This document shows, piece by piece, positions 1-64,000 of a stretch of 64,000 bases of DNA (position 1 is the stretch's first letter; every line of letters starts with the position of its first letter). This DNA comes from Phaeosaccion multiseriatum (lineage: Eukaryota; Protista; Ochrophyta, other classes): assembly GCA_965112735.1 (NCBI GenBank), contig OZ218952.1:2852001-2916000 (forward strand), read 5' to 3'. A program made the position numbers and the translations under genes. The notes under the pieces were generated by a model. The model did no database searches and was not told where the DNA came from. It saw only the letters and a list, made by a program, of their open reading frames with translations.

Positions 1-1
1 C

Positions 2-139
2 CGCGGCAAGCTGACGTGTAGCAACGAGCTGTTCGTACGCAACACCGGCTCTGCGATGGGGAACATTACGTTTGATGCCATGGTGGTGGAGGAAGGGGCC
101 TTGGTGGAGGGCCAGTTTGCATATAGTGGCAGCGAGTAG
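2..139 (+). CDS. 3' end of a bactofilin (polymer-forming cytoskeletal, DUF583) domain gene; 5' part lies outside the window
   Basis: Frame from base 2 reads RGKLTCSNELFVRNTGSAMGNITFDAMVVEEGALVEGQFAYSGSE*, matching the C-terminal windings of the bactofilin beta-helix (G.l.a...l.i..tG.v.G.I....l.ve.GA.v.G). Not in the ORF track. Confidence 0.8.
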   Translation, partial: RGKLTCSNELFVRNTGSAMGNITFDAMVVEEGALVEGQFAYSGSE

Positions 140-819
140 TAGTAAGGCAGCAAGGCAGAGCAAGCAGGCAGGCAGGATAGAAGCAGTGAGAGACAACACA
201 TGTACAGCACACCGGTTACCCCGCCTGCAATTGATTAATAAAATTGAAGCGGGGGTTGTTTTCTCTGGTTCTGTGCCGTAGCCCCCTCCTGCCTTCGGGC
301 TGAGCTTATGGTTAGGCCAGCGCTGGCTTCTCAACTTTCACCCTTCTGGCTTCTCTCTTTCCCACTGGTGACTGGCTTCTGCTGGTCGCAGTCCAGCCCC
401 TGGCTTCTCGGCTTTCGGCGGCCAGGCCAGGAGACCTGTGGCCCCCGATAAGAGAACAGAGAACCCTGGCGATCGGCCCTGGACAAGGTTATCTGATTAT
501 TAGCGCACACTGTAGGGTTGATGGTGGGGGCCGACGGCAACCGCACTCGGGAGGGCTTCCGAGCTGCGGTTGTGTCGTGCCCCCTGGGGAAGCCCTTTTG
601 TTGCCGGCCTTGAATACGGCCTTATCATCAAGGAAATCAAATCCCAGAGAGAAGGCTCCAGAGAATGCATTGAACGGTGTTTGTCCATTGCTTGTGCCCC
701 TTGTTGGTGTGGTTAGACCGGGCGGGACGCAAAGTGCAAAAAGGTTCCCCGGGCCATGGGGTGCGCCCTGCTCAGGAGCCTCCTCTTGACGGACGTGCTC
801 TTCATGTGGCGTCTCGAAC

Positions 820-2516
820 ATGCATGAGGGGCTTCCCAGCGTTGAGGAGGACGAGGCTGCTCCTTCTTCGTCGCAACAGCAGCAGCAGCAGCAGGGGGGG
901 GAGGTGAGGGGGGAGGAGAAGGGGACGCGACGAACGGAACCCGGGCTGAGCACAACCTCGCCAGCGTCGCCAGAGTCCGCCGCTGGAGGGCAGGAAGGTG
1001 GCAATATCATGGCCAAGGCGTCCGGCACACAGGGTGTGAAGCCAAGACCATCAGGAGGGGCGCTCCCGAGCAAAGTCATTACGGTGGGACCAGAGGAGTT
1101 GATGACAGACCTTAATGTGGGCGAGATTTTAGAGGACGGTGACACGCTCTTTGTGGTGCAGGGCAAGGTGCGGCAGTCCGTGGTAAAGACCAAGGTAGTG
1201 CATGTGTTTGGGACCTTTGAGGGAAAGATCGAGGCAGACTCAGTCGAGGTACGTTGAGTTTGTGAGTGAGTGAGGGAGGGAGTGGTATGCTGTTTGCTTG
1301 CATGGGAGTGGGGGCGGTGCTGTTATCAGGCGAGGGAGAGGGATGCGCGAGTGGGAGGGTGTGGTCAGGGCGAAGGGCATGTGAGTGGAGCTGATAACAC
1401 ATAGGGAAGCCTCGCTGGTATCATTGGTCATGCAATGAGAATGCTGAGTTGCAAGTTAAAGGCCAAGCACTACAGAAAACGTCGACACCGCTCACACTCC
1501 AAGGACGCTACCCCACAGGTCTTCGACGGGGGGCTTTTAGTAGGCACAGTGGAGGTACGAACCGCAGTGCTGTCGGGCCAATCCCGGGGAGCGCTCCTTG
1601 TCTCTGAAAGGCTTTTGGTGACCAGCACAGGCAAGGGCAATGGCTGTATACGATATGGAACCTTGGGGGTGGAGCGGGGCGGAAGGTTGACCGGGGATCT
1701 CAGGAGAGCTATCCCGAACTCTCCCTCCACTGTAGTCATGACAGAAGAAGAGAAAGACAAGGCAGCAGCGGCGGTCGCCAACGATGGAGTAGGAGGCCAG
1801 GGAGGGGGGGCGGCAGCAGCAATCAGGAGGAGGGAAGGGCGGAGGGGAGGAGGCAGCAGACTTGCGGCAGCGGCAGCGGCAGCGGCAGAAGGAAATGGAC
1901 GTTGACGACGCCGTGCCTCCGAGACGGTCCAAGGGAAACTTGGTGCTACAACTGGCAAAGATGGATCTCATGAGGGGGGAAGGGGGAGGGGCGGATTACC
2001 AACAGGCGAGGGGGGGGGCTAGGGATGGTCGTGATGGTGGGGGGGGCGGCGGTGGAGGTGCGGCCGGAGCGCCGATGAGAGGCAGTGGTATCCCCAAATC
2101 CACTCCTCAAGACACCAAGAACCCCAAATTAGCATCGAGTGGGCGGCGGGGGGCACCTCCGATAGCCCTCGACACGACCGCCAAGGCAGTTCCTAGTGCA
2201 GAGAGTGGTGGTGGTGGTGGTGGTGGTGGTGGTGGTGGTGGTGGTGGTGGTGGTGGGATGCCCCCGCCCCTTCAACCACAAGGCTCTCACCCCAACCGTC
2301 CGCAACCCCTTCAGTACTTCAGTGGCACCCTGCAGCACGAGATGGACTGTAACGTGGTCAGCCCCCTCTCGGACGTGCCAATGTTTATGATGACGCCGTC
2401 CTCGAGGCAGGCCAAGAGAGACATCTTTGCAGGCGGCTTTGACCTGGCCAGCTACACTGTTGAACGTGAAGGTATGTATGCTTACGGTTATGCATGTATG
2501 TATGTATGTATGTATG

Positions 2517-2547
<31 letters not shown>

Positions 2548-4532
2548 GTATGTATGTATGTATGCATGTGTGTGTATGTATGCATGTATGCATGTGTGTA
2601 TGTATGTATGTATGTATGTGTGTATGTATGTATGTATGTGGGCATGTATGTATATTTGCATAGATAAAGTATGTATGTGTCTATGTATGCATGTATGCGT
2701 GCATTTATGTGTGTATGTGTGTATGTTGACTTTGGACTGAATGTACTGTAGTAGCGGTGAAGAGGGTCAGGGTGAGGGCGCCTCTTCTTTGGAATGTTCG
2801 CTACTCAGCTTGGCAGAACATCCGAGAGGCAGCGCTCCACACAGATCGGATGCGAATGGACGGGGCCTGAGGGCATGCGTCTTGGTTTGCTATCTGGCGA
2901 GAGCTGTGGGATTGACTCTCTGCCGTTTCTCGACGCTGTCTGCCGTGCATTCTGCTCCCTCCCTCCTTCCTTCCCTCTCTCTTTTCTACGTGACACCAAA
3001 ATGCCCATTCTGCAGCGGAAATGGAGGCGACTGCGCGCATGGCTGCAGAGGAGACGCGACAGCGCTTTGTCGAAGCAGAACTTATTCGCCTCAGAGAGAG
3101 GGTAAGTGAGCCATTCATTTGTTTGCAAGCACACGACGGCCGTTTAGGTTTTGATCAAATGAAGAGTCGGTCCTCTTACTTCTCCTTCTAGTTTTTTGCC
3201 TACCTCTCATCACCCCTCTTGTTTGTTTGTTTGTTTGTTTGTTTGTTTGTTGTTTTTCACACCCCAGTCGCTTCGACGAGCGGAACGGGAGAGACAGGAA
3301 AACGAAGTCAGGCGACGGCATCAGCAGGGGCGCACACACGGCGGAGGAGGAGGACTAGGGGGAGAGGGGAGGAAGGACGGACGGGAGCGAAGAAGAGAAA
3401 CTGAAGCTCAGCGGAAGCTGCGCAAAGAGCAGGAGATTGTCATGAAAGTTCGAGCAGAGCAAGAGGAGAAGCAGCGGCGAGATCGGCGTAAGAGGAAGGA
3501 GGAGGAAGCGCGGTTGCGGCGACTAGTGGATGAGAAGGGAGGGGTGAGAGACGGGGCAGTAGCACAGCAGGAGAGAGAGTGGCGGCGCGAGCAGGAGAAG
3601 GCGCACTTTGCGAGTCAGAGACTTTCACACGCACAGCATGAGCAGCACCAGCAGGGGAGGAGCAACAGTGAAAGCTTACGGAGAGCTGCAGCGGCAGCAG
3701 CGGGAGACTATTCAGGGGGTTACCATGAGAAAGGGGAGGCTGCCCCTCCGCCGCCAAGAGGTGGAGGGAGGGGGGAGGGGGAGAGGAGAATGTCTTCGGG
3801 TGCAGTATCGTCGGATAGGGGGCCGGGCCATTTGAAGGGAGATGGTGGGGCGGCCCTGCCTCCTCCTCCACCCGAGGCCCAAGGCGAGAAAGTTGTGGCG
3901 AGAAGGGGCAGCAGTAGCGGTGGTAAACGACCTCCACTAGCCACCAACACCACCACATTACCAGAGCAAGCAGCAGCGGCGGTGACAGCGGCAGCAGCAG
4001 GAGGAAGAGGAGCAAGTAGACGGAGGGGGCAGCAGCACGTAGAAAAGGTGGGAGCCTCCGCGGCGGCAGGAGGAGCAGCAGCAGGGGCAGTAGCAGGCGG
4101 AGGAGGAGAAGGGGCAGCAGCAGCAGCGGCAGCAGCGGCAGCAGCAACGGGGGGTGCCCCCCCCACCTCCCTTGACAAGGAAGACTACTGGGCCAAGTGA
4201 GTGGACGTTTCAATTTCAGTTTCAGTTTCAGTTATTGAAGCATTTGATGACTTACTGAGTTGAGACCTCACATCTCCCCTTCTGCCCCTTTCCTTCCCAT
4301 CAAACTCAAATCTCAAAGCACATGGGCCTCCTCCTTGGACTTCTCTCGTTCTCCCTGTCTCCCTTTCTCCCTCTTTCTCTCTCCACCTCTCTCACGCTCA
4401 CTGTCCCTCTCACGCTCACTCTCTCTCCCCTCTCACCCTCTCCCTTGCCTGGTGTGTGTAACTTCGTCTCTCTCCAGATACGGAGTGGTGGACAGCGCAG
4501 CTCTGGAGGATGACGCCTCCATCCCTTTATGA
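820..4532 (+). CDS. Bactofilin-domain protein with long low-complexity/coiled-coil C-terminal extension; exons ~820-1248, 1519-2471, 3016-3101, 3268-4196, 4478-4532; apparent frameshift near the G-run at 1804-1810
   Basis: Spliced domain VHVFGTFEGKIEADSVE|VFDGGLLVGTVEVRTAVLSGQSRGALLVSERLLVTSTGKGNGCIRYGTLGVERGGRLTGDL is a bactofilin beta-helix. GT-AG junctions join in phase. As assembled the first frame stops at 1905 and the +1 frame continues to the donor after 2471. Confidence 0.75.
2472..2725 (+). repeat. (GTAT)n microsatellite starting at the intron donor
   Basis: gtatgtatg... runs directly from the GT donor at 2472. Confidence 0.95.
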
Positions 4533-5611
4533 ATCGCAGCTGGCGAGATGGCAGGAGGGGGGCGTCCGTTCGGACTTTCATCACTTGTGCAGCTTGGGTG
4601 ACGAGCTGGCAGAGCGGGAGGGGGGGAGAGGGGGCGCCCGACACTTGAAGCAGAGGCGCACACAGAGAGGGATGACTGGACCGACAGGAGGACAGAAGAG
4701 TAGACGTGTTGGGCGACAGGTTGGAACAAGAGAAAGCATGTTGACCGACAAGAGGGCACAAGAGAGGGACATACTTGGGCACAGGACCGACGCGACGTCG
4801 CGATGGAAGACAGCGTGGTGGTGCTGGTGCTACTCTTGCCTACACTTACGTCTATTGAGGTCTCTACGAGGGGTATACTTTTACGTCTATTGAGGTCTAT
4901 TTCGGTGCCACCGCTCACTTGGGCGCGACGAGCAGCACAGCAGCAGCAGTGGTACAGTGCAGTACAGCAGTTGGTCATACAGTCCCCGTCTCCATCTGAT
5001 GGTCTGTCTGCCTTTGAGCTCGCGCAAGGACGTGACACGCGGGTCGTGTTTGCGTTGCGTTTCGTGTTGCTTCAGTGCACCACCTTTGACCTTTTTGGCT
5101 CCCAGGTCTTATCCCTCGGAGCTTCTAATTCAGGTGTTGATCATCACACTTTTCTCACAACTCATTCATGTGAGCCTTTGACAAAACAACCAACACAACA
5201 AACCAACGGCCCTCCCTCCCTCCCCCCCAGAGCCGTATACTATACAGTGTATAGGGGCACCAAGTTTTGCCGTTGCTCCTTTGTTCCCCATGCACACACA
5301 CGCAGTGCATGCAGTACATGTTCAGTGCTCCTCGAACGCCGTTCCCACATGTCCTGCTCTCCTCTGTATCACCAACTGCTCTGCTCTGCGTGCGCCCCAT
5401 TCTGGCCCACTGTCTCAGCCCTCCCCTCCTGCCTCTGGGGGTCCTTCTGGGGCTTCCTCTGGGGTGCGTCATACCTTCCTTTCTCAAATCTGCTGAGCAA
5501 GGACAGGAAGGAATCCTATGCCTTCAGCGCAGCCGTGCCTGCCAGCTCCCCCCCCCCCCCTCCCTCCCTCCCTGTCTCCTTGTCTTAACTCAAGACGGGG
5601 CAGGAGAATCT

Positions 5612-5926
5612 CTATTTTGATTTTGGTTTTGGGACCACCCCCGTCATTCTGCCTTCCTCTGGCTCGTCAAGTCGGAGAATCTTCTTTGTCTTGGCCTTGT
5701 CGTCAGTGTTCACTCGCGGAAGCCAAATGTCAACGGCCGAGGGGCTGCCATACCTGACCTCCGTGGGGGAGGCACGAGGGAGAGAAGAGCACAGCAGTTG
5801 GTGGCACAGAAAGAACGAGGCGTGTCGGTTTAGCCAATCAAACAAGAGTTTGTCCGCCCGCGAACAGAGATACACAAAGTGTTTTTTGGTGTGGCTGCAC
5901 GAGGAGCAGTCCCTCCGTCCCTTCCG

Positions 5927-5962
<36 letters not shown>

Positions 5963-8191
5963 CGTCACTCACTCACTCACTCACTCACTCACTCACCATA
6001 AATATGACTTGGGAAGTCTAACCGCCTTCCCTGGGGCGGGAACAAAGCCTGAGTGCTTCACCTTTTGGAAGAAACAGTCAGAGAGGGGAGGGGAGGGGAG
6101 GCGAGGGGAGAGGAGGTCAAAGAATTGCCCTTCCCATACATAGCTTGCAGCATACGCGCCACCCTCCCCCGTGTGGCGCTCCCCCCCGATGATGGGGCAG
6201 GTGGGCAGGTGGGCAGAGGGGCACAGGGCGTCCGCCACACCATGTCCTTCGGTTTTCCTTCTCCCCCTTTGCTTGCTCGACTTCACTTTCGCGCCTTTAA
6301 TTTTGCTGCCGCTTTCCCACCCACCCCCCCCCCCCCTCGCCCCCCCCTCGCCCCCTCTGAGATCCTCTGAGGCCTCCTTCCTCAAGCCTCAATGACACGC
6401 TCCATCGTCAAGAAGGACAGAGGGCAGGCACGAACCTTGTCCAGCTTAATCAGCTCTGCCCCCTTCACACAGGCCACGTCGACTGGTATGATTCCGTCAC
6501 CTACGAGGGAGCCCTTACCGCCCACAGGGAGCTGTTTGTTGACATACAAGGGAAGATCGTAGGCGTGTAGCGAGACTAGGGTTAAGGTATACATACGGGT
6601 ATACATCCGTGAGTCCATATTCAGCGCGACAAGGCCATGTCACAGTGTCGGCAACACACAAACACCGAACAACACAGTCCGTCCCCTCGGCCAAGTAAGC
6701 CTCGCCTCCACCCGTGTACATGTGTGCGTGCGTGCGCGTTGACCGCCTGATCATCTCGAAAGCTTACGTAATGACTACTTTAATAGCAAAGAGTTTCACA
6801 CAACTGCGCAGCATTTCCCTCCCCTCCCTCATGCAATTGCCTTACGTAGTACTTACGTACGACGCAAAGGCAAGCATCTCCTCGACAGAGCCCGGCACGG
6901 AGCCTTTCACGCCTGTGGCAGGAGATGGGGAGGGGCAGGAGAAGGGCGGTGTGCAGATAAGAGGAGGGGCGAGAGAGACGGCAGAGAACAGAGGACAGAC
7001 GACAGAGCAGGGAGGTCTGTCTGCTTGCTGTCTGGGAGTGAAGACACACCCACTTCTACCCGCCAGGGCCAGCGCCTCACTTCCTCTATCTCCGTCTACC
7101 CACCTGTTCCTATCACGGATAGATATCTAATATCAGGGTGGTGGCAGCCGGGGTATTTCTTTTCAATGAACGCCAGCAGACCCCGTGTTTGGTCGAGGAA
7201 TGCTAATTTCTTCGGCGACTGACATGGGCTCCCTGATTGATTGATTGATTGCACAAGGAAAGCAAGCGAGCAGTGAGGAGGGCGCGGGGCACAGCTTTGT
7301 CGGCGACGCAAAGCGCAAACCCACAACGAGGACGACAGGAGACACGAGGGCGTGTTGGTGATCCCGTCCAAGGGCTCTGCATACATCGTCCAACGGGCTT
7401 TCTCCTTTTCTCTCTCACCTAAAGTAGTGAAGGTCTTAATCAGCATCCGGTCCTTTTCACTGCACCTTTCAGCCATCCACCCTCGGGCGATCCATCCCCC
7501 GATACTGTGCCCCACAACATGGAACGGGCTCCCTGCGACAGACAGGCGTGACGGGGGGGGGGACAGGGAGGGACAGGAGGCTCAGGAGGGAGGCATGCTG
7601 ATGATGACAATGAATGCAAAAATATGCAAGACGTCTGGTAGAGTTGCTTTCGTCTGCGTTGCTTACCTGGGTGATTGGCCTTCAAGTCGACCAACGCGGC
7701 GTCCTGAATGTATGAATGATGAAAACGAGTAATGGAGAAGGGTTTGTTTATAAATCGGGTCAGGGCCCATCCACCCAGACACACCCACACCCGCACCCAC
7801 ACCCACACAAGCTACTCACAATTGCATCGTAATAGAACCGTAGCGTCCGGCTGGGCTTTAAAGTGCCCTGCAAGTAGTCGGACGTAACAGCTGAAGGGAG
7901 AAGGCCCGAAATCCAGCCCAACCGAGTGAGCTTGGCGGCATAAGCTGCGTGCCCTCTTTTCCCGAGCTCTTCGAACATTGGACCGTAGTCATTGGGGACA
8001 CTGAGTTGTGCTGGACACATGAGGATAGGGATGCCTGGAGGGAGGGAGAGGAGGACTGTCGAGGCGCCCATCCAGCCCGCGGAACTCTCCCTCCTCACCA
8101 TCATTCTCCTTCTGCATGCATTGGCCGGGGGGGGTGAAAAGGCCAGATTGAGCGAGCAGGAAAGCAGCAGAAGCAGCAACAGCAGCAGCAT
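5612..8191 (-). CDS. Plastid-targeted alpha/beta-hydrolase (PGAP1-like/cyanobacterial-type lipase-esterase); exons 8191-7820, 7703-7667, 7532-7419, 7232-7104, 6912-6857, 6531-6436, 6061-5997, 5753-5612
   Basis: Nucleophile elbow VVGHSIGGWIAR, plus TTLGSP, DQTRGLL, GDGIIPV, VKHS and LWYGSP motifs. N-terminal hydrophobic signal ending LA/FSP followed by an Arg-containing transit-like peptide. All introns GT-AG and in phase. Confidence 0.85.
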
Positions 8192-8332
8192 CCTGGCCGT
8201 GCGATTGGGGTGTGACGTGATATTGCGGGGGAAAAGGATACAAAAAAAAGCTCAACAGGTACAAAAGCTTTGAGTTCAGTTTCAATACTTACAGATGGCC
8301 CCCCAACCGTTCTTGAATCTTCTTGAGTCCTC

Positions 8333-8409
<77 letters not shown>

Positions 8410-8438
8410 TCTATAATGTCTCATTGGTTAGAGCCTAG

Positions 8439-23712
<15,274 letters not shown>

Positions 23713-24724
23713 TTAAAATAATGACTTGCTAAGTCAATGACGTCCATTGCGTATTCGTATTGCTGTGGGGGAGGGAAGGCAAGGCTCGTACTCCCCTAAA
23801 TGCCCGTGTGCCTGTGTACCTGTGTACCTGTGTACCTGTGTGCCCGGATACTTTTTTATCACTCGATTTGCGTAAGAATCGCCCAAATGGGGGGGGGGGG
23901 AAGGAAAAAAAAGAGCAACGAAGAGCTATGAGCTATAGGGCTTCTCCCAGCGTCATTTTTGGAGACCGTCCAAAAAAAACTATCAGGGACAGTTTTTTCT
24001 GCTTTGCGGCTCCACCAACCGTCGTAAGATAAGAGTCGTGGAAGAGTTACGTAAGATTCTCCGTAAGAGTTATGTTACATGTAGAGTGCTTAAGAGTGCG
24101 TAGAGTACAAAACACCAAAACAACACCCGTACGGCCCCGCTCTCTCCCTCCCATTGCCCTCTCCACCGTCGGCCTCGCGCCGGGCTAATACTGGTACACC
24201 CCCACCCCCACCCTCACCCTCACCCCTCCCCTCCCCTCCCTTCCCTTCCCTATTTTCGCACTGCTTCTCTCGCCCCCACCCACCCACTAGTCAGCTCCAG
24301 AACTGTAACTGTTGCTGTAGGCTGTAGTACCTGTAACTGCTACTGTAAGTGTATACAAAATATGGACAACGCAACGCCGCTTCTCTCCTGTGTCCCTCTT
24401 TGCTCTTGTCCCTATCCCTTGGTTCCCCTCTGTGTATGATTTGATTACCCGTGGGGTGCACGTGAGGAAGGAGCCCAAGCCGATCCAAACCACCCACCCC
24501 TCGAGGCTTCAACGAACGAACTGCTCTGCTTATCACAACCTGCTCACAATCAGCAACCGAGCGTCCCTGTCCTCCCGCCCCGCTTCTCCTCTCCTCCCCA
24601 CCCCTCTCCTCATTCTCCTCAGCTCTACCTCAACTGATGCCTCAACTGGTGCCTCGACTGGTGCCTCAGTTGGTGATTCAACTCACAGCAGGGTGCCTCG
24701 ACTTGTTACTGGTGCCTCCGTGCG

Positions 24725-25421
24725 TCAGTTGTTCAAGCCGAACACGGCGGCCATCAGTCCGTTGACCCTGCTGCAAAGGCCTTGCACACGTCCCAGGAGA
24801 CATCTTGCCCCACTCGCACCCCCACCCCCACCACCCCCACCACCACCAGCAGCAGCAGCAGCAAGAGCAGCAGCAGCCGCCGCCGCCGCAGCGCTACGGT
24901 CGGCAGCCTTCCTCTCACTCGGAGTACCCTTCCTCACCAACTTGACCCTGCCCCTCGACAGGCTCCTGGTAGCAGCATTGGCCAACACATCCCCCAGATA
25001 CACCCTGTCCCCCTTCGTCTTGCGTACCGTTGCCTCCGCCCACGCCCCTGGCACATGCTTGCCGGCACACCACATCTCCACCAAGTCCCCTGGCTCCACC
25101 ATCTCCTTCTCCAGCGAGCGGGCGCGTGCTTCGTTGCCCCAGCGCAGGCGACGGCGGGGAACACTCTCATCCCAGCGAGTATCCCAACCCGGATACCGAA
25201 CCTTGTACATGGCACTCCCCGGGGGGGTGCGTGTGCGGGAGCCGATCCCACTACTGCTGCTGCCGGGGACCACCGAAGAACCACTGCCTCTCGCACCTCC
25301 CCTCCTACCAGCGGTGGCAGTACCTGCAGAAATAGCGGTCTGTGTCACCTTGGCAGCTTGCCCCTCGGCCTGAACTTGCCCTGCTGCCTCAGCCCTTGCC
25401 GAAATAGCACTCGCCACGTAC

Positions 25422-25470
<49 letters not shown>

Positions 25471-27034
25471 GGTCCGGCACCTCCACCACCTCCGCGATCC
25501 ACCACGCCAGCCCGCTGTAAATGTCCATGGCCTCGAGTCTGAACTTGCCTCTCCAAGCGACTTCCACTCTGTCCCCCACCTGTGGCCTCTCCAGCCGCTG
25601 CTTGAAAGTCTGCTTCATGGAGGGGGGAGGGGCGGAAGCCTTGGCAAGGGCCCGAGCCTCCGCGGCGGCGAGGGACGACGAGTAGGCGGCTTGATAGGCG
25701 GCGGAGTACACACGCTGCCTGGCGATGATCAAGGAGGAGGAGGAGGAGGAGGAGGAGGAGGAGGAGGAGGAGGAGGAGGAGGAGGAGGAGGAGGAGGAGG
25801 AGGAGGAGGAGGAGGAGGAGGAGGAGGAGGAGGAGGAGGAGGTTGCACCGGTGGCCAATGCCTTCTCCTGCACGCTCGCCCTGCTTGCCGCCCTGCTTGC
25901 CCTCTCCTGCTCCTTCTCGGGGCCATTGCCAGGGTGGTCGGTCATTGCCGTCGTACCGTCGTTGCTCTTGCTGTTGCTGTCGTTGATGTCGGGTGCCCAG
26001 TGCATGGCGACGGGGCACAGCGAGTCCGTAGGAGGTGTATCGGGCAGCCTGGCTACCGCATCGTCCGCCGCAGCTGCAGCGACAGCCGCGGCCTTCACCC
26101 TCCACCTTGCGGCAGCTCTCATCTCCCTCCCTAAAGTCGCCGCCGCGGTGGCCTCTGCATCATGCCTGGCGGGCGGGGGCAAGGGAAAGCGCTGCTCAAA
26201 GGGCTCGCGCCACACACCGTCGCCAGAGGTAACGTGTTGGTCCCAAGCCTTGCTCACGGTGGGGAGATGCACGTGTGTGTAGAGCGGCAGAAAGGACAGG
26301 CAGTACTGCAGGAGCACCAGTGGGAGGTCGTCCAAACAGGCGAGGGGCGGCGGCTTGGTGGTGGAGGTGGTGGCAGTGGTGCCGTGAAGAGTCGCGAAGG
26401 GACCTCTCGATGCTGGTGCTGTATCACCACCACCTGCTGCTGCTGCTGCTACTGCTGCTGCTGCCACCGTGGCGCTGGCTTTATGATCGTTGTGCCTTGC
26501 CGCCGCTGCTGCGGCGGCCGCCGCCGCGCACCGCACTGCGTGCGCTCTGTAGGCTGTTGCAACCTTGGACTTTGAGGGGCGCATGCTGCTTCTTGTTCGC
26601 CTCTTCTTGCCCTCCGTCCCCGCCCCAGTCGGAGGAAAGGACCCAGCGCTGTCGCCAGCCAGGGGCGCGGGAGACGCTGGAAAAGGGTAGAGCGCTTCGC
26701 TGAAGTCGCCCCCCGGTCCGGCTACTGACGCTGCAAGAGAGGGGGTGGCCGGAGGAGGACAAGTAGAAGCACCACCGCCTACAGATACCACGCCCATCGC
26801 TGCAGTAGCGGCAGTGGCGGTAGAAACAGAGGCGCTGCTCATGTAACACTGCTGCCGCCCACCTTGGTCCCAACCACAGAGCTCTTGGTCGTCCTCGCTG
26901 TCGTCGTCGGCCATGGTTGCTGCGGTGCTCATGCTGTGCCTGTGTGCGGTCTTGACTAGCACTTCTTCCTCCTCGTCCAGCAGCAGGGGCGACCAGGGAT
27001 CCACTCCACCATCGCGAATGGCCCCTCCCATCAT
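24725..27034 (-). CDS. Intronless F-box protein with C-terminal tandem Tudor/Agenet-like domains
   Basis: F-box LDDLPLVLLQYCLSFLPLYTHVHLPTVSKAW...VWREPFEQRFP. Tudor-like PQVGDRVEVAW...WWIAEVVEV...YKVRYPGWDTRWDESVPRRRLR and VEPGDLVEMW...AWAEATV. Single long ORF; first ATG at 27034. Confidence 0.8.
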
Positions 27035-27858
27035 CTTCGAGCGAGGTCGGTCGGAGACTGGCGGAAGACCCCAAAGAAGGAACGGGGGAGACACATGGAT
27101 GAGAAACACCACAGCGGATAAGCGAAATAGAACGAACCAACTAAAAAGAGGGGTGGGGCCTTCCCCCTTCTAACAAGCGTTGGCTCCTTCTTCTGCCTCA
27201 ATCACAAAGCCTTTCTTGCGTTGCCTTAGGTCACCTTGGGCTGGGCCCCTTTCTGTCAGAATAGGGGCTCCACTCACCTCGAGCGGAAGGACACGGCGTG
27301 GGAGGGGGGGGTTCCACTCTCCTAATCTTCTGCTGCTGCTGTTGCTGCTATGCTGGTTCTGCTCTGATGCTCGACGAGCAGCACGAGTGGTTTCAAAGTT
27401 TTGATTCAAGGAGGCAAAAAACAAAAAAAAAAAAGGAAAACGACTGCGCCAGCCGTGAGCACAAGATTGGACCACCAACACGTGAAGCGCGTAGAGGTCG
27501 AGCGCCGAGACGCCCCCCCCCGTTTTCTACATGCATGGCCCCCAGAATTTCTAAGAACCATCCTTAACCTAAGCTGGCTGCCCTCGAAGGGAGAGGAGAG
27601 ACGGGGGGGCAAGCGAGGGGTGAAGAGTGGGTGGGAGGTCAGAGAGAGGTGGGGACGAGCGGTCTTCTCCCGATGCTTCGGTCCACCCATGGGTGGATAG
27701 CTGGGTTTTTCATTGGAGCGACGTCTTGTGCCGGAAAGGGGGGCTGCTGGCGAGAAGCTCTCACTCGGGGCTGCGTTCGGTCCCTCCCACGAGGTCCCAA
27801 TCTGTGTTACATCCACTCTTGTCTTGGTCCTTACGTTCAAGCACTTTCTTCCACAGCG

Positions 27859-30500
27859 ATGGGGAATCGAGAGGAGCGGAGGGAGAAGGGGGGGTTTTAC
27901 GGATGTGCCCAAGGTACAGACTGCGGCAGTGTGGGCAGCAGGATGGGAGCAGCGCCGCGCTTAGACGCCAGCAGCCATGATGGAAAAGGCGGAGAGGAGG
28001 ATGCTCAACATCAGCAAAGGGGGAGAGAGCGGGAGCGGGAGGAGCTTGCCGAGCGGAGTAGGAGGAAGAGGGCGAGGGCCGAAGAGATGCGCGTTCTGAG
28101 AGTCCTGAGACGCAGAGAGAAGCGGCACCGGTACAGCTTAAGGAAGAGAATGAGCCTCAAGGCGTTCCAGGAGGAACAGCAGCAGCACCGGGAGATGGCA
28201 GTGGAGGCGGCCGTAAACGCAGCGGCGGTAGCGGCAGCCGCAGCCTCAGCCGCAGAGCGAGCGACCGCGATGGCAGCAACACACTCAAGCCACCGCTGCG
28301 ATAGTGCTGTCGACAACGCCACACCGCTCTCTTCTCTGGAACATGATGCTGCTGCAGCCACCGCTACTGCGACCGCCGCGGCTGCTACCGCTGCCACTGC
28401 GGCCGCTGCTGCTCTTCGTACCCTGCCGCTGGGGCCGGGTGGCTCCCCGGGGAGGCTGCGTGGCCGAGAGAAAGAAGCGTGCAAGGAGCGGTTACAAGAG
28501 GCCAACAGAGGGAAGGGCCCGCGGCTGCTCATAGACCTTTCCTTCGCCGAGGACCAGAGTCCGCGGGAGAGGAACAGCCTGGTGAAGCAGCTCGGCTACG
28601 CCTACAACACGGTGCTGACCTGCGCCTCCCCGCCGGCCTTTTCCATCTCCTCTTGCAGCGGTGCCATCTCGCCGCTGCTTAAGGTAGGAGGGGTACCTCA
28701 GTAGCTCTGTGTCTGTCTCTGTCGCTCCCCCCCCCTCTCTCTCTGTCTCTCTTTGTCTCTCTCTCTCTCTCTATTTCCCGCCCCCTCCCCTCCCCCTCTC
28801 TCTCTTCATCTCCCTCCCTCCCTCCCTCCCTCCCTTTCTCTTCTATATTTTGCCTGAGATGTACCTGTAGCTTTCTTGTCATGATGTAACTGTAGCTTTC
28901 TTGTCATGCTCCTCTCTCTCATCATTGAACACGCTGACAGACGCCTCTTCTCACACCCTCCCCACATATACATACACCCATTATTATGTATTTTGTATAT
29001 ATATGCACGGGATGATAGGCGCAGGGCGTGGAGGGGTGGGCAGCGCAGAGGCTCGAGAAAGGCTTCATGGAGAGCGGCGCTTTCAACTTGCAAGATGTCG
29101 TGTTTCTCAGGTGAGTGGTCAGCAAGCTGTGCTGTGTGTTGGGGGGGGAGGGGGGTACCCAACTACGTGTAGGCCGAGCAAGCTATGTGAGCAAGCTGTG
29201 CTGTGTGAGCAAGCTGCTATGTGAGCAAGCTGCTGTGTGAGCAAGTTGATGTGTGAGCAGGCTGCTGTGTGAGCAAGCTACTGTGTGAGCAAGCTGCTGT
29301 GTGAGCAAGCTGCTGTGTGAGCAAGCTGCTGTGTGAGCAAGTTGCTGAGGAGGCGGGTGTGTAGGGGTGGGGCAGTGGAAAGAGGGAGAGCGAGGGAGAG
29401 AGAAGCGAGAGAGAGAGGGGGGGGAGAGAGAAGCCGAAAGAGAGGGATAGAGAGAGAAGGGAGAGAGGGGGCGTGGAGGGGGGAAGCGCACCACAGCACT
29501 GCCCAATCCAATGCACGCACGGTGCCGAGGAGTGGAACATTCTGTGGAACATTCTCGAGCCAACCTGCCAGCCTTGTTGGCCAAACTCCACGCCAGCCTT
29601 CCCTCACTCTCTCTCTCTCCCTCCCTCCCTCCCTCCTTCCCTCCCTTCCTCCACCCTCCTCCCCCTCCCTCCTCCCCTCCCTCCCTCCGTCTTCCTCTCT
29701 CACAACAACAAAAAACAAACCAATCCAAACTATCATCACAACATAAACACAACAACACAACAACAGCCCCGACGCGGACGAAGAGCTGGAATCCCTCGAA
29801 GACGGCAAAGTGTACTGCATTGGAGGCATTGTAGACCGAACTGTCCGCAAGCACCAGACACGCAACACGGCCCGTGACCAAGGGATCCGCTGTGTCAAGC
29901 TGCCGTTCCGGCGGTTTCATCCGAGCTCCTCGGCAGATACGGTGCTTAACATAAACACCGTTGTGTCCATCCTCGTGCTCGTGAAGGAGAACGGAGGAGA
30001 CTGGGGCCAGGCCTTCAGACAGGTACGGATATATGGGAATGTGCATATTTATTTTATATATGTACAATTTAATATGTATAATAATTATATGTATGTTTAT
30101 ATAAGGGTCAGGTGGTCAGGCAGATAGATGTACGGCGCAAGCTTACTCAGCGAACGAACGAGCCCAGGCACGGACTCGTGGGAACTGTTCCTTCCTTCCT
30201 TCCTCCCTCCCCCCCTCCCTCCCTCCCTCCCTCCTTGCCTCTCTCTCCCTCCCTCTCTCCCTCCCACTGTCAAGCAACACTGTGAACCTAATATGTTCAG
30301 TCTTCGTCCCCTTTCTCCGTTTGATCTCCTTCCTTCGTCGTTCACGTGCCGTCTACCCTGCTTACCCTATCCGGGCTGTGTACCCTGTCTATCTACCCTC
30401 TCTGCTCTGTAAGGCCGTGCCCAAGCGAAAGCTTACTCCCAGGCACCAGCAGCGCAAGGAGAGAGAAGAGAGCGCATTCGATACAGCAAAGGGCGACTGA
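27859..30500 (+). CDS. TRM10: tRNA (guanine-9-N1) methyltransferase Trm10 family; exons ~27859/27943-28683, 29019-29110, 29767-30022, 30414-30500
   Basis: Trm10 SPOUT motifs LLIDLSF...SLVKQL, VFLSPDADEEL, VYCIGGIVDRT, KLP, VLNINTV, DWGQAF..AVPKRK; exons join in phase. Confidence 0.9.
29176..29346. repeat. 16-bp minisatellite (GTGTGAGCAAGCTGCT)n in a TRM10 intron
   Basis: About 10 near-identical units visible. Confidence 0.92.
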
Positions 30501-30732
30501 CTGAGCGCTGTAGAACCAACTGCTGCGCCTACCGACTGCGTAGGACTGGGCCGAAGAGGACAGCACTAGGTATTGGCCATACGTATGTTACTTAAGCGTA
30601 TATGTAGACTATAGGGTAATGTGGGCATCAAAAAATACCGAATAATACTTGCGACAATGGTGGGTTTCTGCTGCTGAGTGAGGAACACAAAGCACAACCC
30701 CAAAAGCACCCGCCCCCGATGGAAGCAAGCAA

Positions 30733-30936
30733 GAAAAGCTAGTCAACAAAGAAAGAAGCAAAGCTAGTCAACAAAGAAAGAAGCAAAGCTAGTCAACAAA
30801 GAAAGAAAGCAAAGCTAGTCAACAAAGAAAGAAAGCAAAGCTAGTCAACAAAGAAAGAAGCAAAGCTAGTCAACAAAGAAAGAAAGCAAAGCTAGTCAAC
30901 AAAGAAAGAAAGCAAAGCTAGTCAACAAAGAAGCAA
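30733..30936. repeat. 22-23-bp tandem repeat (AAAGCTAGTCAACAAAGAAAGAAGC-like) x~8-9 between the convergent 3' ends of TRM10 and DLEC1
   Basis: Directly visible; units are back-to-back with no unique spacers. Confidence 0.95.
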
Positions 30937-31001
30937 GGGAAAGCTTGCCCCCCCCCCCCAACAAACAAACGAACTAAAACTCTCAACTACTTCGTAGTAC
31001 G

Positions 31002-34000
31002 TTACACCCGGGGGGGCTTACTCGGTCGCAAATGCTCCTCAAACGTGCCCGTACCCTCGAGCACAACTTCAAAGCACTCCCCCTTCTCCACGTGGAAGCG
31101 GAAACGACTTCGATACAGCACCGCCTCCTTGGGGCGAAACGTCACAACAATCGGCCGAGGCAGGCGCCACCCTTCCTTCGACTCGCCCTGACGCCGCAAG
31201 GAGCCCTCCAAAGTGAGTTCGGGTTTGGCCCACGACAGCTCGGTCTGGTGGTGAGTGTCCCCTCTCCACACAGGGGCCGGACTGCGGTTCTTGTCGCTGG
31301 GTAGGCGGGCAGCGGAAGAGGAGAGTGGCAAGGAGGGACCTCGCATCACCCCACCGAGCTCGCTGAAGCTCCATACGCTATCGTCATCCACGACCACAGG
31401 CGGCGACCGGACGGACCCGTCGGCATTCTTCCTCCCCGCCCCCTCCTGCGCGCCCCTCCTTGCCGAGCGATCAAGCAGCTCCTGCGTCATTGGTACGTGA
31501 AGCAACGTCCAATGCGCATCCACTTCCGTCGGGTTGGCAATGTAGATGGACGCCTCACCCTTGTCCTCGGAATGCACAAAGCCAAAGTCATATCTCGCCG
31601 GACTGACGCTGACCATGGGCCGCAGCAGCACCCCGCGCAGGCGAATGCGCTGCTCGTGACCGGTTCGAAACGCCACTCGAAGCTGCCCGACACCCTCTTC
31701 CTTGAGCCGGAGGAGAGAGTCTTGTTGCGACTGCCCCATGCTGTGCTCCGCGGTGAGGGTGGAGCTTAGACTCTTGGTGTACTCGCCGCCCAGCGGTAGA
31801 AAGGCAATGTCCACAGTCACATTGTGCCCGGGCAGCAGCGAAAACACCTCCTGCTCCTCGGAGGAGGAGGACGATGACGACGATGATACTGCAGGAGTTG
31901 GTGATCCAAATCCAACACCCTCTGCCCCCCCCCCTGGACCTACTCCGGAGGCCGCTTGGTCAAAGGACGTAGCAGCGGCGGCGGCGGGGACTGGCGGCGT
32001 CGTGGCAGAGGAGGAACAAGACGCTGGTCTTCGTCTCCGACCGGCCCTAGACCGACTCAACGGGTCCGATTGACCCCCTCCTGGACGCTTCGTGCGTAAG
32101 ACCGCGAAGGGCCCGTCCTCGATGTGCAGAGAGAAGACCATCGGGATGGTGTAGTTGTTGCGTAGGGTCACTTGCTTCACCATCGAGCGATGGAAGCTTC
32201 GGCGAAGTCGCTCTTGAAAGGACATTGTCGTCGTTGTCATCGTTGGTGTCGAGGATGTGGATGGCTGGGGGTGCTGCTGCCTCTGCTGTCTGCTGCTGCT
32301 ACTCCCTCCCTGCTGCCTACCTGATGCCACCGAATCACCAACTGCTGTTGCTTTCAGCGATCGCTTCCACGCCGGACTCTGGAGCGTGGCCAGCAGCAAG
32401 GGCGGCCCGCTGAGCCCCAACAGCTCCGGGGGGGTGTGCAGATGCGCATAACTCAGAGCAAAAGCATCATTCACGCCACCAGTGCTCGTGGGCGCCGTAC
32501 CCGAGCCGCCCTTGCCCTCAGCGCTGCCGTCCCCATTTACGTCCAACTGGTGCTGATTCTGGTCCTGCTGCTGTATCACCAACTGCTGCTGCGGCTGCTC
32601 CTGCTGCTGCTCTTGGTGGAGCGGCGGTGGTGCGTGAATGGACCAGAGGGTGAACTTTAGTGTCTGTGAGCCCCCCGGGTGGATTCGCTTGTCCACAGCC
32701 AGACAGGGCTCAATACCCTTGGCGGACAGGAGCAGTCGGAGGGCCCCTTTGATGTCCTTGACCGGCGCACGCTGCTGCTGCTGCTGCTGCTGCTGCTCCT
32801 TCTGCTGCTGTATCACCAACTGCTGCGGCTTTATTTGCTGAGATTGCGACCTTGTCTTCTGTGGCTGTTGTTCATCACCAGTACTGTTGCTGTCTCGTCC
32901 GGCTCCATCCCCCCCTCCCCCTGCTACTCCTCCCCCTCCTCCGCCTCCTTCTGCTGCTGCGGCTCCTCCTCCTCCTCCTTCCCCTGCTCCTCCTTCTCCT
33001 CCTCCTCCTTCTCCTCCTTCTTCTCCTCCTCCTCCTCCTCCTCCTCCTCCTCCTCCTCCTCCTCCTCCTCCTTCTCCTTCTCCTTCTCCTTCTCCTTCTC
33101 CTTCTCCTCCTCCTTCCTCTTCTCCTCCTCCTCCTGCTCCTCCTCCTCCTCCTCCTCCTCCTCCTCCCCCTTCCCCACTACCTCCTCCTCCTCCTCCTCC
33201 TCCTCCTCCTCCTCTCCCCCTTAGCAATCCACTCCCTTCTCTTTCCAACCCCACTGCCATCCCTTCCCCTGCTGCCTGTCCGCCCTCTTCTGCAACAGCA
33301 CCCCCTCCTCCTCCTACCACCGCTGCAGCCATCCCACTGCCCGACGCCCGCTTCACAAAGTGCGCATCCGCCTCACAGTATGCCTCCATCGCTCCCTCAT
33401 GATGCACGGGCAGCGTAATCTTATACACCGCCTCCGAGCGAGGAGGGATGGTACTTGTCGTCGGCTCAATGACAAACGGGGACTCAAAGTTGTCAGTCTC
33501 GTGATAGCATAGACCCACGTCCACTGCGCCACGCGGTCCCACGCGTACGCTGACGTCGACAAGGGGGGGCACATGGCCGCTGTCTTCCGCAGGGTCCTGG
33601 CACAAAGGGATGTGGGTAAGTCAATGGGTGGGTGGTTTACGATGCGTCAAAGGTGGGTGGACAGAGCATGGATGGATGCATAGGTGGGTGGACAGAGCAT
33701 GGAAAGAGGAGAAGGAGGGGTAGTAATGGAGTTGAAAAGTCTTCAGATTCTTTCAGTTTTCAGTTTTCAGTTGATGTGACCCCCTTGAACTAGAAGTGGG
33801 ATCGACCCCAAAACTTCCACAGGTACTTGATCGATCTCGAAGCTTCTGTGGGTGAAGCACCTTACCTTCATGTTCCACGTGATGACAGCAGGAAGAGTGC
33901 CCGCGTTCTTGATTCGCACCACTCGAGTCGTGTGACCGCCATTCACAAAGACCTGTTGGTGATACAGGGAGGGGGTGGTTGGCGAGCTTGCAACACACAC

Positions 34001-34839
34001 GCCGCAAATACACGCACACGCATCTCACACGCACACATACAAACGTATGCACACGCATGCACACACGCACACACACACACACACTCTCTCACACACACAC
34101 CGACACACACACACACACGCGCGCACGCACGCACGCACGCCCGCACGCACACACATCCTCACCTCTCCAAAGCTGAGCTTGGGCTCCGGACCACCCAAGA
34201 TCATTCCCAGCGCCTCCTTCTTGAGCGCCAAAGGACACCCATCCACTGCCATTGACACGGAGAGAGAGGCAGGGGGCGGGCCTCCGTCCACCAGCACCTG
34301 TTGGGGGATACATAGTACAGAGTTTGAGTTTGGTGTGGATACATAGTAAGGAGTTTGAGTTTGGTGTGAATACATAGTAAGGAGTTTGAGAAAGAGCTAG
34401 AGATTGAGTTTGATACATAGTACAGAGTTTGAGTTTGGTGTGGAATGATGGTCAAGAGTTTGAGTTTGGTGTGGAATGATGGTCAAGAGTTTGAGTTTGG
34501 TGTGGAATGATGGTCAAGAGTGTGAGTTTGGTGTGGAATGATGATCAAGAGTTTGAGTAGTAGGAGAGATGCTTTCGCTTTAGGGGGCTTATTGATACCT
34601 CTCCCTGTCCTTCTACCCTTGTATCTACATACACAACATTACGGAAGTCTCAGATTGGGCTTATTCTACCCCTTTATCTCACACACAACATTACGTAAGT
34701 CTCAGATTGGGCTTATTCTACCCCTTTATCTACACACACAACATTACGTAAGTCTCGGAGTGATGCCCGTAAGCTAATACTTCGAAGTACTACGTACCCC
34801 TTCAGCAGCAAGCAGCAGCATCTCTCCTTCGAACACACA

Positions 34840-34902
<63 letters not shown>

Positions 34903-36438
34903 CACTTACACACCTTGCTCTGAAGCTCGTCCAGGTAGCGGCCAGGGGTGTCGTTGAAGCCTTGAAGTTGAACTTCCACCACTCCCCAGGGGGGGATGGT
35001 GCCTGTGGGACGGGGGGGGGGATGGGTGGGGCAGAGGTGGGCGTTCGGGTGGAGCGGAAGGGCGAGGGAGGGCGGGTTGGGGTGAGGAGGGAGGGGGGTG
35101 GGGGGTGGGGGATGGCTTACCTCTCTCTCGCTCTCCCTGTCCCTCTCTCTCTTCCCCCCTCTTTCTTCCTCCCCCCCCCTCCCTCTCTTCCCCCCTCTTT
35201 CTTCCTCCCCTCCCCTCCCTCCCTTCCTCACTTACCTCTGTCGGGCGTGACGATGAAGGCCGCCCCCCTCCCGTCTTTGAGAGCAAACATGTCCTCTCTA
35301 GCGTGGATCTGCTCCATTGTGCGCTGCTGACCCTGCTTGCTCTGGAACACACCATGCGCCTGTGTGCGTGTTGGTGGTACATAGGGAGGGAGGGAGGGAG
35401 GGAGGGAGGGAGGGAGGGAGGGAGGGAGGGAGGGAGGGAGGGAGGGAGGGAGGGAGGGAGGTGTTTGTGTGTGGGGGGGGGTAGATATGTGTGTATGTGG
35501 ACGGGCGTGCGTGGGTGCGTGGGTGCGTCTGTGTGTATGTGTCTCCACCCCCCCTCTTTCTCCTTACCTCATGCATATTGTCCAGCAACCTCTTGCTGCT
35601 CTTGGTAAGGGTACTGTCGCTGCTGCCATTTGTAAGCGAGTCGTGATGGTGCTGGTGGCTCTGCCTGCTCTTGGCAGAGTGGGCTGTGGTCATCGTCCCC
35701 CGCCGCTCCTCCTCGCCGCTGCCGTTGTTGCTGTTGCTGTTGCTGTTGCCGTTCATCGGCTCCGGGTGGTCGGGGGTGTCTCTGAACTGCGCTATGATGT
35801 GATCGTTTCGAAGCACCTTGGGGGGGGTTCAGAGCAGAACAGCAGCGCCGTTAATTGGGGGTATTTGCATGCACACACACACAAACACACACACACACAA
35901 ACATACACACACACACAAACACGATGTCTCCACCCACCTCCTGGAAGTGTTCTTCGCTCATGGGCGTGGCAATGAGCCGCTTTGGTGCCTTGTAGCCCTT
36001 CAACGTGGCCATGTTGAGTGTAAAGGGGGCTGACACAGCCGACAGATTGCGGATGCACATGCGGAGGGAACGTCGCTCGAGCAGCTGAGGGCGGGGGAGG
36101 GAGGGAGGGAGGGAGGGAGGGAGGGAGGGAGGGAGGGAGGGAGGGAGGGAGGGAGGGAGGGAGGGAGGGAGGGAGGGAGGGAGGGAGGGAGGGAGGGAGG
36201 GAGGGAGGGAGGGAGGGAGGGAGGGAGGGAGGGAGGGAGGGAGGGAGGGAGGGAGGGAGGGAAGGAAGGAGTGAAGGAAGGGAGGAGAGAGGTAGGGGGG
36301 GAGGGAGGGAGGAAATCGCAAGGTGGGGGATGATTACACGTCAGATTCATATGTATTGATATCCAGAGCCTCGGGGCCTCTGCAGAGGCGGATACACGCA
36401 CACGCATGCACACACACGCACACACACGCACACGCACG

Positions 36439-36469
<31 letters not shown>

Positions 36470-37786
36470 ACACAAACACACACACACGCACGCACACACA
36501 CACAAACACACCTGCACCTCGCCGAACTGGAGCTGGGGCAGCGGCGCCTTCTCGGGGAGGGCGTCTTTCCTCTCCCACTGCACACAATGCGGCGGCTGTA
36601 GGGCAGTGGGTGTCTCTTCCCCTTGAGCAAGGACCGTGTAGCTCAGGACCACGTTCTTGTTCTGGGCAGTGAGACTGAAGCCGACCGGGACAGGCATACC
36701 AAAGGCTCTGAGGAAGGAGAGAGGGGAGGAGGGAGGGGAGGGAGGGAGGGAGGGAAAGAGGCGGAGGGAGGGAGGGAGGGAGGGAGGGAGGGAGGGAGGG
36801 AGGGAGGGAGGGAGGGAGGGAGGGAGGGAGGGAGGGAGGGAGGGAGGGGTGAAGTGGGGTGGATTGGATTGAAATGAGATGGTGTGGAAAGCATGTGGAA
36901 TGGCACCGGGACTTGAACGTTAAAAGACCCTTCTTACTCTAACCAACCTTTGACCCTCCTGACACCCCTGATTGGTCCTGACACCACTCCCTGGTTTTCA
37001 GTTTCAGTTCCATTCGACCCCCAATCAATGGCTGGCCCGAAAGGGGCACTACTCCTTGGAGCGTAAGGACAGAAGCTTCGTTCGATCTTCGATATCGCTT
37101 ATCGACTCCATTTATCGCTGTTCGATACACTTGATACGGTCACATAAACCTGAAACTGACTGAAAACTAGACACGGTCCTGACACCCCTGACCCTCCATC
37201 GCACCCCACCTGCAAGCGTACACGTCATCGATATGCCCGGGTTGTTTGGCGGTGTAAGTCACCTCCACAGCACACGCCTCCTTGCCGCTCAGCTCGCCGG
37301 AGGAGGGGTTGAAGTCGATGGAGTAGGCAGAGGTGGGGCCGCCTGGATGGGATGGCAGTGGATAGATGGCAGTGGATAGATGGCAGTGGATGGATGGCAG
37401 TGGATGGATGGCAGTGGATAGATGGCAGTGGATGGATGGCAGTGGATGGATGGCAGTGGATGGATGGCAGTGGATGGATGGCAGTAGATGGATGGCAGTG
37501 GATGGATGGCAGTAGATGGATGGCAGTAGATGGATGGCAGTGGATGGATGGATGGATGGATGGATGGGATGTCAGTGGATGGATGGCAGTGGATGGGACG
37601 GGATGGCAGTGGATGGGATGTCAGTGGATGCATGGCAGTGGATGGGACGGCAGTGGATGGATGGCAGTGGATGGGATGGGATGAGATGGGATGGGAGTCG
37701 ATGGGACGGGGATGGCAGTGGGTGGGGCGGGGGAGGGGATCGGAGGTGATGAGGTTGAGGGGGGGGGCAGGGGACAGAAACAGACA

Positions 37787-37820
<34 letters not shown>

Positions 37821-40800
37821 TACATAGAGATGAACAGAGAGGGAAGGAGAGAGGTAGAGAGATAACGGAAGAGAAAGCCCCACCGCTACCGCTCATCCAT
37901 TGACATAAGTCACCCACACACCCATTGACATAAGTCACCCACACCACACACAACACCCATTCACTGACGACAGCCACACCCACCTGGCCTCTCCCACTTA
38001 AACCTCGTGGCAAGGTTGCTCAAGTTGGTGATGACCACCTCCCTCTTAACCGGTACCCCGACATAGCTCACCCCGAGCTCCACACTGCTCGTGCTGAGAT
38101 AGACCTTGGGCGCCTGCACCTCGCCTCGCACACTCGTAAACTCGCTACCGAACGACAGGCCCAAGGCATCGCTGGACCGACTTGCTACCTCAATATGGCC
38201 CCTGACTCTCTGAGACAACCTCCCTGCGTCACACGTTATTCGAACTTGGAGGGAAGAGTTGGGCGCGAGCTCGGCGTGGGGAGGGTCGAAATGTAACTGT
38301 GCCTCCGCTCCCTCGATGAAGAACGAGTCTGTGCTCACGGTGCTCACCAGAGATGTTCGTCTGCTGCCACCTCCTCCTCCCCCCCCCCCTCCTCCACCTC
38401 TGCCGTCCTTCCCTCCTCCTTCTCCTCCTCCTCCTCCTCCTCCTCTTCCTCCTCCTTCGTCTGTCCCGGCCTCTCCTCCGTCTTCCTTCTTGTTGTGGCT
38501 GATGTCCTTGCCGAGCGCCAAAAACGCAAAAGGATTACTCTCTTCGGAGGCCTCTGACACCTCTCTCAACACACACATCGCTGCCACATCACAAGTGTTG
38601 TGCAGCGTCATTTGCTTCTCCACCTTGCCCCCCACAGCAATTAGTCCGAGGTCAATCTCAGCACAGCTGAGGCGTATCCTCGGAGGGATGCACTGCAAGC
38701 AGACCATCAACACGTTCTCCTCCCCACTATCTCCTCTAGCCGCGGGTACAGCAGTGGGGGCGAGAAGCGGCAGACCCACACACACGGGACCGAGTTGAAA
38801 CGATGTAACCGTCACTTGACACACCAACTCTTCCCCGGGCCGCAAAACACCCTCCTTGGGGCTCACTTCGATCACCACAGCGGGTTGCTGCCGCTGTTCC
38901 ACCAACCGCTGCCCCTGCCCCTGCCCGGGCTGCCCTCCTCGAGCGAAAGAGCTTCCGTGGTCTCCTCGATCATCCTCTCCAGCCTCTGTGTCCGTGGCCG
39001 CTGTCGTTCTTCTCTCGAAGAATTCGCAATCGTCCCAGTCTCCCATCAGTGCTTCTCCTCCCCCTCCCCCCCCTCCTCCTCCTCCTCCTCCTCCTCCTCC
39101 TCCTCTCCCGCCCCCCCTTCCTCGCCCTCCTCCTCCTCCTCCTCCTCCTCCTCCTCCTCCTCCTCCACCCTCTCCTCCTATACCCCACATGCTGAGCACC
39201 GCCCCACCTCCACCTCCCCACCGTCTCCCCCCCCTCGACGCAGGCGCGGGATCGAATCCTAGCACATCCACCCCGCCGTCTCCATACGTCTGAAGCGCCT
39301 CGGCCGCGAAACGGTATGGGGCGGGGCCCTTCAAACTCGTATTCCTCAACACCACCGTCGATGAATACGGCATCCCGTACAACAGCTTGCCAGGCACCTG
39401 CAACAACGGCGGGTCCATTTCAAGACAAACCGCCTCCGCCGCCCCCCTCACCAGCACCTTGAGGTAAGGAAAGTCCCGGAGCGTGGGTGCGAGCAAATCT
39501 TCCATAAGCTGCCCGGACAACTTCCTCTCAATGATGGCTCGGAAAGCCGGCGGAAGGAGACAGGCGAGGTCCTTTAGAGGAACCATCACCTTCCCCCCCT
39601 CCTCCTCCTCCTCCTCCTCCTCCTCCTCCACTGCCTCCTTCCCTGTTGTCCTGGCCTTCTTCTTTGTCAGTAAGAGTTTGCGCTGGTGTGCTTCCGCATA
39701 TGCCTCAAGTGCGCTCAGGCCCTTCAAGAGTTGGGCCATCTCTTCCTCTTGTTCCTCTTCCTCGTACTCTCTTTCCTGCCTCCTCTGCTGCTCCTGTTGT
39801 TGTTGTGCTTCTTCTTCTTCTCGCCTCTTGTGATGTACCGCAACCCCCCGCTCAGCCTGCGTCTCCGGCTCATCGATCATCTCTTCCTGTTGCTGCTGTA
39901 CCACCAACTGTTGCTGCTGCTCGCTTCCCTCGCCATCCCCCTCCTCCGCCACCGCCACCGCCACGGCTTCCGCTGCTGCTGCACGCTGCTGCTGCTCCCT
40001 CCGACATGCCTTTACGCACCCCTTCACTGCCCTCACCAGTGTATCCAGTGCGTACACTCCCTTCCCTCTGGGGTCGGCTTGACGGACCAAGCACTCGAAT
40101 CGACTCATCATTTGCTGCTGCCCCCCCCCCTTCTTCCCCAGAGTAACGGCGCCGTTGTCGCCTTTCACCATTCCCTCCGGTGGCGGCGGCTCTTCTCCTC
40201 CTCCTCCTCCTCCTCCTGCGCCCTCCTCCCCTCCCTCCTGCCCCTCCCCCTCCCCCTCCCTTCCCCCTTCCTCCTCTCCCTCCCCCTCCCCTGCCACTGT
40301 CAGCAGCCGCCCGCAAGGAAGTACCTCCTTCATCGCCGCAAGAGGGGCACGCTCGAGGACAGCCACCAGATGGCACTGGACAGGCTCCACCCCGACAGGA
40401 GCAAAGGTTACCGTGAAAGTCGTCTCCGCCAGGGATGGCAACACACAACTCGAGGGCGAGATGGCAAAGGGGCAGCTGCTGCTGTTGCTGCTGCCAATGT
40501 TGTTGCCATTGCTGCCCCCACCATCGCCCCCGCCTTCTGCTCTCGCCTCAGCCTCTGCTTCCACTGCCCTCCCCCCCCCCTTCTCTTCAATAGGCATCAC
40601 AGCTCGGCCACTTGCACGGCCCGATCCACCCGCCCCCTCCCCCTCCTGCCGCAGCAGTGGTTGCACCTCCCATCGGAAGGGCAGGTCTAGCATCGTGTGG
40701 TTCGTCAGCGCAATGGTTTGGGTCCCCACCCCCCCCAAGTCGACCACAGGGAAGTACAAATCCTCCACCGGAGCCACGGGCACTGGCACAGGCAGCGGCT

Positions 40801-40823
40801 GTGCGGGCGGAGAAGCACCACCC

Positions 40824-40858
<35 letters not shown>

Positions 40859-43800
40859 TGGTGATACAGCAGCAGAAGGAGGAGGGATTGGAGGAGGCGC
40901 AGGCAGACCCAAGGCGTCGGCCTGTGCTCGCTTCACAGCCGCTTCCTCCGCTGCGACCTCTGCTTCTGCCGCCGCCGCCGCCGCCGCGTCTGCTCGACTG
41001 TGCCCATTGACGGCAGAGACGCTCAGTACGGCTTGCTCACAGTCTCCTCTGAGCTCCAGCCAGCGCACCTCACAGTTGTCCTGCAGTAGCACCACCTTGC
41101 GCGTTGCTGGGCCCGCTTGGGTGGGGAGGAACTCTACGCGAAGCATTGCAGTCTCTCCTCGGTCCAGGGCAAAGTCCGTGGGTTGGAGAGTAAAGGGGGC
41201 GAGTTTGAGTCGGGGAAGAAGCGCCTGTGCTGTGCGCGGCTCCGGGTAGTCCTCCTCCTGATGCATGTTGGAAGTTACGTGTGTATGTATGTATGTGTGT
41301 GTGTGTAGTAAGTCAGTGAAAGAGTTTGTTCGTGAGCTTCGCTGGGGAAGGATAGCATGTCGGTGCAAAATTCCGTGCCATCGACTTCGTTCTCTCCTTC
41401 CTTCCGAGAAAGAGAGCAAGGAGGGAGGAGCAAACAAGAAGGCTTGGCTGGGTGGCCTAGTTGGGTGGCCTACTTGGGTGGTCTAATTGGGTGGCCTAGT
41501 CGGGTGGCCTAGTTGGGTGGCTTGGCTGGGTGGTCTGGTTGGGTGGGTCTAGTTGGGTGGTCTGATTTCGGGTGCGGGCCTAACCTGTAGGAAGCGGAAT
41601 CGCACGGGACCTCCGGCGTTGGAGATGATAATGTCCGTTGTCTTTGCCTCGCCAAGCAGACAAGCGCCGCAGTCAAGCACTCCATCAGAGGGGAGGTCGA
41701 GCAGGGGGCGCTCCCGGTGGGCCCAGATGAAGACCGGGAAGGAGCCTGCTTCGGTTACGACGGTTACAACGTCTTCGTAGTCACCCACTCCGTCGGGGTG
41801 GAAGTCGATGAGGACGGTGGCAGACATGCCTGTCAGGGAGGGAGGGAGGGAGGGAGGGAAGGAAGGAGGAAGGGAGGGAGGGAGGGAAAGGGGGAGGAAG
41901 GGAGGGAGGGAGGGAGGGAGGGAGGGAGGGAGGGAGGGAGGGAGGGAGGGAGGGAGGGAGGGAGGGAGGGAGGGAGGGAGGGAGGGAGGGAGGGAGGGAG
42001 GGAGGGGAGGGAGGGAGGGAGGGGAGGGAGGGAGGGAGGGAGGGAGGGAGGGAGGGGAGGGACGTATATGGGGAGCAAGCGAGAGGGATAGAGGGGAGGA
42101 AGGGGGAGTGAGCGCTTGTGAATGTTGAAGGAAGGGGGGAAAGCACCTTCTGTGGGAAGCAGTTACGCCGGCGGTTACGCAGGCGGTTCCGCAGGCGGTT
42201 CCGCAGACAGAGACCGACGCACACTACGCCCGCAGCCCCGCACGTGCTCTCTTCGACTCGACACCTGAAGACGTAATGGCTATTGTCTGCCCGTCTATCT
42301 CTCTGTCTGTCTGTCTGTCTGTCTGTTGGTCCGTCTTCCTGTCTGTCTGCCTTCCTCCCTCCTTCCCTCCCTTCCTCCCCGCCTCCTTCTCTCCCTCTCT
42401 TCCCCCTACTTCCGCACAAACCTGGAGCTAGCCGTCCTCTCTTCCTCTCTTCCTCATCTGTCTCCTTCGGCAGCGGAAACCGCGTCCCCCCCTGCCCCCC
42501 CGCCACCTCCAGCCCAGGAGCAGCCTTATCCGCCGGAAAAGAGATACTCCTGAGAGAGAAGAACTCTGTGCGAGGAGGGTGCACGCGAAGGGTCCTAACC
42601 AACGCACTAATGTTGCACAAGCGAAGAGAGGCCGTGTAACCCCCTCCTGCTTCAAAGTGCAGGTACTCGACCATGGGTGGCTCGGCGAGGAAGTAGCCGT
42701 GTTCGCCTTCCACCTGATGTCAGGAGGAGGGAGGAGGAGGAGGAGGAGGAGGAGGAGGAGGAGGAGGAGGAGGAGGAGGAGGAGGAGGAGGAGGAGGAGG
42801 AGGAGGAGGAGGAGGAGGAGGAGGAGGAGGAGGAGGAGGAGGAGGAGGAGGAGGAGGAGGAGGAGGAGGAGGAGGAGGAGGAGGAGGAGGAGGAGGAGGA
42901 GGAGGAGGAGGAGGAGGAGGAGGAGGAGGAGGAGGAGGAGGAGGAGGAGGAGGAGGAGGAGGAGGAGGAGGAGGAGGAGGAGGAGGAGGAGGAGGAGGAG
43001 GAGGAGGAGGAGGAGGAGGAGGAGGAGGAGGAGGAGGAGGAGGAGGAGGAGGAGGAGGAGGAGGAGGAGGAGGAGGAGGAGGAGGAGGAGGAGGAGGAGG
43101 AGGAGGAGGAGGAGGAGGAGGAGGAGGAGGAGGAGGAGGAGGAGGAGGAGCAGTAGTACCGGGGGTCAAGTACGTAGAGGTGGAAGGGATATGACGTGAG
43201 GCAGTGAGGGGAAGTGAGAGCAGCAGTACCGAGTGTCAGGTAGTAGGGCGTGAGGGAGGGGAGGATGAGGAGGCGGGAAAGTGGCCCGTACCACTCTCTT
43301 TCCTTGTACCCAAGCACCCTTACCCTTACTCTTACGTAAGTGCCCTTCCCCTCACCTGGCCTTGCGGGGCGATGGTGCCAATCGCCTTGTCCACGCTGAG
43401 TGGATGGAGGTGTTGCTCCTCAGTCAAGAGCTTGCTATGCCACCTGACGGGAGGGAAGAGAGAATAGAGGGGTTGGGGGAGGGGGTTGAAGGCGGGAGGG
43501 ATTAGGAGGCGTAGGTGCGGGGGTCAGGATGAGACGGATGAGGGTGGGGCAAGCAGGAGGGGAGGGGCACGGGGATCAATGTGTGTGCGGAGTTGGACAA
43601 TGCCGTGTGGGAGATATTCATTTCCTTGGGATGGATTGCGTACATCCTCCGTCCCTCCCTCCGTCCGTCCCCCCCTCCCTCCCTCCCTTCCTCCTGCCTG
43701 CCTGCCTCCCTCCCTGCCTCCCTGCCTCCCTCCCTCCCTCCCTCCCTCCCTCCCTCTCCCCCTCTTCTCCCTCCCTCCCACCCTCCTAACCCTCACCTAG

Positions 43801-45230
43801 ACTTCCCGTCGTATCTGGGATGCCTCAAGAACGCCAGAGGCCTCTTCATCCAGCTCATAATATGAGCATCCGCAGCTCTCTGATCAGCCTTGATGAGGAG
43901 CTTAGCTTTCTTGTGGCGGTCCCTGCCTCCTCCCCCTCCATCACCAGTCAAGTCGTCCAAGCCCCCTCTCCCGCTGCTCTGAGTCCCCCCGTGTGTACCC
44001 GTCGTGACATGCAGAACCGGAGGCCCTCCTGCGTTAAAGTCAAAGCTATTCTCCTCCGTGAGTGCAAGCTCCCCTCTTTGATTCACTCTCTCCGCTTCAC
44101 CCGCCTTGTCCTCCATCTGCAGGAGGAGCAGCTCAGGGCCGCTCCGTGACGAAAAGTACATTTGCCCACCAGAGCCATCCCCTCCCTGCCCCTGCTGCTG
44201 CTGCTGCTTCTGTATCACCAACTGCTGCTGTTGCTGGCGCTCCTCCTCCTGCTGCTGTTGCTGCACCCGCTGTTCGTCGCACTCCTCATCAACTTGCCTC
44301 CGCCGCTGCTTGGCCGACGGCCGGTGCTCCTTCATCCCCCGCCGTCCGTAGCTGCCCTGCAACACCAAGTTCTCACGCACAGTGTTGGTGGAGGTCTGAG
44401 CGAGATACCCAGGCACTTCGGCTCGGAGTCCCATACTGGAGGACTGAGGGAGGGAGGGAGGGAGGGAGGGAGGGAGGGAGGGAGGGAGGGAGGGAGGGAG
44501 GGAGGGAGGGAGGGAGGGAGGGAGGGAGGGAGGGAGGGAGGGAGGGAGGGAGGGAGGGAGGGAGGGAGGGAGGGAGGGAGGGAGGGAGGGAGGGACGGAG
44601 GGACGGAGGGGCGGAGGGGAGGGGAAGGAAGGAAGGAAGGAAGGAAGGAAGGAAGGAAGGAAGGAAGGAAGGAAGGAAGGAAGGAAGGAAGGAAGGAAGG
44701 AAGGAAGGAAGGAAGGAAGGAAGGAAGGAAGGGTGATGAGTTCTATTCCCTGCAGAACGGATACTGACGGGAAGGAGAGAGGGCGAAGCACCACCATGAT
44801 CATCACCACCAACACTACCACCACCCGCCATTCATGCCACCCTGGGGGGAGGGGAGGCTCGATAGTAGTACAGCGGTGAGGTCAAAAACTAAACTTCATC
44901 TTGAACTCTTGTCCACCCCTCCCTCCCCTCCCGTCCCCTCTCCACCGGGTTGTTTGCGTGTGGGTGTCATCTTGCCTCTCTATGCCATACCTGGTGGTCA
45001 CTCCAGGGCATGTTGCCAGATCGCTTGAGCTGCTGTTCTGCATTCGCGCTCATGAGACTATCAGCGGTGAGGATGGTGCCGTTGACGGCGCCCAAGCTGG
45101 CGAGAGTTGTGTGGTCGAGCTCGAGATTAGACTTGCCGATGGGAAGGTGTGCGCCCATAAGCAGGCCCTTTCGCTTCAGATCATCTTCGTCGACCTGTGG
45201 GCGGTAGCAGGAGGTTTCCGAGAGGGAAAA

Positions 45231-45285
<55 letters not shown>

Positions 45286-46035
45286 GTGAGAGAGAGGAAG
45301 AGAGAGAGACAGAAGGACAGAGGGACAGAGGGACAGAGGAGAGAGAGAGCACGCGCGCGCTCCATTCCGGCAGCCTTGTACCTTGTCCTGCGCTGCCGCC
45401 TTGTGGTGCTGCTGCTCCAGATACTGGATCATGTCTGTCGCGCGCTGAAGCTTGTGATGTACATCGCTGTCTATCTCTGCCATTTGCATCTCCAAATTCC
45501 TCGTGTGCTCGTCTTTTCCCTCGTCTTCTTGCTTCTCTCCTTCACACTGCTCTTGCTGGTCCGGACTCTCCTCGTCACTGCCAGACTCCGTCTCTGGCGT
45601 CTTCTGGGTCTCGCCTTGCCCCTCCTCCCCTTCTTGCCCTGTAGCGTCGGCAGCCGCATCAGCACCACCTCCATCCGCCCCTCCCTCCTCCCCGCCCCTC
45701 GTTTCGTCAGAATCAGCGGCTCCATCGCGAGCTGGCGTCCCGCCCTCGGCCTGTCTAGCCCCCTCCTCAGGCTTGCCTCTGCCTCCACCCTCGCCCCCAC
45801 CTTCAGGAGTAGGCGCGTCTTCTGGCCCTCCGCCCGCTACTGCCAGGGCCCCCGCCGCGGCGTCATCAACCCATAGATCCTTAAATGCTGTCTGAAGGAT
45901 GTGCGCGATGCTTCCCACGGCGGCATCAGACACCGGCGCGGGTTCTTGGGGGGCAGGAGTAGGAGGGGGGGACTTGTTGTCTGTGCTCCCTCTTCTGCTG
46001 CCGGAGGAGCTGGCCCTCTTGCTCTTGGAGCTCAT
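31002..46035 (-). CDS. DLEC1: DLEC1/CFAP81 homolog (axonemal central-apparatus protein with multiple ASH/Ig-like domains), ~16 exons
   Basis: N-terminal [14 protein letters not shown] helix and FLRHPRY; then [10 protein letters not shown]...[23 protein letters not shown]...[24 protein letters not shown]...LDCGACLLG; C-terminal [35 protein letters not shown]. Approximate exons: 46035-45382, 45194-44991, 44443-43797, 43443-43356, 42713-42422, 41829-41585, 41257-37984, 37342-37210, 36706-36518, 36084-35938, ~35816-35567, 35359-35236, 35002-34913, 34297-34163, 33952-33866, 33596-31002. Confidence 0.85.
34308..34560. repeat. ~31-bp tandem repeats with a GAGTTTGAGTTTGGTGTGGA core in a DLEC1 intron
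   Basis: Two sub-families visible (…ATACATAGTAAG… and …ATGATGGTCAA…). Confidence 0.9.
34611..34780. repeat. ~53-bp intronic minisatellite (CAACATTACGTAAGTCTCAGATTGGGCTTATTCTACCCCTTTATCT...) x3
   Basis: Directly visible; related to the 12765-13090 repeat. Confidence 0.88.
36991..37170. mobile_element. Putative MITE-like insertion with terminal inverted repeats CTRGTTTTCAGT
   Basis: Left end CTGGTTTTCAGT; right end ACTGAAAACTAG (11/12 reverse-complement match). AT- and TCGA-rich interior. Both flanks carry GGTCCTGACACC (36974-36985, 37175-37186). Confidence 0.5.
37345..37720. repeat. (GGATGGCAGT/GGAT)n compound minisatellite in a DLEC1 intron
   Basis: Directly visible. Confidence 0.92.
41441..41562. 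repeat. 13-bp tandem repeat (TTGGGTGGCCTAG)n in a DLEC1 intron
   Basis: About 8 degenerate units. Confidence 0.85.
42722..43150. repeat. ~430-bp near-perfect (GGA)n tract; forms the (TCC)n pyrimidine tract of a DLEC1 intron acceptor
   Basis: Directly visible, ending just upstream (minus strand) of the acceptor at 42714. Confidence 0.98.
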
Positions 46036-46297
46036 CTTTTCTTCACTACTTTATCCCCTTCTCGGGGACTGGGCCATCTCCCTCTCTAACCCCCTCTGCG
46101 TGGCTCCTCCCTCCTTGGCTGGGCGACAGCGTAACGGCGAGGTGCTGCCTAAGAGTAAAAATTCAGTTTGACTCCCCCCCCCCCTCATTCATCCTCCTCC
46201 TTCCTCATTCCTCCTCCTCATCGACTCACTGAGAAGCAGAGTGAAAAGAATAAAGAAGAAGAGGCGGGAGAGGGCTTTCGAGCTCGGAAAGAGGCGC

Positions 46298-46722
46298 ATG
46301 GCCGACGAGAACGAAGCAGGGGCGCTGACTTCTTCCCTGGCCCTGCTCGCTCCTCTGGTCTACCTTGTGGGCGCCGTCCTCTTTACAGTAACGAGCCTCG
46401 CCCTCGGTGAGACCAAGTTTATACGTTCCCCACTCTACTCTCTGATTCTTTACCCCGCATCCCCCCCCAGAGGAATACCCTCGCCCCAAAATATCCATCC
46501 CCCCTCCTGACCCCTCCGCCCCCCTTCTCTCCTCTTCCTACTGCTGCAGCGTGGTTCGTCCTGTGGAAGCTGGTGCTCAGGCGCCAGAAGTTTGTTAAAG
46601 AGTTCTTCGACTTGGACAATAAGGACAGGGAAAAGGCGAAGGAGAGAGAGGAGGCTGCACAGCAACTGGGGGCAGGGGGCAGGCGAAGGAGCAGCGGCGC
46701 TCGGAGAAGAAAGGTGGAATAG
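46298..46722 (+). CDS. ~93-aa single-pass membrane micro-protein, SMIM13/DUF4750-like; exons 46298-46406, 46550-46722
   Basis: Spliced product MADENEAGALTSSLALLAPLVYLVGAVLFTVTSLALAWFVLWKLVLRRQKFVKEFFDLD...RRRKVE*. TM helix followed by W.vlW.lvL....fv.E motif; canonical GTGAG...CAG intron. Confidence 0.65.
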
Positions 46723-46962
46723 CACCTCGATACAACACCAAGGACACCAACTGGCTGACTCAACGATTCGGTATGGGCAAATAGGGCGTGCACGTGCCCT
46801 TATTAAGTGACCCGTTAGGCTCGGTTGGTCAATCCACCGCCGACCTGACAAGGAATAGTGCCGGTCGGACTGCCGCCACAGCACAATCCTCTCCTAACAC
46901 AACACACCAAGACAAGAGAGACTCAAGAGGCAGCAGCAGCAGCAGCAGTAGGAGGAGGAGGA

Positions 46963-47089
46963 GAAGAAGAAGAAGAAGAAGAAGAAGAAGAAGAAGAAGA
47001 AGAAGAAGAAGAAGAAGAAGAAGAAGAAGAAGAAGAAGAAGAAGAAGAAGAAGAAGAAGAAGAAGGAGGAGGAGGAGGAGGAGGAGGAG
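46963..47089. repeat. (GAA)n/(GGA)n tract immediately upstream of the IMP start codon
   Basis: Directly visible. Confidence 0.95.
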
Positions 47090-47120
47090 TACAAAGAGGC
47101 AAGAGGGTTTCGGCGGTGAC

Positions 47121-47821
47121 ATGTTCGGACGCATACTCAACCGCACAGGGCTGTGGCTGGAGCGTAACAAGGTCAAGTTGCTGGCCTTCCCCAGCCTTCT
47201 GTATGTGGGCACAGAGTACGGGGCACAGGTGCGGTCCACGGAGGGGTGCAGTATGGAGCCTACTGTCTCTGACGGCGCTTACATTATCTGTGATATGGTG
47301 AGTGAGAATAACAATCAATTGCAGAGTACTTCAGTAGGTAGAGATGAGGAGTGGGTTGTGTGGAGGGAGGGAGGGAGGGGGAGAGAGAGGGAGGGAGGGA
47401 GGGAGGGAGGGAGGGATGGAGGGAAGATGAATACAAGGTTGTCCTTACTGAACAACGCAAACCCACCATCACCCACCCACCCCCGCCCCAGACCGCAGGG
47501 TGGCGTCGTAGCTATGCCAAGAACGATGTTGTCCTTGCTCGAGACATGCGGCGGCAGGATGGGCTCGTGATTAAGCGCATCGGGGCAGTGGCTGGGGAGA
47601 CCGTCTTCGTCAAGGCGCCAGACCAGCAAGACCATGTCTCGAGAGCACTCAACATCGTCGCACCTAGGACCGTGGTGGTGCCGGAGGGGCATGTGTGGTT
47701 GGTTGGAGACAATGAAAGATTCTCGATTGACTCTCGTACCTACGGGCCTGTTCCTAGCGCTTTGATCACAGGCAAGTGTGTCAAAGTTGTCCATCGCGAC
47801 GGGTTTTTCGGGGGCAAGTGA
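47121..47821 (+). CDS. IMP1: Mitochondrial inner-membrane peptidase (IMP1/IMP2-like, peptidase S26); exons 47121-47297, 47492-47821
   Basis: Catalytic Ser in EGCSMEPT, Lys in VIKRI, box VPEGHVWLVGDNERFSIDSRTYGPVP...ITGK. IMP1 versus IMP2 assignment is tentative. Confidence 0.85.
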
Positions 47822-48674
47822 GACCCGGGGGGGTCTGTGGGGGAGGGAGAGGGGGGGGGGGGGGCAAGGCGGGGGCCAGGGTCGATGCTGACTGATTGAC
47901 TGACGGGCTGACCCTCTGATCGACGCACGGACTCTCTGACTGACTGGCTGACTGACTGACGGTCGGACGGACTGACCGACATACGACTGATTGACTTCTG
48001 GGGCCTGCCTTGAGCTTCGCGGGGGATGTCGTCCAACGCTAGCAATGGGCCTTAACCATCAGTGTAACAACATCTATCAAACATGTATTATTTAGTATTC
48101 TTCCTCCGAGTTACTTTATAGTCTATGGGCTTTCCTCTTCTCGGTAACCTAACAACCCTCGCTTGTGTTTCCGGGCTGTGTCGGGTGGACAGCAAGAAAA
48201 TGCAAACAGTTACAGATTGGATAGCGCTCCTTCCGAGACAAGACCACAGTCTCGCCCCGGGAACAGCCCCTGGCCCTTCGCCTCTGTATTTCCTCTTTCC
48301 TTTCCCACCCCACCCACCCCCCCACACACGCGCTCTCACCGTTCCCGAGTAGAAGAGAGTCCGACGCTACCGCCCCCCTCAGCTCCTCGTACAAGAGGGG
48401 TGTTTCAGTCTGGCCTGGTCCGGTCTGGGGGCAAGCACGAAGCTCCCCTCTCCTCGTTTGTCACTCTTCATCTCCGCTCCGTTCTCTATTGTATAAGTAA
48501 TGATAACAGTAAGTATCTATTTCTGACCTGAGAACTATAAACATGTTACGAAAAGGGTGACGAACCGAAGCGAGTAGGGAGCTCAGCCCCCCCGGTGTTA
48601 TATAGCAAGCAGAGCAAGCGCATCAAGCAAGAAAGTGTGCTTTTGCTGTGCGAGTTGCGAACTGCTGGACGAGA

Positions 48675-49510
48675 CTAGTGTACGCTTTCGTCCGCCCTCT
48701 GTCCTATTTGACACACAATCACCGTCGTGTCATCGACCACCTTCAAGAAGAGACAACGAGAAAGAGAGGGTGTGATTGATTGATGGTGGGCAACAGTGCA
48801 CGTCCACACACGAGGAGCAGATGGATAGATACATAGAAAGAGAGGGAGAGGGAGAGAGAGAAAGACCAGCTAACTGTGCGATTACCCTCCCCTCCCCTCC
48901 CTTCCCTCACCTGCTCTTCCTTCATCCACCGCTCATTCGCCTCTCCAATGAGCTCATGCACTGCCTCCCGGGGGTGCTCCGTTTTGAGGGCAATCTCCAC
49001 ACACTCCTGGTCCGTCATGAACTCCCAAAGCCCGTCAGTGGCCAGCAGCAACACGTGGTCACACTATTCCAAGAGAGAGAGAGCCAGAGAGAGACAGAGA
49101 GAGTAGCAGAGCAGAGGAGAGCAGGGGGGTGGGGGTAGGGAGAAGGAGAAGAGGAAGAAGAAGAAGAAACCAATCAAAGAGTGTCCGGTATGCCATCGTA
49201 TGCCCCGCCATCCTTTGCACCTCCCTCTTCTTCCTCCCTCCCTTCTCTCTCTTCCAGCCCCCCTCCAGCCCTCCCTTCCTCCCTTCCTCCCTCCCTCCCT
49301 CCCTCTTTACCTTTGGATCTAGCTCCCTAGTGGTAACGTCCGCTTCGCTGCTAACCCCTGCCGTGTGCGCAATCTTGTCTCCAAGGGAGCGAGACATGGC
49401 GAGCCCTGGTACCTCCAAATGACCTAACCAAACCCGAGGGGGGCTGTGCAGGCAGGCAGGGAAGGGGGGATAGGAGTGTGGTGGAGTCAGTCATACCTGT
49501 CTGTCCGTCC

Positions 49511-49552
<42 letters not shown>

Positions 49553-51483
49553 CTGTCTGTCCGTCTGTCTGTCTGTCTGTCTTGTCTCTGTCTGTGGATA
49601 GGATATCATCTCCTTCTCTCCTCTCTACGTGTGTGTGTCCCTGGACGCACCAGAGCTGTACCACCCTCCCCTCTCTCTTCCCACCATCTCGTCTCGGTGT
49701 CCCTCTCTGTATGACCAACACGTACCCGTCTACACCGTCGTCGTACTGAACGGCAAACACACGCCCACCTGCGGCCAAAATGCGCGCCTTCTCAGCGGGG
49801 AGGTCAGGCTTGTGGTCTCTGCAAGAAAGGAAGGGGGGAGATAGGGAGATAGGTGAGTAAGTAGGTAGGCAAGTAGGTAGGAAGGAAGGAAGGAAGAGAG
49901 GGAGGGAGGCAGGGAGGGAGGGAGGGAGGGAGGGAGGTGGGTGGGTGGGAGGTTAGATAGGTAGGAAGGTAAGAAGAAAGCAGGTAGTTTGGTGGGTCGG
50001 TGTGTAGGCAGAGAGATGGGTGGGTAGGGAGGCAAGGTGGGTCGGGAGGTCGGGAGGGAGGGAGCTGGGTGGGTGGGTGGGTGGGTGGGTAGATAGGTAG
50101 GTAGGTAGGTGAGTATATATGTACGTGGGTAGGTCGGTGGGTAGGTCGGTCGATGTGTAGGTAGAGAGATAGGTGGGTGGGTAGGGAGGCAAGGTGGGTC
50201 GGGAGGGAGGTGTGTCGGTCGGTCGGTAGGTAGGTTAGAAGGTACTTACTCTGTGAGGGCCACAGCGGTGACCTTCCCTGTGGTCTTGTCTACGCTTCCC
50301 AGAGTGACCCTCGAGTCGCCGATGTTCAGCATCGTCACACTGGTGCCCCTAACAATGGCGCACACAAATGTGGTCCCGCTGAAGTCTGTATCTATGTGTC
50401 GATCCTGGGCGAGCACAAAGATTGGCAGAAGCCGTTTGCAGAGGCAAAAGGAAGGATGAGTGTGGTGGTGGTGGTGGTGGGAGGGGGGGGGGAGGAGATT
50501 TCGGAAGGAAGAATTACTGACAGAGTGTATCAGCTGTGCTGTGCTCTTGCTGCTAGATGTTAGAGGGGGGGGGGCGAGAAGGGTTGTCCCCTCACTGGCT
50601 CGGTGTGAGGGGCCTTGGTGTTGCATATATATATATATATATCAGTCTCTCTCTCTCTCTCTGGGTGTGTGTGTGCCCAATCTGTCTATCTGTGTGCCAC
50701 ACTCACCTCTAGAATCCCCTCCTCCAGTGCTCTGATGGTCTCTTTCAGCGCCCTTACAGGGTCGTCTATCCAGTGTTCGTGGCCGAACAAGGCCGGGGGA
50801 ATCCCCTTCTTGAAAGCTTGTGCCACTTTATCACCCACCTCCCCATGACCGTCCAGCACCGCCAGATAGAGCGTACCTCTGCCCCCAATTGTGAACACAG
50901 GAGTGATGGGTGGGGAAAGGGAAAGTCAGTGGTCCAATTATCGATAGATTCTATTGGACCTTCCTATAGTAAGCAGCAGGGGGAAAGAGAGGGAGAGACA
51001 CCTCAGCGAGAGAGTGAGTGAGAGAGAGAGGGGAAACGGGAGGTACCGGAGTGAGTAGGAAGAGCCGCGACTTACGATAGACACACACAGAGAGGGGCGG
51101 TGGGGGGCAGAAGGTGATGCAGTGAGTATGAAGAGCGCGACTTACGATGCTGGGTCCTCCGCCATGATCAGGGCGTCCTGGTTCTTCTTGCGAGGGTTGT
51201 ACGGAGCATACCCCTTCTTGCTGAAGCCGGCATACGCCGAGATGCAGCTGGGAATATAATCCCCCTCATCCGCAGGTCCCTTCTTGTCTAGGTGTACTGT
51301 CTCTTGCACGTTCAGCCCCGTTATACCTTCAATCAGTTTGTTGTCAGACACGACGGACAGCCTTCGTCGAGCCTGTCGCAAATCGCCGGGGAAAGGCGCA
51401 TCTGCACCAGCGGTAGGAGAAACAGCAGAAGCAGCAGCACCAGCAGCGACCGTAGCCTCCGCCAGCTCTGCTTCGCCCTCCAT
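48675..51483 (-). CDS. Protein phosphatase 2C (PPM family), 7 exons
   Basis: Motifs KKNQDA, AVLDGHG, FSGTT, NIGDSR, DHKPDLPAEKARI, GLAMSRSLGD, LLATDGLWEF, VDDTTVIV; N-terminal RRRLS motif. Confidence 0.93.
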
Positions 51484-51643
51484 GTGTCCCTGTGGCGAGG
51501 ATCTCTTTCGGGAATATCGAATATTGGGGGGTGAAGAAGGTGTTAGTTTCAGTTTCAGCTTCTTTCCCACCTCACGGTTTCGATTCGAGGTCTTTCGAGA
51601 TCCCCTGTTTTTCCCATACTAACACTTGCATCTGGTTTCGTCT

Positions 51644-52589
51644 ATGACAAAAGGGGATGCAAGTGCGGGAGGAGCGCCGCTTCCCTCAGGAGCTCAACCC
51701 TCCGGTGTCCCTGAGCAGGAGGTGGAGGTTAATAATTTAACGGAGGGAGAGCGGGATGGGGGTGAAGAGCTCAAGGGTCCGGAGAGCGCAGAGAAATCTG
51801 ATGCAGATCAAGGAGGAGAGAAAGCTGCTGTGAAAAGGGTTGCATTCGAGCAGCCGCTGCCACCTACGAAGCTTCGCCCTTCTTCCGGATCCTCCAACCC
51901 GCAGAGAAAAGTCATTTCTCAGCTTAAGCAGGTACAAATCTTGCTGCTGCCTGTTGCTATTGGACACCGGAACACTCACCCTCTCCTCACCTCCTCTTCT
52001 CTTCCATGGAAAGGCTGACGGACAGCTTCTGGCGGACTTTGCGGTTCGATCTCTCAAGCAAATGAAGGACCGCCAGGCCTTGGAGCAATCGAGGAAGCGG
52101 GTATCGGAGGAGAAGATGAAGAAGGCCCAAGCAGAGCTGGAAGCTGTCAAAGCACAGTTGGTCATGCTTAAGCAAAAGTATGAGCCTCTCTGCAAACAAT
52201 TGACACTCAAAAAGCAGAAGCACGCATCTCTGAAAGCAGCATTAGAGCTTGGACATCGAACCGCGGGGGAAATGGGGCGGGACTGGAAAGCGAAGGTCAG
52301 AGCCGTGACCAAGGGGATGGAGAAACAGGACAAGGCGTTCGCTCGCCAACAGCGGGTGGCAGCTCGAGGCTTTTCCACGGCGCCAGGGAGCACGTTCAGT
52401 CAAAGAGCACACGCTGCTCAGCTACCAAGAGCCGCAGAGTTGACAGAGGGAGACAACAAGACTCGCGGCACCAGCACGGGAGCGGTGGGGAGGAGAAGGT
52501 TGTCTTCAGATTCAGTCTGGACGAAGGCAAAGCCACCGACAGTGTCAGGCAGCATAGAAGCGACTACCTTCCAATCCATACTCCCCTGA
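51644..52589 (+). CDS. Hypothetical coiled-coil protein; exons 51644-51931, 52014-52589
   Basis: In-phase GT-AG join (SQLKQ|ADGQLL); heptad-like segment EEKMKKAQAELEAVKAQLVMLKQKYEPLCKQLTLKKQKHASLKAALE. Confidence 0.65.
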
Positions 52590-53487
52590 TTGAGGGGACA
52601 TGCCTTAGCTCATTAGCCATAGAATTGCCTATGAATGTGTAAATAGCTCACTACTCCGTACTTGTCGCGGTCCTGTGCGGCGGTGCGGTGCCAGAACAGG
52701 CCACCGCGCAAGACCTAAACACAGCCTTCTCGTCAAAAGGGCGGCACCATCCTGCCTGCTCCACAACACAGTGCGACAATCGCCCTCCTAGTGTCTACTC
52801 CTTCTACGGAAACCCTACGCTTTCCATGGCTATGATAGCCTCTTCCCCTCCCTCCACACAGCAACAGACACCAGAGGCAGGCATGTTGCTCAACCCTCGC
52901 GCGTCTCAACGCACGGGAGAGCGTGCATGGGGGTACCTGTACCTCCGTTCCCTTCCACCACACCACACCACACCACATCACACCACACAGACTCGGTCGG
53001 GGGCCTTCGAGCGCAGAGTACGCGTGTATGACTACCTAGAGAGGAGAGTGCCAGCACTGCCTGTACTCAGAGTGAACCCTCCGCTTTGGCCCGTGCTGGT
53101 GCAGTGGACGCCCCTCGCGTCGCTTGGTGGGTCAGCCATGTGAGCCGAGAGGGAGCCGAGAGGGGAGAGTTTCGTCGCTTTCACGTCAAGAAGGCGCCCT
53201 TGCCAACGCATGGAGGGACGTAACGTCCGTCGCCTCCGAGTAGCTCCCGTCACAAGTGGGGGTTCTCCCTCCCTCCCGCCCTAGAGCTCGAGTTGGAGTG
53301 AGCTGCCTCCCTCCCTCCCGCCCCGACCCAAACCAGCCCCGTGGCTCTGGGGCTCTCGCGGTGCGCCTTGTCTCTCTCTCTCTCTCTCCTTCAAAACTGT
53401 CCTGCGGGGCGGAAGAAAGGCCCAAGGAATGAGGTTCGGAAGGAATGGGGTTCGCTCGATGCATACGAAAGGACCCCCACCCCTCGC

Positions 53488-56309
53488 TCATTCCTCGATG
53501 CTTGGGGGGCGGAGCGCCGACTGCACACCCTCCTTCACCCCCTTGAGGGGTCCCACAAGCTCCGTGGCGATGTCCAAGGCTTGCACCAACGCTTCCGGGT
53601 ACTGTTCGATACGCTCGCCAGGCCCCTGCGGCAAGGCATCAAGCAGCGTCTTGACTACTTTCCTCGCGTATCCACCGTACGCGACCCCGCCCACCTCCCC
53701 ACGCCGTCTCCCGGCTTCCCTCTCTGCCGCCCTCAGCCGGCGCGTCGTGCTGTCGTTGGTCCCACCGGCGAGCTGGACAAAGTGCGGTGAGTCGCTGCTG
53801 CAAAAGTCAAGCGCCTCGGTCGCCAGCACTTTCATGGAGAATCTCACTGCCGCCGCCGCTGCACCTGTCCCGATATCGCCGCTCATGGGCCTCCCGTCCG
53901 TTTGCCAAATGTGCAGCAAGGGGGGGGGGGTTGGCATTGCTTGTGCATGGGGCTCTTGCGATTGCTGCCTCGACGCCGTCGCTGCACCACTGCTTGGAGT
54001 GGGCGTGGACTTGGGTGTGGGTGTGGGTATGGGTGTGGGCGCCCCCATGACTTGAGCCCATTCGGTGAGGGCGTCTGCCGTACCTTCGCCGAGATCTGCT
54101 TGGACCACACACACACACAGATACATACAGGCAAAGGGGGATAGAATCAAGAAGTGGGGTAGCCTTCTTTGACCTTACCTCATCCATCTACTCTCCTACC
54201 CCGCCTCTCTCCCTTTCTGTCCCTCTCTCGACCTCGCTCTCTTTGATCCTCTCTCTACCTGGACCATCCCCGGCTCTCCCTCTACCTCGCCATTCTCTCT
54301 CTCTCCGTCTGTCTCTCCTCCCTCCTCCTCCGCCTTGATCGCGCCACAAGTCTCCTTCTCTTCCCCAAGCCGGGCCAGATGGGACCCCAAGCGTGCTTGC
54401 TACGCCCATGCATGTGGGCAGGATAGACAGTAAAGCAAGGAGAGAGGGGCATGGGCTCACCTGGAAAACTGACGGCGATGGCTTTCAAAGAGGCGCGAGC
54501 TTCTTCTCCGATGGCGCCCCAGAGCTCTCTGAAACGCTCTAAATCTCCTTTGGTGTGTATTTCAATGGCGTCCACTTGGCCTCCGGTGAGCAGATCCAAC
54601 ACACGAGAAGGCGTACGGACATATGGCACAGCCTGGTTTTTGTTTGATGATCGTAAACCACACATACACACACGCACACACAGAGAGAGAGAGAGGGAAG
54701 GGGGAATCAATTTCGGCTGTTCCCGTGAGGACAGAGGATGATGTGAAGAGACAGTGCCTCCCAGGTGTGGTGCGAAAGGAGAGAGGAGGGAGGAGGGAGG
54801 AGGGAAGAGGAAAGACGGAGGGTGGAGGAGGGAGGAGGAAGGAGGAAGGAGGGAGGAGGGAGGAGGGAGGAGGGAGGAGGGAGAAGGGAGGAGGGAGGAG
54901 AGAGGAGGGAGGAGGGAGGAGGGAGGGAGGGAGGGAGGGAGGGAGGGAGGGAGGGAGGGAGGGAGGGAGGGAGGGAGGGAGGGAGGGAGGGAGGGAGGGA
55001 GGGAGGGAGGGAGGGAGGGAGGGAGGGAGGGAGGGAGGGAGGAGGGAGGAGGGAGGAGGGAGGAGGGAGGAGGGAGGAGGGCGGAGGGAGGAGGGAGGAG
55101 AGAGGACGGAGGGAGGTGGTACACAATCGCCGCGGCGGTCCTCGTCACAAATTCACGCATGAAGGGCCCTCAAAAAGTTCCGCGCAAGTGAAAAACCCAC
55201 AGATGAAATTAAATCATCGAGCGCACGCAGCCAGCCTCACTCAGCCTGCAGCACGGCTTACAACTTACCTCGACGAGCCCCAGAGGACACACGTCGATGC
55301 ACCGCCCACACCCGTAGCACCGGGCGTTCATGACGCCCCCCTGAGGAATGTCCTGGAGGTGCAGGGCCACAAGGCCTTCGAGTCTCGTCAATGATCGCAA
55401 TGAGGGTGATGGAGTAGTGGTAGTAGTGGTAGTGGTAGTAGTTGCACTAGCAGTAGTAGGAGGAGGAGTGTCCCGGCCCTGGGAAGCCAAGGCCGCCGGA
55501 GAATCTGTGACACACGTGTGGAGGCGACGGGCAAGAATAGAGCAGCGTTACCATACAGGGAAGGGGCAGGGACACGGCGGGGCGGGAAGCATGCAAGGGA
55601 TGGTTTTGGAGCATACTCGACATAGCTCATCTTCTACTTTCGACTTACCTCCGAAAAATATGGCGTCGGCAGGGCACACCGTCTCGCAAGGGCGAGGGCA
55701 GTCCGCCGGACAGCGAGTGGCATCAAAGTAGGCCTTTCGAAAGTGCGGGTCACTCTCGTCGTCGTTTACACTCACCATCAGCCAAGGCGTGGGGAGCTCC
55801 AACTCCCCTCCCGTAGCCTCCTTGGCCAGCTCGAGTGCTGCATTGATGCCGTCCCTTGCTGCTGCCACGATGGCCTCTTCTGCCGCCACATCAATACAAT
55901 CCATTCCCGCCAATGTGTAGACGAGAGCGAGATTTCGAATGAGAGGCGCGTCCTCCAAAGAAGCGCCACAAATAAGCTTGAACCAGTGGCCGGCGCGCAG
56001 AGACTCAGGCGGAGTGTGTTTCCAGCGTCGGAGCTGGCGGTCCAGGGCGGCGACACTGCCACGGCTACTACTGCTGCCTTTGCTTGTCGAAGAGCTTTGA
56101 GAAAGAGTGCTGCTTCTGCTGCTGCTGCTACTGCTGCTGCTACTGCTGCTGCTGCTACGCACACGTACTGTTGCTGTCCGTGCTACCGCCGACGCTCGTG
56201 GCGCTTGGACGACCCAGGCTGAGCACGTGGCACCGCTGAGAGCCAGACCAAAAACGAAGAGGATGATCGAAACATACTGCGGGAGAGGTAACGCCCAGGA
56301 GGGCTGCAT
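53488..56309 (-). CDS. ldpA: Plastid-targeted LdpA homolog (2x[4Fe-4S] protein; cyanobacterial circadian-input family); exons 56309-55649, 55340-55269, 54632-54461, ~54095-53488
   Basis: Motifs HWFKLICGAS, YTLAGMDCIDVAA, PWLMVSVND..DPHFRKA, CPADCPRPCETVCP, CYGCGRCIDVCP, VDAIEIHT, IWQTDGRPMSGDIG, VQLAGGTND, GVAYGGYAR. Signal peptide ending CSA/WVV followed by a Ser/Arg-rich transit peptide. Confidence 0.93.
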
Positions 56310-56505
56310 TCGCACTTCTACAGGAGGAGAGCGTAGGTGATAACATGAGAGGCGGAAGGGGGGGGCAAAACTCTACGCGTGTTGTTAATTCGAAGCCATC
56401 TGTGATCTACAGTTTGATGTTTGATTGTGATTATTTGCTGGAGCGAGTGAACCGAGCGCCATCCTTCTCCCTCGATGCATATCAGCCAGGCGAGGGCAGA
56501 TAAGA

Positions 56506-57829
56506 ATGCTGCTGCTGAAGGGTCCTGACTGTGGGTGTAGCAGCGGCAGAAACGGCGGTGAGGAAGCCAAGGAAAGCGCTTGGCTTAGCGGGGTGGAGCT
56601 GCTCGAGCAACACCGGAAAGAGCTTGAGGAGCAGCAGCAGCAGCAGCAAGAGCGACAGCAGCGACAGCGGCAGCATGAGATTAGAGGCAGCAGTCGCCTC
56701 TACGGCTGGAAAGAGTGGCAAGAAGACGATGACGAGGCCTTGGCCCCCTCTGGGCAGCCGTCCCGTCTCCAAGAGGGCGACGAGTCGGAGAAGAAGCAGC
56801 AGCGGAAGAAGCAGCAGAAAGAGGAGGCCCTGAACAACCGAAGTAGGCGAAGAGAGACGTACGAGTCGCTCCAGCAAGCTAAGTCCAATATGTCGCGGAG
56901 TAGGCAGACGCAGCAAGACGACTGTTTATGCCAACCGCCACCAGAAGAGCAGAAGGAGCTGCTGCTGGAGGAGCAGCAGCAGGAGGAGGAGGAGCCCACT
57001 CAACCATTGCCAGGGTGCGCGTTCCTTGCCGAGCTTTCCCAGCAGCGCTCCCTCCACTCCTCTTCGAATGGACAAGCCATCGAGCGTAGGTGGGTCTTGG
57101 CTGCCCGCCATTGGAATCGAAGGGCGTTTTCGAAAGCCATTGCCGCCCTCCGTCGCCACCGTTTGACTGTCTTGGGGAACCGAGCGCATTCCCGGAAAAT
57201 AGCGCGCAGGCAGAGAGAGAGAGGCACGGCGTGGTGCTGGAGCGCATGGCAGAGCTTCGCACGGATGGCAAAGAGGAGGAGACTAACCGACTACACGGCT
57301 CGTTGCTTTGCCACCCGCCGTGATAGAGCCAAGGGGGTCAAGATATGGGCGGCAGCAATGTGCCGTCCCACTCTTAGGGGAGGAATTATAGCAAGCGAGC
57401 GCCATTGCAGCAAGCGTCGTGTGTACACGGCCTTGGTGGAGTGGTGGAGACTCGCAGCGGTCAAGAAAGTGGTCCGCATGGCCTCGGCCCGAGCGGAGCA
57501 GTCGCTGCTACTGGCGAGGCTCTACACAGGCCTGCTTAGATGGAAGGCGGCGACTTCGAAAGGGGGCGACCGAGCGACCTTGGAGGAGGGGGGGGAGAAG
57601 GAGGAGGGAAGTGGGTTTACGGAGGGGCACTTCTTCTTCTCGTCCACAGCCGTGCCCTCTCGCAAAGGAGAGAGTTTGCGTTTCCACCGGGGCTGGGAGG
57701 CAGGCGGGGGGAGAGGCTTGGGAGAGGAGCGTCAAGCGCAGCAGCAAAGCAGGGGCCAGGTATTGGACTCAACTCCTCGGGGCTCACGCGGCAGCAACAG
57801 CAGCAACAGCAGCAGCAGCAGCAGCAGTT

Positions 57830-57868
<39 letters not shown>

Positions 57869-58494
57869 ACAGCAGTAGTAGTAGTAGTAGTAGTAGCAGG
57901 AGTAGCAGCAGGAGCAGCAGCAGGAGCAGTAGAGGTATTGGTTGTCGCACAGGCCCCCCATCGCAAGCCGCCGTGAGGTCTGGAGGATCCTCTCTGTTGT
58001 CTCCTCCAGAGACGCTGAAAGGGGGCCCGGCGGGAGGGGAAGGGGAGAGGCTGCGACGGAGCTGCGCTTATGGGCAGGTGGACAGTCCTCGACGAAGAGC
58101 AGGGGGTGTGGACGATGAGGGCGACAGTAGGAAGCGTACAGATGCAGTTTCCGAACATGGAGGCGATAGCAGCAGGAGGAGAAGCAGGAGCAGGAGCACG
58201 AGTAGGAGCAGGAGCAGCAAACGCGAGGCCTCTTCTGTAAGTGCTGCGAAGGGGATTGCAGCCCGTATGGCAGGGGCGAAGGGAGAGGAGGGCGGCGGGG
58301 AGCACGGGATAGATAGGGCAGAAGAATTGGGAAGAAGCGTGCTCGAACATGATGCCACTTCAGGCCGCGCTTTAGGCTTGTCTCCAGGAGAGCCCGGCGC
58401 GCACACATGGAGTGAGGCTTCGGTAACATCCTTAACGGACGAATCACCCGAGAGGGCACGTAGGAGATCACTACGAGTAGGAGTAGGAGTAGGA

Positions 58495-58535
<41 letters not shown>

Positions 58536-61500
58536 TGGTGATACGGCAGCAGGTTCATCGAGGGGGTCGTCGCGCTCGAGGGCATCTGCGAAAGAGGCGG
58601 CTGCAAGAGACAGCCTCTTGGGTGCTGCTCCCGACGCAGCATGGTGGGTGCTAAATGGAGAAGCAGCAGGGGCAGTCGCTGGGACGACAGGCAGGGGGAG
58701 AGATGGCAGCAGACGGGTGGCCGAGGGCCGACTCTCGGCGAGGTCCGTGAGCCCTCCTTCGAGCCGACGAGACAGGATGCTGGCGTTGACGCGGGCTGGG
58801 ATCGATGCCACAGCGTATAACACTCCTTCTGCAGCTGCGACCACTACTGCTACGACTACTCGTGTTGGATCTCCTGCTCCTCCTGCTGCCGGTACCCTGC
58901 CTGCCCTCCAGCGGCCGCTGTCTGCAGGCGCTCGGAGAAGAGCAGCAGCGTCAACCCCTCCTGGGCCCTCCTCGCCCCTCCTCTGTCGTTCTGCATCCCC
59001 TCTGACGGACTTGGTCCTGACACCGGTTGCTGGCTCCCCTTCCAAGCAGACCAGTCCGAGAAGCGTCGCGAGCTCTCCGGGGGGGCTGTGGGCCGACAAG
59101 GTGCGTGCGTGCATGCGTGCGTGCGTACGTGCGGCGGGAAGGCTCTCCTCGCTTGGTCCGTAGAGTCAATGGTGTTTAGAGTACTGAGGCTTTGATGGCT
59201 GCTTCTGTTCGTCCTCCTCCTCCTCCTGCTACTGCTGCTACTGCTGCTGCTGCTGCTACTGCTTGTGGGACCTCTACCGCTCGCCTCCCACCTCTTTCAG
59301 GTGGAGCTGGGACGGCTGCACTTCAACAGACGCCGCGCGAGACAGTGCCTGTGCTGGCAACAAGAGCACGCCAACTCACAAGCCCGGCAGCGGAGTCACA
59401 GGGTGGCCGTGGCCGGGCGGACCGCTTCCAACGCTCTCGCAAAGTGGTCTCACTTCACTCGAAGTGCGACGAAGCAGCGCCTTTGCGTTCGAGAGGCCTT
59501 CGAGTACCACCACTTTACAGCTGGCGACTGCAGGAAGGTCAAGGCCCTACATGTGTGGAGGGCCAGGTCGGCTGCGAGCTTCCTTCGGCGCTGCTGGGAG
59601 ATGGAGGTGGTGGGCTCGGTGGTGCTGCAAAGCTCGCTCCAACGAAGGGCCCTGCGGCGGTGGAGGGCGGGGAAGCAGCACAGAGAAGAGCAACAAGAGA
59701 CACTGCACATGACCGCAGAGGAGCGCTCGACTCGGCTGAGGAGAGAGGCGCTGCAGCGGTGGGGGGGGAGGGCGGTGATATGGAGGGCGCACAGAGAGGC
59801 CCAAGCACTTGGCGCTCACTTCGCCGAGGGTACACGGCGCTTCGATAAGGCCCACGGAGCCATCCTGGTACGTAACAGATTAGGTTGGATAAGATAAGGT
59901 TGTGTGGTTGTGTCTGCGTGGCGGTACCTGGTGTCTGCGTTTAGCATAGCTGGTCTGTCTTTCGCTCGCGCATGTGTCGGTCGGTCAGAGTCACTCGGTC
60001 GCTTGCCACTTCTTAGCTCTTTGTTGCCCCGATCGATGCCCACCCCCAATGACTGACCCATGGACCATGCCCTTCCATCCACGAACCCGGTCGATGATCG
60101 GTCTGGGTCCATCTGTCACCCCCCTCCATCCATCACTCCAACCATCCCCCCCATTCACCCCACTCCTTCCTCAGGAGTGGAGGAAGGACACCGCCCGTTC
60201 CAAGGAGAGTGCCGATCGCTTCCGCCAAGTGTGGCGCCGCAAAGTGTGGAGCGCCTGGGGCGGGTTTGTGAGAGACCAACACGTGGCGGACGAGGAGGCC
60301 CTCCAGCTTCACCTCAAGGCAGCGGGGTGGACCTCATGGGTGCGGGAGTGGGGCGTACAGCGGCGCCTGCGAGAGGGGAAGGGGAGGGCATTGGGTTGGC
60401 ATCTGGGCGGGCAGCGGGGAAAGGGGTTCGAGGAGTGGAGGGAGAGGGTCAGGAGGAAGAGGGACCTCGTGGAGAGGGCAGAGCGTTTCCATGACGCGAG
60501 GGGAGTGAGGGAGTGGCGACGAAGGTCAGTCGAGAGAGAGAGAGAGAGAGAGGGAGGGAGGGGAGAGAGAGGGGAGTAGAAGAGAGGGAGAGGGGGGCGG
60601 AGAGGAGAGAGAGAGAGAGAGAGAGAGTGGCGACCGAGGTCAGGCGGACAGGCTGGCGGTGGAAGTGGCGGGGATAAGACACACGCGTCTTTGTGTGTTG
60701 ATGTGTTTTTTCGGCAGTGCCCGCCCAATACCCCAACCGAGTGTACACTGGAGGTTACCTTAGCTTCCCACCCCTCTTCTCCCTCCCTCCCCCCTTCTCC
60801 CTCCCTCCCTCGCTCGCTCGCTCCCATCCTCGCTCCCACTCCTCTCTCCCTCCCGCCCTCGCTTACACCCTCCCCCCCCCTCCCTCACTCCCTCCCTCCT
60901 TCCCTCGCCCTTGCCATCGCAGAATCACGAAGAGGAAGGCGGCACAGGCCTCAAAAGGAGCCTCTCTCTCTGCAGGGGGGCTTCACTGTAGAGCACACCT
61001 GATGCGCAAGGGACTGGCCCTGCTGGAGAGGAGGAGGAGCCTGGCCGCGTTCGGCCGTCGCTCCGTCCGGAGACGCTACTGGAGGGCTTGGGTAAGGGTT
61101 GCGTCCGTTCTCTTTCTCCCTCCCTCCTTCGCACCGCACCGCGTGTTTTTTCTCACTTGCTTCGCTTCCTTCCTTTCTCCTCAGGGCCAATACATTGCGC
61201 AGCAACACCAATCGACTCTCGACTACAACGCTGCCGGAGCGCATCACAGGAGATTCCGTCGCTTGCAGACCCTCGCTACCCTCCTCGACAAAGCTCGCGC
61301 CACGTGTCGACGCCAGAGAGCAACCAAAGCCCTGGAACTGGCCCAGGAACGGAGGGGCAAACAAAGGACTCTCCGTCACTTGTCTGGCCTTGTTCAAAGT
61401 CGCCGTAGGCAGCTGCCACGCTTCGATCGCTTCCGTCTTCGTGCGGCCACTCGGTCGGTACTCTCTCGATGGAGCAAGAAGGCCTTTCGTAGGAGGGTGG

Positions 61501-63318
61501 GCAGGGAGCGATTGGCCACTGCCGCACAGACACTTCGCAGCCGAGTGGCCCTTTCGGTAAGGCTGCTGCATCAGGAGCAAGACGGCGGCCCTTTCCTTTC
61601 TTCTTTCTTCGTGTGGATGGGGGGATGGGCTGTGCTTGTGCTTGTGCTTGTGGTACCCCTCGACGCTCGACCTCTCTACTATTCACTTTGCGGAGGGGCT
61701 GACTCACTCACTCACTCACTCACTCACTCACTTTACTCACTCCACTCCCTCTCTCCACTCACTCCGTCGCTCACTCTCACACACACACTCCCTCACTTAT
61801 TCACTCACTCACTCACTCACAGAAAGTCACTCACTCACTCACTCCACGCACTCACTTACTCTCGCTCACTCCCTTTACTCACTCCCCCACTCCACGCACA
61901 CACTCACTCTCCCCCACTCTCTCGCTCGCTCCCGCACTCAACTCACTCCCTCGCCCACTCACTTCCTCACTCACTCCCTCACTCACAGGCGCTGACCAAG
62001 CTCGCCGAATGGAGCGGAGCGAGCAAGCGCATGGGCAGGCTCAGGGAAGCGACGAGAGAGCAGCTGGGGCAGAGAGGCCCTCCTGTCAGAAGATGCTTGC
62101 GACGCTGGGCTCACAGAAGCAGGCGAAGCAAGGCGGCAGTGGGCCTGACAGACTTGGCGACGATGATGTTCGCGCGTGGGGCTGAGGTGGGTTGGGAGGG
62201 AGGGGAGGGACGGAGGGAGGTGGGAGAGGGGGAGGGAGGGAGGGAGGGAGGGAGGGAGGGAAGGAGGGAGGGAGGGAGGGCGAAAGGGCGGGAGGGAGGG
62301 AGGTGGGGAGGAAGGGAGGAAGGGAGGGAAGGAGGGCGTCGGTAGGTCTGCCGAGTCGAATCAATGAAGATGCCATCTGTTCTCCATCTCTCTCCTCTAT
62401 CGTGACGGGACAAATTGACTCGATCGAGGGGTCCTTCATTCAATCACTCCACAAAGCTGCTTCGATGAGCAATCAATCTTTGCGTGTATTTGTGTAGTTC
62501 TTGCCGCCCACACCTTGTATTGCTTTGTAACGTGCTTTGCTTCGCGTTATTTTTGCTTTGCTTTGCTGCAGACGCTGGCGCTACACGGATGGCGCCGCTT
62601 CGTCCGCTCGGCCCTGGCGAGCAAAGAGGTGTGTAGATAGGTATATCGAGCATGTGGTATATTTGATTTGGATGGATATCACCGGAACGGCTGGCCACCG
62701 TCGGAGAAGCCTGCACCTAACCCTGGATGGAACCGTAATATATCCGTCATGCGTGCTCGCCTTGCTGTCAACAGGTGTTGCAGGGGGCCAGCGAGCACGC
62801 TGCGGACAGGCGGGGACAGGTCGGTCTGGTCTGCTGGCGGAGGCACACAGCGGCACACACAGTGGCTAGGTGTCAGGCAAAGCTGGCTACTCTTCACTGG
62901 ACCAAGGTAGGGTAATACGGGGAGGCGCAATAGATGTGTGTAGACAGGGTAGGGCATATTATGTACTGGCTCTTTTGTGTGGGGGAGGGAGCCCACCCAT
63001 TGCGTTGGTTGGTGTCCCTCCGTCCGTGACTTCTTCAAAATTAATGAATCAACACAAACACCCCTCCTGTAGCTCCAATTAACCCCCCCCCCCTTGTCTC
63101 CACTCTCTCTTTTCTCTCCTCTCTCTGCCCACACACCTGCCTGCCTTTATTTATTCCCACCTGCCTGCCTGCAGATCCTGTACCGTAAGGTTTTGGTGGG
63201 TTGGCTCGAGGAGGCGTCGCGTCAACGGTTGGAGCGGAGGAGGGAGACCGCGGAACACCGCATGCGAATGGCGGAGCTCTTGAGCCGCTGCCCACCTCAG
63301 CTGCCACCTCAATTGTGA
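56506..63318 (+). CDS. SFI1-like centrin-binding repeat protein (centriole/basal body), ~9 exons
   Basis: Many basic helical repeats ending in Trp (AWCWSAWQSF, RRVYTALVEWW, LQRRALRRWR, RREALQRWG, RKVWSAWGGF, RRRYWRAW, RSVLSRWS, RRCLRRWA, RKVLVGWL). Approximate exons: 56506-59100, 59301-59867, 60175-60524, 60923-61091, 61185-61556, 61989-62186, 62571-62628, 62774-62906, 63175-63318. Confidence 0.7.
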
Positions 63319-63410
63319 TTTGCTTTGTGATCATAGATCAATGTACACCCTTAAGTGCCATCTATGATTGTCTAAAAGTAATGTCTCACCAAGGGCTCAA
63401 CCCATAAACT

Positions 63411-64000
63411 ATGCTGCATTTTATGCTGCTCTCACTCGTACTTGGCACGTTTCTCTGTGCTCTTCACATTTCGGCCTTCACTGTGACACCAATTCAGACA
63501 TCCAGATCATCATTGACTAAGAGCAGGAGGATTATCGCACTGCAGAGCGAGGCAGCAACCGGAGAGAGAGGAGGAGGAGGAGGAGGAGGAGGAGAGGAAA
63601 TTGATGCGACGCCTGGGCCCCCGACAGTGAGGGGCTCCTATGTGACGGAGGACAGTCTGTTTCCGTACCCTATAGAAGCGTTTCCACAGAGAAGTGCAAG
63701 CGAGGTAAGAGGAATAGAGGCGACAGTTTAAAGTTGGTATGTGGATGCCGTATCTGCTCCTCTCCCCTCACCAAGAAGGCCCCTCCTTTCCCCTCGACCC
63801 CACCCCATACGGGCAGGCTTATTTTAACGGCACAACGGCGTCGTACTGGTGGTGTCAGGACCGAGATGCAGTAGGCGTGTACGTGCCTCTCTCGTCCCCC
63901 GACGTCACCAAGAAGGAGATTGTGTTCGAGGTCACGTCCTCGAAAGTAAAGCTGGTGGTGGAGGGGAAAGACGTGCTGCTGGGCACTCTCTTCAATACGG
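63411..64000 (+). CDS. Plastid-targeted CS (p23/NudC-like) domain protein, 3' truncated by the window end; exons 63411-63704, 63817->64000
   Basis: Signal peptide ending ISA/FTV plus Ser/Arg transit peptide. Exon 2 reads YWWCQDRDAVGVYVPL..DVTKKEIVFEVTSSKVKLVVEGKDVLLGTLF, the typical start of a CS domain (Y.W.Q....V.v.vp). Confidence 0.75.

Follow-up and report, generated by a model that had tools for sequence, protein, structure and literature searches.

A pair of bactofilin-domain genes on one strand of the genome of the ochrophyte alga Phaeosaccion multiseriatum

The locus and its gene models

The window, that is the whole stretch of 64,000 nucleotides analysed here (Phaeosaccion multiseriatum, GenBank assembly GCA_965112735.1, contig OZ218952.1, positions 2,852,001 to 2,916,000 of the forward strand), opens with two regions on the + strand that encode bactofilin domains, followed by a third coding region. 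The corresponding genes are designated A, B and C, and their features, in window coordinates, are the following:

2-136, + strand: gene A, last 45 codons (frame 2), encoding the C-terminal windings of the bactofilin domain; the preceding part is located upstream of the window
137-145, + strand: three in-frame stops of gene A (TAG TAG TAA), by direct reading
237-242, + strand: AATAAA, 98 nt beyond the stop of gene A and a candidate signal for its polyadenylation
820-1248, + strand: gene B exon 1, an open reading frame of 143 codons from the first ATG (second ATG at 1009)
1249-1518, + strand: gene B intron, 270 nt, GT-AG, phase 0 on both sides, predicted from the splice consensus and the homology of its flanks
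1519-1710, + strand: gene B exon 2, domain part, encoding the C-terminal windings of the bactofilin beta-helix (PF04519, 34.2 bits)
1711-1905, + strand: gene B exon 2, Ala/Gly-rich tail (about 65 residues, from the translation) with the stop TGA at 1903-1905
1892-4532, + strand: gene C, a neighbour or possible continuation of gene B, with exons at 1892-2471, 3016-3101, 3268-4196 and 4478-4532 inferred from splice sites and frames

Regarding gene A, the window holds only its last 136 coding bases; its N-terminus and possible introns are outside. The domain ends at position 136, which leaves almost no C-terminal tail, and the AATAAA at 237 is the sole one on the + strand in the first 9 kb. The earlier note had spoken of two spliced genes; this stood for gene B, whose intron is visible, but not for gene A, given the short part of it that the window contains.

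As for gene B, its product starts with about 84 acidic and disordered residues, continues with a beta-helix that spans about 120, and finishes with the Ala/Gly-rich tail, which had no family match in Pfam. The acidic region is of low complexity and occupies the first part of exon 1, with the N-terminal half of the beta-helix encoded from position 1072 onwards. The intron borders read GAG/GTACGT ... CCCCACAG/G; the intron has stops in all three frames, and its total GC content is 0.55, versus 0.61 in the exons and a third-position GC of 0.63-0.68 in the domain. Both of its sides are homologous to adjoining parts of the bacterial bactofilin domain, and the form GTNNGT...CAG is shared by all four introns inferred in the region (donors 1249, 2472, 3102 and 4197). 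An alternative acceptor near 1567 was rejected, as it is out of frame. An alternative in-frame donor at 1195 (AAG/GTAGTG) is a minor possibility: with it, gene B would be nearly colinear with its bacterial relatives; this donor is without the GTNNGT common to the four inferred introns. All searches, alignments and folding of gene B were carried out exon by exon, not on the joined protein.

The window is GC-rich (0.52-0.63) and full of microsatellites; the neighbouring genes are multi-exon, and a CFAP65/DLEC1-type flagellar gene is among those present. Because a canonical intron lies within the domain and the eukaryotic neighbours bear introns, gene B is considered nuclear and not a contaminant. 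The proposal that a GT-AG intron at 1249-1518 splits the second gene, and makes of it a genuine eukaryotic gene, is upheld by the consensus ends of the intron, its phase 0, the stops in all frames, and those intron-bearing neighbours.

The bactofilin domain of gene B

Exon 2 of gene B, taken alone, matched the Pfam bactofilin profile PF04519 (also known as DUF583) at positions 40-97 with an E-value of 3.1e-8 and 34.2 bits, which exceeds the gathering score (27.9); for the last 57 residues of exon 1 (1078-1248), the match was weak (E 0.04). In 18 bacterial bactofilins, the N-terminal half of the domain is colinear with the exon 1 tail (1072-1248), with 28-44% identity and 7 invariant columns; the tail is likewise colinear with positions 37-120 of a custom HMM built from 132 bacterial hits. 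All 7 of these N-terminal columns (alignment A3) are kept in gene B, and so are all of the 12 that are invariant in the C-terminal half (alignment A1), namely G5, G9, A16, G20, G24, L32, G38, G42, Y46, G54, G55 and G59; gene B thus shows the glycine and hydrophobic periodicity that is conserved in bactofilin windings. In the SGxFxG winding of the relatives, gene B has Ser in place of Phe.

The structural model of exon 2 (AlphaFold2, 64 residues, 18-row alignment) is an all-beta coil with a pLDDT of 94.3; the exon 1 tail folded poorly by itself (pLDDT 55.8). When the exon 2 model was compared with known structures by VIA-align, the leading entries were 6RIB (Z 9.3), 6RIA (Z 9.3) and 2N3D (Z 8.8), with the next entry at 5.7, and the rmsd on these three was 1.2-1.4 Å over 62-63 of the 64 residues; the model thus has the right-handed triangular beta-helix fold of known bactofilins (BacA, TtBac), and the structural match whose absence, according to the earlier note, would have refuted the proposal was obtained (Z 8.8-9.3). 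Foldseek against the PDB also ranked TtBac, the bactofilin of Thermus thermophilus, at the top, yet weakly (E 0.3), and TtBac was the sole match in a sequence search of the PDB.

One and the same bacterial winding is matched twice, both where exon 1 ends (GTFEGKIEADSVE) and where exon 2 begins (GGLLVGTVEVRTAVL), and for this reason gene B likely has one winding (about 15-18 residues) more than its bacterial relatives. A beta-helix with one extra winding is the most likely reading of the sequence; use of the donor at 1195 would remove that winding.

Bactofilin polymerisation is independent of nucleotides and occurs via the terminal windings, with a conserved hydrophobic residue at the interface, F105 in TtBac and F130 in BacA of Caulobacter crescentus. 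At the position equivalent to F105 of TtBac, the residue is also hydrophobic in the two algal genes: Leu in gene B (window 1687-1689), where the nearest bacterial relatives have I, V or L, and Val in gene A. An N-terminal membrane-targeting peptide of the type MF..K/R is absent from gene B with either start, since the protein begins with MHEGLPSV (ATG at 820) or MAKASGTQ (ATG at 1009); MF plus K/R within 8 residues occurs at the start of 57 of the 132 bacterial relatives. Finally, the six frames of the window contained no further bactofilin-like segments.

Gene A and its comparison with gene B

The 45 residues of gene A matched PF04519 at profile positions 59-97/98 with an E-value of 1.7e-5 and 25.4 bits, a score that falls just short of the gathering score (27.9), as the domain is truncated by the window edge; with the custom HMM, the match covered positions 129-167 (31.8 bits, E 2e-11). 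The profile search proposed earlier thus recovered both genes. In the alignment with the bacterial relatives (A4), gene A keeps 9 invariant columns and departs from them at their 'IRYG' and 'GG' motifs.

From the end of the A domain to the start of the B domain there are about 950 bp, and the spacer between the two genes is 680 bp; over 39 comparable residues, A and B are 33-36% identical. The locus had been described as two same-strand bactofilin domains about 1 kb apart and highly diverged from each other, and this description agrees with the positions of the HMM matches and with these values. Over the same 39 columns, the bacterial set has a median pairwise identity of 54%; gene B has a median identity to this set of 49% (maximum 59%), and gene A of 31% (maximum 41%). 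Judged from these identities, gene B behaves like a divergent member of the bacterial subfamily and gene A like an outlier. Gene A is no closer to B (33%) than to the bacteria (31%), and B is closer to the bacteria (49%), so that the two are not, in the manner of BacA/BacB, duplicates of recent tandem origin; since the bacterial set was picked for its resemblance to B, the closest relatives of A may be missing from it.

Relatives of gene B and phylogeny

An exhaustive phmmer search of a 15-billion-protein collection with exon 2 of gene B returned 725 proteins at E<=1e-3, with nothing below 1e-10 and no self match, hence the product of gene B is absent from this collection. The best real matches had 43-53% identity and a length of 150-280 aa; those with a name were CcmA/bactofilin, or a polymer-forming cytoskeletal protein of an Alphaproteobacteria MAG, and two of the matches are on densely packed contigs of bacterial type. 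In the Atlas, bactofilin accounted for 29 of the 30 nearest clusters. Word-index protein searches with exon 2 of gene B, exon 3 of gene C, and the conserved end of exon 1 of gene C were all blank.

Scanning one genome per prokaryotic species gave 79 loci with 42-58% identity to exon 2, nearly all from Alphaproteobacteria and including Geminicoccaceae, Rhodospirillales, Parvibaculaceae and Kiloniellales, a taxon list that is biased because the search pattern was derived from that subfamily. No eukaryotic orthologue of gene B was recovered in the protein searches, and no relatives of exon 2 in JGI metagenome contigs. The report of a bactofilin in Imitevirales giant viruses in 2025 (PMC12192438) prompted scans of viral contigs, which contained no relatives of gene B.

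A phylogeny against bacterial bactofilins, also suggested in the earlier note, was built from A, B and the 79 alphaproteobacterial loci over 64 columns; the end branches were 3.4 (B) and 10 (A) changes per site, and neither A nor B was placed with support. Accordingly, no donor lineage is proposed for gene B, and the claim is restricted to similarity, by which its nearest relatives are bacterial, mostly alphaproteobacterial, bactofilins.

Gene C, the 3' end of gene B, and alternative explanations

The product of gene C is a low-complexity, highly charged orphan protein with no match in Pfam, among sequence relatives or in the Atlas, and no self match in the protein collection. Its ATG (1892) is 11 nt upstream of the gene B stop (1903-1905), so that it overlaps the end of gene B, and its frame (frame 2) is open from 1793. 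Because of this overlap, the 3' end of the gene B model is uncertain.

It is possible, if doubtful, that B and C are one gene coding for about 800 residues, in which the bactofilin domain would form the N-terminal module and be followed by a charged tail of low complexity, long and probably helical; the stop at 1903 would then derive from a one-base error or from a real frameshift near the seven-G run at 1803-1809. Besides the position of the gene C start and the open frame before it, this is favoured by the fact that one base less in that G run takes frame 1 into frame 2, by the negative B-C spacer compared with the 680 bp between A and B, and by the GC content by codon position in 1790-1891, which suits frame 2 slightly better than frame 1, even though the latter signal is weak and falls within GCN/CAG trinucleotide repeats. 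There is also no AATAAA from the gene B stop to the end of gene C, but this hexamer is not a reliable marker here because it is absent after gene C as well. Against a single gene, the stop is clean in the available sequence, no homologue of such architecture was found in the protein searches, and no plausible short intron joins the two frames, as the donors in 1519-1905 are without GTNNGT.

Two other readings concern the origin and the state of the genes. It is improbable that gene B, alone or together with gene A, is the decaying remnant of a gene transferred long ago from bacteria, with expression or polymerisation lost: gene B does have a long branch, the conserved Phe changed into Ser, a winding that is additional or duplicated where the exons meet, no orthologues found, and a product missing from the protein collection, but both of its exons are open in the correct phase with intact splice signals, its 12 + 7 invariant columns are all retained, the exon 2 model is very confident, and third-position GC in the domain exceeds the total GC of the intron. 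Bacterial contamination, an assembly chimera, or a chance match of a beta-rich repeat can be regarded as effectively refuted. The nearest relatives are all bacterial, as contamination would have it, but the domain is split by an intron of 270 nt with stops in all frames, no bacterial sequence exceeds 58% identity, GC and repeats are like those of the remainder of the window, and the flanking genes carry introns; as for a chance match, the HMM E-values and the structural Z scores are far beyond it.

That both fragments belong to the family is established, as are the fold of the C-terminal half of gene B, the canonical intron and the eukaryotic setting. On this ground, the first 1.9 kb probably represent two separate nuclear genes on the same strand, each encoding a bactofilin-domain protein, that descend in a eukaryote from bacterial bactofilin.

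Comparison with known bactofilins

Proteins with PF04519 were reported in stramenopiles and ascomycetes by Deng et al. 2019 (bioRxiv 10.1101/617639). In that work, PiBac of Phytophthora infestans (PITG_07992, UniProt D0N980) formed filaments in vitro and its mRNA was up before and during spore formation; expression of an Ectocarpus protein was attempted and failed. Horizontal transfer was proposed, with a tree that did not imply that the bactofilins of eukaryotes share a common ancestor. The background of the earlier note, according to which bactofilins are mainly bacterial and have stramenopile homologues of unknown function, agrees with this study. A study of 2024 found that the eukaryotic proteins fall within the canonical bacterial bactofilins. 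The literature searched contained no study of bactofilin function in any eukaryote, algae included.

PiBac and the putative stramenopile bactofilins, for instance D7G0L1 of Ectocarpus, resemble A and B in being nuclear PF04519 proteins of presumed bacterial transfer. Compared with the descriptions in Deng et al. 2019, what had not been described is the tandem pair, the intron within the domain, the extra winding, and the similarity of alphaproteobacterial type; introns are unmentioned there.

The best matches of gene B, for both halves of its domain, are alphaproteobacterial bactofilins of CcmA type from Geminicoccaceae, Rhodospirillales and Parvibaculaceae MAGs (e.g., MFQ5974074.1), whose identity to exon 2 is 42-58% and to exon 1 28-44%. 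They share with gene B the glycine pattern and the presence of disordered tails both before and after the domain; unlike it, they have no intron and one winding fewer, and many carry the MF..K/R peptide.

Two bactofilin paralogues, BacA and BacB, likewise occur together in the genome of Caulobacter crescentus; between A and B, the identity in the part that can be compared is only 33%. Residues 74-137 of BacA (2N3D), its C-terminal half, fit onto the exon 2 model with Z 8.8 and an rmsd of 1.2 Å. BacA recruits a cell-wall synthase, and its membrane-targeting peptide is MFSKQAKS, of which M1, K4 and K7 are critical (PMC12448750); BacA binds membranes via this peptide, whereas gene B is without one of this kind. 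TtBac (6RIA, 6RIB), the top structural match of exon 2, has about 20-24% sequence identity.

Proposed role and significance

By analogy with PiBac and the bacterial proteins, the beta-helices of the A and B products would stack by their ends and, without any nucleotide, build filaments that have no polarity, and these may serve as a static scaffold in the cytoplasm. The suggestions of the earlier note, namely an A-B co-polymer in the manner of BacA/BacB and a role specific to the zoospore stage, are speculative, as the sequence shows no sign of either. As the gene B protein is without a membrane peptide, it would be placed by partner proteins or by its own tails, and not by direct lipid binding.

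A broader, rather unlikely scenario is that the alga has a composite, eukaryote-specific bactofilin cytoskeleton, assembled from several lineages that diverged anciently or were acquired independently, with the alphaproteobacterial-type B beside a very different A. In such a scenario, the changes to gene B would be one additional winding, a lost membrane peptide and a possible fusion to a long charged tail, i.e., gene C, and the filaments would be anchored, for instance in the flagellate stage, by partner proteins instead of lipid.

In conclusion, on the preferred reading of two separate genes, A and B extend the bactofilin family that was reported in stramenopiles in 2019, and current knowledge is unchanged by them. 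Few cytoskeletal polymers seem to have passed from bacteria to eukaryotes, and bactofilins are among them; a tandem pair in a photosynthetic stramenopile offers constructs for asking whether algal bactofilins polymerise and whether the paralogues mix. Gene B, with one clear intron and no membrane-targeting peptide, is a test case for how a filament that lacks a lipid anchor is positioned.

Other features of the window

Regarding the first of the two bactofilin genes, gene A, which is cut by the window start, its coding sequence terminates with three in-frame stops back to back, TAG TAG TAA, at 137-145 (+). The features discussed below are the following:

1892-4532 (+), gene C, an orphan with four exons
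2206-2256 (+), (GGT)n run of ~17 units in gene C exon 1
2472-2740 (+), long (TGTA)n/(TGTG)n microsatellite in the first intron of gene C
9600-12000, densely packed repeats, both (CA)n/(TG)n microsatellites and others of the GGGA/GGAA type
24728-27169 (-), open segment of 814 codons with an F-box domain
31005-42719 (-), very long open segments of 872, 1173 and 312 codons

As for gene C, an inferred coding region, its ATG overlaps the stop of the second bactofilin gene, gene B, on the same strand, and no relatives were found by Pfam, sequence or Atlas comparison. Its product is of low complexity, rich in Gly, Arg/Glu and Ala; the (GGT)n run translates as poly-Gly, and the microsatellite takes up most of the first intron. 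Further along, at 9600-12000, both strands show long ORFs in several frames, but these are spurious and arise from the repeats.

The F-box match scored 21.3 bits, narrowly over the cut-off of 20.5, and a chromodomain-like match in the same open segment was sub-threshold.

The segments at 31005-42719 matched CFAP65, DLEC1 and HYDIN/ASH-type Ig-like domains, with E-values as low as 6e-12. They belong to a large gene for a flagellar/ciliary protein, ~30 kb away from the bactofilin pair, and its presence shows that the organism has a flagellate stage.
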